Shown piece by piece: positions 1-64,000 of a stretch of 64,000 bases of DNA (within the stretch, counting starts at the first letter, position 1; each line of letters begins with the position of its first letter). The DNA lies in NCBI GenBank assembly GCA_046757885.1, contig JBHHZD010000006.1, positions 14,914 through 78,913 on the forward strand, written 5' to 3'. The notes under the pieces were generated by a model. That model was given only the letters and a program-made list of their open reading frames with translations. It was not told the DNA's origin and did no database searches. Made by a program: the position numbers and the translations under genes. The DNA is from Gemmatimonadota bacterium (GTDB lineage: Bacteria > Gemmatimonadota > Gemmatimonadetes > Palauibacterales > Palauibacteraceae).

Positions 1-444
1 GACATCCACCTCGTGCTCGAACGTCACGCCCGTGGAGCTCACGAGAGTCACGGCGAGCGGCTCGCCGTCCACCCACGGGTAGGGGAGCCGGATTCGGGCG
101 CGCCCGAGGCGCGGGATCGTTCGGCCCGGATCCATCTCGTGCTCCCAGAAAGCATCGTCCACCATGACCTGGGCGACGGTCACGGGCTCGGGTCCCCCGT
201 TCACCACGTGGACGATCATCTCGGACGCGGCGGGAAACGACACGCGCTCGATCGTGAGCTCCTCGAGGGGCGGGAAGGGCGACCTCAGGGCCCCGAGCGG
301 ATCGAAGCGGAGAAACGCCGCCAGCAGGCCGCCGAGGAGCAGGAGCGGACCCAGGCCGTACAGCCAGCGTCGACCGACGCCCCGGGCAGCGGCCGGGCCC
401 GCGCGCTCGGGCGATCGCGCCTCCGGACGCGCGTTCTCAGCCAT
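1..444 (-). CDS. hypothetical membrane-anchored protein, C-terminally truncated by the window edge
   Basis: Minus-strand ATG at 444..442 lies 8 nt inside the end of the upstream oxidase gene (stop 439..437). Translation begins MAENARPEARSPERAGPAA...RRWLYGLGPLLLLGGLLAAFL (one TM helix) and runs open to position 1. Absent from the ORF track because no stop falls inside the window. Confidence 0.4.
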   Translation of the reverse strand, partial: MAENARPEARSPERAGPAAARGVGRRWLYGLGPLLLLGGLLAAFLRFDPLGALRSPFPPLEELTIERVSFPAASEMIVHVVNGGPEPVTVAQVMVDDAFWEHEMDPGRTIPRLGRARIRLPYPWVDGEPLAVTLVSSTGVTFEHEVDV

Positions 445-1540
445 ACCGGTGGACCGGGACGCCGTCGTCGGCCGCCAGGTTCTCGACCGCGTCGAAGAAT
501 CCCATCCAGCCGAGCTCGGCGAACTCGCTCTGGTGGGCATGGAACATGTGGAGCCCGGGATGCCCGAGCTCGAACTCCAGGATGTGGCGTTCGCCCTGGC
601 AGAGCATGACCGTGTCCGTGATCTCGTGCGCCTCCGGTCGCGTGCCCGTGCGGAAGACCCGGAACATCGCGGCGTGCAGGTGAAAGCTGTTGATGAGATC
701 GAACTCCGTCAGGTTCACGAGGTAGACGCGCACCGGCTCGCCCACGCCGACGCGCACGGGATGGCTCCGGTAGAAGAACGCGGCCGTGTTCACCGCGTAG
801 ATCTCGTTCTCGCCGTCGAAGTTCGTGTCGAATCCGTTCATCACCATCACGAGCTCGCGGGCCGGCGAGCGCCCGTCCGGCGGATCCACGATGAACGCGC
901 CGTAGAGACCCTTGTGGATGTGCCGCTTCAGCGGGATCGCGTGGCAATGATACAGGTGCAGGCCCCACGGCAGCGCCTCGAACTCGTACGTGAACTTTTC
1001 GCCCGGCGCCACGACGGGCTCCACGCCGTCCATCCCGGGCGGATGGATGCCGTGAAAGTGGATCGTGTGGGGGTGCGAGCCGGCGTTCCGGAAGCGCACG
1101 CGGATCCGGTCCCCTTCCCGGCAACGGATGGTGGGTCCGGGCACGCGGCCGTTGTAGGTCCAGGCGGGGAACCACACGCCCGGCGCGACCTCGATCTCTC
1201 GATCGAGGGCGATGATCTCGTACTCCCGCACGGTCTCGCCCCGGGGACCCCGGACGATCCGTCCCCCGTCGAACTCCGTCAGATAGCGCACCGGGTCGAA
1301 GCCGTCGGCGGGCGTTCCGTTTCCGTACACCCCCATCCGCAGCTGCTCCATGCCGTGCGGATCGTGGCGGACGGCCGCCTCTCCCGCCTCCTGGCTTCGG
1401 ATCCCGGCCCGTCCGAGGGAAGCGCCCGCGGCGCTCCTGCGGGCCAGGCTCAGGACCGTCGCTCCCGAGAGTCCCGCCACGCCCGCCGCTCCGAGCCGCA
1501 GCCAGTCGCGCCGATTCATCGGCTGTGGCCGCTGATGCAT
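437..1540 (-). CDS. two-domain multicopper oxidase (laccase/NirK-like), Tat-secreted
   Basis: 367 aa. Twin-arginine signal MNRRDWLRLGAAGVAGLSGATVLSLA. Cu-ligand motifs HTIHFHGIH, LHLYHCHAIPLKRHIHKGLYGAFIVD (HCH...H...G.YG type-1/trinuclear signature) and HMFHAH. Preceded by an AT-rich segment at 1541..1604 (ttagttttagtgttagctaaaaatgg). Confidence 0.8.
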   Translation of the reverse strand: MHQRPQPMNRRDWLRLGAAGVAGLSGATVLSLARRSAAGASLGRAGIRSQEAGEAAVRHDPHGMEQLRMGVYGNGTPADGFDPVRYLTEFDGGRIVRGPRGETVREYEIIALDREIEVAPGVWFPAWTYNGRVPGPTIRCREGDRIRVRFRNAGSHPHTIHFHGIHPPGMDGVEPVVAPGEKFTYEFEALPWGLHLYHCHAIPLKRHIHKGLYGAFIVDPPDGRSPARELVMVMNGFDTNFDGENEIYAVNTAAFFYRSHPVRVGVGEPVRVYLVNLTEFDLINSFHLHAAMFRVFRTGTRPEAHEITDTVMLCQGERHILEFELGHPGLHMFHAHQSEFAELGWMGFFDAVENLAADDGVPVHRYG

Positions 1541-1604
1541 CCGGCCTCCTTACCCGGTTAGTTTTAGTGTTAGCTAAAAATGGTAGGAAGGGACCGGGCT
1601 GGCG
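1541..1604 (-). promoter_or_regulatory. AT-rich putative promoter/5' region of the multicopper oxidase gene
   Basis: Locally AT-rich (ttagttttagtgttagctaaaaatggtaggaag) in a 70% GC background, directly upstream of the minus-strand ATG at 1540. Confidence 0.3.
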
Positions 1605-2681
1605 TCAAGAGGCCCCGGCGGGCTCTCCGAGACGGTCCAGGGCCCACTCCGCGTGCTCACGCACGAGAGGCGAGGGGTCCGACAGGCACCTCCGGAGCAC
1701 ATCCCCGGCGCGGGAGTCGCCGGAGTTCCCCAGGCCGACGCACAGGTTGCGCAGCAGCCCGGCGCGGCCAGGGCGGCGCAGCGCGGTTCCACGATAGGCC
1801 ACCGCGAACTCGCCATCGTCCATGTCCAGGAGCCTCGTGGCCCACTCCCGCATCGAGGACGGAAGCGCGGGCTTGCCCGGGGTGAGTCGGTCCGACGGGA
1901 GCGGCGCGAGGTCCCGGTTCCAGGGACAGACTTCCTGGCAGATGTCGCACCCGAACACGCGGTCTCCGATGAGGGGCCGAAGCTCGACGGGAATCGAGCC
2001 CCGGAGCTCAATCGTCAGGTAGGAGATGCAGAGCCGCGCGTCGAGCTCGCCGGGCCCGACGATCGCGCCCGTCGGGCAGGCGACGATGCAGCGCTCGCAG
2101 GTGCCGCAGTGCTCCGCCTCGAACGGGGGATCCGGCGGAAGCTCGAGCGTCGTGAGAAGCTCCCCCAGGAGGAAATAGGATCCCAGGCCAGGGTGCAGCA
2201 GCATCGTGTTCTTCCCGATCCAGCCGAGGCCGGCCCGCCGCGCGTGGTCCCGCTCCAGCACCGGGCCGTAGTCCACGTAGGGGCGCGAGGTCTCGCCCGG
2301 GGCGACCGCGTCGATCCGCTGCCGGAGCCCTTCCAGCATCTCCTCGAACACGTCGTGGTAGTCCCGGCCCCGGGCGTACCGGGCGACGACCGGCCCGGTG
2401 CCGGAAGAACCGGAAGAAGGAGAGGGGTCGTGGGCCAGGCTCACGATGACGATCGTACGGCACCCCGGAAGCGCCTCCCCGGGGTCCAGCCGGCGGCGGA
2501 CGGCGTCTTCCCGCGCCATGTACCCCATCTCGCCGTGCCGGCCGCAGGCGAGCCAGCGCAGGTAGGCGTCCGCGTCGGGCGGGCGGGCGCACGGAGCGAA
2601 TCCGATCTGCGCGAATCCCATCTCGAGCGCCGCCTCCCGGATCCGGTCGCGGAGCCCCCCGGCGTCCGAATCCTTCCTCAA
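1605..2681 (-). CDS. queG: epoxyqueuosine reductase QueG (tRNA queuosine biosynthesis)
   Basis: The ORF-track ORF 1605..3191 is N-terminally over-extended into nth. The QueG-like part starts at ...LRDRIREAALEMGFAQIGFAP, then YGPVLERDHARRAGLGWIGKNTMLLHPGLGSYFLLGELLTTLEL, two 4Fe-4S motifs (HCGTCERCIVACPTGA and FGCDICQEVCPWN), CISYLTIE, and a C-terminal HEAT-like REHAEWALDRL. Proposed TTG start at 2681..2679 overlaps the nth stop as TTGA; an internal ATG start (MGFAQ) is the alternative. Confidence 0.75.
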   Translation of the reverse strand: MRKDSDAGGLRDRIREAALEMGFAQIGFAPCARPPDADAYLRWLACGRHGEMGYMAREDAVRRRLDPGEALPGCRTIVIVSLAHDPSPSSGSSGTGPVVARYARGRDYHDVFEEMLEGLRQRIDAVAPGETSRPYVDYGPVLERDHARRAGLGWIGKNTMLLHPGLGSYFLLGELLTTLELPPDPPFEAEHCGTCERCIVACPTGAIVGPGELDARLCISYLTIELRGSIPVELRPLIGDRVFGCDICQEVCPWNRDLAPLPSDRLTPGKPALPSSMREWATRLLDMDDGEFAVAYRGTALRRPGRAGLLRNLCVGLGNSGDSRAGDVLRRCLSDPSPLVREHAEWALDRLGEPAGAS

Positions 2682-3337
2682 GGGAAAGAGCCGGCGGAGG
2701 GGCAGTGGCCCGCGATCTCGCAGCCCTCGCAGTCGGGCCGGCGGGCCCTGCACCGGCCACGGCCGTGGAGGATGAGCCGCCACGCGAAGGCGTGCCACTC
2801 CTCGCGCGGCACGACGTCCATGAGATCGCGCTCCACGCGCACCGGATCGGCATGATCCGTCAGATCCAGGCGGCCGGCCACCCGGCGCACGTGTGTGTCC
2901 ACGACGATCCCCTCGACGCGACCGAAGGCGTTGGCGAGAAGCACGTTCGCCGTCTTCCGGGCCACGCCCGGGAGCTGGACGAGCGCGTCCATCGTGTCCG
3001 GGACCTCCCCTTCGTGCTCGGCCACGAGACGCGCCGCCATCTCCTGGATGTGCTTCGCCTTGTTTCGGTAGAACCCGGTCGGGCGGACGAGCGCCTCGAT
3101 CTCCTCCCGATCCGCGCCGGCGTAGGCGCTCGCGTCCGGGAACCGCCGGAACAGGGCCGGGGTGACCCGGTTCACGCGCTCGTCGGTGCACTGCGCCGAG
3201 AGGATCGTGGCGACGAGAAGCTCGAGCGGAGTACGGTAGTCCAGCGTGACGGTCAGGTCCGGATAGAGCTCCGCGAGGATCGGCGCCACCGCGCGGACGC
3301 GTCTCCTCCTCGCCTCTCCCTTGCGGTCCTCGCTCAC
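2678..3337 (-). CDS. nth: endonuclease III (DNA glycosylase/AP lyase)
   Basis: 219 aa. HhH-GPD motif LPGVARKTANVLL; C-terminal 4Fe-4S cluster loop CRARRPDCEGCEIAGHC. Confidence 0.9.
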   Translation of the reverse strand: MSEDRKGEARRRRVRAVAPILAELYPDLTVTLDYRTPLELLVATILSAQCTDERVNRVTPALFRRFPDASAYAGADREEIEALVRPTGFYRNKAKHIQEMAARLVAEHEGEVPDTMDALVQLPGVARKTANVLLANAFGRVEGIVVDTHVRRVAGRLDLTDHADPVRVERDLMDVVPREEWHAFAWRLILHGRGRCRARRPDCEGCEIAGHCPSAGSFP

Positions 3338-4494
3338 CCGTCGCCTCCGTTCCGTGGCCGGTCTCCGCCCTCCGCGATGTCGAGGCGGACCGATCTCTCC
3401 GCCCAGGCCCGGATCTCCGCGAGGCCGATCGTTCCCACGAGGCGGTCCTCGTCGATGACCAGGATGCGCGCCTCCGACCCTTCCATCCGGCCGATCACGC
3501 GATCCAGGGCCTCTTCCGGGCGGGCCCTGGGCAGATCGGCGAGGGGCGTCATGATGGCGGAGACGGGCGTGCGGCGGCGGGCCGCGTCATCCAGCTGAGC
3601 GACCCGAGACAGCGCGAGAAGGCCCACCGCGCGGTCCCCGCGCGTGACGGGCAGGGCATCCGGCGTCACGCCGAGGAAGACGCGGGCAGCCTCCGAGGCC
3701 GGAACGTCGGCCTCGACCGACGGCGATGGCGAGCGGAGCAGGCGCGAGACGGGTACGCCCGCGAGGGCGCGGCGCATCACGAATCCGCGAAGACTCGAGA
3801 CCGCCGCGTTGGCGAGAAACCAGCCCAGGAAGCCCGCCCACACTCCGGAGAGCAGATAGCCGCTCACTGCGAGAAGGAAGCCCGCGAACATCAGGAAAAA
3901 GCCGAACACGCGTCCGCCCATGGCGGCCCAGCGTGTCGCGCGGGCGAGATCTCCCGTCGCCTGCCAGACGGCGGACCGCAGGATCCGGCCTCCGTCGAGC
4001 GGGAAGGCGGGCACGAGGTTGAACAGGGCGAGCACGAGGTTCAGGATCGCCAGGAAATCGGCCACGACCGCCAGGATCTCGGCGCCCCCGAACGACCGGA
4101 TCGCGGCGGCGGCGAGGGCGAACGTTCCCGAGAGGACGAGACTCGACAGGGGCCCCACCGCCGTGATGAGAAACTCGTCGGCCGGTCGCCTCGCCTCCAT
4201 CCGCATCTGCGCGACGCCACCGAAGATGAAGAGCGTGATGCCTTCCACCTCCACGCCGCGGGCCCTCGCCATCGCGGCATGCGACAGCTCGTGAAGCAGG
4301 ACGGACAGGAAGAACAGGGCGGCCCCCGCCGTCCCCATGGCCCCGTAAACCCAGGGGTCGAGTCCGGGAAGCCGGACGGGGAACTCCCAGGCGGAAAACG
4401 TCCACAGGACGAGGGCGAACACGACGAACCACGAGTAGTCGATCCGGATGCGGAATCCGAACCAGCGGCCAACGCCGAATCCCCCGACGAGCAT
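3334..4494 (-). CDS. site-2 protease family (M50) zinc metalloprotease with C-terminal CBS pair
   Basis: HExxH motif in LLHELSHAAMA within the TM core; LDGG motif (AFPLDGGRIL); C-terminal CBS-like segment (ARILVIDEDRLVGTIGLAEI). ATGA overlap with nth. Confidence 0.85.
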   Translation of the reverse strand: MLVGGFGVGRWFGFRIRIDYSWFVVFALVLWTFSAWEFPVRLPGLDPWVYGAMGTAGAALFFLSVLLHELSHAAMARARGVEVEGITLFIFGGVAQMRMEARRPADEFLITAVGPLSSLVLSGTFALAAAAIRSFGGAEILAVVADFLAILNLVLALFNLVPAFPLDGGRILRSAVWQATGDLARATRWAAMGGRVFGFFLMFAGFLLAVSGYLLSGVWAGFLGWFLANAAVSSLRGFVMRRALAGVPVSRLLRSPSPSVEADVPASEAARVFLGVTPDALPVTRGDRAVGLLALSRVAQLDDAARRRTPVSAIMTPLADLPRARPEEALDRVIGRMEGSEARILVIDEDRLVGTIGLAEIRAWAERSVRLDIAEGGDRPRNGGDG

Positions 4495-4503
4495 CGAGCC
4501 CCC

Positions 4504-4995
4504 TCAGGCCTCCGGCCGCGCGAGCGTCCGGTAGCGTCCGCGGAAATGCAGGAGCGGCTCGGTGTCTCCGTCTCCCAGGCCCGCCTCCAGGACCCGGCCG
4601 ACGAGGATCACGTGGTCACCCTGCGCGATCTCCTCCTCCAGCAGACACTCGCACCACGCGATCGCCGACGCGAGACGCGGCGACCCCGTCTCGCCCGCCT
4701 CGAACGCCACGCCGTCGAACTTGTCGGACGCGGCGGATGCGAAGCGGTCGGCGAGCTCGCGTGCCCCGGCGGCCAGGAAGTTCAGGGCATACACCCGCGA
4801 TTCGCGCACGACCTTCAGCGTGTTCGCGTTCGCGTCCACGCACACGAGCACGAGCGGAGGATCGAGGGAGACCGAGCACACGGCGGTCGCCGTGAGACCG
4901 CTGGGCCGCGCGTCGGCGTCGCGGCTCGTGACGATCGTGACGCCGGCCGCCAGATGGCCGAGCACGCGACGGAACTTCCCCTCCGGGACCGCCAC
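4504..4995 (-). CDS. flavin reductase-like FMN-binding protein
   Basis: 163 aa; LAAGVTIVTSRD...SGLTATAVCSVSLDPPLVLVCV is the typical flavin reductase (HpaC-like) split-barrel signature. Confidence 0.8.
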   Translation of the reverse strand: MAVPEGKFRRVLGHLAAGVTIVTSRDADARPSGLTATAVCSVSLDPPLVLVCVDANANTLKVVRESRVYALNFLAAGARELADRFASAASDKFDGVAFEAGETGSPRLASAIAWCECLLEEEIAQGDHVILVGRVLEAGLGDGDTEPLLHFRGRYRTLARPEA

Positions 4996-4998
4996 GGG

Positions 4999-7068
4999 TC
5001 AGGGCGCCAGGCCGGGATCGGGCTCCTGAAGGTGGAGGATCCAGAGTCCCGAGTGCATGTCGGAAACGTAGATATCACCCTTGTACGGCTGCGGTCCCCA
5101 GGCCATCGTCGAGTGCGGCACCGTCCCCTGCGCATCCTCCGTCATGAACACGCCCAGCTCGCGTCCCTGACGGTAGAGGTCTCCGCGGAGCTCGCCCGAG
5201 ATGTCGACCACGCGAAGGCCGCCCTGGTAGTGTGCCACGTAGAGCCGATCGTCCTCCGCCCACAGGTTGTGCGGCCCGGCGCCCGGAACGCCGTAGCGAG
5301 CGATCTCCACGGGGCGCTCGATGTCGGTCACGTCGAGGACGTGCACGTACCCCTTGGGCCCCGTCTCCGCACAGTAGCGACAGCTGAGCACCTCGTCGCC
5401 GAGAAACACGTAGTCCTTGTAGCGGATGGCGTGGTGCGTGTTGCCGGCCGAGTCCGGCCCGACGGCGTACCGATAGCGAAACTGGGAGACGAACGCCGGA
5501 TCGGTCGGCGTGCCGCCCCTGAGGCCCGCGCCGACGTCGAGAATGACGAGGCCGTCGTTCCAGTAGCTCAGGTACGCAAGCCCGTCCTTGACCATCACGT
5601 CGTGCAGGTACTTGTCGGGGCGCTCCAGGCCCCAGCGCCCCACGTTGCGCGGCCGGGCGGGGTCGGAGATGTCGATGATGTGCACGTCTCGGGTGCCGTC
5701 GTTGACCGCGTACACGAGATCGCCGTCGATCCAGACGTTGTGCACCCCGCCCGTGAGGTTCTCGGTGAAGTGGGACACGATGGTCGGATGGGCCGGATCG
5801 GCGATGTCGAGGATCGTGATTCCGTTCCGGCGGTTCGAGGCCTGCTCGCTCGTGATGATCGCGAGCGTGGCGTCCTCGTTCACCTTCACGTCGTTCACCC
5901 GTCGGCCGTCCGCCTTCACGGAATCCGTGATCGTCGGATGCGCCGGATCCGTCACGTCCCATGCGTACATCGTCGCGGCGGACATCGTCCCGGTGTAGGC
6001 GTAGTCGCGCCCGTCCGCCCCCTCGAACACCCACAGATCCGTCGTGGAGCCGGCCTCCGGGGGGACCACGCCGTGCGCGACGAGCTTCACGGGGCGGCGC
6101 GGAGGCCGGCGCCCGACCTTCACGTCGGCGACCGAAGAGAGGGAACCGACCGTCGCGACCACGCGGTAGAGCCCCGGCTCGTCGGCCACGAAGGCTCCGT
6201 CGGACGCCATCTCCGCCGCGGCCGTCGCTCCGCCCAGCCCGGCGGCCGTCCACTCGACATCCACCGGCACGGGGCGGCCGCGGCCGTCCAGGGCGGTGGC
6301 CGAGAAGCGGATGACCTCGCCCGCCGCGAGCTCGGCCCGATCCGGCACCACGCGCAGCCGCCGAACCGGATTCTCGACCACGCGCAGCTCGACCGACGAC
6401 TCGACGCCCTCCGACGCCGCCGTGAGGATGGCGGACCCCGGATGTCCCGCGAGAATCGTGGCGTCGTGGATGACCTCCAGCACGCCCGGGTCCGAGGAGG
6501 CCCAGGTGATCGTCGCGTCTTCTCGCCGCCCGCGCGCCGAGAAGGCGGTCGCGGACACCAGCCTGCGCGTGCCCGCCAGCAGGGACTCGTCGGGGCCCGG
6601 CGCGTCGATCGCGATCCGGCTCACCGGGAGCGGATGCACGACCACCTCCAGGGTGGCCTCCACGGCCCCCCCATCCGCCTCCGGCCGGGGCACGCGAAAC
6701 GTGAAGGTCGTCTTCCCGGCCGCGAATCCCTCGATGCTCGCCGCCTCCGGATCGAAGGCCGCCGCCACGCCGGAGGCGCTCCACTCCATCATCACCCCGG
6801 CCACCGGATCGCCTCGCGCGTCCAGCGGGATGACCGCCTCCACCGGAGCCACGTCGCCGACCGTCAGCTCGAGGGACCCGGGCCTGATCTCGATCCGCTC
6901 GACCCGTCGGGCGAGGAGCTGGGCCGCGCCGGCCGGGCTCGTGGGCCCGGCGGCATCGACCGCCACCCCGGCGGGCGCCGGCGGAGGAGCGGGAGGTGAC
7001 TCGGCTCCGCGCCGCGCGCCGCACCCCGCGAGCACGAGCAGGGCGAGCAGTGTGGGTCGTCTCGTCAC
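4999..7068 (-). CDS. lipoprotein with bacterial Ig-like (Big_2) domains and an LVIVD-repeat beta-propeller
   Basis: Start reassigned to GTG at 7068, preceded by GGAGGTGTTTCC. Lipobox LLALLVLAGCGA. Repeated Ig-like segments, then LVIVD-type repeats (GGVHNVWIDGDLVYAV, RDVHIIDISD, DGLVILDV, GGLRVVDIS). The ORF-track version (to 7293) is over-extended. Confidence 0.7.
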   Translation of the reverse strand: MTRRPTLLALLVLAGCGARRGAESPPAPPPAPAGVAVDAAGPTSPAGAAQLLARRVERIEIRPGSLELTVGDVAPVEAVIPLDARGDPVAGVMMEWSASGVAAAFDPEAASIEGFAAGKTTFTFRVPRPEADGGAVEATLEVVVHPLPVSRIAIDAPGPDESLLAGTRRLVSATAFSARGRREDATITWASSDPGVLEVIHDATILAGHPGSAILTAASEGVESSVELRVVENPVRRLRVVPDRAELAAGEVIRFSATALDGRGRPVPVDVEWTAAGLGGATAAAEMASDGAFVADEPGLYRVVATVGSLSSVADVKVGRRPPRRPVKLVAHGVVPPEAGSTTDLWVFEGADGRDYAYTGTMSAATMYAWDVTDPAHPTITDSVKADGRRVNDVKVNEDATLAIITSEQASNRRNGITILDIADPAHPTIVSHFTENLTGGVHNVWIDGDLVYAVNDGTRDVHIIDISDPARPRNVGRWGLERPDKYLHDVMVKDGLAYLSYWNDGLVILDVGAGLRGGTPTDPAFVSQFRYRYAVGPDSAGNTHHAIRYKDYVFLGDEVLSCRYCAETGPKGYVHVLDVTDIERPVEIARYGVPGAGPHNLWAEDDRLYVAHYQGGLRVVDISGELRGDLYRQGRELGVFMTEDAQGTVPHSTMAWGPQPYKGDIYVSDMHSGLWILHLQEPDPGLAP

Positions 7069-7085
7069 GGAAACACCTCCAGTCG
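7066..7085 (-). repeat. 20-nt translation-initiation-region repeat, copy 1 (cgactggaggtgtttccGTG)
   Basis: The reverse complement of 7066..7085 equals cgactggaggtgtttccgtg, identical to 19509..19528; both end in the GTG start of a lipoprotein gene. Confidence 0.6.
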
Positions 7086-7094
7086 GATGCGGGC

Positions 7095-8582
7095 TCAGAG
7101 GACGATCGATCCGGCGGCGGGCGACCCCACTTCGTCCTCGGCGCCGAATCTGCGCCCCAGCCAGCGGTTCAGAGCCAGAAAGACGCCGGCCGCCAGCATC
7201 CACTGAACGAGCACGGTCCCGACGTTGGAGCTCGAGCGCGGTGTCAGCGTCGCGGCGAGGTCCGACGGATCGAACGCCTGCAACAGCCACCATCCCATGA
7301 GAACGATGGCCTCAACGGTAACGAGCCGGATCGCCCAGTTCCACCAGCGCCCGACGATGATGTCGCATCCGTCCCGGTTCACGAGCGTCCGCCGGAACCG
7401 ATCCACGCCGTACCGGATCACACCGAGGGCGAAGAACAGCCCGGAGAGCATGAGCCCCACCCCCCAGACCCAGTCCTGGTTGCGGAAGAACGCCACCGAG
7501 AGGGCCGAGGGAAGCCCGAGCAGGAAGCCGCCCGCGCCCACGATGAGGATCGATCTCGTGCGCGTGAGTCCGGCATCGATGAGCACGCGGGAAGCGAGCT
7601 CGATCATCGCGATGAGGCTGCTCCAGGCCGCGAACACGAGGGCCAGGAAGAAGAGCGCCATGAAGGCCGAGCCCCCCGGCATGCGGGCGAACAGCTGCGG
7701 GACCCAGATGAACGTGAGGCCTTCGTTGCCGGCACCCACGATCGTGTCCGCCGCGCCCGGCATGATCGCGAACACGGTGCACAGGACCATGACCCCGGCC
7801 AGCAGGGACACGGTGTTGTTGCCGAAGCCGAGGACGAACGCGTTCAGCGTCGTGTCTTCCCGGCGCCGCAGATAGACGGCGTAGGCGAGGATGAGCCCCC
7901 ACCCGGCCCCCGTGTCCCACGCGTTCTGGGTCAGGGCCTCCAGCCACACGCGGGCCTCTCGTAGCCCGTGCCAGTCGGGCGTGAACAGGAAGGCGAGACC
8001 CGCCTCCGCCCCGGGGAGCGTGACGGCGCGAATCGCGAGGATGACCACGAGGAGGAACAACGCCGGGATGAGGAAGCGGGCCGCTCGCTCGATGCCCTTC
8101 ACGCCCCGGATCACGACGAGGACGCCGAGCGACATCGCGATCGCGTGCGTGACCACGGCGGCCCCGGACCCGGCGTATCCGTCCCAGAAGCGCTGCGCCG
8201 CGTCCGGCGACGTCATGGGAATCCCCTGCGTGACCGCACCCCACAGGTACCGGATCGTCCAGCCCATCACGACGGAGTAGTAGAACATGATCGCGATCGC
8301 CGTGAAGGCGATCCACGCCCCCATCCAGGCGCAGCGTGGAGCCACGACCCGGGCGAAGGCCCCGATGGGTCCGCTGCGGGCCTGTCGTCCCATCGCGAAC
8401 TCCACGAGGATGAGCGGGACCGACCACAGCAGCAGGAAGACGACCCACGCGATGAGGAAGGAGCCGCCGCCGTTGTTCGCCGCGACCCGCGGAAATCGCC
8501 AGATGTTTCCCGTCCCCACGGCCATGCCGAGCATGGCGAGCATCATTCCCCACCGCGATGAGAACCGTTGCTCCTCCGTCAC
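7095..8582 (-). CDS. sodium-dependent transporter, neurotransmitter:sodium symporter (NSS/SNF) family
   Basis: Signature MLGMAVGTGNIWRFP near the N-terminus and about 11-12 TM segments. Start reassigned to GTG at 8582 (GTGA overlap with the upstream hydrolase stop). The 400-aa N-terminal extension in the ORF track is Arg/Gly/Pro-rich GC noise. Confidence 0.85.
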   Translation of the reverse strand: MTEEQRFSSRWGMMLAMLGMAVGTGNIWRFPRVAANNGGGSFLIAWVVFLLLWSVPLILVEFAMGRQARSGPIGAFARVVAPRCAWMGAWIAFTAIAIMFYYSVVMGWTIRYLWGAVTQGIPMTSPDAAQRFWDGYAGSGAAVVTHAIAMSLGVLVVIRGVKGIERAARFLIPALFLLVVILAIRAVTLPGAEAGLAFLFTPDWHGLREARVWLEALTQNAWDTGAGWGLILAYAVYLRRREDTTLNAFVLGFGNNTVSLLAGVMVLCTVFAIMPGAADTIVGAGNEGLTFIWVPQLFARMPGGSAFMALFFLALVFAAWSSLIAMIELASRVLIDAGLTRTRSILIVGAGGFLLGLPSALSVAFFRNQDWVWGVGLMLSGLFFALGVIRYGVDRFRRTLVNRDGCDIIVGRWWNWAIRLVTVEAIVLMGWWLLQAFDPSDLAATLTPRSSSNVGTVLVQWMLAAGVFLALNRWLGRRFGAEDEVGSPAAGSIVL

Positions 8583-9547
8583 TCCACCACCTCTTCCCCA
8601 GGGGTCTTCGCGGGACGCGCGGTGCCCGCGAGCCAGTCGATCAGGATTCGATTGAAGCTTCCCGGCATCGAAATGTGCGAGCAATGCCCCGTTCCGGGAA
8701 TGGTCACGTAGCTCGAGCCCGGAATCAGCCGCGCGATCTCCTCCGCCCACGCCGGAGGCGTGTAGCAGTCGCGCGGTCCCTTCAGGACCAGCGTCGGAGC
8801 CTGGATCGCCGGAAGCTCGGGCCGGAGATCGGTTCGCCGCAAACGGTCCACCCGCACCGACGAGACCCGCGGCGACACCGTCCTCGCGCCCGTGAACAGG
8901 GCGTACTCGACCACGCGGGCGCCCCCCGGCGAGTCGTCGAAGATCCAGACGGCGACCCGGCTCCAGAGACGGGCCAGAGCCCGGGCGACAGGTGTCGGAA
9001 GCCAGCGCGTCGTGGCCATCGCCACGGGCGTGAGCGCGGCCCGGTTCAGGCCCACGTGCTCGTAGCTCACCCGGGCGAGCGTGTTCGACAGGACGAGCGC
9101 CCGCACCCGGCCCGGATGGCGCACGGCGAACCGCATCGCGATGGCGCCGCCCAGGCTCTGTCCGACGACCGCCGCCTCCGGGATCTCCAGGTGGTCGAGC
9201 AGCTCGGCGAGGTCGTCCGCGAATCGGTCCAGCGTATCCGCGGGCGCGAGCCGCGTGCGAAGATCCGCGCAGATGACCCTGTGGTCTTGCATCAGCGCCG
9301 GGACCTGGTACCTGAACGTCTCCTTGATCCCGTCGGCTCCCGGCACGAGGAGGACGGCGGGCCCGGTTCCGGCGTCGTGGAAGGCGACGCACTCGCCATC
9401 CGAGAGTTGCAGCCGGCGCGCGGGGAGGGGCTCGCCGCGCGCATCCACGACCGGCGGCCGTTGCAGGCCGCGGTTCCGTCGGACGACCCAGACCGCATAC
9501 ACGAGCAGGGCGGCGCCCGTCGCTCCGAGCCACGCCAACCCCGTCAT
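8579..9547 (-). CDS. alpha/beta-fold hydrolase
   Basis: Nucleophile elbow GQSLGG (VVGQSLGGAIAM). N-terminal TM anchor MTGLAWLGATGAALLVYAVWVV. ATG at 9547 overlaps the upstream stop as ATGA. Confidence 0.8.
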   Translation of the reverse strand: MTGLAWLGATGAALLVYAVWVVRRNRGLQRPPVVDARGEPLPARRLQLSDGECVAFHDAGTGPAVLLVPGADGIKETFRYQVPALMQDHRVICADLRTRLAPADTLDRFADDLAELLDHLEIPEAAVVGQSLGGAIAMRFAVRHPGRVRALVLSNTLARVSYEHVGLNRAALTPVAMATTRWLPTPVARALARLWSRVAVWIFDDSPGGARVVEYALFTGARTVSPRVSSVRVDRLRRTDLRPELPAIQAPTLVLKGPRDCYTPPAWAEEIARLIPGSSYVTIPGTGHCSHISMPGSFNRILIDWLAGTARPAKTPGEEVVE

Positions 9548-11184
9548 TCCGGCGCCTCGGGCGGTGGGACGCGAACACCGGCCAGCAGGCCCTGGACGCG
9601 CCGCACCGGATAGACGTCCCCCGCCCCGGACGGGTACCCGGCCGCGTACCATCCGTCGGCGGAATAGGGCTCGATGAGCACGGCCAGTCGGGCCGCGCCC
9701 GGTTGGCTCGAAAGCACGAGCCACGACCCGGCCCGGAACTCGCGCCGCCGCCAGCGAAGCAGCGCTCCGGCATCCCCTCGCAGCGAATCGGGCCGCACCG
9801 GATACTCTCCGGCGAGAAGAACGGCCGGCGCCGTGAGCTTCTGCAGCTCGAAGCCCTGCCGCAGAAGGAGCGTCGCGAGCTCGATTTCTTCCGGATCCAG
9901 GAGCCATGCGGCCGGGCGCGTGATCTGGAGAGTGGGCCTCACGAGCGGGCGCCAGCGGTCGGTGGTGCGCACCGTGACGGGACCCAACTCGCTTCGCACG
10001 CGCCACGTGAGGTTCGGGCGGTCCGGATCCGGTACCCGCTCCGCCCGGAGCGTCGTGAGCGGAGCCGGACCCTCGCGGGGCGGCGCGAGGTCGGCCGCCC
10101 GCGCCGCCCCCACACGCCGCACGACCTCGTCCGCCCACGCGGCGATGACCTCCAGGAACGCCCGCGCCACCGTGTACTGGATCTCCGTGCGCCGGGCGAG
10201 ATCCTCGATCCCGCGCGACGACGTGACCTCGACGAGGTAGGTCACGGCGGGCTCGAGCGCGAAGGCGTTTCTCGCGTTGTTCGCCGTGATCGGCGCGAGC
10301 GTGTAGTAGCCGAGCGTATCGGCGCCCCCCGTCGCCTCGGCGGTCTCTTCCAGCTCCGGGGGGACCGGCTCCGCCGTGACGTACTCGTGGAACGTGAGGT
10401 TCCTCCGCGCCAGCTCGTTCGCAACGTACGGCAGGAGGTAGAACCGCCCGAGCTCCAGCAGGACCGGATCTGCGTCGGGGTGCGTCGGCAGGCCGATCTG
10501 CGCGTCGTAGACGGAAGGGCCGAGCTCGTGCAGGTCCAGAACGACGTGCGGTCTCCAGCGGGCGAACAGGCGGTGGATGGCCTCGACTTCCGGCGAGCGG
10601 AGGCGCAGGTGGTCGCGATTCGGATCGATGCCCTGTTCGTTTCGGCGGACGTTCCAGGCCGAGCCCGCGGGGTTCACCAGAGGCACGACCCGTACATCCA
10701 TCGCCTCGCGCAGCGATGAGAGGTCTCCGAGCGCGAGATCCCGGAGCAGGCGCAGCGCCGCCTCCGTCCCCGACGGCTCGTCTCCGTGCTGGCTTGCCAG
10801 GATGAGGACGCGCGGCCGGGTCGGCCCGGCCGTCGTGTCGGCTCGATCGAATCCGGCGACGAGGATGTCCTGCGCCTCCACCCTGCCGTCGAGCTCGAAC
10901 GGGGCGGTGCGCCCGATCCGCTCGACCGAGAGTCGCGCCGGGCCCGACGAGAGCCGGCCGAGGAACGACGCCACGGAGTCCGGGCGCGTGTACCTCAGGT
11001 AGGCCGCGGCCTCGGCCGGCGTGGGCAGGCCTCCGGGCGCGCGAGGTGTCGAGTCCGGCGTCTGGGCCGGCGCCGCGCGGGCGCCGAGGCGAGGAAGGAG
11101 CAAGGCGGCCGCGGCGAAGGCCCCGACCCGCACCGCGAGGCCCCCGCGGCGTCGGGTTCGGCGGCGACTACTGGAGTGGGGCAA
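9544..11184 (-). CDS. M14-family zinc carboxypeptidase, secreted
   Basis: Zn-binding SQHGDEPSGTEA (HxxE), NPDGS/NRDH-type segment IDPNRDH, N-terminal signal peptide. Confidence 0.8.
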   Translation of the reverse strand: MPHSSSRRRTRRRGGLAVRVGAFAAAALLLPRLGARAAPAQTPDSTPRAPGGLPTPAEAAAYLRYTRPDSVASFLGRLSSGPARLSVERIGRTAPFELDGRVEAQDILVAGFDRADTTAGPTRPRVLILASQHGDEPSGTEAALRLLRDLALGDLSSLREAMDVRVVPLVNPAGSAWNVRRNEQGIDPNRDHLRLRSPEVEAIHRLFARWRPHVVLDLHELGPSVYDAQIGLPTHPDADPVLLELGRFYLLPYVANELARRNLTFHEYVTAEPVPPELEETAEATGGADTLGYYTLAPITANNARNAFALEPAVTYLVEVTSSRGIEDLARRTEIQYTVARAFLEVIAAWADEVVRRVGAARAADLAPPREGPAPLTTLRAERVPDPDRPNLTWRVRSELGPVTVRTTDRWRPLVRPTLQITRPAAWLLDPEEIELATLLLRQGFELQKLTAPAVLLAGEYPVRPDSLRGDAGALLRWRRREFRAGSWLVLSSQPGAARLAVLIEPYSADGWYAAGYPSGAGDVYPVRRVQGLLAGVRVPPPEAPE

Positions 11185-12661
11185 GGATTGTCCCGGTCAG
11201 CGCGCCCGCGTCCAGCCGCTCGCACTCGAGGCTTCTCGAGAGCTCCGCCGCGTCCCGACAGCCGCTGGCCGCGAACCAGCGCCGGAGGAACTCCCCGGCG
11301 CGCGGATTCCGATGCCATTCGGCGTCGAAGCGCTCCCGAAGCTCGCGTCCGAGCTGGGCCGCGAGCATGCGCGCCCGCAGCCGCGTCGCGACCCCGAATC
11401 GCTGCCCGAGTTGCTCGAGGAAGGCGCGTGGATCGAAGCGGAATCCGGTCGCCGCCTCCAGGATCTCCGCCCATCGCACTCCCATCGCGCCGGGCCGGTC
11501 GCTTTCGCACAGCTCCAGCTCGAACTCGAGCCGGGCCACTTCCCGACGCACCTCGAAAAGCTCGATGAAGGCGGCGAGGCGCAGGTACTCCTCGAGCTGC
11601 GAGGCCTCGAGATGGCGCGACCTCTCCACCCAGGAGGGGGCGTGCAGGAGTCTCTCGAACAGGAGCCCGCTCGCCTCGCGGACCGCGACGTCGCCGAGGG
11701 CTCGGTCCTCGAAGCCGAGGGACGGGTCGGTGTACGCGAAGTGCACCGCCCGGCCCAGTTCCAGCAGCAGCGCCTTCCAGATCGGCTGCGTGGTGTCCGG
11801 CGTGGCGAGAAGCAGGATCCGGTCGGGCACGTAGACCGGCGCCGCGTACGGGCGCATGCCGGGACCCGGGAACGCCTCCACGTGAAGCGCGAGGCGGCCT
11901 CCCGCTTCCATCGGCAGCTCCATCTCCATGAGGTCGTTCCGGACCAGGTCGAGGATCGAGACGCTGTCTCCCGTCTCGTCGAGCCAGGCCATGCGGGAGA
12001 GCCGGAGCGCGTCGTGGCCCTCTGCCTCCTCGGGTCCGATGCCGAGGTGAATCCGCAGATGGTGGGCCAACTGGCGACGATATGCCGCTTCCGTCTCCGC
12101 GAGCACCTTCCGCATCTCGTGCACCAGGCCGCGGATGCTGAACCCGTGAATCCGCTCGGCGGCGTCCAGGTACCCACCGTACCCGAGCTCCTTCGCGGCC
12201 ACGCGCCACCGGTTCAGCCGATCCAGCTGGAGGGGGAGCGCCTCTTCCAGGGCGGCAGCGCGGGCCCGCTCGAGCGTCCGGCGCTCTTCGCGATCCTCCA
12301 TGCCTTCGACGGCGAACGCCGCCTGGCTGAGCGGAAGGTCCACGCCCCCGATCTCGAGGCTCGCGGTGCTCGCCCAGAACCCGAACTCGTCGTCGAGGGC
12401 GGCGTTCGCGTTCAGGAGCCGGTGCTCGGCCGTGAAGGCGAGCAACCGCCGGAGTCGTCTCTCCTCCTCTCCCGTGGCGGAGGCCAGGCACCTCTCGATG
12501 GCGGGAAGGGCGTCGGGGTGGTGGAGGATCGGCTCGGCCGCGTAGAGCGGAGCGACCTCGGCCCAGCTCTTCTGCCCCGCCCGGGCCCGGAACCGCTCCT
12601 CGAGCAGCAGGGCCCGAAAGCGCTCCGCGCGATCCCGGATCTCCGCGACGCCGAGAGCCAC
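11168..12661 (-). CDS. conserved hypothetical protein
   Basis: 497-aa ORF in consistent frame within a same-strand block. All-helical, Arg/Glu/Leu-rich; no confident family motif (no HExxH). Confidence 0.5.
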   Translation of the reverse strand: MALGVAEIRDRAERFRALLLEERFRARAGQKSWAEVAPLYAAEPILHHPDALPAIERCLASATGEEERRLRRLLAFTAEHRLLNANAALDDEFGFWASTASLEIGGVDLPLSQAAFAVEGMEDREERRTLERARAAALEEALPLQLDRLNRWRVAAKELGYGGYLDAAERIHGFSIRGLVHEMRKVLAETEAAYRRQLAHHLRIHLGIGPEEAEGHDALRLSRMAWLDETGDSVSILDLVRNDLMEMELPMEAGGRLALHVEAFPGPGMRPYAAPVYVPDRILLLATPDTTQPIWKALLLELGRAVHFAYTDPSLGFEDRALGDVAVREASGLLFERLLHAPSWVERSRHLEASQLEEYLRLAAFIELFEVRREVARLEFELELCESDRPGAMGVRWAEILEAATGFRFDPRAFLEQLGQRFGVATRLRARMLAAQLGRELRERFDAEWHRNPRAGEFLRRWFAASGCRDAAELSRSLECERLDAGALTGTILAPLQ

Positions 12662-12668
12662 GGGCGGA

Positions 12669-14024
12669 TCAGCGGCCCGAGAGGTCTCGAGCCAGCGCCT
12701 CCTGCAGGTGATCCGCCAGCCCGTCCGCCGCGACGCGGACCTGCTCGAGCGTATCGCGGTCCCGGACGGTCACGGTGCCGTCCTCCATCGTCTGTCCATC
12801 GACCGTGATGCAGAAGGGCGTCCCGGCCTCGTCCTGGCGCCGGTACCGACGTCCGATGGAGCCCGCCGCGTCGTGGAAGACCGGGAAGCGTCGCCGGAGC
12901 TCCTCCGCGATGGCCTGGGCCATCTCCGGCATGCCGTCCTTCTTCACGAGGGGAAAGACGGCCGCCTTCACGGGCGCGAGGGAGGGATGGAGTCGGAGCA
13001 CGGTGCGCGTCTCGCCGTTCACTTCCTCCTCGGCGTACGCGTCGGCGAGCAGTACGAGCAGCGTTCTGTCGAGGCCCGCGGACGTCTCGATGACGTAGGG
13101 GATGAACCGGCTGTTCGTCGCCGGGTCGAAGTACTCCAGCTTCTTGCCGGACCGCTCCTGGTGGCGGACGAGGTCGAAGTCCGTCCGGTTGTGGATGCCC
13201 TCGAATTCCTTCCAGCCGAACGGAAAATGGTACTCGATGTCGAAGGCGGCCTTGGCGTAGTGCGCGAGCTCGTCGGGCCCGTGCTCGTGGAAGCGCAGAC
13301 GATCGGCCCGCACGCCGAGCCCCCGGATCCAGTCCATCCGCCGCTCCATCCAGACCTCGAGCCAGTGCTCGTCCGTGCCCGGCTCGACGAAGAACTGCAT
13401 CTCCATCTGCTCAAACTCCCGCGTGCGGAACACGAAGTTGCCCGGCGTGATCTCGTTGCGGAACGCCTTCCCCACCTGGGCGATCCCGAACGGGATCTTC
13501 TGGCGCGCGCTGTCCTGCACGTTGCGGAAGTTCACGTAGATCCCCTGGGCCGTCTCCGGCCGCAGGTAACAAACCGCCGTGTCGTCCTCCACCGGTCCCA
13601 TGAAGGTGCGGAACATCAGGTTGAACAGGCGCGGCTCCATGAGCTGGCCGGTCGTTCCGCAGGACGGGCACTGCTCGCCCTCGATCTCGTCGTCCCGGAA
13701 TCGCCGGTGGCAGTTCCGGCACTCGACAAGCGGATCGGTGAAGCCCTCCACGTGCCCGCTCGCCTCCCATACCAGCGGGTGCATGAGGATCCCCGCGTCG
13801 ACCCCCTCGACGTCGGCCCGCCGGTGCACCATCTCCGCCCACCACGCGTCGTGGAGGTTCCTCTTCAGCTCCACGCCCAGGGGGCCGTAGTCGTAGACGG
13901 CCCCGATGCCGCCGTAGATCTCGGACGACTGGAAGATGAACCCCCGCCGCTTGCACAGGGACACGAGCTTGTCCATCAGGCCTTCGGGGTGGCCGGTCTC
14001 TCCGGCCTTCGTCGCCTCGGTCAT
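12669..14024 (-). CDS. glyQS: glycine--tRNA ligase (dimeric class II, GlyQS type)
   Basis: LVSLCKRRGFIFQSSEIYGGIGAVYDYGPLGVELKRN is a near-invariant GlyRS N-terminus. Class II motifs include FRNEITPGNFVFRTREFEQMEMQFF and GLDR. An alternative start at the internal MDKLV is possible. Confidence 0.9.
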   Translation of the reverse strand: MTEATKAGETGHPEGLMDKLVSLCKRRGFIFQSSEIYGGIGAVYDYGPLGVELKRNLHDAWWAEMVHRRADVEGVDAGILMHPLVWEASGHVEGFTDPLVECRNCHRRFRDDEIEGEQCPSCGTTGQLMEPRLFNLMFRTFMGPVEDDTAVCYLRPETAQGIYVNFRNVQDSARQKIPFGIAQVGKAFRNEITPGNFVFRTREFEQMEMQFFVEPGTDEHWLEVWMERRMDWIRGLGVRADRLRFHEHGPDELAHYAKAAFDIEYHFPFGWKEFEGIHNRTDFDLVRHQERSGKKLEYFDPATNSRFIPYVIETSAGLDRTLLVLLADAYAEEEVNGETRTVLRLHPSLAPVKAAVFPLVKKDGMPEMAQAIAEELRRRFPVFHDAAGSIGRRYRRQDEAGTPFCITVDGQTMEDGTVTVRDRDTLEQVRVAADGLADHLQEALARDLSGR

Positions 14025-14041
14025 GCGCCTCCTCGCCGGTC

Positions 14042-14065
14042 CTGCCTCCTCCCGGCGCGCGAAGC
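14042..14065. terminator. perfect 10-bp GC hairpin in the intergenic region between glycerate kinase and glyQS
   Basis: ccggcgcgcg-aagc-cgcgcgccgg (10-bp stem, 4-nt loop); no T-tract. Could be a factor-independent-like terminator in a high-GC genome or a 5' leader structure. Confidence 0.3.
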
Positions 14066-14136
14066 CGCGCGCCGGAGCGTGACGCGAAAGGATACCCGCC
14101 CGACGCGCGTCATGCGAGCGGATGGCGGGTCGCGCG

Positions 14137-15207
14137 TCAGTCGGCCGCGCGGAGAGATCGGGCGACGAGATCCGCCAGGCCTTCCTCGTCGAGCTCGGCG
14201 CCCGCGGCGTCCACCGCCACCACCCCCTCGGGCACGGGGCCGCTCACGCGTCCGCACGCGAGAAGGACCCGGGCTCCCGCCGCCAGCGCTTCGTCCACGA
14301 CCCGGCCGACGATCTTCCCCAGGCCGCTTCCCCCATCCCAGGTCCCTTCCCCGGTCACGACGAGATCCGCCTGCGCGACCTCGGCGTGGAACCCCGTCCG
14401 AGCCATCGTCCAGTCGGCCCCGGGTACGAGATCCGCCGAGAGAAAGGCCGCGCAGGCCGCTCCGAGGCCCCCGGCGGCTCCGCCGCCGGGGAGCTCCGCC
14501 ACCCGGAGACCGAGGTCCGCTTCGATGCACGTCGCGAGCCGCTCCAGCCCACCCTCCAGGCGGCCGACGGCCCGGGGATCCGCCCCTTTCTGGGGCCCGA
14601 ACGTCCGGGCGGCGCCGGCCGGGCCGCACAGCGGCGTCCGGACATCGGCCAGCGCCACGATCCGGGCCGTCGGCGCCCTGCCGGGGAGGATGCGCTCCAG
14701 GGCCTCCAGGGCCCCTCCGCCGGGGGGAAGGTCCCGCCCGTCCCCGTCCAAGAATCGGAATCCGAAGCCGCGCGCGAGGCCGGTGCCCCCATCCACGGTG
14801 CCCGACCCCCCCAGGCCGATCGTCACCCGCCGCGCCCCTCTGTCGAGGCACCGCCGGACGAGCTCTCCGACGCCCCGCGTGTCCGCCCGCAGAGGATCCC
14901 TTCCAGACGGGGCCATCAGGTGCAGCCCGCACGCGTCGGCCGATTCGAGGACGGCCTCGCCGGGCTCCGTCCACAGGATGCGTGCCCGCACCACACCTCC
15001 CAGCGGGCCCGCGACGTCGAACTCTTCGATCCCGGGGCCGGCGGCACCCCGGAGCGCATCGAGCAGCCCGGGCCCCCCGTCGGAAAGGGGCCGGACGTGC
15101 ACCCGCGCGCCGGGGAAGGAGAGACGCACGCCGGACGCCATCGCCTCGGCGACGCGCCCCGCGCCCAGGGTCCCCTTGAACGCGGTCGGAGCTACGAGAA
15201 CGCGCAT
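14137..15207 (-). CDS. glxK: glycerate kinase
   Basis: Start at the second Met: MRVLVAPTAFKGTLGA... matches the glycerate kinase N-terminus. Gly-rich motifs GLGGSGTVDGG and GGGAAGGLGA. Confidence 0.85.
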   Translation of the reverse strand: MRVLVAPTAFKGTLGAGRVAEAMASGVRLSFPGARVHVRPLSDGGPGLLDALRGAAGPGIEEFDVAGPLGGVVRARILWTEPGEAVLESADACGLHLMAPSGRDPLRADTRGVGELVRRCLDRGARRVTIGLGGSGTVDGGTGLARGFGFRFLDGDGRDLPPGGGALEALERILPGRAPTARIVALADVRTPLCGPAGAARTFGPQKGADPRAVGRLEGGLERLATCIEADLGLRVAELPGGGAAGGLGAACAAFLSADLVPGADWTMARTGFHAEVAQADLVVTGEGTWDGGSGLGKIVGRVVDEALAAGARVLLACGRVSGPVPEGVVAVDAAGAELDEEGLADLVARSLRAAD

Positions 15208-15308
15208 GAATCGGCCGTTTCGCCCGGTCGGAGAGTGTGTCGGCACGCGCCGTCTCGAACCTAGCCCGTGGTGGACAGGCCCGCAGCCGGGCGACTACTC
15301 TGTCGATC

Positions 15309-16088
15309 ATGTTCGGCCCCGGCGGACCCATTCGCATCATCGGCCACCGCGGCGCGGCGGGCGCCGCCCCGGAGAACACCGTGGAGGCCATCCTGCACGG
15401 CGTCCAGGCGGGGTCTCACGCCATCGAGTTCGACGTCCGCCGCACGTCGTGCGGCGCGCTCATCCTCATGCACGATCCCACCGTGGACCGGACGACGGAT
15501 GGCCGGGGCGCCGTGGCGGACCTGTCTCTTGCGGCGCTTCGCGAGCTGGACGCGGGACACGGCTTCACGCCCGACGGAGGTCGCACCCACCCGTTCCGGG
15601 GCCGGGGCGTTCGGATCCCGACCCTCGAGGAAGGACTCGAGGCCGCCGGCGACCTCCCCGTCATCATCGAGATCAAGAGCGAGCCGGCCGGAACGGCGCT
15701 GGCAGACTGGCTCGACCGCGCCGGGCGGGATCGTCCCATCCTCGTGGGCGGCTTCTCGAACCGGGCGGTCCGGCCCGCCGCGCGCGCCGCGCGTTGGCGC
15801 TGCGCCACCTCCGACGAGGTCCGCCGCACCGTTCTGTGGGGGAAGTTCGGGATCCGCCGGCCCCTTCCGGCCGACGTGACGGCCGCGATGGTGCCGGTGC
15901 GATGGCGCGGCGTGCGCGTGATCACGAGCCGCTTCGTCCGCGCCGCTCACCGTCAGGGCGCGGGCGTGTACGCGTGGACCGTGAACCGGCCGGCCGAGAT
16001 GCGCCGTCTGTTCGGTCTCGGAGTGGACGGCCTCATCTCCGATTTCCCGGCCGTGCTGCGGCGCGTCGTGGAGGAGGCCCCGGCCTGA
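15309..16088 (+). CDS. glycerophosphodiester phosphodiesterase (GDPD family)
   Basis: IIGHRGAAGAAPENT (catalytic HR), HAIEFDVRRT, LMHD, final TVNRP; start at MFGPGGPIRIIGHRG. Confidence 0.8.
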   Translation: MFGPGGPIRIIGHRGAAGAAPENTVEAILHGVQAGSHAIEFDVRRTSCGALILMHDPTVDRTTDGRGAVADLSLAALRELDAGHGFTPDGGRTHPFRGRGVRIPTLEEGLEAAGDLPVIIEIKSEPAGTALADWLDRAGRDRPILVGGFSNRAVRPAARAARWRCATSDEVRRTVLWGKFGIRRPLPADVTAAMVPVRWRGVRVITSRFVRAAHRQGAGVYAWTVNRPAEMRRLFGLGVDGLISDFPAVLRRVVEEAPA

Positions 16089-17263
16089 TGGCGCGCGCGA
16101 TCCTGCACGTGGACATGGATGCCTTCTTCGCGGCCGTCGAGGAGAGGGATGAGGAGGCGCTCCGCTCGCGCCCGCTGGTCATCGGCGCGGATCCCCGGGG
16201 CGGACGCGGAAGAGGCGTCGTGTCCACCGCGAACTACGAGGCGAGGCGCTACGGCATCCGGTCCGCCATGCCCATCTCGGAGGCCTATCACCGGTGTCCA
16301 CACGCGGTGTTCCGGCGGCCCCGCATGACGGCCTACGCCCGGGCGTCGAAGCGGGTGTTCGCCATCTTCGACCGCTTCACGGATCTCGTCGAGCCCCTCG
16401 GGATCGACGAGGCCTTTCTGGACGTGACCGCGAGCCGGCGGCTGTTCGGCACCGGGCCCGAGATCGCCGCCGCCCTCAAGCAGGCGATCCGGGCCGAGGA
16501 GCGCCTCACCGCCTCGGTCGGCGTCGCCACCTCGAAGTACGTGGCGAAGGTGGCGAGCGATCTCGAGAAGCCGGACGGGCTCGTCGTCGTTCCGCCGGGC
16601 GCGGAGGGCGCGTTTCTGGCCCCTCTGCCGCTCGAGCGGCTGTGGGGCGCGGGGCCCCGGGCCCGCGGGCGCCTGGCGTCGCTCGGGTGCCGGACGATCG
16701 GAGATGTCGCGGCGCTCGACCGCTGCGTCCTCCGCGACGGGCTCGGAGACGCGCTCGGCGACCGCTTCTATCGCTTGAGCCAGGGCGTGGACGCGCGACC
16801 GGTCGTGCGCGACGGGAGGCGCAAGTCGCTCGGCAAGGAGATCACGTTCGACCGGGACGTCGAGGACCGCGACCGGGTCGAGCGCACGCTGCTCAGGCTC
16901 TGCGAGGGCGCGGCGCGGGCGCTCCGTCGGCGGGGCCTCTGCGCCCGCACGATCACGCTCAAGCTCCGGTGGGAGGGCTTCGAGACCCTCACGCGCGGCC
17001 GGACGCTCCCGCGACCCGTGCGTACCGTGGAGAGAATCTGGCCGGTGGCGCGGGACCTCTTCCGGGCCGCGGACGGCGGCCGTCGCCGGATTCGGCTCGT
17101 GGGCGTGAGTCTGTCGGGCCTGGCGCCGTCCGGCGCGGGACAGATGTCGCTGTTCGAGGAAGGGGCGGAGCCGGACGATCGGATCGCGGACGTGACGGAC
17201 CGGCTGCGAGAGAAGTACGGCACCGGCGCCGTCACGCGGGCCAGGCTGCTCGAGAAACCCTGA
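16088..17263 (+). CDS. dinB: DNA polymerase IV (Y-family translesion polymerase)
   Basis: ILHVDMDAFFAAVE, STANYEARRYGIRSAMP, GIDEAFLDVT, SVGVATSKYVAKVASDLEKPDG. The ATG shares one nt with the GDPD stop (TGATG). Confidence 0.9.
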   Translation: MARAILHVDMDAFFAAVEERDEEALRSRPLVIGADPRGGRGRGVVSTANYEARRYGIRSAMPISEAYHRCPHAVFRRPRMTAYARASKRVFAIFDRFTDLVEPLGIDEAFLDVTASRRLFGTGPEIAAALKQAIRAEERLTASVGVATSKYVAKVASDLEKPDGLVVVPPGAEGAFLAPLPLERLWGAGPRARGRLASLGCRTIGDVAALDRCVLRDGLGDALGDRFYRLSQGVDARPVVRDGRRKSLGKEITFDRDVEDRDRVERTLLRLCEGAARALRRRGLCARTITLKLRWEGFETLTRGRTLPRPVRTVERIWPVARDLFRAADGGRRRIRLVGVSLSGLAPSGAGQMSLFEEGAEPDDRIADVTDRLREKYGTGAVTRARLLEKP

Positions 17264-17276
17264 GCCAGGAGTCGGA

Positions 17277-17864
17277 ATGTCGGATCTGCCCGCGAGGGAA
17301 CAGGCCCTCGCCCTGATGCACGAATACACGCCGAGCGAGAAGCTGCGGCGCCATATGCTCGGCGTCGAGGCCGCGATGCGCGCGTACGCCCGCAAGCAGG
17401 GGGCGGACGAGGACCTGTGGGGACTCACGGGCCTCCTGCACGACTTCGACTACGAGCGGTGGCCGAACGACGGGCACGCCGCGGACCGGGAGCATCCGTC
17501 CGAGGGCGTGAGAATCCTTCGCGACCTCGGATACCCGGAAGAGATGTGCCGGGCGATCCTCGCCCACGCCGAGTACACGGGCGTGGAGCCGGACGGGGCC
17601 ATGGCCCGTACGCTCCGGGCTGTGGACGAGCTGACGGGCTTCATCGTCGCCTGCTCGCTCGTGCGGCCGAACGGGATCACGGACCTCACCCCGAAGTCCG
17701 TGAAGAAGAAGATGAAGGATCGCGCCTTCGCGGCCGCGGTGGACCGGGAGGCGATCCGGACCTCCACCGAAGAGCTCGGCGAGGACCTCACGGAGCACAT
17801 CGCATTCGTGATCGGGGCGCTCCAGGACGTCGCCGCCACCCTCGGCCTCGAGGGCGGGAGATGA
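17277..17864 (+). CDS. HD-domain metal-dependent phosphohydrolase
   Basis: H...HD motif (RRHMLGVEAAM...GLLHDFDY); 195 aa, HDIG-like. Confidence 0.75.
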   Translation: MSDLPAREQALALMHEYTPSEKLRRHMLGVEAAMRAYARKQGADEDLWGLTGLLHDFDYERWPNDGHAADREHPSEGVRILRDLGYPEEMCRAILAHAEYTGVEPDGAMARTLRAVDELTGFIVACSLVRPNGITDLTPKSVKKKMKDRAFAAAVDREAIRTSTEELGEDLTEHIAFVIGALQDVAATLGLEGGR

Positions 17865-19249
17865 GCGCGGGCGGCGGCTTTCGGACGATCATCGAGCCCT
17901 TCCGGATCAAGAGCGTCGAGCCCATCCGGATGACGACCCGCGCCGAGCGCGAGGCGCGCATCGTCGAAGCCGGGTACAACGTCTTCCTCCTGCGCGCGCG
18001 GGACGTCCTCATCGACCTCCTGACCGACAGTGGCACGGGGGCGATGAGCGCGAACCAGTGGGCCGGGGCGATGCGGGGCGACGAGTCCTACGCGGGCGGC
18101 GAGAGCTTCTTCCGGTTCACGGAGGCGGTCCAGGACATCTTCGGATTCGCGAACGTGATCCCCACCCACCAGGGGCGGGCGGCGGAGCGGATCCTGTTCT
18201 CGACGGTCTGCCAGCCCGGCGACGTCGTCCCGAACAACAGCCACTTCGATACGACGCGCGCGAACATCGAATTCGTGGGCGCGAGGGCCGTCGACCTGCC
18301 ATGCGCGGAGGCGGCGGAGCCGTCCATCCCCGGCCCGTTCAAGGGGAACATCGACCTCGCGGCCCTCGAGGCCCTCCTGTCGGACGCCGACGCCCGCGTG
18401 CCGCTCGCCATGATCACGGTGACGAACAACTCTGGCGGCGGCCAGCCCGTCTCGATGGCGAACATCCGGTCCGCGTCGGAGATCTGCCGAGCGCACGGCG
18501 TCCCTCTGTACATCGATGCCTGCCGCTTCGCGGAGAATGCCTACTTCATCCAGCAGCGTGAGGAAGGGTACGCTGACACTCCGCTCATCGACATCGCGCG
18601 AGAGATGTTCGCCTGCGCGGATGGGGCCACGATGTCGGCGAAGAAGGACGGACTCGCGAACATCGGCGGGTTCCTGGCCACGAACGACGACCGGCTGGCA
18701 GCGCGGGAGAAGGACCTCCTCATCCTCACCGAGGGCTTCCCCACGTACGGCGGGCTCGCGGGCCGGGACCTCGAGGCCGTCGCGGTGGGGCTCTACGAGG
18801 CCCTGGAGCCCGACTACCTGAAGTACCGGATCACGTCCACGGCCTATCTCGGGAATCATGTCGCAGAGCGGGGCGTGCCGATCGTGCAGCCGCCCGGGGG
18901 GCACGCCGTGTACCTGGACGCGGCCGCGTTCTGCCCCTCCATCGAGCCGCTGGAGTACCCCGGCATCGCGCTCGCGGTCGAGCTCTACCGCGAGGCGGGC
19001 ATCCGTGGTGTCGAGATCGGGAGCGTGATGTTCGGGAGCACGGATCCGGAGACCGGCGAGCGACGCCCCGCACGCCAGGAGCTCGTGCGCCTCGCGATCC
19101 CGCGCCGTGTCTACACGCAGAGCCACATCGACTACGTCGTCGAGGCGATCCTGCGGGTGTTCGAGCGGCGTGACGCGCTGCGCGGCTATCGCATCGCGTA
19201 CGAGCCGCCCTTCCTGCGCCATTTCACGGCCCGGTTTGAGCCCGTGTGA
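17861..19249 (+). CDS. tryptophanase / tyrosine phenol-lyase family beta-eliminating lyase (PLP)
   Basis: EPFRIKSVEPIRMTTRAEREARIVEAGYNVFLL...DLLTDSGTGAMS matches the TnaA/TPL N-terminus. PLP-lysine region SAKKDGLANIGGFLA. ATGA overlap with the HD gene. The ORF-track version (from 17417) is over-extended. Confidence 0.85.
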   Translation: MSAGGGFRTIIEPFRIKSVEPIRMTTRAEREARIVEAGYNVFLLRARDVLIDLLTDSGTGAMSANQWAGAMRGDESYAGGESFFRFTEAVQDIFGFANVIPTHQGRAAERILFSTVCQPGDVVPNNSHFDTTRANIEFVGARAVDLPCAEAAEPSIPGPFKGNIDLAALEALLSDADARVPLAMITVTNNSGGGQPVSMANIRSASEICRAHGVPLYIDACRFAENAYFIQQREEGYADTPLIDIAREMFACADGATMSAKKDGLANIGGFLATNDDRLAAREKDLLILTEGFPTYGGLAGRDLEAVAVGLYEALEPDYLKYRITSTAYLGNHVAERGVPIVQPPGGHAVYLDAAAFCPSIEPLEYPGIALAVELYREAGIRGVEIGSVMFGSTDPETGERRPARQELVRLAIPRRVYTQSHIDYVVEAILRVFERRDALRGYRIAYEPPFLRHFTARFEPV

Positions 19250-19357
19250 CCTCGACGGGCGGGGTGCGACCCGTTCCGGACCGCGTTAGATTCGCCGGCG
19301 ACTCGAGCCGCCCCGTAGCGCGAGGAGGTACCCCTGACGACCACCGGCATCGTCACC

Positions 19358-19453
19358 ATGACGGTCATTCTCGGCGTGGTGTGGGGCGGATTCGCCCTGC
19401 TCGTCGCGACCGCCGTCCGGAGAGAGCGCAGGAAGCGAGAGCTCTCCGGGTAG
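19358..19453 (+). CDS. candidate small single-TM peptide (31 aa from ATG; possibly 39 aa from an upstream CTG)
   Basis: MTVILGVVWGGFALLVATAVRRERRKRELSG: hydrophobic helix followed by a basic tail. GAGGAGG at 19322..19328 lies 5 nt upstream of an in-frame CTG (19334). Not in the ORF track (below the length cutoff). Confidence 0.3.
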   Translation: MTVILGVVWGGFALLVATAVRRERRKRELSG

Positions 19454-19508
19454 AGCCGGACGGCCACGGGGGGACGAGAGGCCTTCCGCGGGTGCGGCCT
19501 CGCCGAAT

Positions 19509-19528
19509 CGACTGGAGGTGTTTCCGTG
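19509..19528 (+). repeat. 20-nt translation-initiation-region repeat, copy 2 (cgactggaggtgtttccGTG)
   Basis: Identical 20-mer including SD GGAGGTG and the GTG start of the M49-like peptidase gene. Confidence 0.6.
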
Positions 19529-21244
19529 CGTGACACGAGCCACGGCGCGGTCCGGGCCCCGTCCGCCATCGCCCTCGTACTGACCGCGGTGCTGGCCGGC
19601 TGCGGCCCGGCGGACGGCGGAGCGACGCGGGCGTCGGCCGTGCGACCCCTGCTGGATGCCGCGGAGATGCAGGCCCGCCTGGATCAGTTCGCCCCCACGA
19701 CCCTGTCCTTCGACACGACGCTCCTCGACGCCCGCCAGAAGGGCGTCGTCCACCACCTCGTTCTCGCGGCCCGGGAGCTCGACCGCATCTTCCTGGAGCA
19801 GGCATGGGCGGGCAACGAGGATCTGATGCGAAAGCTGGCGGCGGCCGGGGAGGGCGACATGGACGCCGCCCGGGCCTACGCCGAGATCATGTACGGCCCC
19901 TGGGACCGGCTGAAGGAGTCCGAGCCCTTCCTGGACGTCGGGCCCCGTCCGGCCGGCGCGGGCTATTACCCGGAGGACATGAGCCGGGAAGAGATGGAGA
20001 GCTGGCTCGAGGCTCATCCGGAGGACCGGGACGCCCTGACCGCCTACAACACGGTCGTCCGCCGATCGGACGACGGCCTCGTGGCCGTTCCGTACGCCGA
20101 GGCCTACCGGGATCGTCTGGAGGCTGCGGCCGGGCACATGCGGCAGGCCGCCTCCCTCGCGGACAACGAGAGCCTGAGGAAGTTCCTCGAGTCCCGCGCC
20201 GCCGCCTTCCTGTCGAACGAGTACTTCGACAGCGAGGTGGACTGGATGCGGCTGTCCGACAACCTGGTCGATCCCACGATCGGACCGTACGAGGTCTACG
20301 AGGACAACCTCTTCGGCTACAAGGCCGCATTCGAGGCCTTCCTCGCCGTGCGGGATCCGGCGGAGAGCGCCCGCCTGGCGGAGCTCGAGAGCCACCTTCC
20401 GAGCCTCGAGGGGGCCCTTCCGATTCCGGACGAGCACAAGAACTTCGATCGGCCGTTCACGTCACCGATCTCGGTCGTTGACGAGATCTACGCGGCGGGC
20501 GACACGCGCGCGGGGATCCAGACCATCGCCTTCAACCTTCCCAACGATCCCGTCGTCCGGGAGCAGGAGGGGTCCAAGAAGGTGATGCTGAGGAACGTGA
20601 TCGCCGCCAAGTTCGTGAAGATCCTGCGGCCGATCGCGCAGACCGTGCTCGTCGAGAGCCAGGCCGCGCACATCTCCGTCGATCCCTACTTCACGCGCGT
20701 CCTCATGCACGAGCTCGCGCACGGCCTCGGCCCGGACTACGTGACGGGCCAGCCCGGGCTGACGGTGAACAAGGGGCTGAAGGAGCGCTACTCGGCCATC
20801 GAGGAGGCGAAGGCCGACGCCGTGGGCACGCACAGCCTGCGGGTGCTCACGGAACGGGGCGTCTACACGGACGACTTCCTGGCGCAGGTCTACATCGACC
20901 ACGTGGCCGACATGTTCCGCTGCGTCCGCTTCGGCGTCTCTGAGGCGCACGGCAAGGGATGCCTCACGCAGTTCAACTTCCTGCGGGAGAAGGGCGCGAT
21001 CACCTGGGACGAGAGCTCCGGGCTCTTCGCCGCGGACCTGGACGCGATGCCCGACGCGATGGCGGAGCTCGCCGGGCGCTACCTGATGCTCGAGGCCACG
21101 GGAGACTACGACGGCGCGGGCACCTTTCTCGATCGCTACGGGCAGATGTCGCCCGAGATGGAGGCCGCCATCGACCGGCTGGCGGCCGTGCCGGTGGACA
21201 TCCGGCCTCACTACGCCGTCGTCGACATGATGGCCGACTGGTAG
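19526..21244 (+). CDS. zinc metallopeptidase, dipeptidyl-peptidase III (M49)-like, lipoprotein
   Basis: GTG start. Lipobox LTAVLAGCG. HExxH in [11 protein letters not shown] and downstream EEAKADAV (compare M49 HELLGH...EECRAE). Confidence 0.7.
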
Positions 21245-21248
21245 CCGC

Positions 21249-24521
<3,273 letters not shown>

Positions 24522-24563
24522 CGCTCCGGGGTTTTCGTGCGTATTCATATGGAACGATGAGTA

Positions 24564-24583
24564 GCCGGATCCCCGGATCCGGC
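24564..24583. terminator. GC hairpin downstream of carB
   Basis: gccggat-ccccgg-atccggc (7-9 bp stem) 43 nt after the carB stop; no T-tract. Confidence 0.3.
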
Positions 24584-24706
24584 TTCGCTCATCGCGACCC
24601 ATACGGCGGAATGTTCGTTACGCCCGGGGTATTTCATCGGTCGGGGGACGGGTGCCTTCCGGCCAGGAGAGTCCGGGGTAGTCTACTCGCTCCGAATGGA
24701 GGCACT

Positions 24707-25003
24707 ATGTTGAAGAAGTTGCGCACCGCATGGATCGCACCGCTCGCCGTGGTGTTCGTCGCGGCGGCGTGCTCGTCGGCGGACAACGCCGCGGACACCT
24801 CCGCGGACACGGCGGCCGACGTCGAGAATCCGTGCGCGGCCAACCCCTGCGCGGCGGATGAAGCCAACCCCTGCGCGGCGGATGAAGCCAACCCCTGCGC
24901 GGCCAACCCCTGCGCGGCCGACGAAGCCGGCATGGACAACCCCTGTGCGGCGAACCCCTGCGAGGCGAACCCGTGCGCGGCGAACCCCTGCGCGGGCGAC
25001 TGA
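24707..25003 (+). CDS. small Cys-rich tandem-repeat lipoprotein (NPCAA repeats)
   Basis: RBS-like GGAGG 6 nt upstream of the ATG. Signal plus lipobox MLKKLRTAWIAPLAVVFVAAAC. Mature part is nine NPC(A/E)A units: ...VENPCAANPCAADEANPCAADEANPCAANPCAADEAGMDNPCAANPCEANPCAANPCAGD (9 Cys in about 60 aa). Confidence 0.6.
   Translation: MLKKLRTAWIAPLAVVFVAAACSSADNAADTSADTAADVENPCAANPCAADEANPCAADEANPCAANPCAADEAGMDNPCAANPCEANPCAANPCAGD
24827..24998 (+). repeat. in-frame DNA tandem repeats encoding the NPCAA units
   Basis: Perfect 24-nt tandem aacccctgcgcggcggatgaagcc at 24842..24865 and 24866..24889, flanked by degenerate copies (aacccctgcgcggcc, aacccctgtgcggcg, aacccgtgcgcggcg). Confidence 0.7.
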
Positions 25004-25021
25004 CCGAACGTTCCCGGCAGG

Positions 25022-26356
25022 ATGGATGATTCGTTCGCCGTGAGCGGACGGAGAGGAGCCCGGCCGACCTCGGCCGGGCTCCGGCGCTTGGAGGGCGCCG
25101 CTCTTCTCCTGGCCGTCTTCGCGGCCGCCTGCGGGCGCGAGCCGCGTGCGACGGAGCCGATGGCCTCGCCACGCGCCGACGCCAGGGTGTTCGAGGACAT
25201 GCAGGACTTCCTCGACGGCTACATGGTGAGGCCGATCCCCTCCCAGGGATCTCCCCCGGAAGAGTTTTCGGCGCTCGAAGCGTCTCTCCAGCCCAGGGAC
25301 TGTGGCACGTGCCACGTCCAGCAGTATCAGGACTGGCAGACGACCGTCCACTCGCGCGCCTATTCTCCAGGTCTCTCGGGCCAGCTCGTGAGCCAGGAGG
25401 ACACGAACTTCGGGTATGTCCGGAGCTGCTACACCTGTCACGCCCCCCTGTCCGAGCAGGCCGCGAAGCTCCAGTCTTCCGGGGGGGCCTACCTGCGAAA
25501 TCCGGACTTCGACCACGAGCTCAAGGAGCACGGCCTCGTGTGCGCGGCCTGTCACGTCCGTGGCTGGAGGCGGTACGGGGCACCGCGGCGCGATGGCTCC
25601 GTCGAGCCGTCCCCACCGGGCTCGCCTCACGGCGGCGTGACGAGGTCCCCGTTCTTCGAGGACCCGCGGCTGTGCGGGAGCTGTCATCAGTTCGAGTCGC
25701 CGGCCCCGAACGGAAAATCTCTCCAGAACACGCTCACGGAGTGGAGACAGAGCCGCTACGCGCGCGAGGGCATGACGTGCCAGAAGTGCCACATGCCGGA
25801 CCGCAGACATCTGTGGCGGGGCATCCACGACCCCGAGATGACGGCGTCCGGCATCACGATCGAATGGGTCGGCGTGGGGCCCGCGGCGGCGCGGGAGGGT
25901 GGCGTGGGGATCCGCGTGACGAACAGTGGCACGGGCCACCGATTCCCGACGTACGTGACGCCCGAGGTCCGAATCCGCGTCGAGCTGCTGGACGGAGCGC
26001 ACGAGCCGATCCCGGGCGCGTTCACCGACAGCGCCATCGCGCGACGCGTGACGACGAGGGCAGGAGCCTGGGTCGAGCTATCGGATACCCGGCTCGCCCC
26101 GGACAGCAGCATGGTCGTGACGGTGCCGGCGGGCGGTCTGGCGGCGGAAGCGGCGCGAGCTACGGTGACCGTCCACCCGGACGCGTTCTACCAGGGCGTG
26201 TACCGGAGCCTGCTCTCCGGAGCGCTGAGCGACACCTCACGGGTGCTTCTGCAGAAGGCGCTGCGGAGAACCGAGGAGTCCCCGTACGGGATCTTCGACG
26301 AAACGATCTCGCTCGTTCCCGAGCCTCCGAGCGCGAGCCGCACGCTTCGGGACTAG
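25022..26356 (+). CDS. pentaheme c-type cytochrome lipoprotein
   Basis: Five CxxCH motifs: CGTCH, CYTCH, CAACH, CGSCH, CQKCH. Lipobox LLLAVFAAACG. Begins 19 nt after the NPCAA gene stop. The minus-strand ORFs 24683..26002 and 24634..25200 are antisense artefacts. Confidence 0.8.
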   Translation: MDDSFAVSGRRGARPTSAGLRRLEGAALLLAVFAAACGREPRATEPMASPRADARVFEDMQDFLDGYMVRPIPSQGSPPEEFSALEASLQPRDCGTCHVQQYQDWQTTVHSRAYSPGLSGQLVSQEDTNFGYVRSCYTCHAPLSEQAAKLQSSGGAYLRNPDFDHELKEHGLVCAACHVRGWRRYGAPRRDGSVEPSPPGSPHGGVTRSPFFEDPRLCGSCHQFESPAPNGKSLQNTLTEWRQSRYAREGMTCQKCHMPDRRHLWRGIHDPEMTASGITIEWVGVGPAAAREGGVGIRVTNSGTGHRFPTYVTPEVRIRVELLDGAHEPIPGAFTDSAIARRVTTRAGAWVELSDTRLAPDSSMVVTVPAGGLAAEAARATVTVHPDAFYQGVYRSLLSGALSDTSRVLLQKALRRTEESPYGIFDETISLVPEPPSASRTLRD

Positions 26357-26389
26357 CGCGACCCGCGCAAGCCCGAGCGCCTCTCCTCC

Positions 26390-28636
26390 CTACTGCCCAC
26401 CCTCCGCCGACCCCAGGAGCGGGCCGGCCAGACGAAGCAGCGCCGTTCCGCGGTCGTAGTTCCGCTGGGCGTCTTCGGGCAGCTCTCGCAGGCGGTACGC
26501 CTCGCCCAGAGCGACGTGGGCGAGGTAGTACTGCGAGGGGATGCTCGCGCGGGTGGACGGCTCGGGCCAGCGCTCCCAGCCGAGCAGGTACTCGAGCTGG
26601 AACACGTCCCACAGCAACGTCTCGGTTCTCTTCCGATCGATCCAGCGGACATCGAACGGAGCCCCGAGCTCGACCGTATCGGTCGTCGATTCCAGGACCC
26701 CGTCGATCAGCTTGTGCGCGAGTCCCTGTCGAAGGAGGTAGGGCTGGAGCGCCCAGTGCTGGTAGACGGGAGGGGCGGTCGACGCGAAGTACACGGGCCG
26801 GTCGCCGAGGCTGTCCCGGATGATCCGATAGGCGAGAAGGTCCGGGTGCGTGACGACCGTGTCCGTGGGGAACGAGATCCTGATGTGGTCCGAAAACGGC
26901 ACTTCGAACCCGGCCGGCACGACGCTGAAGTTCGGTACCCGATCGATCTGCTCGTCGTTGAGCGACAGAATGGATCGGGTGGGCGCCCGCGGCGTCATGT
27001 CCCGATAGGGCTCGATGGCCGCTTCTGTGTCGAAGGGACGCTGGCACACCGCGACGCTCGGCCTCGCGCGCGGGTCGACACCCTCGGGACACGGACGCGT
27101 GAGCTCACGAAGTTGCTTCGCATACCATTTCGTCCCCAGGTACGAATGGACGATGACCGTGACGTCCTGCCGGACTCCCTCGACTTCCTGCAGGTACCAC
27201 AGAGGGAACGTGTCGTTGTCCCCATTCGTGAACAGCACGCCGTAGGGCTCGACGGACTCCAGGAGGTTGTACGCCCAATCCCGCGCGGAGTAATCGCCGC
27301 GCCGATCGGCGTAGGAAAAGTTGAACAGAAGGGGGAGGAGCGCCACGCCCAGCACGGGCGCCGCGAGACGGCCCGCGCGGTGGCCGCCCGCCCTCTCCAT
27401 CTCGAGCCGGCCCGCGAGGGCGCTCCACAGGGACGCGATGCCGAGCCCCGCGTACAGCCCCCAGAGATTGAAGCTCAGGATGTAGAAGTAGTCCCGCTCC
27501 CGGACCTCGTGCAGGGGCGTCGGAATCTCGGGGTACTGCGAGTATCCGTACTTGAAGTTCAGGTAGTAGATGAGAAGGACGCTGACCGTGAGCAGCAGCG
27601 TCGCGAAGTACCCGAAGCTGTGCGGATCTCCCCTCCGGTGCCGCAGGAGACCCAGGATCCCGAGGGCGAAGAAGACCAGCGTGACGATCATGCGCGGAAC
27701 CGGAGGGAGCGAGCGGGCCCACTGCCAGTCGAAGTACTGCCGGTAGTTCGCCACCTGTGCCTTCAGGGGCGACTGCCGCTCGCTCAAAGGCCCCTTCTGG
27801 TACTGCTCCCGAGCCATGGAGGCCGCGAGCGCATCGCAGCGCACGAGCAGCTTCTTCTTTCCGTTGAACGTCTCGAATACGCTCGGGGTGACGGCATCCC
27901 AAAGGCTCTCGCACTGCGGGTCCGCTTCGTCGATGACCGGATTCCGTGCGGAGCGAATGGGCACGAAGAGGAGCTGTACGGAGAAACCGATGAGAGCGAA
28001 GGCCAGTCCCCCCAGCACGAGCCTCCAGCGCAGGATCGTGCGCCAGCGGTGCCACAGGACGTACACGCCGAGTGCGAGAAGCGGCATGATGGACATCTGG
28101 TGGTTCGTGGCGCCCAGCCCGAGGAGAAAGGCGATGAGCACCACGAGGCGATCGCCGGAAGGACGATCCGCGTGGTCCTGCCACAGCACGGCCACATAGG
28201 AGACGAGCGCCACGAACAGCAAGGAGACCGTGTACACCTTCTCGTTCACGTTGGACTGCGCCCACACGGTGAAGGCGGTCGCGGAGACGAGCACCGCGGC
28301 CCCCGAGGCGACGAGGACTTTCGTGCGATCCGCCGTGAACCGGGACCAGATCCGGGCCACGGTCAGGAACCAGATCGCGGCCGCGCCCGCCGACGCCGTG
28401 GCACTCAGGAGGTTCACGCGGGCGGCCACGCCCAGCCCCGTCCAGCCGAGGAGAAGGATCCAGGTGCGCCCGAGGAGCACGAAGAACGGATTTCCGGGTG
28501 GATGGGGAAGCCCAAGGATGTAGGCCGTCGCGATGTACTCGGACGTATCCCAGAACGCCGTGTCCGGCGCCAGCGTGAGCACGTACAGCACCCACACGAA
28601 CCCGCCGGTGATGAGCGCCCACCCCCAGGTGGGCAT
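26390..28636 (-). CDS. DUF2723-family polytopic membrane protein (glycosyltransferase-like)
   Basis: Start reassigned to ATG 28636 (MPTWGWALITGGFVWVLYVLTLAPDTAFWDTSEYIATAYILGLPHPPGNPFF). More than 10 TM helices plus a large periplasmic C-terminal domain. Confidence 0.7.
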   Translation of the reverse strand: MPTWGWALITGGFVWVLYVLTLAPDTAFWDTSEYIATAYILGLPHPPGNPFFVLLGRTWILLLGWTGLGVAARVNLLSATASAGAAAIWFLTVARIWSRFTADRTKVLVASGAAVLVSATAFTVWAQSNVNEKVYTVSLLFVALVSYVAVLWQDHADRPSGDRLVVLIAFLLGLGATNHQMSIMPLLALGVYVLWHRWRTILRWRLVLGGLAFALIGFSVQLLFVPIRSARNPVIDEADPQCESLWDAVTPSVFETFNGKKKLLVRCDALAASMAREQYQKGPLSERQSPLKAQVANYRQYFDWQWARSLPPVPRMIVTLVFFALGILGLLRHRRGDPHSFGYFATLLLTVSVLLIYYLNFKYGYSQYPEIPTPLHEVRERDYFYILSFNLWGLYAGLGIASLWSALAGRLEMERAGGHRAGRLAAPVLGVALLPLLFNFSYADRRGDYSARDWAYNLLESVEPYGVLFTNGDNDTFPLWYLQEVEGVRQDVTVIVHSYLGTKWYAKQLRELTRPCPEGVDPRARPSVAVCQRPFDTEAAIEPYRDMTPRAPTRSILSLNDEQIDRVPNFSVVPAGFEVPFSDHIRISFPTDTVVTHPDLLAYRIIRDSLGDRPVYFASTAPPVYQHWALQPYLLRQGLAHKLIDGVLESTTDTVELGAPFDVRWIDRKRTETLLWDVFQLEYLLGWERWPEPSTRASIPSQYYLAHVALGEAYRLRELPEDAQRNYDRGTALLRLAGPLLGSAEGGQ

Positions 28637-28725
28637 GCGACGTAGCCTGCTTCCCTCAGTCAAGGTCACCCCCCGCCACGACGGCCCGTTCGGTTCCGCG
28701 ACATGCTCCGGAGCGGCGACGGAAC

Positions 28726-30237
28726 TTATCGAGCCTCCGTGAGGGAGCCAACCGATCCGGGCCACAGGCGCGCGGCCGTCACCGTCGTCTCCCCGGCCCG
28801 GACCTGCACGTCCGGAAGACGAAGCTCGCGGCCGGCCGACAGGATCGCGGTCAGGGAGTGTCTGCCCGGCGGAAGGCGCAGGCGTACCACGTCCAGGCGG
28901 GCGGGCACCAGATGCCAGCTCCTGAGGTCCGCCCGCTCGAGCAGGGCGCCCGCCGCGTTCGCCGCCAGGCCCGCGAGACGGCCCAGGACTTCGTCGGAGC
29001 CACCGAATCCCTCCTCGATGCCCTCCACCGCGGCGTATTTCGTCGCGGCTCGGGCCAGGGCCTTCACGAGCACGCCTCCGAGCCCGGCGTCGAACTCCTG
29101 CGTGACGGAAGCGGTGACGTCGGTGTCCAGCACCGGGGATGCGGTCTCACCGACGTCGCTTCGAACGGCAACGACGTGCGCCGCGGTCCCGGTCCGGCGA
29201 AGGGCCGGCCAGGCGATGCGGAGAAACCGCGGGATCGCGACGTGATCATCATCCTCGTCCTCGCCGTCCCCGTTCCGGCTCGCGTGCTCTTGTTCGTGCT
29301 TGCGGACCGGGGCCACGCCCTCGACGAGACAGCGATCGCCCGCGCCCAGATGCCACGTCGCCGTCGCTCCGAGGACGGCGAAGACGGAGGGTGGCACATC
29401 TCCGAACGCCCGTCGGGCCACGCACCGCGCCGCGGCGTAGCGAATCTGTGCCCGCTCGTGCCCGAACGCGGCCACTTCCTCGGGATACAGGAGCACGTTG
29501 ATGGACTGCTCCACCCGATGCGCCACGAAGCCAGATTCTAGGAACAGCACGACCTCACCCGACGGGGCGAGCGGGCTCACAGCGCGCGGCGTCATCGATG
29601 TCTCGGCGTCCACCGAAGCCAAGCGGAACGCGACCGCGGCGTCCTCCGTCTCGCCCGCCGCCTCGAACATGGCGCCAGTGAAGTACCGCAGGACACGCCG
29701 GAGATCCCGTTCCGCTCCCCCGGGGGCGTCCTCCTCGCTCAGGGACAGGACGTGCGCGAGGCGCCTCGCTTCGACGGCCGCCTCGTCCGGCTGGCCGAGC
29801 GCCAGGTAGTTCAGCCCGGCGTAGTAGTGAACCAGGCTTCGCTCGGTCCGATTCGGCGTCCAGGCGAGGAGACGGTCGCTCGTGACGAGGGAGACGATCG
29901 CGCGCGTCAGGCTCTTCGTGTACCGGTCTTCGATGAGGAGGAGGGCCCGCTCGAACGAGTCGTTGCTCGCCTCGAGCTCTCGCGCATAATGCGCCACGAG
30001 ACCGCTCTCGAGGAGGCGCAGCAGCTCGTCGCCCGCATGCCCGGCGTCGGGCTCCAGTCTGGACAAAGCGGCCCCGAAGCGGCCGCGGGCGAGGAGGTCT
30101 CTGAGCTCGCGGTCACGCAGGGACTCGCCGTCGCGCCCGAGCTCGATGGAGTGGAGTCCCGCGCAAGCCGGGAGCGCGAGCAGCAGGAAGGAAAGGAGCC
30201 CCCGCCGGATCCTCGGCCCGGCCTCTCCCCATGTCAC
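28726..30237 (-). CDS. hypothetical lipoprotein
   Basis: Signal plus lipobox FLLLALPACAG. 503 aa, no catalytic motif recognised. Last gene of the three-lipoprotein operon. Confidence 0.55.
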   Translation of the reverse strand: MTWGEAGPRIRRGLLSFLLLALPACAGLHSIELGRDGESLRDRELRDLLARGRFGAALSRLEPDAGHAGDELLRLLESGLVAHYARELEASNDSFERALLLIEDRYTKSLTRAIVSLVTSDRLLAWTPNRTERSLVHYYAGLNYLALGQPDEAAVEARRLAHVLSLSEEDAPGGAERDLRRVLRYFTGAMFEAAGETEDAAVAFRLASVDAETSMTPRAVSPLAPSGEVVLFLESGFVAHRVEQSINVLLYPEEVAAFGHERAQIRYAAARCVARRAFGDVPPSVFAVLGATATWHLGAGDRCLVEGVAPVRKHEQEHASRNGDGEDEDDDHVAIPRFLRIAWPALRRTGTAAHVVAVRSDVGETASPVLDTDVTASVTQEFDAGLGGVLVKALARAATKYAAVEGIEEGFGGSDEVLGRLAGLAANAAGALLERADLRSWHLVPARLDVVRLRLPPGRHSLTAILSAGRELRLPDVQVRAGETTVTAARLWPGSVGSLTEAR

Positions 30238-30239
30238 GG

Positions 30240-31046
30240 CTACTCTTCGTGTTTCTCCAGCACGATGATGCGCTGGCGCGCCTGCGCGATCGCATCGGCG
30301 AGGTGGCCGGCCGCCCGGCCGCGCGCCTCGATGCGCTCCAGCTCCAGCTCGTGAAGAAAGAGCCTGTACTGAATGAGGGCCTCGATCGGACGGAGCTGCT
30401 TGTCGAGCACGGATGCGATGCGATACTCGAGCATCGGATCGTCCGGCGTGAGGATGCTCGCCCGGTCGTACCGGTCGAGGGCCGAGTCCAGATCCCCGCG
30501 CGCGGCGAGGTCATCGCCCTCGCGCAAGAGCGCCTCCGCCAGCGCCTCCGCCCGACCCTCCGTCGACGCGTCCCGCTCCGAGTCCACGACTCGAATCCCC
30601 TGCGCTTCGCGATAGCCCACCCGGCTGACCGCATGGTCCGCGAGCTGTACGAGGACGACGTCGCCCACGATGTCGGACGGCGGGTCGACGAGGGATCGGG
30701 GTACGAACACGGTCGCATCCCCCGCCCGGCGCAGGCTCCAGGCCCGCTCCGTGGTTCGGGTGGCGGCCAGCACCTGCGCCTCGTTCATTCCCATCGCGAT
30801 CTCGCCGCGCAGCACCGCATCGCAGACCCGAGGACTGCACGCGGCGAGCGCCTCCGCCGTGATCGCCTCGCGTTCCTCGGCGGTTCGCGCCCCTTCACTT
30901 TCCGATCGCGCCGCCGCGCCCGCCACCGTGGCCGATGCGTCCCCGACGCGGTCGTCGTTCCGCATGATGGGCTCCTCGTGAACTCGCTTCGGCGAGCAAG
31001 CCACCAGCGCCGCCGCGACGAGCACGCCTGTCTGTCGTCTCATCAT
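30240..31046 (-). CDS. hypothetical lipoprotein
   Basis: Lipobox LVAAALVACS; 268 aa. Only 2 nt separate it from the downstream gene and 6 nt from the upstream gene. Confidence 0.5.
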   Translation of the reverse strand: MMRRQTGVLVAAALVACSPKRVHEEPIMRNDDRVGDASATVAGAAARSESEGARTAEEREAITAEALAACSPRVCDAVLRGEIAMGMNEAQVLAATRTTERAWSLRRAGDATVFVPRSLVDPPSDIVGDVVLVQLADHAVSRVGYREAQGIRVVDSERDASTEGRAEALAEALLREGDDLAARGDLDSALDRYDRASILTPDDPMLEYRIASVLDKQLRPIEALIQYRLFLHELELERIEARGRAAGHLADAIAQARQRIIVLEKHEE

Positions 31047-31052
31047 CGCCTC

Positions 31053-31694
31053 TCAGTCCAATCCCAGGCGCCGCCGCTCGATGTACTTCTTGATCTTGTG
31101 CTGTCCGGCCCAGATCACGGCGTTCGATTCCAGGCTGACGAGATTCGCGTCCACCTGGTAGAACACGATCTTTTCGCGTCCTTCCTCGTCCTCGATGGAC
31201 TGAATCTCGCCCTGCAGGATGTAGTCGGCCCCGAGCTCCTGTCCGAGTCGCGCCCGCGTGTCGGCCGCGGCGTTCTGCTGCTGGTCCTGTCGTTCGGCTC
31301 GCACTTCCTCGCGCTGGTCCGAGCTCGCGACGACGGTAACGGAGCCCGAGTTGATGAAGGCCCGCTCCAGGTCGCGCACGAACGTCTGCACGGGAATGTG
31401 CTCCAGCGTGCGGTTGCGAAAGGTCCCGACGATGACCGTGGGCGCCTCGCCGCCGTGGCCGTCCCGGTAGGTCGTGATCCACGGATTCTCCAGACTTTGC
31501 GCGATGAGCTCGTTCGCGACGAGGCGCGAGTCCGTGTCGTTCCACCGGCCCGACAGGTCGGTGACCGCGCCCGGGTCGATCCGGGAGACCCGCTTCCCGC
31601 CGCACGCGACGGCCACCACGACCAGCGGGACAAGGAAGGGAGCCGCCGGACGGCCGCCGCGGCTCCGGGGTCGGGAGGGGGGTTCGGGTCGCAT
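31053..31694 (-). CDS. LpoB-like lipoprotein (penicillin-binding protein activator LpoB / COG3417 family)
   Basis: Lipobox VVVAVACGG. Segments GTFRNRTLEH, GADYILQGEI and VDANLVSLESNAVIWAG parallel the E. coli LpoB segments VDSVNNRTNG, GAHYVLYSSA and LMLVQTGEIIWSG. Confidence 0.6.
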   Translation of the reverse strand: MRPEPPSRPRSRGGRPAAPFLVPLVVVAVACGGKRVSRIDPGAVTDLSGRWNDTDSRLVANELIAQSLENPWITTYRDGHGGEAPTVIVGTFRNRTLEHIPVQTFVRDLERAFINSGSVTVVASSDQREEVRAERQDQQQNAAADTRARLGQELGADYILQGEIQSIEDEEGREKIVFYQVDANLVSLESNAVIWAGQHKIKKYIERRRLGLD

Positions 31695-31925
31695 GTCGCC
31701 TCCGGTTCAAGCCTCCGGGACGGGACCAGCCGCCCGGCGAGTCGGGCCGTCCCGGTCCTCCCGGCTCGCCGACGGGATCTCGGCGTCTCCGTCGTGTTCC
31801 TCGCCTCGTACCCGAGCATGGATCGGCGGGTCCCGGAACGCGCGCCGCGTTGACACCCGTGCGCCACCGGCTCGACATTCCGGGCCACACTCAGCTCTGC
31901 GGTCAAACTTCGCACGGACGACTGC

Positions 31926-33452
31926 ATGCCCAACATCCTGCCGGGCGCGCCCGCTCCGGACATCGACGCCTTTCGCGCCCTCGCGGGCCCGGGGCGCGTC
32001 GTCCCCGTGTTCGTCGAGTTCCCGTTCGACACGGAGACGGCGGTCACGGCCTACGCGAAGCTGAGGCGGGGCTCCTTCGGCTTCCTGCTGGAGTCCGTCA
32101 TCGGGGGCGAACGCTGGGCTCGATACAGCTTCCTCGGCTCCGGGCCCCGCGAAGCGTGGAAGGTGAGGGACGGCGTCGTCTCACGCTGGACGCCCGACGG
32201 CTCTTGGGCGCAGGTGGGCCGGGCCGAGGATGCGCTGTCGGAATTCGGCCGCTGGCTGGGACGGTGGGAGCCCGCCGATGTGAAGGGTCTGCCTCGCTTC
32301 TGGGGTGGGGCCGTAGGGTTCTTCGGCTACGACATCGTGCGTTGGTTCGAGCGCCTGCCGGACGCGCCGGCCCGGGACATCGACTGCCCGGACGCGTGCT
32401 TCCTGCTCACCGACTGCGTGCTCATCATCGACAACCTGTTCAATCGCGCGCACGCGGTGACCGCGGTGCCCATCTCCGCCGATGAGGACGTGGACGTGGA
32501 CGCCCTGTACGCGGAGGCCGTCGAGCGCCTGCGCGGCTGGCTGGCCGATCTTCGCGAGCCGTGCCGCCTCGAGCCGCTTCGGTCGGGGCCCGCGGCCCTC
32601 GACGGGATCTCGCCGCGCTCGAACCGGACGCGGCAGGACTACGAGGGAGCGGTGGAGCGCATTCGCGAGTACATCCGGGCCGGCGATGCCTTCCAGGTCG
32701 TCCTCTCCCAGCGTCTCGAGGTCCCGATGGAAGCCGACTCGCTCGCCGTGTATCGCGCGCTCCGGAGTCTGAATCCGTCGCCCTACCTGTATCTGCTCGA
32801 GCTCGATTCCGTGCGTCTCATCGGCGCTTCCCCGGAGGTGCTGGTACGGGTCGAAGAGGGCGAGGTGACCGTGCGACCCATCGCCGGGACGAGGCCGCGC
32901 GGAAGCGGAGAAGAGGAGGACCGCGCTCTGGCGGACGAGCTCCTGGCGGACGGCAAGGAGCGCGCCGAGCACCTGATGCTGGTCGACCTCGGACGAAACG
33001 ACGTGGGGCGCGTCGCGGAAGCCGGATCCGTGCGGCTCGCCGAGTTCATGACCATCGAGCGCTACAGCCACGTCATGCACATGGTCAGCGAGGTCACGGG
33101 CCGCCTGCGCGACGGCTGTGACGCGCTGGACGCCTTCCGGGCCTGCTTTCCGGCCGGTACGCTCACGGGTGCCCCGAAGATCAGGGCCATGGAGATCATC
33201 GACGAGCTGGAGCCGACGCGCCGGGGCCCCTACGGGGGGGCGGCCGGCTACATAGGCTGGGGAGCCCGCTCTCTGGACATGGCGATCGCGATCCGCACGA
33301 TCGTGAACGCCGGCGAGCGGGCGTACATCCAGGCCGGCGCCGGAATCGTGCACGACTCGGTGCCGGAGCGGGAGTGGCAGGAGACGCGCGACAAGGCACG
33401 CGCGCTCGTCGGAGCGCTCGCCAGGGCCCTTCCCACGGGCGGCGGCACATGA
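31926..33452 (+). CDS. trpE: anthranilate synthase component I
   Basis: Trp-feedback motif LLESVIGGERWARYSF. Chorismate-binding core GTRPRG...EHLMLVDLGRNDVGRV...GAAGYIGW. Confidence 0.9.
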   Translation: MPNILPGAPAPDIDAFRALAGPGRVVPVFVEFPFDTETAVTAYAKLRRGSFGFLLESVIGGERWARYSFLGSGPREAWKVRDGVVSRWTPDGSWAQVGRAEDALSEFGRWLGRWEPADVKGLPRFWGGAVGFFGYDIVRWFERLPDAPARDIDCPDACFLLTDCVLIIDNLFNRAHAVTAVPISADEDVDVDALYAEAVERLRGWLADLREPCRLEPLRSGPAALDGISPRSNRTRQDYEGAVERIREYIRAGDAFQVVLSQRLEVPMEADSLAVYRALRSLNPSPYLYLLELDSVRLIGASPEVLVRVEEGEVTVRPIAGTRPRGSGEEEDRALADELLADGKERAEHLMLVDLGRNDVGRVAEAGSVRLAEFMTIERYSHVMHMVSEVTGRLRDGCDALDAFRACFPAGTLTGAPKIRAMEIIDELEPTRRGPYGGAAGYIGWGARSLDMAIAIRTIVNAGERAYIQAGAGIVHDSVPEREWQETRDKARALVGALARALPTGGGT

Positions 33453-34186
33453 CGCACGAGAGCCGGATCGGGGAGAGAATTCGAACGCCCGGTGCGAAGC
33501 GGGAGTACGTGCGCACACTCTTCGGTCGGGTCGCCCGCCGCTACGACCTGACGAACGATGTGATGTCGCTGGGCCTCCATCGCCGCTGGAAGCGCCTCGC
33601 CCTGGCTCTCGCCGAGGTGGGCCCGGGAGATCTCGTGCTGGATCTCGCGGCCGGCACCGGGGACTTCTCCCTTCGGGTCGTCCGGCAGACCGGCGCGCGG
33701 ACGGTCGTGGCCGCGGACCTCACCCGGGAGATGATGGCGGTCGGCAGGGCCAGGAGGCGGGCCGGGAGGGTTCGCTGGGTGCAGTGCGATGCGATGGACC
33801 TTCCGTTCGCGAGCGGGTCGGTCGACCGGGTCCTCATCGGCTACGGTCTTCGAAACTTCCCCGATCTCTCCCGTTGTCTCGCCGAGATCGCCCGCTGTCT
33901 GCGCCCCGGCGGGCGGCTCGTCAGCCTCGACTTCGGCCGCATGCGCTCGCCCCGGCTGGACCGGGCGTACCTGAAAGGGCTACGGGCCGTCGCGGGTGCC
34001 GCCGGATGGCTCCTGCACCGGGACGTCGAGTCCTACGTGTACATTCCGGAGTCACTGCGACGGTATCCGCCACAGGAGAGCGTCACCGGCCAGATGAGGG
34101 CTGCCGGCTTCGAGCGCTGCGGGCACATCGACCTTCTCTATGGCGCCATGGCCCTGCACTTCGGCGAGCGCGCGGCGGGAACCTGA
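33449..34186 (+). CDS. ubiE: demethylmenaquinone / ubiquinone C-methyltransferase
   Basis: VRTLFGRVARRYDLTNDVMSLGLHRRWKR (UbiE/MenG signature); SAM motif LDLAAGTGD; ATGA overlap with the trpE stop. Confidence 0.85.
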   Translation: MTHESRIGERIRTPGAKREYVRTLFGRVARRYDLTNDVMSLGLHRRWKRLALALAEVGPGDLVLDLAAGTGDFSLRVVRQTGARTVVAADLTREMMAVGRARRRAGRVRWVQCDAMDLPFASGSVDRVLIGYGLRNFPDLSRCLAEIARCLRPGGRLVSLDFGRMRSPRLDRAYLKGLRAVAGAAGWLLHRDVESYVYIPESLRRYPPQESVTGQMRAAGFERCGHIDLLYGAMALHFGERAAGT

Positions 34187-34192
34187 GAGAGG

Positions 34193-34375
34193 CTACTCCT
34201 TCTTCTGCTTCCATATCGTGAGCTGGCGCTGTCCCGTCTCGCTCCCCTCCAGACGGGCCGTGAGGGTATCCCCGTCCTCGAGATCCAGGTCGTCTCGCAT
34301 CTCCTGCGGAATCGTGATCCGGCCTCCGCTGCCGACCGTGACGGTGGAGTAGTACAGGACGCGATAGATGGCCAT
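34193..34375 (-). CDS. AbrB/MazE/SpoVT-family small DNA-binding protein
   Basis: 60 aa MAIYRVLYYSTVTVGSGGRITIPQEMRDDLDLEDGDTL (swapped-hairpin looped-hinge motif). The ORF-track ORF 34193..35461 is over-extended antisense to the ABC gene. Confidence 0.5.
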   Translation of the reverse strand: MAIYRVLYYSTVTVGSGGRITIPQEMRDDLDLEDGDTLTARLEGSETGQRQLTIWKQKKE

Positions 34376-34585
34376 GCTCAGTCCTCCCGGGGGGAATGCG
34401 GGCCGTGCGCGAGGCGCCGTGGCACCCGATCCGACGTGCGCTCGTTTTCGGGGCGGCGTTCCCAATATACCACGCGACCCGCCCGTGCAGAAACCGGCTC
34501 CTTCGCGGAACTTGGCCCCGGCCGGGCGAACTTGCCTTCCCGCTGCGCCGGCCCGATCATCCCGTGCCAGACTCAGCCAGGAGGT

Positions 34586-35524
34586 GTGTTGGATACAGCC
34601 ATACGCCTGCGCGGGATCAGCAAGACGTTCGGAAACACCCGCGCTATAGAGGATCTCGATTTCGAGGTCCCTCGCGGAACGATCTGCGGCCTGCTCGGGC
34701 CGAACGGAGCCGGCAAGACCACTACGATTCGCATCATCCTCGACATCGTGGGCCCGGATCGTGGCACGGTGGAGGTGCTGGGCTCGCGGATCGACGACGG
34801 CCTCCGCGCCCGCATCGGCTATCTGCCGGAGGAGCGGGGCCTGTACCAGAAGATGAAGGTGGTCGAGCACCTGGCCTTCTTCGGCGAGCTCAAGGGCATG
34901 GCGCACGCGGACGCGATGCGCGAGGCCCGCGGCTGGCTGGACCGCCTGGAGCTGGCGGACCGGGCCGACGAGCGAATCGAGACGCTCTCGAAGGGCATGC
35001 AGCAGAAGGCCCAGTTCATCGCGACCGTCCTGCACCGTCCCGACCTCCTCATCCTGGACGAGCCTTTCAGCGGACTCGATCCCATCAACGTGGACCTCCT
35101 GAAAGACATCGTGCTCGAGCGCAAGCGCGAGGGCGCCACCGTCCTGTTCTCGACGCACATGATCGAGGACGCGGAGCGCCTGTGCGAGAGGGTCTGCATG
35201 ATTGCGGGATCGCGCAAGGTGCTCGACGGGACGGTGACCGAGGTGAAGGCCGGGACGGGCCGCCGCGACGTGGCCATGAACTGCGACGGCGGGCATGCGT
35301 TCCTCAGGGCACCCGACCTCGTGGACTCGGTGAACGATCACGGACAGTACGTGGAGGTGCGGCTTCGGGAGGGGGCGGACCCGCAGGAATTGCTTCGACG
35401 GGCCGTGTCCGAGGGCGTACGCATCGATCGTTTCGAGCTCGTGGAGCCGTCCCTGCGGCAAATCTTCCTGGAGCGAGCCGGGAGGTCCGGACCGAACGGA
35501 CCGACCGGGAGTGAGGGGGTCTGA
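34586..35524 (+). CDS. ABC transporter ATP-binding protein (ABC-2 exporter type)
   Basis: Walker A GPNGAGKTTT, signature LSKGMQQK, Walker B LLILDEPFSGLD. AGGAGG at 34578..34583. Start is GTG 34586 or TTG 34589 (uncertain). Confidence 0.85.
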   Translation: MLDTAIRLRGISKTFGNTRAIEDLDFEVPRGTICGLLGPNGAGKTTTIRIILDIVGPDRGTVEVLGSRIDDGLRARIGYLPEERGLYQKMKVVEHLAFFGELKGMAHADAMREARGWLDRLELADRADERIETLSKGMQQKAQFIATVLHRPDLLILDEPFSGLDPINVDLLKDIVLERKREGATVLFSTHMIEDAERLCERVCMIAGSRKVLDGTVTEVKAGTGRRDVAMNCDGGHAFLRAPDLVDSVNDHGQYVEVRLREGADPQELLRRAVSEGVRIDRFELVEPSLRQIFLERAGRSGPNGPTGSEGV

Positions 35525-36792
35525 TGCCGATAAATCGCCGGGTACGGGCGGTCATGCGCCGGGAGTACCTGCAGCGGGTCCGCAGCAAGTGGTTCCTCTT
35601 CTCGACGCTCGTCGTGCCGGTGCTCATCCTCGGGATCATGGTCCTGCCCGTCATCCTGCCCGAGGTCCTGGGCGGAAAGGAAGAGATCGGCGTAGGGGTG
35701 ATCGATCGATCTGGAACGGACGTGCAGGACCGTCTCGCGTCGGGCCTGGCGGAGGAGAACATCTCCGTGCAGACCCTCGAGCTGCATCCCGACGTGACGC
35801 CGGAAGGGCTGGCCGACGAGCTGCCCCCGGAGCCGCCGCTTCAGGCGTATCTCTTCCTGCCCGCCGATGTCCTCGAGAGCCGCGCGGCCACGCTCGTGGA
35901 GGTCAAGCATCTCGGCGCCAGCCAGCACGCCGCGATCCGCCGGGCCCTCAGGGAAGCCATCACGGTCGTCCGTCTGGCGGGCAGCGGGATCGAGGGCGAA
36001 GAGGCGTCGGCGATTCTTCGCCCGGCGACGCTCGATGTCGAGGAGCTGCGCCCGAGCGGCCGGGGGCCGTCGGAGATCTACGCGGCGTTCGGGTTCGTGT
36101 TCGCGATGATGCTGTACATGATGTTCATCGTGTACGGCCAGATGATCGCCCGGGGCGTCATCGAGGAGAAGACGTCGAACATCGTCGAGATCATGGTCTC
36201 GTCCGTGCGGCCCTGGGAGATGATGCTCGGCAAGATCGTGGGGGTGGGAGCCGTCGGCCTCACGCAGGTCGCGATCTGGGGTGTCGTCGTTGCCATCGCT
36301 TCGCTGTACGGCCTGTCCGGTGCCATGGCGACGTTGTCGGATCTGGGCCTGGACTTGAGCGGATTCCGGTTCCCCCTGGGGCTCGCGACGATGGCGCTGC
36401 TCTTCTTCGTTCTGGGATATCTCCTCTATGCGAGCCTGTTCGCGAGCGCCGGGGCCATGCTCAGTAACGAGCAGGACGTGCAGCAGGTCATGATGCCGGT
36501 GCTCATCCCGATCGTGATCCCGATCATGCTGATGCCGGCCGTGCTCGACACGCCCGACGCGAGTTGGGCCGTCATCGTGTCTCTCGTGCCCTTCTTCAGC
36601 CCCATCCTTCTCATGGTGCGGCTCGCGGTCGGCAATGTCCCGGTGTGGCAGAGCGTGGCCGCCATCGCGCTGCTCGTCCTCACGATCCTCGGGACCGCAT
36701 GGGTAGCCGGGCGCATCTACCGGGTCGGCATCCTGATGAAGGGCAAGCGGCCCAATCTCCCGGAGCTCGTCCGCTGGGTGAGGTACGGATGA
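35524..36792 (+). CDS. ABC-2 family transporter permease
   Basis: 422 aa, 6-7 TM, N-terminal RREYLQRVRSKWFLFSTLVVPVLILGIMV; start shares one nt with the ATPase stop. Confidence 0.8.
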   Translation: MPINRRVRAVMRREYLQRVRSKWFLFSTLVVPVLILGIMVLPVILPEVLGGKEEIGVGVIDRSGTDVQDRLASGLAEENISVQTLELHPDVTPEGLADELPPEPPLQAYLFLPADVLESRAATLVEVKHLGASQHAAIRRALREAITVVRLAGSGIEGEEASAILRPATLDVEELRPSGRGPSEIYAAFGFVFAMMLYMMFIVYGQMIARGVIEEKTSNIVEIMVSSVRPWEMMLGKIVGVGAVGLTQVAIWGVVVAIASLYGLSGAMATLSDLGLDLSGFRFPLGLATMALLFFVLGYLLYASLFASAGAMLSNEQDVQQVMMPVLIPIVIPIMLMPAVLDTPDASWAVIVSLVPFFSPILLMVRLAVGNVPVWQSVAAIALLVLTILGTAWVAGRIYRVGILMKGKRPNLPELVRWVRYG

Positions 36793-37652
36793 GACACGGC
36801 GGCCGTGGCGGGCGCCCGGGGAGCTGGAGCCTGCTCGCGGCGGCGCTTCTCGCCACGACCGCCTGTGCGCGCCACGCCTCGCCCCTGCGCGTCGGGTCCA
36901 CGACCTCCCTGTACGACTCCGGCCTTCTCGATGCGCTCGTTCCCGCATTCGAGAGCGCGCACCCGGACCAGGACGTCAAGATCATCGCGGTCGGAACGGG
37001 AGAAGCGCTGGCCCTGGGCAGGAGACGCGACGTGGATGTGCTGCTCGTACACGCCCCGTCCGCCGAGGCCACTTTCATGGACGGGGGATACGGACATGAT
37101 CGCGTGACGTTCATGCGCAACGACTTCGTGATCGCGGGACCACTCTCCGATCCGGCCGGAATCTCGGACTCGCGCTCGGTTGCCGAGGCCCTGACCGCGA
37201 TCGCCCGGAAGGGAGCCCCGTTCGTCTCGCGAGGGGACGGATCCGGGACCCACATCAAGGAGACCGCGCTCTGGAAGGTGGCCCACATCACCCCGTCCGG
37301 CCCGTGGTACCGGGAGGTGGGCCAGGGAATGGGGGCGGCCCTGCGGATCGCCAGCGAGAGCGGGGCGTACGTGCTGACGGACCGCGCGACCCTGCTCGCG
37401 CTCGGCGAGAGCCTTCGGCTGAGCGTGCTGTTCGGGGCCGACTCGACGCTCGCAAATCCCTACTCCGTGATCCAGGTGACGGACGCGGCGAACCCAGGTG
37501 GGGCCTGCGCTTTCGAGAGCTGGCTGCTCTCCGACGACGCGGGTCGCCTGATCGGGGCCTTCGGAAAGGATCGGTTCGGATCCGGCCTCTTCCGTTTCCT
37601 GCCCTCCGCGGCCGAGTCTCCGTCCTGCGCATCCGGTGAATCCGTTCGCTAG
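36789..37652 (+). CDS. tupA: tungstate/molybdate ABC transporter substrate-binding lipoprotein (TupA/WtpA-like)
   Basis: Lipobox LLATTACA. Anion-binding motif VGSTTSLYDSGLLDAL (TupA TTS-DSGL). ATGA overlap with the upstream permease. Confidence 0.7.
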   Translation: MRHGGRGGRPGSWSLLAAALLATTACARHASPLRVGSTTSLYDSGLLDALVPAFESAHPDQDVKIIAVGTGEALALGRRRDVDVLLVHAPSAEATFMDGGYGHDRVTFMRNDFVIAGPLSDPAGISDSRSVAEALTAIARKGAPFVSRGDGSGTHIKETALWKVAHITPSGPWYREVGQGMGAALRIASESGAYVLTDRATLLALGESLRLSVLFGADSTLANPYSVIQVTDAANPGGACAFESWLLSDDAGRLIGAFGKDRFGSGLFRFLPSAAESPSCASGESVR

Positions 37653-38334
37653 CGCCTGGGAACTGTTGTCTTCGGGGGACGCGTACGTCCTCGACATCGT
37701 CCTTCGCTCTCTCTCGATCTCGGGCACGGCCCTCGTGCTGGCGACCCTCATCGGCATCCCGATCGGGACGATCGTGGCGCTCGGCCGATTCCGGTTTCGC
37801 GCCCCCACCATCGTGCTCCTGAACACGGGTCTCGCGCTCCCCCCCGTCGTCGTCGGCCTCGGGGTCTACCTGCTTCTGTCACGCAGCGGTCCCCTGGGTC
37901 CGATGGACCTCCTGTACTCGCCGAGCGCGGTCGTGCTCGCCCAGGTCATTCTCGCCGGGCCTTACATCGCGGCCGTGACCCTGGCCGCGGTCGACGGCGT
38001 CCCCGCGGATGTTCGTCTTCAGGCGCGGGGGCTCGGCGCGAATCGCTGGAGAGCTCTCCTCCTGCACCTGCGGGAAGTGCGCGGCTCGCTGATCGCCGCC
38101 GTGGCCGCAGGCTTCGGCGCGATCATCAGCGAAGTCGGCGCCGTGATGATCGTGGGAGGGAACATCCTGGGCGAGACGAGAGTCATGACGACGACCATCG
38201 TTCTCGAGACGCGGCGAGGGCACTTCGGGATCGCGGTCGCGCTGGGCGTCGTCCTCTTCGCGCTCGCGCTGGTCGTCACCGCGGGTCTCCTGATGCTGCC
38301 GGGGGGACGCCTGCGGAGGCCGCAGACCTCGTGA
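37636..38334 (+). CDS. tupB: tungstate ABC transporter permease
   Basis: 232 aa, 5-6 TM, binding-protein-dependent transport inner-membrane signature region. Confidence 0.8.
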   Translation: MNPFASAWELLSSGDAYVLDIVLRSLSISGTALVLATLIGIPIGTIVALGRFRFRAPTIVLLNTGLALPPVVVGLGVYLLLSRSGPLGPMDLLYSPSAVVLAQVILAGPYIAAVTLAAVDGVPADVRLQARGLGANRWRALLLHLREVRGSLIAAVAAGFGAIISEVGAVMIVGGNILGETRVMTTTIVLETRRGHFGIAVALGVVLFALALVVTAGLLMLPGGRLRRPQTS

Positions 38335-39425
38335 GGCCATCGGGGGGTGAGATCCTGATCGGGCTCGATCTCGGTTTCGAGGTCGGTGATCGCACCGTGC
38401 TCGCCGTCCCCCGCGTGACCCTGCGCGAGGGCGAGATCCTGGCCATCCTCGGCCCCAACGGGTCGGGGAAGACGACCCTGCTGCACGTTCTGGCCGGGCT
38501 CCGGCGCCCCACCTCCGGACGCATCGAGTACCGGGGGCATACGGGGGCCGACGCCCGGAAGGCCCTGCGGCTCTCGACCGCCGCCGTCTTTCAGCGCCCC
38601 CACCTGTGGGAAGGCTCCGTGCGCATGAACCTCGAGCTCGGGCTGCGCATCCGCGGGCGCCGCCGGCCGTCGAGCGACGAGATGGCGGCGAGGGTGGAGG
38701 CCAGGGCGCGCCAGCTGGGGGTGGCCGCCCTGCTCGATGCACCGGCTCGGCACCTGTCCGGCGGCGAGATGCAGCGGGTCGCGATCGCCCGGGCCCTCCT
38801 GCTCGAGCCCGATGTCCTGTTCCTGGACGAGCCGACCGCGAACCTGGATCTCGAGGTGTGCCGGTCGCTCAGAGAGGACGTCGAGCGCGTCGCCCGGCAG
38901 GGGACGTCGAGCGTGCTGCTCGCGACCCACGATCGCGTGGAGGCCTTCTCACTCGCGGACCGCGTCGCCGTCCTCCGGGAGGGGCGCATCGTACAGCAGG
39001 GAACACCCACGGATCTCTACGAAGACCCGCAGGATCCGATGATCGCCAGATTCACCGGAGCGGAGCTCACGCTAGAGGGCCGGATCGTGGCCGGGCGGGA
39101 CGGGTTCGTGGAAGTCGAGGCCGGATCGACCCGCCTCACGGCGAGGGGCGAGGCTCCCGTCGGGGCCAACGTGAAGATCGCCTATCGGCCCGAAGACCTG
39201 CTCCTCGTGAAGGAGGTCTCCGAGCACGGGAGCGCCCGGAATCGGCTCACGGCCCGCATCAAGGACGTCCGCCTTCTGGGCGGCGTGATGCGGGTTCGGC
39301 TCGCTGCCCCCGTGGAGATGGTCGCCGTCGTCACCCGTGCGGCGGCCGAGGAGCTGGAGCTGCGGGAGGGGGGGACGATCGGCGTCCTGTGCAAGGCGAC
39401 CGCACTGCACGTCTTCCAGGTATGA
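38331..39425 (+). CDS. tupC: tungstate/molybdate ABC transporter ATP-binding protein with C-terminal TOBE domain
   Basis: Walker A GPNGSGKTT, LSGGEMQRVAIARAL, Walker B LFLDEPTANLD, C-terminal TOBE-like beta domain. Confidence 0.85.
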   Translation: MRPSGGEILIGLDLGFEVGDRTVLAVPRVTLREGEILAILGPNGSGKTTLLHVLAGLRRPTSGRIEYRGHTGADARKALRLSTAAVFQRPHLWEGSVRMNLELGLRIRGRRRPSSDEMAARVEARARQLGVAALLDAPARHLSGGEMQRVAIARALLLEPDVLFLDEPTANLDLEVCRSLREDVERVARQGTSSVLLATHDRVEAFSLADRVAVLREGRIVQQGTPTDLYEDPQDPMIARFTGAELTLEGRIVAGRDGFVEVEAGSTRLTARGEAPVGANVKIAYRPEDLLLVKEVSEHGSARNRLTARIKDVRLLGGVMRVRLAAPVEMVAVVTRAAAEELELREGGTIGVLCKATALHVFQV

Positions 39426-39426
39426 C

Positions 39427-40056
39427 CTACCCGCCGGAGGCCTCCGGATCCTCGATGAGGGTCATCTGGTCGTCACCCCGCGAAGGAACGACGTGGTGGC
39501 GGCGGCATCGCGCCTCGTAGCTCTCCGACCCCCCGACCTGAATCGTGGGCCCTTCCGCGGGAGCCGGCTGTCCGTCGATCAGGCGCTGGTTGCGCGTGGC
39601 GAGCTCGCCGCACACCACGCAGATGGCGTGCAGCTTGTCGATGCGCTCCGCGATGGCGAGGAGCTCCCCGATGGAACCGAAGGGCCGGCCACGGAAATCC
39701 ATGTCCGTGCCGGACACGATGACCCGACAGCCACGATCCGCCAGCGCGCTCACCACCCCGACGATTCCCGGGTCGAGAAACTGCACCTCATCGACGGCGA
39801 CGACTTCCGTGTCGGGCTCGATCCATTCCGCGACGTCCCGGGAGCTCGTCACCGCCTTCGCGTCGATCATGCGGCCGTCGTGGGAGCTGATGGTCTGGAT
39901 GCCGCTGTAGCGGTCGTCGAGATGCGACTTGAACACCTGGACCTTTCTGCGCGCGATGAGCGCCCGTCGGACGCGGCGCAGGAGCTCCTCGGACTTGCCG
40001 CTGAACATCACTCCCGTGATGACCTCGATCGACCCGTCCCTGCCGTCGGCGGCCAC
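39427..40056 (-). CDS. tdk: thymidine kinase
   Basis: P-loop GVMFSGKSEELL, VAVDEVQF, Zn ribbon CVVCG...CRRHH. Confidence 0.9.
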   Translation of the reverse strand: MAADGRDGSIEVITGVMFSGKSEELLRRVRRALIARRKVQVFKSHLDDRYSGIQTISSHDGRMIDAKAVTSSRDVAEWIEPDTEVVAVDEVQFLDPGIVGVVSALADRGCRVIVSGTDMDFRGRPFGSIGELLAIAERIDKLHAICVVCGELATRNQRLIDGQPAPAEGPTIQVGGSESYEARCRRHHVVPSRGDDQMTLIEDPEASGG

Positions 40057-40078
40057 GCTTCGTTCCCCGGGTTTCGGG

Positions 40079-40315
40079 TCAGCTGTCCGTCACGCTGGCC
40101 GCGAAGAGCTCGGCAAGATCCTCGTCCGTGGCCTCCTGCAGCTCGCGCTCGGCCACCGAGACATCACCACTCGGGTGGATGACGAACCGGGGTCGGGTCC
40201 GCGGAGCATCCAGACAGTTGAAGAAGATCCGGGCCGCGGCGGCGGAATCCGGCTGCCCGCCGGTCACGTACGCTTCCCAGCGCAAGAGGTCGGCATCGAA
40301 GAAGGTTCTGGCCAT
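40079..40315 (-). CDS. hypothetical small protein
   Basis: 78-aa ORF 4 nt downstream of the next small ORF; no known motif. Confidence 0.3.
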   Translation of the reverse strand: MARTFFDADLLRWEAYVTGGQPDSAAAARIFFNCLDAPRTRPRFVIHPSGDVSVAERELQEATDEDLAELFAASVTDS

Positions 40316-40322
40316 GGGACGG

Positions 40323-40676
40323 TCAGACCTTCACCGAACGGGTCAGCAGGTCGCGAAGATCCGCCTCCTTCAGCTGCGCCGCGGCTTGCCTCGGAACCTT
40401 GGATACGCCCGCCGGCACGAGCGTGTAGCGCTGCGCCTCCGCCGGCCGATTCCGATTGCGGAACATCACCAGCAGACGTGGTGATTGCGGATCCGTCCCC
40501 GAATGGAGGCAGAGCTCCGCCTGCCAGCGGTCTCCCGAAGGGCTCGTGAACTCGACCTTGTGGCTATCGGCCGCTCCGTCGAGCCGGAACAGAAGCTTTT
40601 TCAGCAGTGCCTTGGCCTTCGCGTCCATCCCTTTCGTCGCTCCTGGGTCGGTGGCGCCCGGGGTCGGTCGGATCAT
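40323..40676 (-). CDS. hypothetical protein
   Basis: 117-aa ORF, no known motif. Confidence 0.35.
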   Translation of the reverse strand: MIRPTPGATDPGATKGMDAKAKALLKKLLFRLDGAADSHKVEFTSPSGDRWQAELCLHSGTDPQSPRLLVMFRNRNRPAEAQRYTLVPAGVSKVPRQAAAQLKEADLRDLLTRSVKV

Positions 40677-41044
40677 CTCCAGCCGCTCGGGAGTGCGCGT
40701 AACCTAGAGCAGCGCCCGCCGCCTTGACAACAGGCCTGGCCGGGTGCCGGGAACCGGATGAAACCGGTGGATCGTGGCGTCACCTCCGTAGTCCCGGCGC
40801 CACACCGGGGGACGGAAAGCTCGCAGTTTTCCACAATCCCGCGGCCCTGCCGCGGCCGTGGTCGGCGCCCATATCCAACTGGCACATCGGCAGATACGAG
40901 GCCGAGCCGTCTCCGCTGAGCGAAAATGCCTGCTTCCGCGCCCCCCCGGGGGCGGGTATGTTTCTTGTACCCTCGACCGATCTGTCCCGAGGCCCGCCCC
41001 CGACGGCGCGGCAGCATGAGACAGGCCTGTGAGGCAGGAGAGCC

Positions 41045-42775
41045 GTGAGCCTGACCTTTTCCGTAAACGAGCGCTGCACGTCCTGCATGGCCTGCGTGCG
41101 CGTATGCCCGGTAGAGGCGATCTCGGTCTCGGGCGAAGAGGTCGCGATCCACGAGGAGACGTGCATCGAGTGCGGCCTCTGCGTTCCCGCCTGCCACCAC
41201 GAGGCCATCGACGTCGTCGGAGATCTTCCCGGTGGAGCCGAAGCCATCCGCGATGAGAAGGCGCTGTTGATCCTCCCCACGGAAGTCACGGTGTTCTTTT
41301 TCCCGGCCACGCCCGAACAGATCATCAACGCGTGCTACGACCTGGGCTTCGATGGCGTCTTCTTCGAGGCCGTTGGCGATGAGCTCGTGGCCGGAGAATA
41401 CCTGCGCATCTGGAGGGACGAGGGACCACGGGCGTGGATTCGGTCCACGAGCCCGATCGTCGTGGATTACTGCCGGACCCGGCTCCCCGAGCTCCTTCCC
41501 TTCCTCGCCCCGGTCGTCACCCCCGCGGTCGCGCTGGCCCGTCACCTGGGTGAGTTCGCGGCACAGGGCTACCGCATCGTCTACGCCGGCCTCGGGACTC
41601 CCGGCTCCAATGGAAGCCTGATCGGCATCGACGACTGCATCTCCTTGTCCGAGCTCGAACAGGTGATGGCGGAGGTCGACGCGAGTCCCGCGTCGCAGCC
41701 GCTCACGCTGACGCGGATCCCGCCCGAACGTCGTCGTCACCTGTCGCTCGCCGGCGGTCTGCCGCGAGCGATGCTCGATGCTCAGACGCTGTCAGCTCGT
41801 GGATTCCAGCGCAGGCGAGGACTCGAGAGCCTGGGAGCGGTGGCGCGGGCCGTGATCGGAGAAGAGTCGCCGCTGGGTTTCGTGGACGTCCTTCCGTTCG
41901 AAGGAAATCTCGGGCATCCGGCTTTCGGCCCCGATGAGGATCTGTACTGGCGGAAGACGATCGCCGAGCTCGCGGAGCCCCAACGGGCGGAGAGTCCCGT
42001 GGTGGAGCGGTCGTCCGACCTGGACCTCGGGGCGACGTTCCGGCCGAAACACGAGACGCTGCCGACACCCGACCCGGAAGAGGTCCAGCGCGTGCTCGCA
42101 CAGATCGGCATGACGCCGTCCGGACGGTACTGGAACACCGGCTCCTGCGGCCACGCGACGTGCCTGGAGTTCGCCCAGGCCGTGGCCCGCGGGCGCTCGA
42201 CCCTGTCCCTGTGCCCGATCTACCTGAACCGCCAGTACGAGAGGGCTTCCGAAGATGCCCTCCACGACGGTCTCACGGGCGTGTTCACCTATCGCGTCCT
42301 GGAGGAGCGACTCGCGGAAGAGGTCTCGAGAGCGAACCGCACGGGAACGTCGATCGCGGTCCTGTTCATCGATCTGGACAAGTTCAAGGACGTGAACGAC
42401 ATCTTCGGCCACGGCGTGGGAAACCTGATCCTTACCGGTGTTGCGAAGATTCTGGGTGAAGCGATACGCTCAACCGACATCGCGTGCCGCTACGGTGGCG
42501 ACGAGTTCGTCGTCATTCTCGTCAACCCGGATCGACCCGGTGCGGCAGGGGTTGCGGAGGAGATTCGGCGTCGGGTGGAGGACTTCAAGGTTCCGACGCC
42601 CGATGGGGAGGCGGGGGTTACGCTCAGCATCGGGCTCGCGTATCATTCCGGAGCCCCGCGGTCGAATCTGACGAGTGAAGTCCTCATGGCAGAGGCCGAC
42701 GCCTCGCTGTACGTGGCGAAGGCGCACGGCGGCAATGCCGTTCACCCTGCAGTGGAAGGTGAGCTCGTTCGATGA
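41045..42775 (+). CDS. sensory diguanylate cyclase: 2x[4Fe-4S] ferredoxin + [FeFe]-hydrogenase-like (HydA large-subunit-type) domain + extra Cys cluster + GGDEF
   Basis: N-terminal CTSCMACVRVCP and CIECGLCVPAC (two ferredoxin motifs). Hydrogenase-like core with conserved Cys (FFFPATPEQIINACYDLGFDGVFFEAVGDEL..., TSPIVVDYC). Additional C-x-H-x2-C-x14-C Cys/His segment NTGSCGHATCLEFAQAVARGRSTLSLCP. C-terminal GGDEF with intact site RYGGDEF and DIFGHGVGN. Confidence 0.8.
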   Translation: MSLTFSVNERCTSCMACVRVCPVEAISVSGEEVAIHEETCIECGLCVPACHHEAIDVVGDLPGGAEAIRDEKALLILPTEVTVFFFPATPEQIINACYDLGFDGVFFEAVGDELVAGEYLRIWRDEGPRAWIRSTSPIVVDYCRTRLPELLPFLAPVVTPAVALARHLGEFAAQGYRIVYAGLGTPGSNGSLIGIDDCISLSELEQVMAEVDASPASQPLTLTRIPPERRRHLSLAGGLPRAMLDAQTLSARGFQRRRGLESLGAVARAVIGEESPLGFVDVLPFEGNLGHPAFGPDEDLYWRKTIAELAEPQRAESPVVERSSDLDLGATFRPKHETLPTPDPEEVQRVLAQIGMTPSGRYWNTGSCGHATCLEFAQAVARGRSTLSLCPIYLNRQYERASEDALHDGLTGVFTYRVLEERLAEEVSRANRTGTSIAVLFIDLDKFKDVNDIFGHGVGNLILTGVAKILGEAIRSTDIACRYGGDEFVVILVNPDRPGAAGVAEEIRRRVEDFKVPTPDGEAGVTLSIGLAYHSGAPRSNLTSEVLMAEADASLYVAKAHGGNAVHPAVEGELVR

Positions 42776-43485
42776 CGCCTGAAGAGAGGGAAGCCGGACC
42801 CGAGGTGATGGGTCTGGATCCGTGGGGCCTCCGACGCATCGAGAAGCTTCTGGCGAGCCTCGACGGCGTCGATTCGATGAAGATCGTCCCCGACGGTCAC
42901 GGGGGCATCGACGAGATCCACGTTCTCAGCAGCTCATCGCTCGGCCCCAAGCAGATCGTGCGTAACATCGAATCGGCCCTGCTGGCCGAGTTCGGCCTTC
43001 AGATCGACCACAGGAAGATCTCGATCGCCCGCGTCAAGGCTCCTGAGATCGAGGCCGCTCCCGTGCCGGAAGTCACGCCCTCTCCTGCCGCGCGCGCGGG
43101 CGAGCGCCGCATACTTCTCGACAGCGTCCAGATCGAGCGACGCGCGGGTCAGACGGTGAGTTGTCGCGTCGAGCTCCTCGGCGGGTCCAACAGCTGGGTC
43201 GGCGAGGCGGATGGCCCCGATTTCGAGCAATCCCGCCTGGATGTCGCCGCCACGGCCGCGCTCACCGCCCTGCAACAGGCCTCGGATTCCGACGCGATTC
43301 TTTCGCTGAACGGCATCGCTCGCGCGGAGTTGTTCGGTCGCAACCTCGTCATCGCCGTGATCCACGGCCGCTCCGGACGCGAGTTCGCCTCCCTGGCGGG
43401 CATCGCTACCGTGAAGGACTCGCCGGAAGAGGCCGCGGTGCTGGCGTGCCTCCAGGCCACGAATCGCTGGGCGGACGGCCGCTAA
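42772..43485 (+). CDS. hypothetical protein translationally coupled (ATGA) to the sensory diguanylate cyclase
   Basis: 237-aa ORF in a consistent frame; no recognised motif. Confidence 0.5.
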   Translation: MTPEEREAGPEVMGLDPWGLRRIEKLLASLDGVDSMKIVPDGHGGIDEIHVLSSSSLGPKQIVRNIESALLAEFGLQIDHRKISIARVKAPEIEAAPVPEVTPSPAARAGERRILLDSVQIERRAGQTVSCRVELLGGSNSWVGEADGPDFEQSRLDVAATAALTALQQASDSDAILSLNGIARAELFGRNLVIAVIHGRSGREFASLAGIATVKDSPEEAAVLACLQATNRWADGR

Positions 43486-43636
43486 TCCACGACAGTCGGT
43501 TGCGTTGCGACGCTTGGTTCCTTCTATTTATCGGGTGTCAGGGGCGCGGTCCGCCGTCTGGATACCGGGATGTGGGGATCTCGCCGTGCGCCGCAATTCA
43601 GTCGAGAGGTCGAATCTCCAGTCTATAATAGAAAGA

Positions 43637-43819
43637 TACCCCCAATCTCTGCGACGCTGCTGAGCTGAGCGGAGCGATCCTCCGAGCGGAGCTGAAGCAT
43701 ACCCTATAGCGGCTTGGGTATGACTTCCTTACGAAAGGAGGTGAGCTCTATGGGCTCTCTTTGGCTTGTCTTGCTGCTAGGCGGCACCGTTAGGTGGTAA
43801 GACGTAGAGATTGGGGGTA
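43637..43819 (+). promoter_or_regulatory. structured leader of the HD-GYP gene: 14-bp perfect long-range inverted repeat enclosing a 16-codon uORF
   Basis: tacccccaatctct (43637..43650) pairs with agagattgggggta (43806..43819), extendable to about 17 bp with G-U. The right arm contains the G-rich SD-like stretch 11 nt upstream of the HD-GYP ATG (43830). TATAAT at 43624..43629 immediately upstream of the left arm. Confidence 0.4.
43750..43800 (+). CDS. 16-aa hydrophobic upstream ORF (MGSLWLVLLLGGTVRW)
   Basis: Strong SD AAGGAGGTG 7 nt upstream of the ATG; TAA stop 5 nt before the right arm of the long-range stem. Confidence 0.35.
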   Translation: MGSLWLVLLLGGTVRW

Positions 43820-43829
43820 GCTGTATCAG

Positions 43830-45167
43830 ATGGCGCTAGACAAGAAACTCCGAAGGCTAATCGCGGGTGTCGCCTCGGCGGCTGTCCTCGTGACGGTCTT
43901 GGTCTTTCGCTTCTTCCCTTCTCCGCTTACTCAGCGCTCACTGCTGGCTTTCCTTACCCTCCTAGCGCTCAGCACGCTGAGCATGATGCTGTACCTAAAG
44001 TTCACGGAGTCGGGCTCGACGACGTCTATGGACTTCGTGCCGGAGCTGGGTGCGATCCTGCTGCTGGGCCCCGCGGGCGCCGTAGCCGTCACCTTGGCTT
44101 CGGAGCTGGTCTCTCATCTGTTCCTCTATCGTGAGAAGGCCCTGTTCAAGAAGGTCTTTAACACGGCGCAACTAGTTCTCGCGGTGGCGGCGGCTGGTGT
44201 AGTCTACGTCGCTTTTACAGGTACTCCGAGTCTGACAGATCTGCAGTTTCGTTCGACGCTGCCGCCGTTCATACTTGCCGTTCTGGTGTACTTTGCGGTC
44301 AATACGGGCACGGTAGCGTATGTGGTATCGCTCTCCGAGGGAAGGCCTTACCTGGAGTGCTGGCGGGGGATAACAGCGGGCTTGATCGTCTTCGATGTGG
44401 CGATGAGCCCCCTGGCCTATGTTGTGGCGTACCTTTACGTGCAGTTCAATCCTCTAGCCCTCATGCTCGCCATCATTCCGCTCATCGGACTGCGCTACAG
44501 CTACGGCATCAACTTCGAGCTTCGGCAGCTGAACACTGATCTTCTTCGGTTGATGGTCAAGACGATCGAGGCCCAGGATCCGTACACTTCGGGACACTCC
44601 ATAAGGGTGGCGGAGACCGCACGCGCCATAGCTCGAGCCCTGAAAGTAAAGCCCAAAGAAGCTGAGATCATTGAGACTGCGGCCTTGCTTCACGACATCG
44701 GAAAGATTGACGTTGCATACAGCGAGATCCTCCGTCAGAAGGGGCCATTGAGTGCCGAGCAGCGGGAACTTATTCGAGCTCACCCTGATCGCGGTGTCGA
44801 TATTATCAAGTCGATTCGGAGCATTGATCCCGAGGTGCTAAGGTGTGTCCGATACCACCATGAACGATGGGACGGAGACGGTTACCCGGTCGGGCTTGAA
44901 GGCGAAGCAATCCCGCGCGGTGCTCGGATTATTGGAGTCTGCGATACGATCGATGCGATGACCACGGCCCGTCCCTATCGAGGAGCGCTGCCTGTAGAAG
45001 TTGTGCGTGAAGAACTGCAGAAGCACAGTGGTGGTCAGTTTGATCCTGCGGTCGTCACGGCTATCCTCGCCACGGATGTCCTCGAAAAGATAGACGTTCC
45101 TCAACCTCGGCCCAGATCTGGTGGCCAGCGTCTAGCAGGTATCGCCCCGATCAAAGGAAGAGACTAG
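43830..45167 (+). CDS. HD-GYP domain c-di-GMP phosphodiesterase with N-terminal multi-TM sensor domain
   Basis: About 8 TM helices, then the HD-GYP catalytic domain: GHSIRVAETA, LLHDIGK, HHERWDGDGYP (GYP), DTIDAMTTARPYR. Confidence 0.85.
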   Translation: MALDKKLRRLIAGVASAAVLVTVLVFRFFPSPLTQRSLLAFLTLLALSTLSMMLYLKFTESGSTTSMDFVPELGAILLLGPAGAVAVTLASELVSHLFLYREKALFKKVFNTAQLVLAVAAAGVVYVAFTGTPSLTDLQFRSTLPPFILAVLVYFAVNTGTVAYVVSLSEGRPYLECWRGITAGLIVFDVAMSPLAYVVAYLYVQFNPLALMLAIIPLIGLRYSYGINFELRQLNTDLLRLMVKTIEAQDPYTSGHSIRVAETARAIARALKVKPKEAEIIETAALLHDIGKIDVAYSEILRQKGPLSAEQRELIRAHPDRGVDIIKSIRSIDPEVLRCVRYHHERWDGDGYPVGLEGEAIPRGARIIGVCDTIDAMTTARPYRGALPVEVVREELQKHSGGQFDPAVVTAILATDVLEKIDVPQPRPRSGGQRLAGIAPIKGRD

Positions 45168-48100
45168 AGCCGGCCTTGTGACTTAGCGTCTGCGGCGTAG
45201 CGCCACCGCCGAAAGAACCCTACGAACCAAAGAAGGTTCGTCTCCCTTAGAGACTTACGCAGGGCCTCTTTGTTGGCGGCCTCGGGTGGACAGTTGTCCC
45301 GGCCATAAAAAGAGTTTCCGATCCAAAGGAGCTTCAGATAACTAGGGGTGTCCTGCAGGCGCTCCTTCTCGGCGACTTCAAAAAACCGGTCCGATGATCT
45401 CGCACACTGTGCTTGGAGGCTCGTATACGCGCGGAACCACTGCACCTTGAACCTCTCCTGCACGCCGCCCGACTCATCCGGTATGTCTAAGAGGCTCATG
45501 GAATTTCTCACCGCTGCCAAGTCGCCTCGCTGGAGTGAGGTGAGACCCACGCACGCAGTAAGCTCTGGTATGAACCCGATCGAATGATTGGAAGAAGCAA
45601 TTGCGAGACACTTAGAGTACTGTTCGGCTGCTTCAGCCGACTTTCCTTGGTAAAACAGTGCGTTGGCCTTATTGATGCTTAGCGGAAGTACTACATCTAG
45701 GGTCACGGGTACATCGTGCTGTATGTCCTCTACTCGCTTGGTGACGCTGTTGAACTCTTCCCACTTGCCCTGCTCCAAGTAGCAACATGCAAGATTGTTC
45801 AGTAGCCAGCTTAGCTCGACCAAGTCGTTCCGCTTGGTAGCCAAGTCGATTGCTACCTTGATCTCGTGTTCCGCAATATCCCACTCGGCCCTCCGAGTCT
45901 GAATGAGCCCTCGAAAGAGCTGGACTCTTCCGGCAAGCCTGGTGGGAACGTCCTTTATTAAGGAGGAGATTGCCTCGACCTGCTCGAGAGCCTTTTCGGC
46001 TGTTTCGAAAAAGGCATAGTACGCGGCTAGCGAGCATGCCGCGGAAACGGAGGCGATTGCAGTCAGCGTCCCAGCTTCCCTCCCCTCTGAGAGAAGCCTC
46101 CTGATCGTTACTGCGTTGGAAGTAGCAAGAGCGCTGTCCGCCTGCCGCATCGCGATCTTGAGACTCCAGTGAAGTCGCTCCATTTCGCTCTCGAGCCGTC
46201 CCCTAGGCTCCTGAATGTCCCCAATCTCAAGCGGCAAAGCGTCGACAAGTTGGCGACCAAGCGTCCACTCCGCTCGCTCAACTAGGGCCTTCACAACGCT
46301 CAACTTCACCGCGATGCGTTCTTCGAGGGGCATGTTGGGGTCGAGGACGAGCATCCGGTCGAAGTGCTCCTGCGCGGACTGTAGCTGCGCCGTGGACAGC
46401 TCGGAGTCCGCGAGGATTCGGAGCGCCCGCACCGTTTCATCGCGGGTTCGGGACGTGCTCACGGCGAGAGCCGCCATATGCGAGGCTTCCAGATGGCCGC
46501 CGGCTTCACTCGCCTCGCGGGCGGCTCGTATGGCGCAGTCGAATGCCTTCTCCCGGTCCCCTCCGAGTCGGTAGTGGCGGGCCAGCGTGGCGAAACCGGT
46601 GTCCGGTTCTGCGCAGAGGAGTCGGGCCGCCGCACTGTGAAGGGCGGCGCGCTGCATCGAGGTCAGCTGGCCGTAGACATACTCCCGGGTGATGTCGTTC
46701 ACGAACTCCACCCGGTCCTCGTCGTCCTGAATGAGGCCCCGAGCGTACAGATCTTCGCCCAGCGCGGCGCATTCTCCCAGTGAGATGTTGGAGACCGATG
46801 ACACATTGCGGGGCGTGGCGTATCGTTCCAGCACTGCGATCGATCGGAGCAGATGTAGCGATCGATCCGAGAGGCCCTGAAGGCGGATCCGGAAGACCTC
46901 GCTGAGGCGGGCATTCGTGAGCAAAGCCCACACGCGAGCCTTTTCCGCCCACTCGGCCGAGCTGACGGCGGCTCGAAAAACTTCCAGCGCGTAGAACGGG
47001 TTCCCTGCGGAGAGGTGCTGGGCCAGGGACACGGCCGCCGTACCTTCGGCGTCGGGTCTCACGCACAGGACGAGACTCGCGATCTGGTCTTCCGTGAGGG
47101 GTCCGAGCGTAAGTGTCTCGCTTCGGCCGCCGGCGACGTACCCGGCGACCGGAGGCGCGCTGGCGTTGACCCTGTCTCCGCGAACCGTGCGGAACGTCGT
47201 GATCAGGAGGAATGGCTGCTCCGCCAGCCGGCGAGCGATGCAGTGGAGCAGGGATGCGGACGTCGCGTCGATCCACTGAACATCCTCCACAACCCACACG
47301 ATCGGCTGTCGTGTCGCCGCCATCTTCAAGAGATCAGCGACTTCCTCGTACAGCCGCCTCCTCCACGCCTCGGGATCCGGAGCATCGGTCTCCTCGTCTT
47401 CGAGGAAGTCGTCGAACTCGGGAAACAGGTGGCCGAGGCGCGTGAACGCTTCGGACCCCGGGGCCAGCTCGCGCGCCACACGGCCCGCGACCGGCCTGAG
47501 GCCGTCGACGACGGGGCCATAGGGTATGTCTGCCTCCGCTGGATAGCAGCGACTCTCCAGGCACTGGACGGGCTCGACGCCCAGGGAGTGCACGAACGCC
47601 TTCACCAGTCGTGATTTTCCGATGCCTCCTTCGCCGCGGACGACGACCGTCGAGCCGCCGCCTCGACCCAGGTTGCGGGCTCGCGTTCGGAGGAACTCGA
47701 GCTCCTCTTCGCGCCCGATGAGGGGGAGCTCCGCGTCCTCGTCGAGGTCGCCGGTCGGGCGGGCGGGCGGCGTGGAGCGGATCCGCTCCGCGAGGGCGCG
47801 TGTCTCGCTGGAGAAGCCACCGGGAAGCTCGGCCTCGAGTCGCCTGTCCGTTTCCTCGAAGTGCTGCAGGGCCGACTCTCGATCACCGTGCAGCCACAGC
47901 CCACGCATCAGGGCGCGGTGTGCTAGCTCATCCAGCGGATCGATCTCGACGAGCTTCATCGCCGCGATGCACATCTCGCCCCAGAGTCCGCGCGAATCAC
48001 ACTGCTCCACGTATCGGCGCAGCGTCACGCGACTGAGGCGCTGCAGGCGGACTCGCTCCGCTTCCAACCAGCGCTCGAAGTCGTCCGTGCCCGTGGACTG

Positions 48101-48472
48101 GAGGTTGCAGGCGAAGGGCCCGTTGCAGAACTCGATGGCCCGCTCAAGCTGTCCCCTCTTCAGCGCGAGCTCCAGCTCGCGGGCATCGTAGGAGATCCGC
48201 TGCGCGTCCAGACGCAGCTCCTCGGCCGGACCCGTCACGAAGGCGCCGTCGAGTTGCCCTCTCAGGTCGTAGATGGCCTGACTCAGCGAATGTCTCGCGC
48301 GCTCGGGAGGACTCGTCCAGAGAAGGGCCGCCAGCTCGCTTCGGGTGTGCACCCGGCCGGCGTTCGCCGTCAGGTACAGCAGGAGGGAAAGATGCTTGCG
48401 CGAGCGGAAGCGCACGACCTCCCCCGAGGGGTCCCGGAGTGACACGCCACCGAGGCTCTGGAGATGATACAT
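45164..48472 (-). CDS. SARP/AfsR-like STAND regulator: winged-helix DNA-binding + BTAD + P-loop NTPase + TPR array
   Basis: Start at MYHLQSLGGVSLRD (ATG 48472). OmpR-type wing HLSLLLYLTANAGRVHTRSELAALLW. BTAD helices, Walker A GEGGIGKSRL, Walker B VWVVEDVQWID, long C-terminal TPR region. Stop TAG overlaps the convergent HD-GYP stop in the palindrome CTAG. Confidence 0.8.
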   Translation of the reverse strand: MYHLQSLGGVSLRDPSGEVVRFRSRKHLSLLLYLTANAGRVHTRSELAALLWTSPPERARHSLSQAIYDLRGQLDGAFVTGPAEELRLDAQRISYDARELELALKRGQLERAIEFCNGPFACNLQSTGTDDFERWLEAERVRLQRLSRVTLRRYVEQCDSRGLWGEMCIAAMKLVEIDPLDELAHRALMRGLWLHGDRESALQHFEETDRRLEAELPGGFSSETRALAERIRSTPPARPTGDLDEDAELPLIGREEELEFLRTRARNLGRGGGSTVVVRGEGGIGKSRLVKAFVHSLGVEPVQCLESRCYPAEADIPYGPVVDGLRPVAGRVARELAPGSEAFTRLGHLFPEFDDFLEDEETDAPDPEAWRRRLYEEVADLLKMAATRQPIVWVVEDVQWIDATSASLLHCIARRLAEQPFLLITTFRTVRGDRVNASAPPVAGYVAGGRSETLTLGPLTEDQIASLVLCVRPDAEGTAAVSLAQHLSAGNPFYALEVFRAAVSSAEWAEKARVWALLTNARLSEVFRIRLQGLSDRSLHLLRSIAVLERYATPRNVSSVSNISLGECAALGEDLYARGLIQDDEDRVEFVNDITREYVYGQLTSMQRAALHSAAARLLCAEPDTGFATLARHYRLGGDREKAFDCAIRAAREASEAGGHLEASHMAALAVSTSRTRDETVRALRILADSELSTAQLQSAQEHFDRMLVLDPNMPLEERIAVKLSVVKALVERAEWTLGRQLVDALPLEIGDIQEPRGRLESEMERLHWSLKIAMRQADSALATSNAVTIRRLLSEGREAGTLTAIASVSAACSLAAYYAFFETAEKALEQVEAISSLIKDVPTRLAGRVQLFRGLIQTRRAEWDIAEHEIKVAIDLATKRNDLVELSWLLNNLACCYLEQGKWEEFNSVTKRVEDIQHDVPVTLDVVLPLSINKANALFYQGKSAEAAEQYSKCLAIASSNHSIGFIPELTACVGLTSLQRGDLAAVRNSMSLLDIPDESGGVQERFKVQWFRAYTSLQAQCARSSDRFFEVAEKERLQDTPSYLKLLWIGNSFYGRDNCPPEAANKEALRKSLRETNLLWFVGFFRRWRYAADAKSQGRL

Positions 48473-48587
48473 GTTCCGCCCCGCCGATGGGTCGCGTTGG
48501 ACGCCCGCCCCACACCGACCCCGCACGCATCCAGGGTGCACTCGGGCGTCATCGCAGCATCAACTAACACGTCGAAGGGCGCTTACG

Positions 48588-48615
48588 GCTTGATCGCGGT
48601 ACCAAATTCACTATC
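48588..48615 (+). promoter_or_regulatory. sigma70-like promoter for the 48627 lipoprotein gene (near-leaderless)
   Basis: TTGATC-16 nt-TATCAT, with the -10 ending about 11 nt before the ATG at 48627 and no SD. Confidence 0.3.
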
Positions 48616-48626
48616 ATCGGTGCGCC

Positions 48627-49640
48627 ATGGCAAACTCGAACGTGCCGTCTCGCTCCCGGTGGAGGTTCGTGACCGTCGCCATCACATCGGTCGGTCTGCT
48701 GGGGTGCGGCGCCGAACCCTCCGAGCCGCCGCAGGTCGAGCGCCCGGGCCGGGCCGCCTGGACCCAGCTCGCGTCCGATGGGCTCTTCCTCGTCGAACCC
48801 GCGGATTTCTCGGCCGGGAACGGCTCTCAGGCATGGATCGCCGATACGCTGTTCGAGGCGGTCACCCGATACGATGAGTCGCGCGGCGACTACAGGATGT
48901 TCGGGAGGGACGACGCCGAGCCCGTCGAGGTCGTACGGCCGCGCCTCGTGGAGGAGGCCGCCGACCTGGGCGTGTTCGTCTACGACGCCCAGACGCGAAG
49001 CGTCGACCTGTTCACCCACGGCGGGGAGCACCTGAAGGGCTTCGAGCTCGGCTTCACGCCGGTCCTGATGCGCCTCACCCGATTCCCGTTCGGCCTCGCG
49101 TTCGCGACCCTGGCGCGGACCGAGTCGGACTCCGTACCCGTTCTGAGGATCATCTGGGAGAACCTGGAGGGGGAGGCGGCGGACACCCTGCTCGATGGGT
49201 CACGCGGACCGCCATCGGTCCGGGGGATCTCTCCCAGGGTCGGTGAGACGGCACTGGCTCCGTCAGGCCGAGGCCTCTGGCTGTGGTCAGCCGCGGCCAG
49301 GGACACCGTCTTCGAGATCGCGCCCAAGGGGCGTGGGCGGAAACTGGCGGTCCGGATCCCCGATGGCATGTCGATCGGACTCCTCGGAGACCGGAATGGG
49401 GATCTGCTGTGGGTGCTGCGCTCGGATTCGACCGGAGTCTTCCACTACCGTGCGTACGACGTGCGGGGTGAGGGATCGCTCCGGGCGAAAGACCGCTTTC
49501 TGGGGGCCCGAACGACCCCCGACGACTTCATCCCGATGGACCAGTCCGGCGGAATCGTCGTCGGGTGGCATCGCTCGGAGAGGAACGAACGGCTCATCGC
49601 GGCCTGGGATCTCGGCATCGCAGAGCCGCTCACACCTTAG
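48627..49640 (+). CDS. hypothetical lipoprotein
   Basis: Lipobox VGLLGCGA; 337 aa; no catalytic motif. Confidence 0.55.
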   Translation: MANSNVPSRSRWRFVTVAITSVGLLGCGAEPSEPPQVERPGRAAWTQLASDGLFLVEPADFSAGNGSQAWIADTLFEAVTRYDESRGDYRMFGRDDAEPVEVVRPRLVEEAADLGVFVYDAQTRSVDLFTHGGEHLKGFELGFTPVLMRLTRFPFGLAFATLARTESDSVPVLRIIWENLEGEAADTLLDGSRGPPSVRGISPRVGETALAPSGRGLWLWSAAARDTVFEIAPKGRGRKLAVRIPDGMSIGLLGDRNGDLLWVLRSDSTGVFHYRAYDVRGEGSLRAKDRFLGARTTPDDFIPMDQSGGIVVGWHRSERNERLIAAWDLGIAEPLTP

Positions 49641-50923
49641 GACAGGTCCGGGAGCTCCTCCGGGCCCGCTTCGCCGCACCGCTCCAGCGCGAGATCGAGC
49701 GCCCCTGCCAGCAGACCCGTCGTCGCGCTGCCCGCTCGTCGAACCGATTCGTCCACCGCCTCCGACACGGTTCTCTGGATCGACCAGAACACGGCATCCG
49801 GGGTCAGTGGACAATCCGAGCGGCTCTGGCAGGCGAAGGCATGGGCCGTACCCGATCCCGCGATGATGTCGGCGAGGACCGCGAACCTCTCGTCAGCCTC
49901 CCGCTCGAGGGCTACGTCGCCGGGCTCGGAGGCGGCGAACGGCTGATTGGCGGCGCACACGACGGTCTGCACGCCCAGCGTGTCCAGCACCCCGAGCGAC
50001 TCGGCGTCCAGCGTGCCGGAGCCCGCGGCGGCCACGAAGACGTCGGCCGGCGTGCTCCAGAATTCGTCGTGCGTTCCCCGCGCGCTCTTTCGCGGCTCCG
50101 GGAGTCGATTCCCCTCCCGCTCGGAGAGGAAGATCTCCAAGTCCTCCGATGAGAAGCCCGAGCGGTCGATGACCGCGGACTCGGAATCGACGATGCCCAC
50201 GAGACGAACGCCGAGCCGGGCCAGGTAGAACGCGGCGGCGCCTCCCACGCAGCCGAAGCCCTGCAGCAGGACCCTCGTGTCCTCGGGCTCCCGCTCCTGA
50301 TGCTCGAGGAGCCGGGCCAGCGACGCGGCGACCCCGTACCCCGTCACCAGATCGAACACTCGCAGATCCGTGCCCGGGACGCCGAATTCCCCCTCCACGA
50401 CCTGATCCAGTCCCTCGTGCATGAGGGCGACCCGCTCTCCCAGCGCGGCCCCGTCCAGGCCGAGATGGCCTCTCAGCACGCCCAGCTGAGGGTGGCCGAT
50501 CCCCAGCGCCTCACAGTGGGGCATCACCTCGCGCAGCTCGTTGACGTTGAGGTCGCCGGCCGTCCCATACCGCGTGGCCAGCTCCGGGAGGATCGCCTGA
50601 AACCACCGACCGAGAACCTCGGGCTTTCTGGGATCTTCGGGATCGAAGTCGATGCCCGACTTCGCGCCGCCGATCGGCGGGCCCGCGATGGCGAATTTCA
50701 GCTCCATCGCCTTGGCGAGAAAGGTGGCCTCGGCGCGCGACGCACCGGGGCGCATGCGCGTGCCCCCGCCAGCGGCCCCGCCCCGGAGGCTGTTGATGAC
50801 CAGCCATCCCCGGGCCTCCGACTCCGGGTCACTCCATTCCAGGACGATCTGGGGCGCGGCTCCGAAGAACCGCGCGCAGCGCTCCCAGATCTGCTCCGTC
50901 GGCCTGGAATCCAGTTCGAGCAT
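49637..50923 (-). CDS. Glu/Leu/Phe/Val dehydrogenase family protein
   Basis: Start at MLELDSRPTEQIWERC... Catalytic Lys region GGAKSGIDFDPEDPR. Rossmann LQGFGCVGGAAAFYLARLG. Confidence 0.75.
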   Translation of the reverse strand: MLELDSRPTEQIWERCARFFGAAPQIVLEWSDPESEARGWLVINSLRGGAAGGGTRMRPGASRAEATFLAKAMELKFAIAGPPIGGAKSGIDFDPEDPRKPEVLGRWFQAILPELATRYGTAGDLNVNELREVMPHCEALGIGHPQLGVLRGHLGLDGAALGERVALMHEGLDQVVEGEFGVPGTDLRVFDLVTGYGVAASLARLLEHQEREPEDTRVLLQGFGCVGGAAAFYLARLGVRLVGIVDSESAVIDRSGFSSEDLEIFLSEREGNRLPEPRKSARGTHDEFWSTPADVFVAAAGSGTLDAESLGVLDTLGVQTVVCAANQPFAASEPGDVALEREADERFAVLADIIAGSGTAHAFACQSRSDCPLTPDAVFWSIQRTVSEAVDESVRRAGSATTGLLAGALDLALERCGEAGPEELPDLS

Positions 50924-51002
50924 CAGCGCCGTCCCCCGGCCTGCGCCCGAAGTCGGAGCCTGGACTCCGGGCGCGAGCCGCGGCCCTCCAGGGGCCTGAG
51001 CC

Positions 51003-53042
51003 TCAGTTCTCCGCCTTCCACTCGTTGTTCGAGCGATCCCTGTCCGGATAGTAGGAGCCGGGATCGATGGTGACCTTCGCGACGTCGTCGGAGACGGCCA
51101 GGGTGCGGCTGATCGTTCTCGTCCCGGTCCAGGCATCGACGGGGAGCACGACCTCGGTCTCCGAACCGTCGACGAGCTGAATCGTCAGCTCCACCGGCAT
51201 GACCACCTCGCCCAGGTTCGAGAGGGAGATGGTGATGCCTCCGGGCGCCGGTGTCACGGAATCGATCGCCTGGTCGAGCTCTCCGTCGCCGTAGAACCAG
51301 CCCTGCCAGAACCAGTCCAGGTCGGTGCCCGCCGCCTCCTCCATCATGCTGAAGAAGTCCCACGGCATCGGATGCTTGAACGCCCAGGCCCGAGCATAGT
51401 CGCTGAACGCGGCATCGAACGTGTCGTCGCCAAGCATATGCCGCAGGGCGTGCATGACCGAGGCCGGCTTCATGTAGGCGGCCACACCCCGGCCGAAACC
51501 GTTCTCGACGTAATCCGTGTGCTCCATGATCGGAGTGTCGAGCCCGAATCGGACCGCCTGCAGATAGATGTTCCGGTCCTGGTTGCGGGCGTTCTCATCC
51601 CCGTAGTAATCGCCCATGGCCCGGCTCGCGTTGAACTGCGTGAAGCCCTCGTCCATCCACGCGTACGCCATCTCCTTCGAGCCCACGACCATCGGCATCC
51701 AGAAATGCCCCAGCTCGTGCGTGACGACGCCGTTCAGCCCCCGTCCCGGCGAGCTCCGGTTGATGAACGTGATCATCGGGTACTCCATGCCGCCAACCTC
51801 AGGGGGGCCATACGCCGTCGTGGCGTGCGGATAGGGGTACGGGATCAGGTGCGCGCTGAAGAGCTCGATGGCGTGCTTCGCGTAGAGCGTCGCCTCCGCC
51901 CAGTGCTCGACGGCCGGATCGTAGACGTTCTGGATCAGGACTCGCCCTCGGGGGCCTCCGGTGTCCGCCCCCGTCGCATCGAGGACGTACTTGCCGCTCG
52001 TGGCGAACGCGAAATCCCGAACCGAATCGGCGTGAAAACGCCACGTGAGGGTCCCGGAGGCGCTCTCTCTGGTCGCCCTGCCGGCCGAGAGGTCCTCGGC
52101 GCTGACGACGTGGACGACCGTGTCCACCGCGGGCGCCGAGCGGAGTCGCGCCAGCGCTTCCGGGCGCAGCACCTCCTCGCCGTTCGTGAGCTCGCCCGTC
52201 CCGACCACCAGCCAGCCCTCCGGCACCGTGACGGCGACGTCGAAGCTCCCGTACTCGTCGTAGAACTCTCCGTTGCCCAGATACGGTGACGCATCCTGGC
52301 CGAAGACGTCATCGAAGACCGCCACCTGCGGGTACCACTGCGCGAGGTTGAACACGTCGTGGTCCAGGCGACCCATGCGCATGCCGCCCCCACCGGACAC
52401 GTCGAAGCCCCACTCCACCTCGAGCTCGATGCTCGCGCCCGACTCCACGGCGGTCGGAAAGAGGACCTGCGCGATCGTCCCCTGCACGAGATATCCACCG
52501 TCTCGCTCGCTGCTCCTGAACTGCTGCTGCATGGTCCGGGCGTCGATCTCGCCCAGATCCTTGCCGCCCGTCGCCACCCGCGTGAGCTCGATCCCGCCGG
52601 TCAGCGTCACGGGGCGGTTCCGCCTGACCCCCTCCGAGAACAGGTTCTGATACAGGTGCAGGACGGCGACCTGGATCGGACCCGGTGAGTTGTTCTGGAT
52701 GCGGATGGTCTCCGAGCCCGTCAGCCGCGCCGTGCTCGGCTCGAGCCCGACGTCGATTCGGTAGTCCACCTGCTGCTGCCAGTAATCGGGGCCCGGCCGC
52801 CCATCCGGGCTTCGGGTCCCGTTGTCGATCGCCGTCTGATACGCGGCCGGCGGATGCACGGCCTCATACACCGGATAGTCCACGACCAGGGAAGATCCGT
52901 CCCAGACAGGGTGCGCTTCCGCCGCTGCCGAGGCGCCGTTTCCCTGGGCGAAAAGGTCGGGCGTGCGTCCCGAAGCAAGGCTCAGGGCCGCCATCGCGGT
53001 CACCGAGGATCCCAACCACCTCACCCACACCGACTCTCTCAT
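51003..53042 (-). CDS. M1-family (aminopeptidase N-like) zinc metallopeptidase, secreted
   Basis: Start at MRESVWVRWLGSSVTAMAALSLASG (signal peptide), preceded by GAGGAGGAGG. Exopeptidase motif GGMEYP (GAMEN-like) and HExxH...E (VTHELGHFWMPMVVGSKEMAYAWMDEGF). Confidence 0.8.
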   Translation of the reverse strand: MRESVWVRWLGSSVTAMAALSLASGRTPDLFAQGNGASAAAEAHPVWDGSSLVVDYPVYEAVHPPAAYQTAIDNGTRSPDGRPGPDYWQQQVDYRIDVGLEPSTARLTGSETIRIQNNSPGPIQVAVLHLYQNLFSEGVRRNRPVTLTGGIELTRVATGGKDLGEIDARTMQQQFRSSERDGGYLVQGTIAQVLFPTAVESGASIELEVEWGFDVSGGGGMRMGRLDHDVFNLAQWYPQVAVFDDVFGQDASPYLGNGEFYDEYGSFDVAVTVPEGWLVVGTGELTNGEEVLRPEALARLRSAPAVDTVVHVVSAEDLSAGRATRESASGTLTWRFHADSVRDFAFATSGKYVLDATGADTGGPRGRVLIQNVYDPAVEHWAEATLYAKHAIELFSAHLIPYPYPHATTAYGPPEVGGMEYPMITFINRSSPGRGLNGVVTHELGHFWMPMVVGSKEMAYAWMDEGFTQFNASRAMGDYYGDENARNQDRNIYLQAVRFGLDTPIMEHTDYVENGFGRGVAAYMKPASVMHALRHMLGDDTFDAAFSDYARAWAFKHPMPWDFFSMMEEAAGTDLDWFWQGWFYGDGELDQAIDSVTPAPGGITISLSNLGEVVMPVELTIQLVDGSETEVVLPVDAWTGTRTISRTLAVSDDVAKVTIDPGSYYPDRDRSNNEWKAEN

Positions 53043-53125
53043 CGCCTCCTCCTCGTTGTTTCCTCCGCGGTCGAATCCGATCCACCGCAGCGCGAACATA
53101 CCGGCGGGTCGTCGATCCGGCCAAG

Positions 53126-54541
53126 TTAATCCTCGACGTCCATCCAGCGAATCAGGGGCAGCAACTGGGCGCGCCCGTCGTGACGCCAGTCGGGCGGCGG
53201 CCAGGCCATGGTTCCGAGCTCGGCCACGCGACTCACACCCAGCTCCAGGCCCAGTGCCACGACCTCGTCCCATCCCTCGCGGCCCGCCGTGCCGATCGCC
53301 TGAATCCGGCCCTCGAGCGAATCCAGCAGCCCCCGCAGCGTAGAGACATCGGGCACCGGGTGAACTCGCACGACGCGCGGGAGGTCATCGACGGGTGGCT
53401 CCGGCCTCTCGCCCGTGATCACGGTCCAGGAGTACCCGTCCGCGCTTCCCAGCACGGCTCTCCCGCCCGGACTCCCCTCGCCGGCGCTTCCCGCCGACTC
53501 CTCGAACTCGACCTCGGCCCGAAGCGCCCGTATCGCGGTCGCTTCCGCCGCGAGCGGTCGCTCCGGCGCCGTCTCGCACGCGGCGCCCAGCGCGGTGGCC
53601 AGGGTCTCGGCAAACTCGCCGGCGCTCCCGCCGACCACGTACGCCGCCCGGGGCGACACGCAACCCTGTTGGGCGTACGCGAGCACATCCTTCGCCAGGC
53701 GCGCCGCCGCCTCGGGCCGGTCCGCGTCTGGAAGCAGGACCGCGATGCCGACCCGGGGACCGTAGGCGACGACATCAGCGCCGACCCGGGCATCCTCGCG
53801 CACGGCGCGCACCACATCTTCGCCGCCATAGACAATCACTTTACCTGCTAACTTTACCCATTCGCCCCAAGGCTCGCCGCGGGCCGCGCCGGCCCACCAG
53901 GCCGCGGCCACGCAGTCGCCGAGGAGCCGATCCTCGGCCGAGAGGGCCCGTGCGAACAGGACGCCGAGGCCGGGCTCCTCCCGCGGGAGCTTGCAGAGGA
54001 CGCCGGACCGCACCATGAGCCCTCGAATCATGGCCGTGATCGTGACGCCGGGCACGTTGCCGGCGTGGACGAGCAACAGGAGCGGCGGGCCCAGGGCCCG
54101 GCGCCGGCGTCCCGCTCTGCTCGTGCGGACGAATCCGTCGAGCGCGGCCGCGCCGCCCAGCTCCTCGTCGAGGACCCCGGTCAACGCCTCCCGGGTCCAC
54201 GACGCCGACATGCCCTCGAGTGTGGAGGCACAGAGGGACGCCGACCAACCGAGCTCGCGGCCCAGCAGGGAGAGCGCCTCCCTGCCGATGGGGTCGCGTG
54301 GATCCGCGAGGCGGAGGGCGGCCCGGCTCGCCCGGTCCACGACGCTGGCCGTCGACCGGGCTTCTCTGGCCCGGAGGGCCGCGTTCCTGACCGCCCGCGC
54401 CACGTCGCGCGCTGCCTCCGCTTCGAGCCTCGGGCAGCGAAACCCGAACCCGGCTGCCGTACGGCCCTCCAGGAAGCCTTCCGCCGGGCCGCCCCCCGGC
54501 GCCGGTCCCGCGAATCCCGGGAGGTGCCAGAGCTCATCCAT
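53126..54541 (-). CDS. LuxC-like acyl-CoA reductase (aldehyde-forming)
   Basis: 471 aa from ATG 54541 (MDELWHLPGF). ALDH-like fold segments (VHAGNVPGVTITAMIRGLMVRSGVLCKLPREEPGL, catalytic Cys context AQQGCVSPRAAYVV) consistent with the LuxC family. Its start lies 2 nt from the stop of the upstream luxE-like gene. Confidence 0.6.
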   Translation of the reverse strand: MDELWHLPGFAGPAPGGGPAEGFLEGRTAAGFGFRCPRLEAEAARDVARAVRNAALRAREARSTASVVDRASRAALRLADPRDPIGREALSLLGRELGWSASLCASTLEGMSASWTREALTGVLDEELGGAAALDGFVRTSRAGRRRRALGPPLLLLVHAGNVPGVTITAMIRGLMVRSGVLCKLPREEPGLGVLFARALSAEDRLLGDCVAAAWWAGAARGEPWGEWVKLAGKVIVYGGEDVVRAVREDARVGADVVAYGPRVGIAVLLPDADRPEAAARLAKDVLAYAQQGCVSPRAAYVVGGSAGEFAETLATALGAACETAPERPLAAEATAIRALRAEVEFEESAGSAGEGSPGGRAVLGSADGYSWTVITGERPEPPVDDLPRVVRVHPVPDVSTLRGLLDSLEGRIQAIGTAGREGWDEVVALGLELGVSRVAELGTMAWPPPDWRHDGRAQLLPLIRWMDVED

Positions 54542-55673
54542 CGGGCTGGGCGGCCAGAAGCTCCGCCGTGGCGAGCGAACAGCCCCGAGGCCGCGCCCCC
54601 GGCACGCGCCCGACCCACTCCACGATCCCGCCGCGCACGCGCCCCAGGTCCTCAGTGAGCACGTGCGACACGCTTCCCGCGTTCGCGAGATCGAAATGGC
54701 AAAGCACACCCTCCTCGCCCTCGGGCAGCGGAGCGAGCGTCACGGGATCCAGGGCGCGCGTGCGGAGCCACGGGGGACCCGCGAAGCGTGTGGGGCCCGA
54801 ACCCGAAGCGCCCGGGATCGCGTAGCGCTGGGAGCAGAGCTCCGTCATGCCGAACTCGTTGATGACGCCCGAGGGATCGAGACCCAGCCGGTCTCCCATG
54901 CGCTCGACGACGCTCGGCCGGCTCAGGTCCGGCCGACCCTTCGATCCCCCGGTGTCCATGGCCCGTGAGCCGTCTGGAAGCGACACGCGGATCGCGTGGC
55001 GCTCGAGCCACTCCATCCAGGCGTCGAAGCCCAGCGTCGTGGCCAGCAGGCACACCGGCCTGCCTTCAGCGGCAGCGCGCGCCGCGGCTTCCGCTGCCCG
55101 CCTCCACTCCAGCTCGCCCGTGGTGACTGCGTGGATGCTGCCCGGGTCGCCGAACCGCGCGAGCACGGCATCGATCATCCACGCGAGAGATGAATCCTCT
55201 CCGACCTCGAACGGCGGGTGCAGCGCGATCATGCGCGGGGCGGGAAGATCCGGGACCACGAACCGGCGGAACGCCGCCTCGAGCGAGGCCCGGTAAAGCT
55301 CGGGCTCCAGGATCAGGTGCCGGCCACGCCGATCCGTGCCGCGCGTCGTCCCGCTCGTGCGGAAGACGAGCCGGGCGGACCGGGGATCCCCGGCGATCAG
55401 GTCCACGGCCCGGAAGGCGGCCGTGGGCACGGCCGGCACGGCCGTCCAGTCCTGCACCTCCCCGGGGACCACGCCGCGCCTCCGGCAATACGCCCGGTAC
55501 GGCTGCACGTGCTCGAACTGGACCCGAAAAGTCTCCAGGGCCAGCTCCTCGAAGTCGCCGGCCGGCCACTCGGGCTCGGCGACGGATGCCCACGAGCGGA
55601 AGCGCCGCGCGAGCCGCTGGCACAGACGCGCCACGTCGGGCGGCCCGCCGGCCCCGGAAGCGACGGATCTCAT
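54534..55673 (-). CDS. LuxE-like acyl-protein synthetase (adenylate-forming)
   Basis: VFRTSGTTRGTDRRGRH (AMP-binding TSGTT motif), GGSKGR; about 379 aa as in LuxE. Confidence 0.65.
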   Translation of the reverse strand: MRSVASGAGGPPDVARLCQRLARRFRSWASVAEPEWPAGDFEELALETFRVQFEHVQPYRAYCRRRGVVPGEVQDWTAVPAVPTAAFRAVDLIAGDPRSARLVFRTSGTTRGTDRRGRHLILEPELYRASLEAAFRRFVVPDLPAPRMIALHPPFEVGEDSSLAWMIDAVLARFGDPGSIHAVTTGELEWRRAAEAAARAAAEGRPVCLLATTLGFDAWMEWLERHAIRVSLPDGSRAMDTGGSKGRPDLSRPSVVERMGDRLGLDPSGVINEFGMTELCSQRYAIPGASGSGPTRFAGPPWLRTRALDPVTLAPLPEGEEGVLCHFDLANAGSVSHVLTEDLGRVRGGIVEWVGRVPGARPRGCSLATAELLAAQPDG

Positions 55674-55780
55674 GTCGGGAAACTGGCACGACGTCGGGGT
55701 CTCAACAACCGGATCCGCGAACGGGCGCTGGAGCGACGGACCGGCGGCTCCGGGCCGGACGATCAGGCGCTGGCCCCGAC

Positions 55781-57022
55781 TCAGGACCCTTCGATCGTGC
55801 CCTCTCGCGTGCGCCCTTTACGAATCCACTTTACGTTCACGCCAGCCCGCCCGTGAAGGATGTCGCGCAGCTGGCGGACGCTGTCGCAGGGCCGGCCGCC
55901 GGCTTCCACGACGACGTCGCCCTCGCGAAGCCCCAGGCGCGCCGCGGGCGTTCCCGGAAGGACCCGAAGCACGAGCAGACCGTCCTTCACGCCGTCGAAG
56001 TAGGAAGCCATCTCCCGACTCAGCGGCTGGAACTCGGCTCCCGCCACGCGGCGATCGTTCTCGACCAGGGACCGCACGATGTACCGGCCCTCAGGCGCGC
56101 GTACGAGCCTCGAGCCTCCCCGCCCACGACTCGGACTTCCGCTCTCCACGAGCCGCCGCGTGAGGGTCTCGAGGCGCTCCGCGTCCAGCCGGAGCCGGCT
56201 GCGCAGACGGAGCAGGGAATCCAGCTCCGCGCGGGCCTGCTCGGCGAGCGAATCGCGGGCGACGCGAAGGCGCCCGGCGAAGGCCGAGTCCGCCCACAGG
56301 TACCCGAACAGACCCGCGACGGCGCCGGCCTCCTCCTCCGCGGTCGGGACGGACGGCTCACCCGATTGCACCTTGTACGAATAGGAGAGAGAGCCATCGG
56401 TGGAGACGGTCGGATCCGAGACCTCGACCCGCACGGCGCCGGTGCTGTCGCCGTGCACGAGAACGAACCCGGTCCGGCGGTCGCCCAGGCTCTTCACGAC
56501 CACGCGAAGGGAATCCAGCTCCTTCGTCGACAGGCTGACGGGCCCCTGCGGCAGTGGGCGCGGCGCCATGCCCCGAATCCGGACCGCGGAGGGAGGTCGG
56601 CCCAAGAGGCGCGCCGCACTCCACCGGAGATCCGCCGTCGGCACGACCTGGATCGAGAGACGGGCGCCGCCGCGTTGCACGGTGAGCGCGACCGACTGAC
56701 CGTCGACGAGCTCGCCCAGGCGCCTTCGTCCGCGAGCCGTCTCGAAGGACAGTCCGTCGATCTCGAGCAGCTCATCTCCGGTCCGGATTCCGGCCTTCTC
56801 GGCGGGACCACCGGGCACAACGGACTGGACCGTGAGGGGAGTCCGGCATGGTCCCTCCACGGAGCACGATTCCTCGAGGAAAACCCCGATCCGCGCCCTC
56901 GGCTCGGGCGCTCGACGCGCCGACGCCTCCTGTGCCCTTGCCGGCCGGCCGGCGCCCGACACCAGGAGGCCGACTCCCAGAGTCAGAGACAGCCACCGCT
57001 GGATGCGCCGCCGAGCCTTCAT
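55781..57022 (-). CDS. secreted tandem-PDZ domain protein
   Basis: Start at MKARRRIQRWLSLTLGVGLLVSGAGRPARAQEA (signal). Two PDZ-like segments (VVPGGPAEKAGIRTGDELLEIDG and VLPGTPAARLGLREGDVVVEAGG). No protease catalytic triad recognised. Confidence 0.65.
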   Translation of the reverse strand: MKARRRIQRWLSLTLGVGLLVSGAGRPARAQEASARRAPEPRARIGVFLEESCSVEGPCRTPLTVQSVVPGGPAEKAGIRTGDELLEIDGLSFETARGRRRLGELVDGQSVALTVQRGGARLSIQVVPTADLRWSAARLLGRPPSAVRIRGMAPRPLPQGPVSLSTKELDSLRVVVKSLGDRRTGFVLVHGDSTGAVRVEVSDPTVSTDGSLSYSYKVQSGEPSVPTAEEEAGAVAGLFGYLWADSAFAGRLRVARDSLAEQARAELDSLLRLRSRLRLDAERLETLTRRLVESGSPSRGRGGSRLVRAPEGRYIVRSLVENDRRVAGAEFQPLSREMASYFDGVKDGLLVLRVLPGTPAARLGLREGDVVVEAGGRPCDSVRQLRDILHGRAGVNVKWIRKGRTREGTIEGS

Positions 57023-57744
57023 CACCTGTACTCCACGGCCGTCGTCTGCAGCATACGGGTCAACCCCTCCGCGAGGCTCTCCCGCTCGTCCATCACGTCG
57101 AACAGGAAGTTGTTCAGGACCGGGTCGGCGGGCGCCTCCTCGAGGGCCCGGCGCGTGAGCTCGGCGAGAACGTCCAGCTTCGCGATCCGCTCCGTCATCG
57201 CCTCCGGACCGGTCAGCGACCCACCGTCCCCGACGGCCCGCTCCCGCAGGTCCGCCAGATCGGCAGCCGTGCGCAGGTAATCCGCCTCCGGCCCCCGACC
57301 GAAGTCGAGCTCCGAGCTCTCCGCCGGGGCGTCCGTCATCTGCGTGACGGCCGCCCGTCCCGCTTCCGCCTCCGCGCCCTGGAATCCGATCGTCCGCCCG
57401 ACCAGCCATCCGCCCGCGAACAGGGTGAGCACCGCGGCCGCCTGCAACGGCCAGCGGCCGAGGACCGGGAACGGCAGGACTCTGTTGCCGGCCCGCCCCC
57501 GATCGTCATCGCCTCGACCAGACGGCGCGGACGCGACGCGCTCCAGGCTCGCCTCGATCTGCTCCCACTGTCCCACCGGCGGCTCGAGGTCGGACAGCGC
57601 CGACAGGGCCATCCGCATGCGGCTCATCTGCTCGTACTCCCGACTGCACGCCGCACACCTAGCCAGGTGCGCCGAGCCGGCCGCCCCTCCGTTCATCTCA
57701 TCCAGCAGCGCCGCGATCTGCTCGCGGCTCAGGTGCTCAGACAT
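57022..57744 (-). CDS. zinc-binding anti-sigma factor (ZAS-type), membrane-anchored
   Basis: Start at MSEHLSREQIAALLDE. H-x3-C-x2-C motif in AHLARCAACSREY. Central TM helix WPLQAAAVLTLFAGGWLVG. Starts 8 nt inside the sigma gene; ends with a 1-nt overlap on the PDZ gene. Confidence 0.65.
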   Translation of the reverse strand: MSEHLSREQIAALLDEMNGGAAGSAHLARCAACSREYEQMSRMRMALSALSDLEPPVGQWEQIEASLERVASAPSGRGDDDRGRAGNRVLPFPVLGRWPLQAAAVLTLFAGGWLVGRTIGFQGAEAEAGRAAVTQMTDAPAESSELDFGRGPEADYLRTAADLADLRERAVGDGGSLTGPEAMTERIAKLDVLAELTRRALEEAPADPVLNNFLFDVMDERESLAEGLTRMLQTTAVEYR

Positions 57745-58306
57745 GATTCCCTGCTTCACTCTCTCCGTACGACGGTGCAAGCATCTCGCGCATGCGCGCA
57801 CGTGCCTTGTGCAGCTGCGACTTCGAGGTGCCGGGCGCGATGCCGAGTCGCTGGCCGATCTCCTCGTGCGTCAGCCCTTCCACGTCGTGCAGCACGAGCA
57901 CTTCCCTGTAGCCCGAGGACAGCTGGTCGAGCGCCTGCCCGATCAGCCGCTGGTTGATGAAGCGGTCGTCCGCGTCCGCCAGCGGCGGCGGGGGCTCGAC
58001 TGTTCGCTCGACCTCGGCCCTGCGGCCGTGGCGGCGGAGGCGATTCAGCGCGACGTTCACCGAGAGCCGGTGCAGCCAGGTTCCGAACGCGGCGTCTCCG
58101 CGGAACAGATGCAGCTTCTCGAACGCCCGGACCCATGCGTCCTGAGACACGTCATCCGCCACGGCATCATCACCCACCATTCGCCGAACCACGGAGTACA
58201 CGCGCGCCGCATGGGCGGTGTAGAGCTCTGCCATGGCCCGACGGTCTCCCGCGCGTGCGCGTGCCACGAGTTCGGCCTCGGTCACGTCTCTCCTCTCATC
58301 GTCCAC
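57737..58306 (-). CDS. ECF (sigma-70 family group 4) RNA polymerase sigma factor
   Basis: Region 2 DDVSQDAWVRAFEKLHLFRG; region 4 YREVLVLHDVEGLTHEEIGQRLGIAPGTSKSQLHKARARMRE. Confidence 0.9.
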   Translation of the reverse strand: MDDERRDVTEAELVARARAGDRRAMAELYTAHAARVYSVVRRMVGDDAVADDVSQDAWVRAFEKLHLFRGDAAFGTWLHRLSVNVALNRLRRHGRRAEVERTVEPPPPLADADDRFINQRLIGQALDQLSSGYREVLVLHDVEGLTHEEIGQRLGIAPGTSKSQLHKARARMREMLAPSYGESEAGNHV

Positions 58307-58309
58307 CGT

Positions 58310-59209
58310 TTAGACCCCGGGGGCGCCGGAGGGGTTGCCCGTGTCCGGCAGGGCCCCGGCGCGGCCGACCAGCGCGGGGGACAGCGCGAGGCTCAGGCCC
58401 GCGATGCCGATTCCCGCCAGGGCGTCGATCCCGTAGTGGAATCGTCCGTACACCGTCCCGAGCACGAGGGTCACGGCGGGAAGGGCGAACCCCACGAGCA
58501 GGACGCGCCGATGCCTCCCCGCCGCGAGCCATGCGGTGACCGCCGCCGCCACGTGCGAGCTCGGAAAGGCGGTCCCTTTCGACGAGCCTCCCTCGAGGAT
58601 GCGATGGACGAGCGCGAAGAAGAACCCGCGAGCCGGGGGTCCCTCAATGGGCGGAAACGCGTACCGGGGTCCCGCGACCGGGAACACGCTGAAGATCAGG
58701 TAGCAGACGAAGAACGCGAGGCCGACCGTGAACGTCCACTCGTGCAGGGCCCGCCGCCCCGCGAGCAAGTACACCCCCAGGGCCGCTCCCGGCACGAGCA
58801 CGTAGTAGGAGGCGTATCCTGCATGCAGGATCTCCGAGATCCACAGGTGAGGCAGCCAGCGGCTCGCGTCCACGCTCAATTGAACGCCGAACAGTGCCTG
58901 CTCCCAGGACTGTACGACCCCATCGAAGTAGCCCGTCACGAGAAGCTGGTTCAGCCACGCGAGCTCCGAGTACAGGAGAGGCGTCGCCGCGACCGGGTAG
59001 GCCAGCCGCAGGAAAGCCAGCCACCGGTGCCCCGGCACGTCCCGGCGTGCGACGGCGAGGATCGCGGCGGTGCCTCCCGCGTGGAGCGCCGCGATGAGCG
59101 CCCCGCGCGAGGAGAACGAGGCGAGCGCCAGAAGACCTGAGAGCCAGAGATACCCGAGGGCGAGGCGGTCTACGGCGAGGAGGCCGCGCGGGCGGCGTCC
59201 GCTGTTCAC
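58310..59209 (-). CDS. PAP2-superfamily membrane phosphatase/phosphotransferase (candidate ceramide phospho-headgroup transferase)
   Basis: Start at GTG 59209 (GTGA overlap with the epimerase stop). 6 TM. PAP2 motifs KGTAFPSSHVAAAV and YGRFHYGIDALAG (C2 SxH and C3 R-x5-H-x3-D). The ORF-track version (to 60118) is over-extended. Confidence 0.7.
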   Translation of the reverse strand: MNSGRRPRGLLAVDRLALGYLWLSGLLALASFSSRGALIAALHAGGTAAILAVARRDVPGHRWLAFLRLAYPVAATPLLYSELAWLNQLLVTGYFDGVVQSWEQALFGVQLSVDASRWLPHLWISEILHAGYASYYVLVPGAALGVYLLAGRRALHEWTFTVGLAFFVCYLIFSVFPVAGPRYAFPPIEGPPARGFFFALVHRILEGGSSKGTAFPSSHVAAAVTAWLAAGRHRRVLLVGFALPAVTLVLGTVYGRFHYGIDALAGIGIAGLSLALSPALVGRAGALPDTGNPSGAPGV

Positions 59210-60216
59210 GCCGGGATCCAGCCCGCCCCGCGATACCACGCGGCCGTTCGGCGCAACCCGTCGGCCAACGATACGTCGGCCCTCCAGCCGAGCCCCCGCT
59301 CCGTGACCGAGACGTCGCACGTCCACTCGTGGCGCGCGAGGTCCGTCGCGCGACGGCGGTCGAACACGGGCCGTATCCCCCGGAGCCGGGCCGCGAGCTC
59401 CGCCACCGCGCCCGCCGATTCGAGGAGGCGCGGGGGCACGCGCAGCACCCGCACGCGTCGGCCGACCGCCGCCCCGAGCTCCCGCGCGACCTCGCTCCAG
59501 TCGTGCACCGACGTGCCCGCGATGTCCCACGGGCCGGGACCGGCGCTTCCCACTGCGCCGATCACGACCGCACGCCCGACGTCCTCGGCATACACGGGCT
59601 GGAGGCGCCCGGGCCCGGCCGGCGCGACCAGGAAGCCGCGGGCCGCCATCCGGAACAGCGGAAGCAGGTCCGCATCCCGCGGCCCGTAGACCCCCGTCGG
59701 CCGCAGGATCACCGGCTCGAACGCGCCGCCCGGCTCTCGCGCGATGCCGAGCAGCCGCTTCTCCGCCTCGCGCTTGCTGCGCCCATAGGCGCTCACCGGC
59801 GCATCTCCGCCAGCCACCGGGTCGACACCCGCCGGGAGGTCCCGGTGGTCGGGGCCCCGGGCGGCGAGACTGCTCACGAGAACGAAGCGCCGGACTCCCG
59901 CGGCCCGGGCCAACCGCGCCAGACGTTCCGTGCCCCCCACGTTCACGGCCTCGTACTCGGCCGGATCGCCGGCCCGCGTGAGACCTGCCGCGTGCACGAC
60001 GGCGCCGATTCCTTCCACGGCGGCGCGGAGCGACGCCTCGTCCGACAGGTCCGCCGGGACGCGCTGCACATCCAGATCCTCGATCCAGGCCAGACGGCTC
60101 GAGGGACGCACCGTGCATCGCACCGCGTGGCCCGCCGCCGCGAGGGCCCGGGTGATGTGGCTGCCTACGAACCCCGTCGCGCCCGTGACGAGCACGGGCT
60201 CAGACCGGACGGTCAT
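59206..60216 (-). CDS. NAD(P)-dependent epimerase/dehydratase-family SDR (candidate ceramide/3-ketosphinganine reductase)
   Basis: Rossmann VLVTGATGFVGSHI; catalytic YGRSK (Y-x3-K). Confidence 0.8.
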   Translation of the reverse strand: MTVRSEPVLVTGATGFVGSHITRALAAAGHAVRCTVRPSSRLAWIEDLDVQRVPADLSDEASLRAAVEGIGAVVHAAGLTRAGDPAEYEAVNVGGTERLARLARAAGVRRFVLVSSLAARGPDHRDLPAGVDPVAGGDAPVSAYGRSKREAEKRLLGIAREPGGAFEPVILRPTGVYGPRDADLLPLFRMAARGFLVAPAGPGRLQPVYAEDVGRAVVIGAVGSAGPGPWDIAGTSVHDWSEVARELGAAVGRRVRVLRVPPRLLESAGAVAELAARLRGIRPVFDRRRATDLARHEWTCDVSVTERGLGWRADVSLADGLRRTAAWYRGAGWIPA

Positions 60217-61339
60217 ACAGGCGGTAGCGCTTGTAGATCTCCGACCCGAGTCTCTCCAGTGGCTTCCGCATCGCGAGGTTGTCCTCGAGGACCCACGAGA
60301 ACTCGCCCTCGCTGATGCGTTTCGCGGCGCCGACCCGGAAGATCCGCAGATACATGAGATTGTCGATCCCCTTCCCCCGATACTCCGGCAACAGCCCCAG
60401 CGTGAGGACGCGCAGCCTGTGGATCCGGTCTCCGCGCGTGAGCCACAGGATCTTCAGCAGGCCGAAGGGGAAGAGGCGGCCGCGCGCCGCCTTGAGCGCG
60501 ATGTTGTAGTCCCGCAGGGAGAGGGAGAATCCGATCGGCACCCCCTCGGCGTTCTCGGCCATGACGACGAGCTCCGGGTCCTTTCGCACGGCCATCTTGA
60601 GCTCGTGGGCCATGAAGTCCAGCTCGGCGTCCGTCATGGGCACGAAGCCCCAGTTTTTCTCCCACGCGGAGTTGTAGATGCGCCGCACGTGCTCCAGCTC
60701 TTCCGTGAACCGGTCGAGGCGGAGGCCCCGCAAGCGGACCCCGAGACGCCGACTCAGTCGCTCCTCGGCCCGGATCAGGAAGTCGGGGATGTCGCTCTCC
60801 AGGAAATAGGCGACGAGCGTCTTCACGGGCTCGAAGCCGGCGCCCCGGAGGAGATCGACGTAATAGGGAGGGTTGTACGGCATCATGATGACGGGTGGGC
60901 GATCGAAGCCTTCCACCAGCAGACCGGCCTGCTCGTTGGTCGAGAAGCTCGTGGGTCCCCGGAGCGTCTCCAGCCCCCTCGGTCGGAGCCAGTCACGCAC
61001 CGCATCGAACAGCCGGCCGGCCACCGCGGAATCGTTCACCGACTCGAAGAGCCCGAAGAACCCGACTGGCTCCTCGTGGAACCGCACGTGGTTGCGGTTG
61101 TGGATCGCCACGATCCGCCCCACGGCACGGTCGTCGCGGAGGGCCAGAAACGGCTGTACATCGGAATGGAGGTGGAACGGGTGACGGGAGGGATCGAGCA
61201 TGTGCCGCTCGTCCGACATGAGGGGAGCAACCCAGTTCGGGTCCCCCGCATAGATCGAGTGCGGGAGCCGGAGGAAGGATCGGAGGAGGCGCCGTCCCTC
61301 GACGGGGACGACGCGGATCTCACCTGAGCCTGTCGTCAC
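60200..61339 (-). CDS. GNAT-fold N-acyltransferase (candidate bacterial ceramide synthase)
   Basis: Start at GTG 61339 (GTGA overlap with the SPT stop). C-terminal GNAT motif A LLPEYRGKGIDNLMY. About 380 aa with a duplicated acyltransferase-like fold. Confidence 0.6.
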   Translation of the reverse strand: MTTGSGEIRVVPVEGRRLLRSFLRLPHSIYAGDPNWVAPLMSDERHMLDPSRHPFHLHSDVQPFLALRDDRAVGRIVAIHNRNHVRFHEEPVGFFGLFESVNDSAVAGRLFDAVRDWLRPRGLETLRGPTSFSTNEQAGLLVEGFDRPPVIMMPYNPPYYVDLLRGAGFEPVKTLVAYFLESDIPDFLIRAEERLSRRLGVRLRGLRLDRFTEELEHVRRIYNSAWEKNWGFVPMTDAELDFMAHELKMAVRKDPELVVMAENAEGVPIGFSLSLRDYNIALKAARGRLFPFGLLKILWLTRGDRIHRLRVLTLGLLPEYRGKGIDNLMYLRIFRVGAAKRISEGEFSWVLEDNLAMRKPLERLGSEIYKRYRLYDRPV

Positions 61340-62517
61340 ACGACCGCGTGCTTCTTGGCGACCTTTTCGATGCACTCGAGCACGAAGTCCAGCTGATCGT
61401 CTGTATGCGTGGCCATGTAGCTCGTGCGCAGCCGACAGCTTCCTTCCGGAACCGCGGGGGGCACGACCGGATTCGTGAACACACCGGCCTCGAACAGCTC
61501 CCGCCACAGGAGGAACGTCTTCTCCATCGGCCCGATGAGAATGGGGACGATGGGCGTCTCCGTCGGCCCGATGTCGAATCCCATACCCTTCAGCGCCTCG
61601 TGCATCTTCTTCGTGTTCGTCCAGAGGCGCTCTCGCCGCTCGGGCTCACTCCGGATGATCTCGAGCGCCTTCAGCACCGTGGCCACGGCTGTCGGTGGCA
61701 TGCTGGCGCTGAAGATGAGGGCCCGGGCGTTGTTCTGCAGGTAGTCGATGACCTCCCGGCGCCCGGCCACGAAGCCGCCGATCGACGCCAGGGACTTGCT
61801 GAACGTTCCCGTGATGAGATCGACCTCCGCGGTCAGGCCGAAGTGCTCGGCCGTCCCGGCGCCCGTAGGCCCGAGCACGCCCAGGGAGTGCGCGTCATCC
61901 ACCATCAGTCCCGCGGCGTGCTTGCCCGCCAGCGACACGAGCCCTGGAAGGTCCGCGATGTCGCCTTCCATGCTGTAGACCCCATCCACCGCCACGAGCT
62001 TTCCGCGGTCGTCCTTGACCGATGCCAGCATGCGATCGAGCGTCTTCAGGTCCCCGTGCCGGAACCGTTGGATCTCGCCGAAGCCGAGCCGCGCCCCGTC
62101 CTGGATGCACGCGTGGTCGAGCTTGTCCAGAAAGACGGTGTCGTTGCGCCCGACGAGGGCGCCGATCGTGCCGAGGTTCGTCTGGTAGCCCGTGCTGAAG
62201 ACGAGCGCCGCTTCCTTGCCGACGAAGTCCGCGAGGTCCGCTTCGAGCCGGTCGTGGAGATCGAGGTTGCCGTTGAGGAACCGGCTCCCCGTGTTGCCGC
62301 TCCCGTACTTGTCGAGCGCCGCCCGCGCCGCCTCCAGGATCCTCGGATCGTGGGTGAGGCCCATGTAGTTGTTCGAGCCCACCATGATCTTCCGGTGGCC
62401 GCCGATGACCACCTCCGTATCGCACGACTGCTCGATGCGCTGGAAATACGGATACAGCCCCTTGGCCCGGAGGTCTCTCGCGGTCGTGAAGTTCTCGCAT
62501 TTGGCGAAAACGTGCAT
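61336..62517 (-). CDS. spt: serine palmitoyltransferase-like alpha-oxoamine synthase (PLP)
   Basis: Start at ATG 62517 (MHVFAKCENFTTARDLRAKGLYPYF) with AAGGAAAA upstream. GSGNTGSRFLNG, FSTGYQTNLG, IQRFRHGDLKTLDRML, VDGVYSMEGDIADL, DDAHSLGVLG, PLP-Lys TGTFSKSLASIGGF. Closer to the Sphingomonas-SPT pattern than to BioF/Kbl. Confidence 0.75.
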   Translation of the reverse strand: MHVFAKCENFTTARDLRAKGLYPYFQRIEQSCDTEVVIGGHRKIMVGSNNYMGLTHDPRILEAARAALDKYGSGNTGSRFLNGNLDLHDRLEADLADFVGKEAALVFSTGYQTNLGTIGALVGRNDTVFLDKLDHACIQDGARLGFGEIQRFRHGDLKTLDRMLASVKDDRGKLVAVDGVYSMEGDIADLPGLVSLAGKHAAGLMVDDAHSLGVLGPTGAGTAEHFGLTAEVDLITGTFSKSLASIGGFVAGRREVIDYLQNNARALIFSASMPPTAVATVLKALEIIRSEPERRERLWTNTKKMHEALKGMGFDIGPTETPIVPILIGPMEKTFLLWRELFEAGVFTNPVVPPAVPEGSCRLRTSYMATHTDDQLDFVLECIEKVAKKHAVV

Positions 62518-62712
62518 GGGCTGCGTTTTCCTTGCTGGTGGGCAGGAACCTTCGGGCAACGGCGGTTCAGCCGGAGAAGCTACCCGGGGCGAGAGGGGGG
62601 GGCAAGCAACGGCGCACGGCGTTGATGGCGCGATGAGGGTACGGTCGTAGCATCGCATCGGACGGTGCGGGTCGTGGACGGTGAACGCCTCTCGGTCGCG
62701 GCGAAATCATCG

Positions 62713-63135
62713 ATGAGCGAGCAGGAACAGGCCACCTGGGTGCAAGCCTCCCTCCGCGCGACGCTGGAAACGCTCGGGGGACTCGTGGAGCTCTCCTTGC
62801 GTGGCCACGCCCTGTCCCTCGCGCCGCTGATGCGAGACTACCTGGATCACGTCGAGCTGTGGGGAGAGCTGCTCGATGCCTCGGCCGCTTCGCCCGGGGG
62901 GCGGACTCAGCCGGGCCCGGTGGCGGGCACGCCCCTTCGTGCGATCGAGGCGGCCGCCTTCGCAGGGCGCCTGGCCGCGGCGATGGCCGGACGGATACGG
63001 GCCACGACCCCGGAACTGCGGCCCGAGGCGCGCCGCATCGCCTTCGCCTGTCTCGCGGACCTGGACAATCACCTGCACTGGGCCGCCGGTCGCCTGAGCG
63101 GATGGACCTGCGGCGAAGACGACGGTTGCCCGTGA
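62713..63135 (+). CDS. hypothetical protein (divergent from spt)
   Basis: ORF MSEQEQATWVQASLRATLETLGGLVELS... (start could also be 62665); no motif; 26 nt upstream of the M23 gene. Confidence 0.3.
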   Translation: MSEQEQATWVQASLRATLETLGGLVELSLRGHALSLAPLMRDYLDHVELWGELLDASAASPGGRTQPGPVAGTPLRAIEAAAFAGRLAAAMAGRIRATTPELRPEARRIAFACLADLDNHLHWAAGRLSGWTCGEDDGCP

Positions 63136-63160
63136 ATCGGCCGGCGCCCATCCTGCGCCC

Positions 63161-64000
63161 ATGGTGCAAGGCACTTCGTCGATACGGGCCCTGACCGTCC
63201 TCCTGGCCGCTCTCGTCGCGGCGTGCGCGACGGGCGGGAGCCCCGAGCCCCACGCCCCGCGGCCCGACCGGGCCGCCGACGATTCCGCGGTCGCGGCTCC
63301 GACGCCGGGAGCCGTCGTGCCGGGGCGGACGGCGTCCGAAGGCGCGGGTGCCCGGGAGGCCGGGCTCGGGCTGCCGGCTGCCTCCAGTGACGGTTCCGGG
63401 AGACGCCCCGCCTGGACGCCACCCCCCGTGCGACTCGGCGTGGAATGGAGCCCGGCCCGGCTCCTGGAAGGCACGGCGGCAGCGGTTCGGCTTCTGCTGC
63501 CAGCCGGCAGGACGGCGCCCACATCCGTGGAAGGTAGGGTCGACGGGCGGGTCGTGCCGTTCGGCGCCGTGGGCCGGGAGCGGGTCGGCTTCGTGCCGCT
63601 TCCTCTGGGGACGTCGGGACCGGACACGCTCCGTATCACCGTGACCTGGGGACCGGCGGAGGTGACCGAGCAGTCCATCGTCCTGGATGTGGCGGGTCGG
63701 GAGTTTCCCTCCACCACGCTGCGCGTCGCGCCGCGGTTCTCCTCGCCGCCGCCGGAGGCCGCCGCCCGCATCGAGGAGGAGCGGATCACGGTGAGGAACC
63801 TCCTTGCGCGCTCCACGCCCGACTGGCTCCCCCGCGGGGCTTTCCAGCCGCCGCGACCGTGGCGGGTCACGAGCCCGTTCGGACAGCGCCGCCTGTTCAA
63901 CGGTGAGCTCCGGAGCCGGCACACGGGCCTGGACCTGGCGGGCCGGGAAGGGGAAGCGGTGCGGGCAGCGGCGCGCGGACGGGTGGCCCTGACGGCCGAT
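63161..64000 (+). CDS. M23-family (LytM-like) peptidase lipoprotein, 3' end outside the window
   Basis: Open frame from ATG 63161 to the window end; not in the ORF track because no stop falls inside the window. Lipobox LLAALVAACA. M23 signature SPFGQRRLFNGELRSRHTGLDLAGREGEAVRAAARGRV (HxGxD). Confidence 0.7.
   Translation, partial: MVQGTSSIRALTVLLAALVAACATGGSPEPHAPRPDRAADDSAVAAPTPGAVVPGRTASEGAGAREAGLGLPAASSDGSGRRPAWTPPPVRLGVEWSPARLLEGTAAAVRLLLPAGRTAPTSVEGRVDGRVVPFGAVGRERVGFVPLPLGTSGPDTLRITVTWGPAEVTEQSIVLDVAGREFPSTTLRVAPRFSSPPPEAAARIEEERITVRNLLARSTPDWLPRGAFQPPRPWRVTSPFGQRRLFNGELRSRHTGLDLAGREGEAVRAAARGRVALTAD

What the first reader, a model, noticed from the sequence alone, without database searches (positions are those of the whole stretch)
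24707..26356. Cys-rich NPCAA tandem-repeat lipoprotein immediately upstream of a pentaheme c-type cytochrome lipoprotein
The 98-aa ORF has an SD, a lipobox (VAAAC) and a mature region that is nine copies of NPC(A/E)A(A/D/E), with 9 Cys in about 60 residues. It is encoded by near-perfect 24-nt in-frame DNA tandem repeats. Its stop lies 19 nt before a lipoprotein with five CxxCH haem motifs.

Regularly spaced Cys within Ala/Asn/Pro spacers suggests a metal-, haem- or disulfide-relay polypeptide, or a repeat-length-variable surface redox partner. I do not recognise this repeat as a described family. The tandem DNA repeats also make it a candidate for slipped-strand length variation.
Basis: seen in the sequence. 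Interest (0 to 1): 0.75.

Follow-up and report, generated by a model that had tools for sequence, protein, structure and literature searches.

The report
Secreted poly-cysteine repeat partner of cytochromes
A small, unannotated lipoprotein made of nine Asn-Pro-Cys repeats is a real gene. It belongs to a widespread, apparently undescribed family of cysteine "arms" that many bacterial phyla place beside, or fuse to, periplasmic haem proteins and thioredoxin-like proteins, probably for sulfur or thiol redox chemistry.

Summary
Window 24707-25003 (+) encodes a 98-aa lipoprotein precursor with nine NPC(A/E)(A/G) units. It lies 18 nt upstream of a five-CxxCH lipoprotein cytochrome (25022-26356).

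The small ORF is coding:
- GC3 is 0.90 in frame, against 0.63-0.64 at the other codon positions.
- A GGAGG ribosome-binding site and a promoter-like element are conserved in a relative.
- Syntenic Gemmatimonadota orthologues carry canonical lipoboxes and 5 or 12 units.

Neither the depositors' gene call nor a 15-billion-protein collection contains it. Pfam, NCBIfam and full-text searches give no family.

About 230 relatives were collected. Asn-Pro precedes 90-95% of their cysteines.

The link to cytochromes is strong. NPC genes sit beside homologues of this pentahaem cytochrome in Beta-, Gamma- and Zetaproteobacteria, Zixibacteria and Gemmatimonadota. NPC arrays are fused to SoxA/TsdA-type cytochromes, class I cytochromes c, cytochrome P460, DM13 and redoxin domains. 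The pentahaem is sometimes fused to a thioredoxin.

The cytochrome has the fold of Thermochromatium penta-haem c552 and is distantly related to the polysulfide reductase MccSep, but lacks MccSep's catalytic Cys and Sec.

Best reading (about 0.4, inferred): a flexible thiol or sulfur-carrier arm serving the cytochrome. Metal binding remains a live rival.

The parts
24518..24547 (+). Promoter-like element: TTGACG (24518-24523), an 18-nt spacer, then TATTCA (24542-24547). It overlaps the carB stop codon.
   Evidence: It is conserved in the Gemmatimonadota relative L017 as TTGACG-18-TATTTA, while the rest of the intergenic region has diverged. The strict consensus scan did not report it. Its function is inferred.
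24698..24702 (+). Shine-Dalgarno GGAGG, 4 nt before the ATG.
   Evidence: Read from the sequence. The block AATGGAGGCAyTATG is conserved in L017.
24707..25003 (+). Gene for the 98-aa NPC-repeat lipoprotein precursor. It is absent from the protein collection that holds its neighbour's product, so it was apparently not called in the source record.
   Evidence: GC3 0.90 in frame. Orthologues: L017:4541-4966, P0008 and P0005. The exact sequence is absent from the 15-billion-protein collection although the neighbouring cytochrome is present.
24707..24772 (+). Signal peptide ending in the lipobox Cys22 (VAAAC).
   Evidence: Read from the sequence. The N-terminus M(L/V)K.(L/F)R(T/A)AW...(A/G)C is conserved in L017, P0005, P0008 and P0312.
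24827..24997 (+). Array of nine NPC(A/E)(A/G) units, split into blocks by DEA and DEAGMD spacers. The DNA repeat periods are 15 and 24 nt, both multiples of three.
   Evidence: AlphaFold2 gives no fold (pLDDT 54, pTM 0.22).
25022..26356 (+). Pentahaem c-type cytochrome lipoprotein, 444 aa (438 aa if it starts at GTG 25040). The putative lipid-attachment site is Cys37.
   Evidence: Five CxxCH. Pfam MtrC/MtrF II-IV 1.7e-11 and Cytochrome_C554. P0087 is 100% identical and named 'multiheme c-type cytochrome [Gemmatimonadota bacterium]'.
25283..25846 (+). Helical five-haem domain, about residues 88-275. CxxCH motifs at residues 94, 136, 174, 218 and 253. Conserved candidate distal histidines: H110, H203, H263, H269 and H306.
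   Evidence: Alignment A1, AlphaFold2 model and profile alignment to 5ZE8 and MccSep.
25853..26176 (+). C-terminal Ig-like beta-sandwich, about residues 278-385, carrying the conserved TNSGTGHRFPTY loop.

Best explanation
The small gene encodes a Sec-exported, lipid-anchored and intrinsically disordered chain that displays nine cysteine thiols. Each thiol is held in an Asn-Pro-Cys turn.

I propose it is the thiol partner of the co-transcribed pentahaem cytochrome. Its cysteines would cycle between thiol and disulfide, persulfide or thiosulfonate states, and the cytochrome would take up or supply the electrons. Functionally this makes it a multi-armed analogue of the SoxY carrier arm. It would carry or present sulfur (or simply redox-active thiols) to haem enzymes that have no catalytic cysteine of their own.

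In other phyla the module is fuller:
- NPC arrays flank a SoxA/TsdA-type cytochrome.
- The pentahaem follows and is sometimes fused to a thioredoxin.
- TlpA-like redoxins, a YeeE/SoxT-type transporter and DUF6969 lie alongside.

The Gemmatimonadota locus is a minimal two-gene version.

Shown here: the gene is real, the family exists, and it is linked by fusion and by neighbourhood to haem and thioredoxin-fold proteins. Inferred: every chemical step.
For: **Gene reality.**

**Neighbourhood**
- NPC genes lie within 2.5 kb of pentahaem homologues in 6 of 16 loci fetched through the cytochrome alone. These are Sulfuritalea, a zetaproteobacterium, a Chromatiaceae member, a zixibacterium, a Gemmatimonadota relative and L019.
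- A pentahaem lies within 6 kb in 4 of 9 loci fetched through NPC peptides alone.

**Fusions**
- Of 36 longer relatives, 13 carry SoxA-TsdA_cyt-c, 4 carry cytochrome P460 and 2 carry DM13.
- Other relatives carry class I cytochrome c or Redoxin/AhpC-TSA.

**SoxA-type haem.** The NPC-flanked cytochromes have an invariant extra Cys. It aligns with Cys114 of Rhodovulum SoxA 1H31, 34 residues after His80 of CADCH. SoxA-family enzymes conjugate thiosulfate oxidatively to a thiolate through a Cys haem ligand, and SoxY supplies the acceptor arm (PMC4423706).

**Thioredoxin links**
- The pentahaem is fused to a WCPTC thioredoxin in L005 and L029.
- Thioredoxin-fold genes lie nearby in L001, L013, L016, L028 and L029.

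**Sulfur transport.** YeeE/Sulf_transp genes lie next to the pentahaem in L001, L006-L009, L013 and L028. YeeE-like SoxT is proposed to import sulfur from SoxY (PMC11582611).

**The cytochrome itself**
- It is distantly related to the polysulfide reductase MccSep (E 2.5e-6).
- It has Leu and Val where MccSep has Cys239 and Sec325, and no free Cys at all (bioRxiv 10.1101/2025.11.18.688581).

**The peptide.** It has no predicted fold, which fits a flexible arm.
Against: - There is no experiment on any member of the family.
- The window holds no SoxA-like, thioredoxin, YeeE or DUF6969 gene. The sulfur context is borrowed from distant relatives.
- Two close Gemmatimonadota relatives keep the cytochrome without the peptide, so the cytochrome does not need it.
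- About half of the NPC peptides sampled have no pentahaem nearby.
- Some contexts point to metals instead: a multicopper oxidase and YceI (L019), a YHS-domain protein (L027, L029), a neighbouring bufferin operon (L001), and Met/His-rich variants (L003, L005).
- NPC arrays also occur on OmpA- and LysM-domain proteins, which suits a tether or scaffold.
- Five conserved distal histidines suggest that all five haems are bis-His electron carriers with no obvious catalytic site.
- Unpaired thiols are hard to keep reduced in an oxidising periplasm.
Confidence: 0.4

Rival explanations
1. The peptide is a periplasmic or surface soft-metal or metalloid binder: a genetically encoded, phytochelatin- or metallothionein-like chain that sequesters or hands over Cu(I), Hg, Cd, As(III) or Se. 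The cytochrome would act as the metal or metalloid reductase or oxidase.
For: - It has nine evenly spaced thiols in a disordered chain.
- Zetaproteobacterial and Chromatiaceae variants are rich in Met and His and contain C-N-P-C (CxxC) units.
- Metal-linked neighbours: a multicopper oxidase and YceI in L019, a YHS-domain (seleno)protein in L027 and L029, a two-component system directly upstream in L025, and a bufferin (MNIO) operon 3 kb away in L001.
- The related MccSep also reduces selenite (bioRxiv 10.1101/2025.11.18.688581). YedE-family transporters have been linked to selenium (from memory).
Against: - The dominant spacings are 5-6 residues, not the CxC or CxxC clusters of metallothioneins.
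- The strict Asn-Pro before each Cys is not explained by metal binding.
- The commonest fusion partners are SoxA-type and other haem domains and redoxins, not metal chaperones or P-type ATPase domains.
- The window holds no metal-resistance gene within 20 kb. The only multicopper-oxidase-like hit is 23 kb away.
Confidence: 0.22
2. The NPC array is mainly structural: a flexible spacer, or a disulfide 'velcro' that tethers and clusters periplasmic redox proteins to the outer membrane or cell wall. The window's lipoprotein would be an anchor with no catalytic role.
For: - In lipoprotein fusions the array sits between the lipobox and the globular domain (P0014, P0068, L019, P0312), as linkers do.
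- Arrays occur on OmpA- and LysM-domain proteins and give Cornifin/SPRR-like low-complexity hits.
- Net charge is not conserved: 134 members are basic and 31 acidic.
- The peptide has no predicted fold.
Against: - Ordinary linkers do not keep an exact N-P-C motif (90-95% at each position) across phyla.
- Cysteine is generally avoided in exported linkers (general knowledge, not tested here).
- The window's cytochrome has its own lipobox and no NPC array to pair with.
- The count of cysteines shows no even/odd preference (81 against 89), so fixed intramolecular disulfide pairing is not indicated.
Confidence: 0.15
3. The peptide is the precursor of a post-translationally modified product, with its cysteines altered before or after export. 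This would resemble bufferins, which are Sec-exported MNIO-modified metallophores. The modifying enzyme could be the recurrent DUF6969 protein or the FGE/EgtB-like proteins.
For: - DUF6969 lies immediately downstream of NPC peptides in L014/15, L027 and L028, and downstream of the pentahaem in L001. It has no signal peptide and carries a His-rich motif.
- FGE-sulfatase/EgtB-like genes are present in L003 and L029.
- A strict local motif around each Cys would suit enzyme recognition.
Against: - The window has no DUF6969, FGE-like or MNIO gene.
- DUF6969 has no known activity and no match among solved structures.
- The MNIO operon in L001 has its own canonical DUF2282 precursor.
Confidence: 0.1
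4. The ORF is not a gene. It is a GC-rich, non-coding tandem repeat that happens to be open.
For: - It is missing from the protein collection that holds its neighbour's product, so it was apparently not called.
- High-GC DNA gives many spurious ORFs.
- There are no expression data.
Against: - GC3 is 0.90 in this frame only.
- Variation between units is synonymous.
- The ribosome-binding site, signal peptide and lipobox are conserved in orthologues that differ in repeat number but keep the frame.
- About 230 collected relatives, from many phyla, carry the same motif; 87 cluster representatives match the window peptide directly.
Confidence: 0.03

Closest known systems
SoxY carrier arm of the SoxYZ/SoxAX thiosulfate-oxidation system, with its SoxS/SoxW thioredoxins and YeeE-like SoxT
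   Same: - An exported protein presents a flexible cysteine to a SoxA-family His/Cys-haem cytochrome.
- The gene set is parallel in related loci: a SoxA-type cytochrome, an electron-transfer cytochrome, thioredoxin-fold proteins and a YeeE-type transporter (PMC4423706, PMC11582611).
   Different: - SoxY is a folded Ig-like protein with a single C-terminal GGCGG cysteine and a SoxZ partner.
- Here there is no fold, 3-14 cysteines in N-P-C units, no SoxZ and no SoxB.
- The window itself has only the peptide and the pentahaem.
MccSep (ExtKL) polysulfide reductase of Geobacter, and the small ExtJ protein encoded just upstream of it
   Same: - Five CxxCH plus a C-terminal Ig-like domain.
- A shared TN..GH..P loop.
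- Profile E 2.5e-6.
- In both cases a small exported protein of about 100 aa and unknown function lies immediately upstream (PMC5877670, 10.1101/169086).
   Different: - The catalytic Cys239 (haem-2 ligand) and Sec325 are Leu and Val here.
- The NCBIfam ExtKL score is 48 bits against a cut-off of 250.
- The ExtJ sequence could not be fetched, so any similarity to the NPC peptide is untested.
Low-potential penta-haem cytochrome c552 of Thermochromatium tepidum (PDB 5ZE8)
   Different: - Only 16-20% identity.
- Its function is also unknown (10.1101/2023.11.21.568154 calls it 'of unknown function').
- No NPC partner has been reported for it.
Metallothioneins, phytochelatins and bufferins (Cys-based metal binders)
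   Same: - Short, Cys-rich and low in complexity.
- Bufferins are likewise Sec-exported and periplasmic.
   Different: - No CxC or CxxC clusters in most members.
- An invariant Asn-Pro precedes each Cys.
- No MNIO partner in the window.
- No Pfam or NCBIfam match.

Membership tests
Bacterial lipoprotein (signal peptidase II substrate) | Positively charged n-region, hydrophobic h-region, and a lipobox [LVI][ASTVI][GAS]C within about the first 35 residues | tested here: met
   The sequence is MLKKLRTAWIAPLAVVFVAAAC|S. Position -3 is Ala, which is non-canonical but allowed by the PROSITE pattern as I recall it. Orthologues have LAAC (L017), LAGC (P0005) and VAGC (P0008). Lipidation itself cannot be tested here.
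SoxY sulfur-carrier protein | Ig-like SoxY fold with a C-terminal GGCGG carrier cysteine, paired with SoxZ | tested here: not met
   No fold is predicted (pLDDT 54). There is no GGCGG motif, no Pfam or NCBIfam SoxY hit, and no soxZ nearby. Only a functional analogy is proposed.
Metallothionein-type metal-binding peptides | Dense CxC/CxxC/CC clusters that form metal-thiolate clusters | tested here: not met
   In the window peptide the distance between successive Cys is 5, 8 or 11 residues. Family-wide the commonest distances are 6, 5, 3 and 8 residues. No metallothionein family hit. Metal binding as such cannot be tested with these tools.
Pentapeptide-repeat (A(D/N)LXX) beta-helix proteins | Match to the Pfam pentapeptide models, with a hydrophobic central residue in each five-residue unit | tested here: not met
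   No Pfam hit at E<=1. The central residue is Pro. AlphaFold2 predicts no beta-helix.
MNIO-modified RiPP precursors (bufferins, HvfA, methanobactins) | An adjacent MbnB/DUF692-family enzyme and its partner (DUF2063 or MbnC) | tested here: not met
   tblastn of the L001 MNIO, DUF2063 and BufA proteins against the whole window gave no hit. The L001 MNIO operon has its own DUF2282 precursor.
MccSep/ExtKL multihaem (seleno)protein family (for the cytochrome) | Five CxxCH plus a C-terminal Ig-like domain | tested here: met
MccSep/ExtKL multihaem (seleno)protein family (for the cytochrome) | Conserved Cys distal ligand of haem 2 (C239) and Sec/Cys in the D-G-U-P loop (U325); score above the NCBIfam cut-off | tested here: not met
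   C239 aligns with Leu234 and U325 with Val312. There is no Cys outside the lipobox and the CxxCH motifs. NF040886 scores 48 bits against a cut-off of 250.
Penta-haem cytochrome c552 fold (5ZE8) | Five-haem helical domain followed by an Ig-like domain, superimposable on 5ZE8 | tested here: met
SoxA/TsdA cysteine-ligated cytochromes (for the NPC-flanked cytochromes of related loci, not present in the window) | A c-type haem domain with a conserved Cys axial ligand about 35-45 residues after CxxCH | tested here: inconclusive
   Pfam PF21342 hits at 1e-10 to 1e-15 in 13 members. The invariant Cys aligns with SoxA Cys114 of 1H31. That Cys114 is a haem ligand rests on my memory of the SoxAX structure paper. 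Ligation in these proteins has not been measured.

The most novel reading that the evidence does not exclude
NPC arrays are genetically encoded poly-thiol swinging arms of a previously unrecognised, Sox-independent periplasmic sulfur (or selenium) redox pathway. A SoxA-type His/Cys haem loads sulfur onto the arms. The c552/MccSep-type pentahaem has lost the family's own catalytic Cys and Sec and uses the arm's thiols in trans to make or break S-S bonds. Thioredoxin domains reset the arms, and a YeeE-type channel takes the sulfur inward. The Gemmatimonadota pair would be the minimal form of this pathway.
Probability: 0.22. Interest if true: 0.85.

Novelty: new variant of a known kind. Interest (0 to 1): 0.62.

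Why it matters
If the reading is right, a common but uncalled class of small genes supplies the missing "substrate arm" for a large family of pentahaem cytochromes. More than 2,400 relatives were found, and the one solved structure (5ZE8) has no assigned function.

That would give a handle on how bacteria outside the classical Sox and Dsr systems move sulfur or thiol equivalents through the periplasm.

There is also a practical point. Gene callers miss these repeat genes or call the wrong strand: in L017 a 57-aa antisense ORF was annotated instead. Their distribution is therefore underestimated.

Even if the chemistry turns out to be metal binding, this would be a new type of periplasmic cysteine-based binder tied to haem proteins.

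Tried and rejected
- **Family scans.** Pfam and NCBIfam scans of the peptide gave nothing useful. The only hit was a TssJ match at E 0.59.
- **Literature.** Full-text searches for NPCA, NPCAA, NPCNPC, CNPCA and DUF6969 found nothing relevant.
- **Metagenome scan.** The scan with the window peptide chose non-repeat words and returned only two identical TARA loci. These carry an acidic ENPCG lipoprotein and no cytochrome. That scan was in effect wasted.
- **Promoter, terminator and RNA scans.** The strict promoter/terminator scan found nothing. The promoter-like element came from comparison with L017. Rfam found nothing above threshold in 24400-25100.
- **DUF6969.** A tblastn hit of DUF6969 at window 59216-59338 lies inside an NAD-dependent epimerase-like ORF and is spurious. 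DUF6969 has no relative among solved structures and no NCBIfam model.
- **Peptide structure.** AlphaFold2 of the peptide gave no usable model.
- **Sequence-only PDB search.** The search with the cytochrome was too weak to use. The profile and fold searches were needed.
- **Cysteine parity.** I tested whether Cys counts favour even numbers, which would indicate fixed disulfide pairs. They do not: 81 even, 89 odd.
- **The 844-aa ORF.** The 844-aa ORF 22469-25003, in the same frame as the peptide, is a high-GC artefact that runs through carB in another frame.
- **ExtJ.** I could not obtain the Geobacter ExtJ sequence, or reads or strain variants of this MAG.
Full report
**1. The observation**

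The small ORF runs from ATG 24707 to TGA 25001-25003 and encodes 98 residues: MLKKLRTAWIAPLAVVFVAAACSSADNAADTSADTAADVENPCAANPCAADEANPCAADEANPCAANPCAADEAGMDNPCAANPCEANPCAANPCAGD.

- A GGAGG sits 4 nt before the ATG.
- There are nine N-P-C units between residues 41 and 97.
- Tandem Repeats Finder sees a perfect 24-nt repeat of only 2.7 copies (24839-24903). The array as a whole has a 15-nt period with 7.1 copies at 74% match. "Near-perfect 24-nt repeats" therefore describes only part of it.
- The next ORF starts at ATG 25022, 18 nt after the stop. It has exactly five CxxCH motifs.

**2. Is the small ORF a gene?**

Several independent lines say yes.

- GC at third codon positions is 0.90 in this frame, against 0.64 and 0.63 at positions 1 and 2. 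This matches the neighbouring genes. The nine units differ almost only at synonymous sites.
- It is the only six-frame ORF in the 64-kb window with two or more NPC.
- A Gemmatimonadota relative whose cytochrome is 60% identical (L017) has the same gene order: carB, small ORF, cytochrome, then the TMEM260-like glycosyltransferase after one extra unannotated ORF of 289 residues. Its small ORF is MVKALRAAWVAPLAAFMLAAC... with a canonical LAAC lipobox and twelve NPCA units.
- Two further orthologues from the protein search share the same N-terminus: P0008 (5 units, VAGC) and P0005 (partial, LAGC).
- Between the window and L017 the intergenic DNA has diverged except for two elements. One is a TTGACG-18 nt-TATTCA/TATTTA block that overlaps the carB stop. 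The other is the ribosome-binding block AATGGAGGCAyTATG. I read these as a dedicated promoter and translation start; that is an inference.
- The exact protein is absent from a 15-billion-protein collection, although the adjacent cytochrome from the same record is present. In L017 the depositors' pipeline called a 57-aa ORF on the opposite strand instead. The gene is real but was apparently not called.

**3. The family**

Pfam and NCBIfam have no model for the peptide. Full-text searches for the motif found nothing.

- A word-indexed search found 86 relatives of the window peptide. A pure-repeat query found 149.
- An exhaustive HMMER scan of 1.84 billion cluster representatives found 87 clusters at E<=0.001.
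- Of about 230 collected members, 170 are stand-alone proteins of 135 residues or fewer, with 3-14 cysteines (median 8); those whose sequences I read all begin with a signal peptide.
- Across their 1361 cysteines, Asn is at -2 in 90% and Pro at -1 in 95%. Ala follows in 73% (+1) and 59% (+2). The distance between successive Cys is mostly 6, 5, 3 or 8 residues.
- Net charge is not conserved: 134 members are basic and 31 acidic, and the window's is acidic.
- Even and odd Cys counts are equally common (81 against 89).
- AlphaFold2 predicts no fold for the window peptide (pLDDT 54, pTM 0.22).

The conserved thing is therefore a local Asn-Pro-Cys unit on a flexible chain.

**4. The link to haem and thioredoxin-fold proteins**

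*Neighbourhood*

- I fetched 16 distinct loci through the cytochrome alone. Of these, 6 have NPC-repeat genes within 2.5 kb: Sulfuritalea, a zetaproteobacterium, a Chromatiaceae member, a zixibacterium (there as a YceI-NPC fusion), the Gemmatimonadota relative L017, and L019.
- I fetched 9 distinct loci through NPC peptides alone. Of these, 4 have a homologue of the pentahaem within 6 kb.

*Fusions*

- Among 36 longer relatives, 13 carry a SoxA/TsdA-type cytochrome c domain flanked by NPC arrays. Another 4 carry cytochrome P460, 2 carry DM13, and one each carry OmpA and LysM.
- Others carry class I cytochrome c, including Gemmatimonadota lipoproteins P0014 and P0068, or Redoxin/AhpC-TSA domains.
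- P0312 has a signal peptide closely resembling the window peptide's (MMRALRRLWLMPVAAMASVAAC), followed by a SoxA-like domain between two NPC arrays.

*SoxA-type haem*

The NPC-flanked cytochromes share an invariant Cys 39 residues after CxxCH. In a profile search of solved structures the best hit is Rhodovulum SoxA (1H31, E 9e-5). The invariant Cys aligns with Cys114 of that chain, after His80 of CADCH. I recall Cys114 as a haem axial ligand. SoxA-family enzymes conjugate thiosulfate oxidatively to a thiolate through such a Cys, and the SoxY arm is the acceptor (PMC4423706).

*Thioredoxin-fold proteins*

- In L005 and L029 the pentahaem itself is fused to a C-terminal WCPTC thioredoxin.
- Thioredoxin-fold genes of several types lie nearby in L001, L013, L016, L028 and L029 (TlpA-like in L013, DsbH/DUF255 in L001, AhpC-TSA/Redoxin in the others).

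*Other recurrent neighbours*

- YeeE/Sulf_transp lies next to the pentahaem in seven loci, including four that have no NPC gene.
- Also recurrent are DUF6969, DUF302 and a secreted protein of about 150 aa with a 'CQF' motif.
- One locus has flavocytochrome c sulfide dehydrogenase and a rhodanese.

**5. The cytochrome**

The window comes from a Gemmatimonadota MAG (P0087, 100% identity). More than 2,400 relatives have E<=1e-10.

- An AlphaFold2 model (pLDDT 85.7) shows a helical five-haem domain followed by an Ig-like sandwich.
- A profile of 58 homologues hits 5ZE8 at E 3.6e-13 and the Geobacter polysulfide reductase MccSep at E 2.5e-6. All five haem motifs and the TN..GH..P loop align.
- MccSep works through a Cys ligand on haem 2 (C239) and a selenocysteine (U325) (bioRxiv 10.1101/2025.11.18.688581). 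In the window protein these positions are Leu234 and Val312. The protein has no cysteine outside the lipobox and the haem motifs. Five histidines (H110, H203, H263, H269, H306) are conserved as candidate distal ligands.
- It is therefore not a member of the MccSep family. It looks like an electron carrier, or an enzyme whose reactive thiols must come from elsewhere.

**6. Interpretation**

The most economical reading is that the NPC lipoprotein is a flexible, membrane-tethered set of reactive thiols that works with the cytochrome. It could be a thiol/disulfide couple, or a carrier of sulfane sulfur or thiosulfonate. The analogy is with SoxY, SoxAX, the SoxS/W thioredoxins and YeeE-like SoxT (PMC4423706, PMC11582611). 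I put this at about 0.4.

The main weaknesses:

- The window contains only the peptide and the cytochrome.
- Two close relatives have the cytochrome without the peptide.
- All the chemistry is inferred.

Metal or metalloid binding is the chief rival (about 0.2). It is supported by Met/His-rich and CNPC variants, and by a multicopper oxidase, YceI, YHS-domain proteins and a nearby bufferin operon in some loci.

A structural tether or disulfide scaffold is next (about 0.15), supported by the linker position and the OmpA and LysM fusions. A modified-peptide precursor is also possible (about 0.1), because DUF6969 and FGE-like genes recur. A non-coding repeat is very unlikely.

**7. Novelty and score**

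I found no description of this repeat family or of its association with c552-type pentahaems. As a kind of thing (a cysteine carrier or binder working with periplasmic redox enzymes) it has known analogues. I therefore rate it a new variant of a known kind, with a real chance of marking an unrecognised sulfur or thiol pathway. Interest is 0.62.

Noticed in passing
L016:6559-7206 (-): A secreted redoxin next to an NPC peptide has an in-frame TGA in its active site (VLVFYRGHW*PYC, that is W-U-P-Y-C). The gene caller split it into two ORFs. It is a candidate periplasmic thioredoxin-fold selenoprotein.
   Followed up: partly
P0239, P0266, P0269, P0284 (NPC-Redoxin fusions): Four separate clusters all end at ...FFYSQDFNPT, exactly where the peroxidatic or redox Cys of BCP/redoxin proteins is expected. 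This suggests a UGA (Sec) read as a stop.
   Followed up: no
L005:5932-7620 and L029:3493-5229: Homologues of the pentahaem cytochrome are fused to a C-terminal thioredoxin domain (WCPTC; Thioredoxin_7 / DsbD-gamma-like). I have not seen this haem-thioredoxin fusion described.
   Followed up: partly
L001:7975-8424, L013:8877-9353, L025:6326-6793: A secreted protein of about 150 aa (motif TQ..CQF.E.E.G..HG) with 54-60% mutual identity recurs with NPC genes. One member scanned (L001) has no Pfam or NCBIfam match.
   Followed up: partly
L001:7254-7973, L014:6418-7023, L027:6415-7056, L028:3299-4108: DUF6969, a His-rich protein without a signal peptide, recurs directly downstream of NPC peptides or of the pentahaem. 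No literature, no solved relative and no NCBIfam model were found.
   Followed up: partly
L001:10167-12752: A canonical bufferin-type operon (DUF2282 precursor, MNIO/MbnB-like, DUF2063, DoxX) lies about 3 kb downstream of the NPC/pentahaem cluster in Sulfuritalea. It is probably a separate unit.
   Followed up: partly
L017:4807-4980 (-): In the Gemmatimonadota relative, the public annotation calls a 57-aa ORF antisense to the NPC lipoprotein gene. This shows how these repeat genes get mis-annotated.
   Followed up: yes
window 24564-24583: A hairpin, GCCGGAT-CCCCGG-ATCCGGC (also seen as a 2x8-nt repeat, CCGGATCC), lies between the promoter-like element and the small ORF. It is not conserved in L017 and has no T-run after it.
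   Followed up: no
window 24779-24810: A second short in-frame repeat (12-nt period, 2.7 copies) encodes the ADNAADTSADTAAD spacer between the lipobox and the NPC array.
   Followed up: no
window 25022 vs 25040: The cytochrome start is ambiguous. ATG 25022 gives 444 aa. The deposited protein (P0087, 438 aa) starts at GTG 25040. Both keep the lipobox Cys.
   Followed up: partly
window 464-1171 (-): A multicopper-oxidase-like coding region (tblastn E 7e-17 to the L019 oxidase) lies 23 kb from the finding. No link to it was shown.
   Followed up: no
L004 and L010 (Zixibacteria), upstream of the pentahaem: An OmpR-type response regulator, a histidine kinase, a candidate porin and a candidate periplasmic substrate-binding protein (a PstS-like reading from its N-terminal sequence only; none of the four was scanned against a family library) lie divergently upstream of the cytochrome in both genomes.
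   Followed up: no
L023:8004-8261: An acidic variant of the repeat, ENPCG(D/E) in 8 units, occurs in a lipoprotein on a TARA ocean contig with no cytochrome nearby. It shows that the NPC unit survives a complete change of charge.
   Followed up: partly

Follow-up and report, generated by a model that had tools for sequence, protein, structure and literature searches.

A predicted diguanylate cyclase of Gemmatimonadota with a HydS-type hydrogenase domain that has lost its H-cluster ligands

The Gemmatimonadota are abundant in soil and sediment, and are poorly studied. On a 64-kb stretch of DNA from this phylum, referred to here as the window, an earlier note had described a 576-aa diguanylate cyclase joined to ferredoxin and [FeFe]-hydrogenase-like domains, and had proposed that it transduces H2 or redox state into c-di-GMP synthesis. 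The locus therefore raises the question of what such a protein might sense: is hydrogen a credible signal, or does a hydrogenase scaffold serve some other input? The cyclase gene and its main parts are these.

41045..42775, + strand: 576-aa Fe-S/pseudo-hydrogenase diguanylate cyclase, GTG start (open reading frame list, Pfam, homologues)
41075..41194, + strand: two ferredoxin-type [4Fe-4S] motifs, C11-x2-C14-x2-C17-x3-C21-P and C40-x2-C43-x2-C46-x3-C50
41252..42034, + strand: H-domain-like (pseudo-hydrogenase) domain, residues ~70-330
42131..42220, + strand: C-terminal Fe-S segment, PF04060-like, T365-x2-C368-x-H370-x2-C373-x16-C390 (alignment to CoFeSP 4djd_C)
42257..42736, + strand: GGDEF domain, residues 405-564, with an RxxD I-site at 42467-42478 and GGDEF at 42494-42508

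A Shine-Dalgarno-like AGGAGAG lies 5' of the GTG codon at 41036-41042, and the N-terminus of the protein is conserved among homologues. Pfam assigned two Fer4 domains (residues 9-58), a Fe_hyd_lg_C match (residues 88-169, profile positions 25-110 of 245, 33.0 bits against a cutoff of 22.1), PF04060 'FeS' (residues 366-391, 31.3 bits, the match beginning at profile position 7) and GGDEF (residues 405-564, 139 bits). The Fer4 pair and the Cys positions both agree with the claim that one protein carries two 4Fe-4S ferredoxin motifs. The domain arrangement is evidently not a chance one, because the same architecture is common to more than 100 full-length homologues (54-70% identity) and relatives are encoded by 497 stretches from GTDB species genomes. 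A promoter and terminator scan gave no signal exceeding background, and no Rfam family matched in the whole 64-kb window, hence no c-di-GMP riboswitch.

The identity of the central domain was best seen at the profile level. When the single sequence (residues 1-402) was searched against the PDB with phmmer, nearly all matches were to ferredoxin domains and T. maritima HydA (7p5h_A) was found only weakly (E 0.0012); a sensor-region profile was needed to align the H-domain to that structure. In hhalign, the window sensor matched 68 HydS-like relatives with a probability of 100% and an E-value of 4e-58 over 339 columns. Pfam and profile-profile homology thus agree on the HydA-type large-subunit-like domain described earlier, and by these alignments the central domain is homologous to the H-domains of sensory, HydS-type [FeFe]-hydrogenases. 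Two other identities, which had been named as possible better fits, were rejected in favour of HydS-type homology: a NuoF or NADH dehydrogenase 51-kDa-like protein, as no Complex1_51K or NADH_4Fe-4S domain or fold was present, and a Nar1-like protein, as none of the four cluster Cys is retained. Three remnants of the H-cluster motifs were located, L1 by HMMER alignment to 7p5h_A as well as by MAFFT and hhalign, and L2 and L3 by the latter two.

41441..41455, + strand: L1 remnant, R133-S-T135-S136-P in place of TSCCP
41582..41608, + strand: L2 remnant, Y180-A-G-L-G184-T-P-G-S in place of (F)IGPCxAKK
41879..41920, + strand: L3 remnant, F279-V-D-V-L-P-F285-E-G-N288-L-G-H-P in place of FxDxLxCxGCIxGP

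None of the H-cluster Cys ligands is retained, and neither is the proton-transfer residue, a check that the earlier note had proposed. MAFFT and hhalign agree that C300, C355, C499 and C503 of CpI correspond to S136, G184, F285 and N288, respectively. In L1 the proton-transfer Cys (CpI C299) is replaced by T135 and the cubane Cys by S136; L2 has lost Lys358; and in L3 the bridging Cys503 is N288 while GP reads HP. Over 90% of the HydS-like relatives hold Cys at the columns of S136, G184 and N288. As C97 is the one conserved Cys left in the domain, it is evident from the sequence that no H-cluster can be ligated, nor even a Nar1-type cubane.

The same picture was obtained from 85 related loci, of which almost all come from metagenome-assembled genomes (MAGs) of Gemmatimonadota. 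Position 136 is Ser in 48, Asp in 33, Asn in three and His in one, and never Cys; position 288 is likewise never Cys (0/85), and Cys is rare at positions 184 (4/85) and 285 (2/85). With the H-cluster ligands lost, the sequence rules out H2 sensing by way of an H-cluster. We therefore consider it very improbable that this is a hydrogen sensor in which an H-cluster of the hydrogenase-like domain couples H2 level to c-di-GMP synthesis, even if the HydS-type architecture (two [4Fe-4S] sites, H-domain, C-terminal cluster motif) and the Cys-intact, GGDEF-linked relatives in anaerobe-like contexts would fit such a role. The altered L2 and L3 residues also speak against it, as does the absence of any hydrogenase, HydE, HydF or HydG among the 26 large ORFs searched with Pfam, a result that concerns the 64-kb window and says nothing on the whole genome. 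Of the proposed H2/redox transducer, the H2 part thus falls, and the redox part stays plausible in view of the ferredoxin clusters and the three-Cys site. The signal is most likely redox state or iron-sulfur status, and not H2.

Both ferredoxin motifs read CxxCxxCxxxC. All eight Cys are retained in 69 of 71 aligned loci, each single position being kept in 70 or 71 of the 71; the two exceptions (L039 and L081) have one substitution each. The C-terminal segment corresponds to the HydS/CoFeSP motif, which has been defined for HydS as Cx2Cx4Cx16C (PMC8163306), with the first Cys replaced by T365, so that three of the four Cys are present and the window protein does not carry the full motif of the HydS-type groups C and D. 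Its last spacing is x16 (C373-x16-C390), which corrects the C-x-H-x2-C-x14-C reported before. Across the 85 loci, position 365 holds Cys most often (47 loci), then Thr (22) and Ser (five), and the full motif occurs in more distant orthologues. T365 aligns with C379 of TamHydS, the first Cys of the motif, and in the C379A variant of TamHydS the cluster is of the [3Fe-4S] type (PMC13104023). That engineered variant has a natural parallel in the Cys-to-Thr change at the first C-terminal ligand here, which makes the window protein a natural system for asking what the enigmatic C-terminal cluster does.

The output domain looks catalytically competent. RYGGDEF is intact at residues 482-488, as the earlier note had read it, and an RxxD I-site (R475-S-T-D478) lies five residues upstream of GGDEF. 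The Arg and Asp of the I-site are present in all 83 aligned loci, and the GGDEF motif is kept wherever it could be aligned, with a single exception (L042, GGDEM).

Overall, we lean slightly towards a diguanylate cyclase that is regulated by Fe-S state (redox, O2, iron), with a sensor exapted from a HydS-type sensory [FeFe]-hydrogenase and now devoid of the cofactor. Under this proposal, a dimeric cyclase would have its activity set by the state of the clusters, namely their oxidation state, damage by O2 or NO, or iron-sulfur supply. The three-Cys C-terminal site would probably hold a [3Fe-4S] or a labile, open-coordination 4Fe cluster. This site directly precedes what would be a single helix (residues ~391-406) leading into GGDEF, so changes there would reach the catalytic dimer, with the pseudo-hydrogenase domain acting as a putative structural relay. 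The cluster content and the redox dependence of cyclase activity are predictions from sequence, which weighs against this reading. In the AlphaFold model pLDDT falls below 50 at residues 15-24, 43-47 and 385-389; these are exactly the cluster regions, and the low confidence counts against Fe-S regulation, although it is expected in a model without cofactors.

The cyclase is encoded beside three further genes of interest.

42772..43485, + strand: 237-aa partner ORF, sharing a 4-nt ATGA overlap with the cyclase gene
43830..45167, + strand: MASE9-HD-GYP c-di-GMP phosphodiesterase (HD_5 114.1 bits, HD 72.4 bits, MASE9 34.6 bits)
45164..48541, - strand: convergent 1125-aa regulator with Trans_reg_C, BTAD, AAA_16 and TPR domains (Pfam), SARP/AfsR-like

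The ATGA coupling to the 237-aa ORF was seen at 42772 as had been claimed. Neither Pfam nor NCBIfam matched this partner, and scans of its individual homologues gave weak matches to STAS_2 (5/28) and LeuA_dimer (4/28). By fold search, its N-domain has an alpha-beta-beta-alpha-beta fold like that of the cytoplasmic domain of CDF transporters, and its C-domain, which follows a disordered linker, resembles the allosteric regulatory domain of LeuA and citramalate synthase. The 'MlaB component' label that JGI gives to some partner homologues was rejected, as the fold search returned the LeuA-regulatory and CDF C-terminal domain (CDF-CTD) folds instead. The HD-GYP translation contains 'HDIGK' and 'HHERWDGDGYP', thus bearing both the HD and GYP signatures, and the gene starts 1055 nt past the cyclase stop codon, close to the 1 kb estimated before.

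The neighbourhood is conserved together with the cyclase: the partner adjoins it in 69 of 70 loci, and synteny extends to the HD-GYP gene in 37 of 39 and to the BTAD-ATPase regulator in 26 of 27. The earlier suggestion of a local pair that makes and breaks c-di-GMP is thereby borne out, since cyclase, coupled ORF and HD-GYP form a conserved module, and with the regulator it becomes a set of four genes, conserved in Gemmatimonadota, that would make, modulate, break and regulate c-di-GMP. In the proposed mechanism, the MASE9-HD-GYP protein would break down the cyclase product, the partner, with its two allosteric-type ligand-binding folds, would probably provide a second input (a metabolite or metal), and the BTAD-ATPase regulator would likely act either downstream or upstream.

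In one sub-clade of orthologues (L040, L043, L045, L047, L049, L054, L058, L065 and others), ferredoxin domain and C-terminal Cys motif have both been lost, yet scaffold, GGDEF, partner and HD-GYP persist. From this it follows, on sequence grounds, that the core function of the family cannot depend strictly on Fe-S clusters, which is a point against the Fe-S-regulated reading. It speaks for an Fe-S-independent receiver, in which the pseudo-hydrogenase domain would bind the 237-aa partner or, where the H-cluster once sat, a new small ligand, the signal being a metabolite or metal at partner or pocket and the clusters being structural or a dispensable secondary input. The translational coupling and near-constant adjacency of the partner point the same way. 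We hold such a receiver to be possible but rather unlikely: the cyclase-partner complex and the ligand are both putative, and the retention of the eight ferredoxin Cys in nearly all aligned loci, with three or four C-terminal Cys in most, argues for a role of the clusters in those proteins that have them.

Residues of the former pocket motifs are at least 95% conserved phylum-wide (R133, S134, T135, Y180, G182, G278, F279, D281, L283, G287, L289, H291 and P292), as are R144, R166, R230, R231, R258, R303 and W302 at the former pocket. This conservation of the motifs points to purifying selection rather than decay. The seven Arg (R133, R144, R166, R230, R231, R258, R303), with D281, H291 and W302, would suit the Fe-S-independent receiver. 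The polar and charged residues lining the former active site, together with the retained electron-transfer-type 2x[4Fe-4S] domain, would also suit a redox enzyme, with the ferredoxin and C-terminal clusters feeding electrons to catalysis in a remodelled pocket and GGDEF being an add-on of secondary or regulatory importance. We judge this improbable, given that relatives of the sensor module are overwhelmingly fused to signalling outputs (HATPase_c in 28, GGDEF in 13 and a sigma-54 activator in 10 of the 68 sampled), that the conserved pairing with HD-GYP and a transcription regulator indicates signalling, and that Fe-S-free orthologues exist.

A bolder proposal, which we put forward tentatively and hold to be rather unlikely, is that a new ligand or cofactor site has arisen from the H-cluster pocket (R133, S134, T135, Y180, G182, R230, R231, D281, H291, W302 and R303 being invariant phylum-wide), forming with the partner, the MASE9-HD-GYP protein and the BTAD-ATPase regulator a core Gemmatimonadota c-di-GMP switch. 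The Fe-S-free orthologues suggest that such a switch might work without any Fe-S cluster. A pocket remade in this way would, if real, establish the 'pseudo-hydrogenase' domain as a new type of sensor.

Returning to the favoured Fe-S-regulated cyclase, its derivation can be traced among relatives. In a neighbour-joining tree built without bootstrap, the sequences that lack the Cys form a single clade, with P0243 and P0244 as stepwise intermediates, and the best-scoring matches to the window sensor profile from outside this clade are GGDEF-linked and Cys-intact. The H-cluster ligands have been lost completely from a bacterial HydS-type scaffold that is yet under strong purifying selection and conserved phylum-wide. 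For metagenome surveys, this is a caution: a 'Fe_hyd_lg_C' match in Gemmatimonadota is not to be taken for hydrogen metabolism or sensing.

Among known systems, eukaryotic Nar1 and NARFL (IOP1) are H-domain homologues that have no [2Fe] subcluster and no H2 turnover, and reuse the scaffold. Nar1-type proteins keep the Cys that bind a [4Fe-4S] cluster where the H-cluster used to sit and have no signalling output domain, whereas the window protein lacks all of those Cys, which excludes a cubane, and carries a signalling output. They are the nearest known parallel to a hydrogenase that may have been exapted as a signalling domain, and they still hold cubane ligands.

With the HydS proteins of T. 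maritima (TmHydS, group C/M2f) and T. mathranii (TamHydS, group D/M2e), the window protein shares the order of 2x[4Fe-4S], H-domain, Cx2Cx4Cx16C-type segment and output (PMC8163306), and HydS also lacks the proton-transfer Cys299 (PMC8163306). HydS keeps the four H-cluster Cys and binds an active H-cluster, in contrast to S136, G184, F285 and N288 here, and the first Cys of its C-terminal motif is Thr in the window protein. GGDEF directly follows the C-terminal cluster segment in the window protein, where group C HydS has a PAS domain and TamHydS nothing.

HydDB lists [FeFe] group C as kinase-, MCP- and phosphatase-linked, its only diguanylate cyclase-linked class being [NiFe] group 2c, 'diguanylate cyclase-linked (putative)' (PMC5037454). 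The 2c enzymes share the concept of a hydrogenase-type sensor controlling c-di-GMP synthesis; they differ in belonging to an unrelated metalloenzyme family, in being linked rather than fused, and in being presumed to bind an active-site metal centre. In the literature searched we found no description of HydS-GGDEF proteins, of a hydrogenase-GGDEF H-cluster or of Gemmatimonadota DGC-hydrogenase proteins, and no title or abstract on 4Fe-4S clusters and diguanylate cyclases suggested a described Fe-S diguanylate cyclase. The earlier view that a c-di-GMP output is unusual thus holds for the literature and HydDB, but not for sequence space, given the 13 GGDEF-linked HydS-like relatives. SiaD-SiaC is an example of a partner-controlled diguanylate cyclase; the partner here differs in having LeuA-regulatory-like and CDF-CTD-like folds, and its interaction with the cyclase is putative.

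A further comparison is with the HydS-like-GGDEF fusions that keep all four H-cluster Cys (P0262, P0269, P0287, which is MDI6799747.1 from an Actinomycetota MAG, and others), which occur in anaerobic Actinomycetota-type MAGs. They have the same Fer4, Fe_hyd_lg_C, PF04060 and GGDEF domains, with no separate PAS in the Pfam table of P0262, but retain Cys at L1, L2 and L3, and the Fe_hyd_lg_C match of P0262 is full-length (102 bits, profile 2-245 of 245). They adjoin Wood-Ljungdahl, PFOR, NuoE/F-like and LytTR two-component genes, and have neither the 237-aa partner nor HD-GYP. It is in these fusions, rather than in the window protein, that an H2-to-c-di-GMP transducer is plausible; the literature searched held no description of such a link, which is directly testable in them.

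The putative cyclase gene begins with GTG, 2 nt downstream of a ribosome-binding-like AGGAGAG, and its stop codon and the ATG start of a 237-aa ORF (the partner) overlap in an ATGA, so that the coupling claimed in the earlier note is present. The genes concerned and the Pfam domains of the 576-aa cyclase (the window protein) are as follows.

41045..42775, + strand: cyclase ORF, GTG start, 576 aa (ORF reading)
42772..43485, + strand: partner, 237 aa, ATGA overlap with the cyclase
43830..45167, + strand: MASE9-HD_5 gene (HD-GYP, 'HHERWDGDGYP'; Pfam, translation)
45164..48541, - strand: Trans_reg_C-BTAD-AAA_16-TPR regulator, 1125 aa, SARP/AfsR-like, convergent with the HD-GYP gene (Pfam)
Window protein residues 9-58: two Fer4 domains
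Residues 88-169: partial Fe_hyd_lg_C, profile positions 25-110 of 245 (33.0 bits, cutoff 22.1)
Residues 366-391: PF04060 'FeS' (31.3 bits)
Residues 405-564: full GGDEF domain (139 bits)

NCBIfam agreed on GGDEF, and its 'monomeric [FeFe] hydrogenase' match fell below threshold. Two CxxCxxCxxxC motifs (Cys 11/14/17/21 and 40/43/46/50) precede three central-domain cysteines (97, 143 and 198), the remaining ones being 368, 373 and 390 (with H370) and 481. RYGGDEF is intact at 482-488, five residues downstream of an RxxD I-site (R475-D478). ORF reading, Pfam and cysteine positions bear out the architecture first described, of two ferredoxin motifs, a hydrogenase-like region, a Cys/His segment and an intact GGDEF; the segment exists, but its spacing is not x14, as it reads C368-x-H370-x2-C373-x16-C390.

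From 14 homologues we built a profile of residues 62-402, the sensor region. In the PDB it matched T. maritima HydA, further [FeFe]-hydrogenases and, by way of the Cys segment, the N-terminus of the corrinoid/iron-sulfur protein, where a [4Fe-4S] cluster is bound. When 1.84 billion representative proteins were searched with this profile, 2078 relatives passed E<=1e-3, of which 98 also passed E<=1e-30. A Pfam scan of 68 sampled relatives found Fe_hyd_lg_C in 65 and PF04060 in 57, with HATPase_c (28), HisKA (26), GGDEF (13), sigma-54 activator (10) and PAS (8) as output domains; we assign these proteins to the HydS-type putative sensory hydrogenase family. With hhalign, the window clade aligned to the 68 over 339 columns (probability 100%, E 4e-58). 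The PDB matches, the Pfam content of the relatives and hhalign together indicate that the central domain is a hydrogenase domain by homology and fold, as had been proposed. A better match to a NuoF-like or other Fe-S protein did not occur, the profile searches matching [FeFe]-hydrogenases.

HMMER aligned 'RSTSP' of the window protein on 'TSCCP' of T. maritima HydA. MAFFT (113 sequences) and hhalign agree on all motifs.

H-cluster Cys motifs L1 to L3: family consensus, window protein and substitutions (CpI reference numbering).
L1: xSxCP; R-S-T135-S136-P; C299->T135, C300->S136
L2: GPCxAKK; G182-L-G184-T-P-G-S; C355->G184, K358 lost
L3: FxDxLxCxGCIxGP; F-V-D-V-L-P-F285-E-G-N288-L-G-H-P; C499->F285, C503->N288

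The columns of S136, G184 and N288 hold Cys in >90% of relatives. On the question of whether the H-cluster ligands are retained, the alignments give one answer: all four are replaced (S136, G184, F285, N288). The only conserved Cys of the domain is C97, where true hydrogenases have Leu. Because the ligand cysteines are gone and C97 stands alone, ligation of an H-cluster, and likewise of a Nar1-type cubane, would be impossible, and H2 sensing through an H-cluster is highly improbable for this protein. The earlier note's H2/redox-to-c-di-GMP transducer is therefore kept in its hydrogenase-like, c-di-GMP and module parts and loses its H2 part, as H-cluster ligands are absent.

Scanning one genome per GTDB species gave at least 497 confirmed stretches. 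The best 80 of these are almost all from Gemmatimonadota MAGs, including Palauibacterales-like, 'Candidatus Benthicola', Gemmatimonadales, Gemmatimonadaceae and a Gemmatimonas sp., and with five earlier loci they form a set of 85 (45-100% identity). Across this set Cys never occurs at position 136 (S 48, D 33, N 3, H 1) or 288, and occurs in 4 loci at 184 and 2 at 285. All eight ferredoxin cysteines are kept in 69 of the 71 loci aligned there (one substitution each in loci L039 and L081), RxxD in 83/83 aligned there, and GGDEF wherever aligned, with L042 (GGDEM) the sole exception. Position 365, the first Cys of the C-terminal motif, is Cys in 47, Thr in 22 and Ser in 5 of the 85, and the window protein lies within the Thr sub-lineage. 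L039 is a second, paralogous cyclase copy in the MAG of L036; it lacks an adjacent partner, C46 of its second ferredoxin motif is R, and Arg takes the place of the first C-terminal Cys.

Residues conserved at >=95% phylum-wide are R133, S134, T135, V139, V140, R144, P156, P160, Y180, G182, R230, R231, G237, G238, P240, G278, F279, D281, L283, G287, L289, H291, P292, W302 and R303. Such conservation of the former motif regions argues that the pseudo-hydrogenase domain is under purifying selection, not decaying. In an NJ tree the Cys-less sequences form one clade, with the metagenome proteins P0243 and then P0244 as successive sister lineages, both with GGDEF. P0243 already shows the clade's 'HP' for 'GP' and no L2 Lys, with Cys still present at L1, at L2 and at the two L3 positions; P0244 has Cys at L1 only. 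These look like evolutionary intermediates, snapshots of stepwise Cys loss.

Four long contigs (54-67% identity) share the order cyclase, ~240-aa ORF (4-nt overlap), MASE9-HD-GYP gene and convergent BTAD-AAA_16 regulator, and the 85 loci show the same order. Where the flanking sequence is long enough for a count, the partner adjoins the cyclase in 69/70, the HD-GYP gene lies downstream on the same strand in 37/39, and the regulator is on the opposite strand in 26/27; on these counts the suggested cyclase/HD-GYP pairing holds as a local unit. The data point to conservation of the fusion across Gemmatimonadota, together with a partner, a phosphodiesterase and a regulator dedicated to it.

The partner is identical to the product of ACE5HF_02725 (NCBI Gemmatimonadota MAG), and no Pfam family covers the 237-aa protein. 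Its source-named homologues, among 538 in all, are hypothetical proteins of Gemmatimonadota MAGs, except for a few JGI 'MlaB component' labels, which the fold search did not support. The predicted model (pLDDT 81) has an N-terminal alpha-beta-beta-alpha-beta domain, CDF-transporter-CTD-like with invariant D41, E48, H50, D79 and H80, then a disordered linker (92-110) and a C-terminal domain of two beta-beta-beta-alpha units, of the LeuA/citramalate-synthase allosteric type.

G+C falls to 0.56 at 44001-46000 against a window average of about 0.70, and GC3 of the HD-GYP and regulator genes (43830-48541) is 0.65-0.75 against 0.85-0.93 in most genes. Despite this, recent transfer seems unlikely, since both genes are syntenic across the phylum. 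Divergent from the cyclase gene lie two small ORFs without Pfam matches, at 40323-40676 (-) and, with ~78 aa, between 40056 and 40323 (-), adjoining a thymidine kinase (39427-40056, -); the three stay together in closer relatives (L001-L038), and the two small ORFs are absent from more distant Gemmatimonadales loci. An MtrC/MtrF-like multihaem cytochrome (25022-26356, +) and a multicopper oxidase (437-1540, -) may reflect metal or extracellular redox metabolism of this organism. Pfam found no hydrogenase or HydE/F/G maturase among the 26 large ORFs of the 64-kb window, a result of little weight for the genome as a whole, and no Rfam families were found within the window.

Judged by sequence, the cyclase domain and its I-site are intact, as is the 2x[4Fe-4S] domain, and H-cluster ligands are lacking. 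The 3-Cys C-terminal site directly precedes a helix (residues ~391-406, predicted model) entering the GGDEF domain. With modest confidence, we favour an Fe-S-cluster-regulated cyclase on an H-cluster-less HydS-derived scaffold, in which cluster state would set the activity of a presumably dimeric enzyme. T365 occupies the position of C379 in TamHydS, whose C379A variant holds a [3Fe-4S] cluster (PMC13104023); the natural cluster of the window protein may therefore be labile or higher in potential, which would suit it to detecting the cellular redox state, O2/NO or iron-sulfur supply. A metabolite or metal signal would probably enter through the partner, with the HD-GYP enzyme removing the product.

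A sub-clade in some Gemmatimonadota MAGs (L040, L041, L043, L045, L046, L047, L049, L054, L058, L065 and others; match near 6001-7500 in most of these) lacks the ferredoxin domain as well as the C-terminal Cys motif, having Cys-free, low-complexity N-termini and 'DPSGYASYLSL...' in their places. The 'IRSTSPLVVEY' scaffold and GGDEF are kept, with a downstream partner in all ten named and a downstream HD-GYP gene in 6/6 with a long enough contig (L041, L045, L047, L049, L054, L058). These loci hold the same module in a wholly Fe-S-free form. Because both Fe-S parts are lost and everything else is kept, the core role of the family cannot rest on Fe-S clusters alone, and we give substantial weight to the cyclase being an Fe-S-independent receiver, a tentative and less probable reading than cluster regulation. 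For the window protein itself we infer an Fe-S sensor that descends from HydS, has no H-cluster and is fused to GGDEF. Such exaptation of a hydrogenase scaffold within a phylum-wide module is unexpected and testable; the individual parts are familiar and the function is inferred.

GGDEF also occurs with intact L1-L3 cysteines, in about one fifth of sampled HydS-like relatives. The best non-clade matches to the sensor profile, which excludes GGDEF (P0262, P0263, P0266, P0269, P0271) are GGDEF-linked with all four cysteines, and Fe_hyd_lg_C of P0262 scores 102 bits over profile positions 2-245 of 245. Genomic context was viewed for two of the GGDEF fusions with all four H-cluster cysteines, P0269 (L086, 10001-11776) and P0287 (L087, 10001-11827; MDI6799747.1, Actinomycetota MAG). 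It is anaerobic and acetogen-like, with formate-tetrahydrofolate ligase (FTHFS), RACo, CdhD, PFOR and NuoE/NuoF-like genes and a LytTR two-component pair; neither the 237-aa partner nor an HD-GYP neighbour was found in these two contexts. Both proteins are plausible as genuine H2-to-c-di-GMP sensors, candidates not described in the literature searched, which held no description of an [FeFe]-type hydrogenase-GGDEF fusion; in HydDB the one DGC-linked class is [NiFe] group 2c (PMC5037454). Every HydS enzyme of groups C and D that has been characterised to date keeps the H-cluster (PMC8163306; PMC13104023), whereas the window protein has a HydS-type scaffold without H-cluster ligands.

Follow-up and report, generated by a model that had tools for sequence, protein, structure and literature searches.

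The gene for a c-di-GMP phosphodiesterase with MASE9 and HD_5/HD (HD-GYP) domains (Pfam matches; + strand, 43830..45167 of the 64-kb stretch of DNA analysed here, the window) is preceded by an RNA domain of about 190 nt, which is closed by a long-range helix, P1, and encloses a hydrophobic micro-ORF together with the Shine-Dalgarno (SD) sequence of that ORF. In no fewer than 47 distinct Gemmatimonadota loci the domain stands in this position before the MASE9-HD-GYP gene. HD-GYP phosphodiesterases set the c-di-GMP level and with it the switch between the motile and the biofilm state, and the element looks like an apparently undescribed control module, consisting of an RNA and a micropeptide, for such a second-messenger enzyme. 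With a probability of roughly 55%, we consider it a conserved, structured, bicistronic and doubly masked leader in which translation of HD-GYP depends on translation of the micro-ORF. Neither Rfam nor Pfam nor NCBIfam represents the module and the searchable literature yielded no paper on it, yet its conservation, with covariation, spans at least two phyla, and Thermus has a simpler analogue. It would provide a candidate cis-regulatory device of two masked ribosome-binding sites joined by a long-range helix as well as a candidate micro-protein partner for MASE9. Both the candidate RNA motif and the small-protein family it adds are new, and with ORFs of just 14-31 codons they escape routine annotation.

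The perfectly reverse-complementary arms reported in the preliminary description, tacccccaatctct (43637-43650) and agagattgggggta (43806-43819), are indeed present. Repeat search delimits the 5' arm as 43634..43653 and the 3' arm as 43803..43822, 20 nt of 90% complementarity lying 149 nt apart, and as + strand RNA P1 forms 16 pairs without interruption, one of them G-U. The core of the 5' arm (43637-43652) carries a C-run (43639-43643) which is nearly invariant among relatives, and the core of the 3' arm (43804-43819) a G-run (43813-43817). Within the 64-kb window the two arms are the sole occurrences of the P1 14-mer, with 0.2 occurrences expected at up to two mismatches. Folding of 43630-43835, the check originally proposed, gave -97.3 kcal/mol as compared with -71.9 ± 4.5 kcal/mol for 200 dinucleotide shuffles of the same segment (z = -5.68), none of which was as stable as the native sequence.

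A P1 duplex occurs in 47/47 loci; the medians are -36.3 kcal/mol and 23 pairs, where shuffles reach about -19 kcal/mol. The average is -36.7 kcal/mol for cognate arms and -25.4 kcal/mol for non-cognate ones, and in 42/47 loci the true partner ranks 1-5 of 47. Across the loci, G-U pairs outnumber A-C mismatches by 93 to 8, and compensatory changes on both sides affect 13 of the 16 pairs among 40 distinct sequences. In the covariance-model alignment 85.5% of the cells are paired (shuffles, 69.8%) and two-sided changes affect 185 cells (shuffles, 55.5), values reached by none of 500 shuffles; slid controls score 0.03-0.09, the observed alignment 0.35. These data show a genuine helix in an RNA read from the + strand. 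That stem and uORF are functional conserved features and not products of chance is upheld by their recurrence upstream of HD-GYP orthologues in the at least 47 distinct loci, by the covariation of the stem and by the coding signature of the uORF.

The element is single-copy and strictly syntenic before one orthologous gene across phyla, with the HD-GYP orthologue downstream of it in nearly all loci. In Halanaerobium the same module is built with unrelated P1 sequences (CUGACAGCAG or CUGAUGGCAUAU), UGAGCUUAG repeats, a P2 helix of GCCGACCUUCG/CGAAGGGAGGC and peptides that end in ...SSRW or ...VHWR. Thermus possesses a simpler form, exemplified by locus L006, where the sORF ends in GGGWVW and a local CCCCC/GGGGG hairpin downstream of it covers the HD-GYP SD. 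Homology across phyla was established by manual comparison; the covariance model derived from the close subgroup recovered just two class-C elements at E <= 0.01 and did not reach Halanaerobium or Thermus, and nhmmer with a single sequence found solely locus L001.

Within P1, the direct repeat GAGCGGAGC and the catacc..ggtatg hairpin (43698-43722) that had been noticed in the loop are both found. The two copies of the repeat (43667..43675 and 43684..43692, + strand) contain the AGCNNAG heptamer, which occurs 2.6 times per 5' domain versus 0.18 times in shuffles; its AGCG-AG form in the second copy is invariant in the alignments, and the middle dinucleotide changes in concert between phyla. Between the copies, in the window subgroup only, lies a CCUCC anti-SD mimic (43679..43683, + strand), whose partner in folds of the L001 type is the SD of the uORF. 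In other subgroups the second repeat constitutes the 5' strand of helix P2 and faces the SD strand GGAGGUGACGC, with the P2 consensus GCG-GA-GCC-AA-CCU / AGG-GA-GGU-GA-CGC. The P3 hairpin with its 3' GAC (43698..43724, + strand) pairs 43698-43704 with 43716-43722 around a loop with UAGCG; covariation extends to 7/7 pairs, 99.6% of the cells are paired, RNAalifold recovers the same helix, and in the GAC that follows A and C are invariant and G is nearly so. P4 is a local anti-SD/SD hairpin (43723..43742, + strand; ACUUCCUU-ACGA-AAGGAGGU) with 76.7% of the cells paired and covariation in 3/8 pairs; in the window it contributes 0.72 to the probability that the SD is paired. When P1 can form, the pairing between the 5' C-run and the micro-ORF SD that RNAalifold proposed on a MAFFT alignment has an ensemble probability of 0.00. 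A reading of the junction as sensing RNA draws on AGCG-AG, which is invariant, on the conserved GAC, on the AGCNNAG repeats with their concerted evolution and on tandem G-A pairs facing the SD. ARAGORN detected neither tRNA nor tmRNA.

The micro-ORF itself, with its consensus SD AAGGAGGUG (AAGGAGGTG; 43735..43743, + strand), is located in the loop as first described: its 16 codons (43750..43800, + strand; ATG at 43750, TAA at 43798-43800) encode MGSLWLVLLLGGTVRW, and 5 nt separate its stop codon from the perfectly matching part of the 3' arm. The uORF had been called strongly initiated; the consensus SD exists, with GGAGGUGA conserved among relatives, but its core is predicted to be paired in 47/47 loci (probability of being unpaired 0.00 in the window, mean 0.19 over the 47 loci), which makes the strength of initiation doubtful. 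Among relatives the frame is kept over a length range of 14-30 codons, the Gly and Thr codons vary synonymously, TAA, TAG and TGA all serve as stops, and pairwise differences in the last seven codons amount to 166/152/358 for the three codon positions. By these comparative signs the micro-ORF is clearly under coding selection and most probably translated. The peptides are hydrophobic (mean GRAVY +1.0) and carry Trp at position -1 or -2 in 45/47 cases; conservation is strongest in the last 6-7 residues with the C-terminal pattern ...G(G)xx(R/K)W, whereas towards the N-terminus both length and sequence are variable. A pure coupling device does not need such strong conservation on the peptide level. 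No Pfam-A or NCBIfam profile matched any of 10 distinct peptides of 22-31 residues at E <= 10, and the 30-31-residue versions in the protein collection are solely designated 'hypothetical protein' or unnamed.

The relation of the micro-ORF to its surroundings is constrained at the 3' end. The 3' strand of P1 begins at, or a few nt from, the micro-ORF stop codon, an adjacency maintained although the length of the ORF spans 14-30 codons. Between this stop codon and the HD-GYP start 20-55 nt are found, with all three frame offsets represented. A fusion to HD-GYP by read-through or frameshift was considered and rejected, as ATG 43830 is 80 nt from ATG 43750 and out of frame.

The 3' arm had been said to cover an SD-like stretch of the HD-GYP gene, and this is corroborated by the models: GGGGG at 43813-43817, 12 nt 5' of the ATG and in the window the sole SD-like run in front of HD-GYP, is predicted to be 100% paired, and in the window ensemble the probability of being unpaired is 0.00 for the G-run and 0.13 for the HD-GYP AUG. 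A G-run 6-19 nt before the HD-GYP start is present in 29/45 loci. In other subgroups an outer extension of P1 covers the start-codon region or SD of HD-GYP, such as the outer helix of GGUCCA with AUGGACC in the L001 subgroup. Counting against coupling, the HD-GYP SD is situated 20-40 nt beyond P1 in Halanaerobium and in about one third of the loci from Gemmatimonadota, where weaker outer pairings alone cover it. In the modelled free RNA both ribosome-binding sites are sequestered.

In the bicistronic reading favoured here, independent initiation at HD-GYP would be impossible. Ribosomes translating the micro-ORF would unwind P1 and the same ribosomes would reinitiate 20-55 nt downstream with the newly exposed G-run as SD, that is, by termination-reinitiation coupling, while translation of the micro-ORF would in turn be gated through opening of its own SD helix (P2/P4) by some trigger. 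The released peptide may also act with the membrane-embedded MASE9 domain. Translational coupling mediated by uORFs is an established mechanism in bacteria (PMC13285730). The more specific proposal that a ribosome terminating at the uORF exposes the HD-GYP ribosome-binding site fails in equilibrium models: with 43783-43810 blocked, the G-run is still paired and an outer helix of 9 bp and -16 kcal/mol remains, and the G-run of the window stays at 0.00 until the modelled block reaches 43813. Over 42 loci, a block spanning -15 to +12 around the stop codon left pairing of the HD-GYP initiation region unchanged (mean 0.41 to 0.42). As equilibrium models show no unmasking, the coupling model needs movement after termination or kinetic effects. 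A more far-reaching version, in which the P2/P3/P4 junction would be a new ligand- or protein-responsive sensing RNA (for c-di-GMP or pGpG, for example) gating a two-RBS relay over c-di-GMP degradation, and the released W-terminated micro-peptide the long-sought intramembrane partner or ligand of MASE9, appears doubtful.

The attenuation suggested earlier is, in its transcriptional form, without support, as no U-tract lies 3' of P1 in the window, where P1 is followed by UAGCUGUAUCAG and the scan found no terminator at P1; a U-run 3' of P1 occurs in a minority of loci, e.g. L147 and L142. The TATAAT box described 5' of the stem does exist in the window as part of a promoter-like site TCGAGA-16-TATAAT (43602..43629, + strand; 10/12 in a consensus scan whose consensus may not fit Gemmatimonadota promoters), but is not conserved, as none of the 46 other loci has a -10-like hexamer at this position. 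The promoter-like site is, on this comparison, probably window-specific and outside the conserved element. In locus L002 the 5' arm begins 12 nt past the upstream stop codon; because of this spacing and the absence of the TATAAT in relatives, the element probably resides inside an operon mRNA with no conserved promoter of its own.

The upstream gene (42772..43485, + strand) encodes a 237-residue protein co-conserved with the module, which in Halanaerobiales is encoded downstream of the HD-GYP gene instead. The protein has no family match and no sequence match in the PDB; AlphaFold models with pLDDT of 85 and 91 resemble the ring-building / CDF-CTD alpha-beta-beta-alpha-beta fold and the LeuA allosteric domain. 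As neither model contains an RNA-binding fold, the neighbour was discarded as an RNA-binding regulator of the repeats.

Among the alternatives, it is possible, although on the whole unlikely, that the micro-ORF simply encodes a functional small peptide of the membrane, which partners MASE9 or serves as its intramembrane ligand, and that P1 serves mRNA processing, stability or insulation, for instance as an RNase III-type duplex which excises or stabilises the micro-ORF segment. MASE9 has been proposed to bind a ligand within the membrane (bioRxiv 10.1101/2021.11.05.467447), which favours this explanation, as do the hydrophobicity and the C-terminal Trp conserved in three phyla, the length and near-perfection of P1 with its median of 23 pairs and the fact that a terminating ribosome unmasks nothing in the equilibrium models. 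The preliminary description had already named a small hydrophobic membrane peptide as an alternative. The Halanaerobium and Thermus versions, with 28-31 residues composed of MKK/MKR, about 20 hydrophobic residues and a polar W tail, look like single-pass membrane peptides, but the versions of 14-16 residues, that of the window included, are too short for a membrane span. Moreover, the recurrent placement of the HD-GYP SD or start codon within the helix or its extension, and the stop codon always abutting the 3' arm, are left unexplained by a membrane peptide.

The same position of the stop codon directly against P1 would also suit a nascent arrest peptide: ribosomes would stall on its G-x-x-(R/K)-W motif, at the stop or beside it and perhaps in response to a small molecule, and thereby hold P1 open and HD-GYP on, as in tnaC and erm leaders. 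Conservation concentrated in the last 6-7 residues beside the stop and peptides short enough to fit wholly inside the exit tunnel agree with stalling; however, a ribosome stalled at the stop leaves the G-run paired in the equilibrium model, the conserved N-terminal hydrophobicity would go without explanation and we know of no arrest peptide with sequence similarity to the micro-peptides. Arrest is judged quite unlikely.

A riboswitch-like or protein-binding sensor formed by the 5' domain, i.e. the P2/P3/P4 junction and the AGCNNAG repeats, recognizing for example c-di-GMP or its products with the ORF incidental to sensing, is judged distinctly improbable. Invariant junction nucleotides, closure by P1, the SD-sequestering helix, flanking genes that make and degrade c-di-GMP and the concerted shift of the middle dinucleotide of the repeats between phyla agree with such a sensor. 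Against it, a search of Rfam 15 at E <= 10, the c-di-GMP-I and -II riboswitches included, matched nothing over the element, either in the window or in 12 related loci, the ORF is clearly under coding selection and the co-conserved 237-residue protein is without an RNA-binding fold.

Hydrophobic peptides, end-to-end helices and an SD in an anti-SD hairpin are known from the hok, aapA1 and tisB mRNAs, and with its 16-residue hydrophobic peptide, end-to-end long-range helix and buried SD the element could be a type I toxin-antitoxin-like locus in which 5'-3' pairing and SD sequestration silence a toxin mRNA. This is very improbable in view of the strict synteny and single copy before one orthologous gene across phyla, in place of independent or multicopy occurrence, of a dependent cistron that comes next, of a context with neither PADLOC- nor TA-like features and of a - strand which between 43300 and 44000 has no promoter-like or terminator-like site in a scan whose consensus may be unsuited to promoters of Gemmatimonadota. 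A chance match or the termini of a miniature mobile element, to which terminal inverted repeats of 14-20 nt with about 190 bp between them and a GC content slightly below that of the flanks might point, are effectively refuted by the orthologous position in at least 47 loci, by the lack of a second copy in the window or the loci and by arms that covary with G-U far in excess of A-C.

Several known systems share parts of this architecture. Like the RNase III stems of rRNA operons, the element has distant arms that form a near-perfect duplex, about 20 bp or longer, and enclose a discrete unit, but its duplex contains or abuts translation signals. With the c-di-GMP-I and -II riboswitches it shares a P1-closed leader before a c-di-GMP turnover gene and a sequestered SD, whereas it has no covariance-model match to them and its P1 encloses an ORF with coding signature. 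Subunits of the KdpF/CydX type are likewise hydrophobic micro-proteins of up to 30 residues beside a possible membrane partner; here, in contrast, the ORF is placed within a covarying RNA structure and the Gemmatimonadota peptides, with 14-19 residues, lack the length of a transmembrane helix. The hok, aapA1, tisB and ibs toxin mRNAs resemble the element in the tiny hydrophobic ORF, the distant 5'-3' pairing and the SD buried by an anti-SD, from which it differs by its orthologous operon position, single copy, an enzyme gene next to it and no evident antisense RNA. Closest to the proposed coupling are leader ORFs such as those of ermC/ermB and cat/cmlA, secM-secA, mifM-yidC2 and uORF coupling (PMC13285730), in which a short ORF also precedes a base-paired downstream ribosome-binding site and the position of the ribosome on the leader ORF could free that site. 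Unlike in these systems, the helix here spans a long range (150-200 nt), with the entire ORF and its masked SD inside it, the peptide is hydrophobic, Trp-ended and conserved across phyla, and the gene that would be regulated encodes a c-di-GMP phosphodiesterase.

As outlined in the preliminary description, the 14-mer at 43637-43650 is the exact reverse complement of that at 43806-43819, a sequence without further occurrence anywhere in the window, and the repeat arms extend to 43634-43653 and 43803-43822 which, as + strand RNA, give an uninterrupted run of 16 pairs, including one G-U, in a long-range helix, P1. Equally present are the micro-ORF MGSLWLVLLLGGTVRW (43750-43800, +), its Shine-Dalgarno (SD) sequence AAGGAGGUG (43735-43743, +), the GAGCGGAGC repeat and the catacc/ggtatg hairpin, while the gene for the MASE9 and HD-GYP protein follows downstream at 43830-45167. 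The predicted fold of 43630-43835 has -97.3 kcal/mol, 5.7 SD below dinucleotide shuffles and equalled by 0 of 200 of them. A promoter-like TCGAGA-16-TATAAT site is found at 43602-43629. Other short complementarities are UCCUUCUAUU (43519-43528), 90% complementary to AAUAGAAAGA (43627-43636), a stretch that shares bases with the TATAAT box and directly adjoins the P1 5' arm, and 10 nt within the micro-ORF (CUUGUCUUGC, 43765-43774), 90% complementary to HD-GYP codons 3-5 (GCUAGACAAG, 43835-43844), which may be chance or an extra link between the cistrons.

The window derives from a Gemmatimonadota MAG; scanning genomes with the HD-GYP protein identified the orthologous loci L001-L003 (Gemmatimonadota, Longimicrobiales, Gemmatimonadales), and scanning metagenomes with aligned sequences of the neighbouring 237-residue protein added 80 more. 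Conservation upstream of HD-GYP orthologues is evident, as 47 distinct element copies could be extracted, on the same strand and directly 5' of the orthologue. Their shared 5'-to-3' order opens with an A-rich tract and a C-run, the 5' arm, followed by two to four AGCNNAG heptamers (2.6 per element versus 0.18 expected; 43659-43715 in the window), the last one within an invariant AGCG-AG, the variable hairpin P3 (43698-43704 with 43716-43722), a conserved GAC with invariant A and C, GGAGGUGA, the AUG of an ORF of 14-30 codons and the 3' arm, which starts at the micro-ORF stop codon or just past it and contains a G-run. The TATAAT box, noted before just 5' of the stem, is restricted to the window (0 of 46 other loci); since the C-run follows the upstream stop codon at anything from 12 to 326 nt, the element most likely lies within the operon mRNA. 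Several close relatives (L001, L089, L092, L094, L097, L099, L107) share a CCUUCUAUUU box approximately 35 nt past the upstream stop codon, and a conserved hairpin, CACGGGAAUCCCGCCUGCCCCGUG, lies about 40-70 nt upstream of the C-run in one subgroup (L105, L112, L134, L147).

Judged from comparison across loci, P1 and the inner helices are under RNA-level selection. A P1 duplex is predicted in every locus (RNAduplex, 47 loci; median -36.3 kcal/mol, 23 pairs), as compared to about -19 kcal/mol for shuffled arms; cognate arms pair with a mean of -36.7 versus -25.4 kcal/mol for non-cognate arms, and the true partner ranked 1-5 of 47 in 42 loci. With 93 G-U pairs, which far outnumber the 8 A-C mismatches in the P1 arms, the + strand is the folding strand. 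A covariance model built on a close subgroup gave 43 matches; the window has a single one, and the minus strand has none. In its alignment, standard-pair cells amount to 85.5% (shuffled 69.8%), cells altered on both sides to 185 (55.5) and the covariation score to 0.35 (0.13), values matched by 0 of 500 shuffles for any of the three measures, and sliding the 3' partners by 1-3 columns reduces the score to 0.03-0.09. Compensatory changes occur in 13 of 16 pairs of P1 (83.3% of cells paired), in all 7 of P3 (99.6%) and in 3 of 8 of P4 (76.7%), a local hairpin at 43723-43742. This alignment is fitted to the model's own structure; the cognate/non-cognate arm test is independent of it.

By its pattern of substitution the micro-ORF is coding, with selection on the protein. 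The frame 3' of the SD is open in all 47 elements (14-30 codons), with 42% U at the second codon position, a mean GRAVY of +1.0 and Trp as the last or second-last residue of 45 peptides. The last seven codons of 17 close relatives read G-G-T-(L/V)-(R/K)-W, with Gly encoded by GGC, GGT or GGA and Thr by ACC, ACT, ACG or ACA; all three stop codons TAA, TAG and TGA are used, and pairwise differences at codon positions 1, 2 and 3 number 166, 152 and 358. Pfam and NCBIfam models gave no match at E <= 10 to 10 distinct peptides of 22-31 residues, and versions of 30-31 residues appear in the protein collection solely as 'hypothetical protein' or without a name.

Halanaerobium saccharolyticum (L008) and related Bacillota MAGs (L161, L163, L164) carry the module with its parts in order: a long-range helix of 16-19 bp and unrelated sequence (AAUCUGACAGCAGAAA / UUUUUGCUGUCAGAUU, or AAUAUCUGAUGGCAUAUAU / its complement), UGAGC(C/U)UAG repeats, P2 (GCCGACCUUCG / CGAAGGGAGGC), and a small ORF, MKKLYIAITTALITFGTAISVLAESSRW or ...AETVHWR, ahead of the MASE9-HD-GYP gene. 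The middle dinucleotide of the heptamers, GG, GA or UG in Gemmatimonadota, is UU or CU in Halanaerobiales (L008, L161, L163, L164, 5' of the ORF), a concerted switch in all copies that might reflect a trans-acting factor or alternative registers of pairing. The Thermus arrangement is simpler, with the ORFs MKRLTLIGQSLIWALALVGLAVAAGGGWVW (L006) and MKMKKLIARVLVLLGSLIALGLAAGAATRWE (L014); in L006 the ORF's SD lies within a local anti-SD hairpin, and the HD-GYP SD, 10 nt 5' of the ATG, is masked by a local CCCCC/GGGGG hairpin. These layouts tie the element to the MASE9-HD-GYP gene and not to its neighbours.

The neighbours upstream of the element in the window are a 4Fe-4S/GGDEF gene and the gene of the 237-residue protein (42772-43485; 4283-4942 in L008, 2774-3391 in L161), which is always found next to the MASE9-HD-GYP gene, on its 5' side in Gemmatimonadota and on its 3' side in Halanaerobiales, including the Halanaerobium group. 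The protein has no sequence match in Pfam, NCBIfam or PDB; AlphaFold models (pLDDT 85 and 91) predict two domains, an N-terminal alpha-beta-beta-alpha-beta domain similar to the EscJ/PrgK ring-building motif and CDF-transporter C-terminal domains, and a C-terminal (beta-beta-beta-alpha)x2 domain similar to the allosteric amino-acid-binding domain of LeuA/citramalate synthase. The GGDEF cyclase gene (41045-42775) encodes an N-terminal 4Fe-4S/Fe-hydrogenase-like module, which suggests redox or iron sensing. L152, L154, L156, L157, L159 and L160 possess an extra gene between the 237-residue gene and the element (gap of about 800 nt), which, judged by eye from raw DNA, looks like an HTH plus receiver-like regulator; despite this insertion, the element still adjoins the HD-GYP gene. 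Past HD-GYP, a convergent gene (45164-48541, -) encodes a 1125-residue BTAD-AAA16-TPR regulator, and L001-L003 have a large convergent ORF of 931-971 residues at the same position.

The micro-ORF had been described as strongly initiated, which is doubtful, as its own SD is predicted to be sequestered: the core is paired in 47 of 47 elements (mean P(unpaired) 0.19; 0.00 in the window), either with the conserved repeat/anti-SD region or within P4. In one large subgroup the P2 consensus is GCG-GA-GCC-AA-CCU opposite AGG-GA-GGU-GA-CGC, which places the SD strand opposite invariant AGCGGAGC with two GA-containing internal loops. In the window, P(unpaired) is predicted as 0.00 for the HD-GYP G-run (43813-43817), 12 nt 5' of the ATG, and as 0.13 for the AUG; 29 of 45 loci have the G-run 6-19 nt ahead of the start. 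The L001 subgroup has its start about 24 nt further downstream, and a GGUCC(A) box approximately 20 nt 5' of the C-run (L001 2771-2776) is complementary to the start region AUGGACC (L001 3004-3010; both boxes also in L088, L089, L092, L094, L097, L099, L107), with which it covaries (GGGUCC with AUGGGACC in L089). With an upstream GGACC as alternative partner, in a local hairpin, the box looks like a two-state sequestor/anti-sequestor toggle. L001 also contains a start-stop mini-ORF, AUGUGA (2978-2983), 8 nt past the G-run and ahead of the real HD-GYP start, which sister loci do not conserve as a mini-ORF.

A covarying long-range helix hence surrounds a coding micro-ORF and borders on its stop codon, and the HD-GYP initiation signals lie within or next to this helix; both SDs are masked. 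Translation of HD-GYP would require ribosomes that first translated the micro-ORF and drove through P1, with reinitiation 20-55 nt downstream at the G-run during its transient exposure, while opening of P2/P4 by some trigger would gate micro-ORF translation; this coupling as a whole is assigned a probability of roughly 0.55. The strongest argument for a ribosome-helix interaction is the invariant juxtaposition of stop codon and helix despite length changes of 14-30 codons. The strongest argument against a simple one is the equilibrium model, in which a ribosome at the stop codon, proposed before to free the HD-GYP site, does not do so (mean P(unpaired) 0.41 to 0.42 over 42 loci); an outer helix of 9 bp (-16 kcal/mol) leaves the window's G-run fully paired for any block that stops short of 43813. 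Transcription attenuation finds no support in the window, where P1 is without terminator features.

Alternatively, though with clearly lower probability, the product may be a stand-alone micro-protein partner of MASE9, which is proposed to bind its ligand inside the membrane (bioRxiv 10.1101/2021.11.05.467447), with P1 serving processing or stability. A nascent-peptide stall sensor is improbable and a riboswitch-like or protein-binding sensor slightly more so; each of these three is compatible with coupling. A type I toxin is very unlikely, and chance or a mobile element can practically be dismissed.

No Rfam family matches the element at E <= 10 in the window or in 12 related loci, and none of the papers searched connects HD-GYP with a leader peptide, a uORF or a small protein; the element is a candidate for both a new RNA motif and a new family of micro-proteins. 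Its logic resembles uORF translational coupling in general (PMC13285730), and a leader ORF would control a helix-sequestered ribosome-binding site, a feature of the erm, cat, secM and mifM leaders; in RNA architecture it is similar to type I toxin mRNAs. Unlike in the systems compared, however, the helix encloses the entire leader ORF plus the ORF's own masked SD, the peptide is kept across phyla, and the regulated gene is a c-di-GMP phosphodiesterase.
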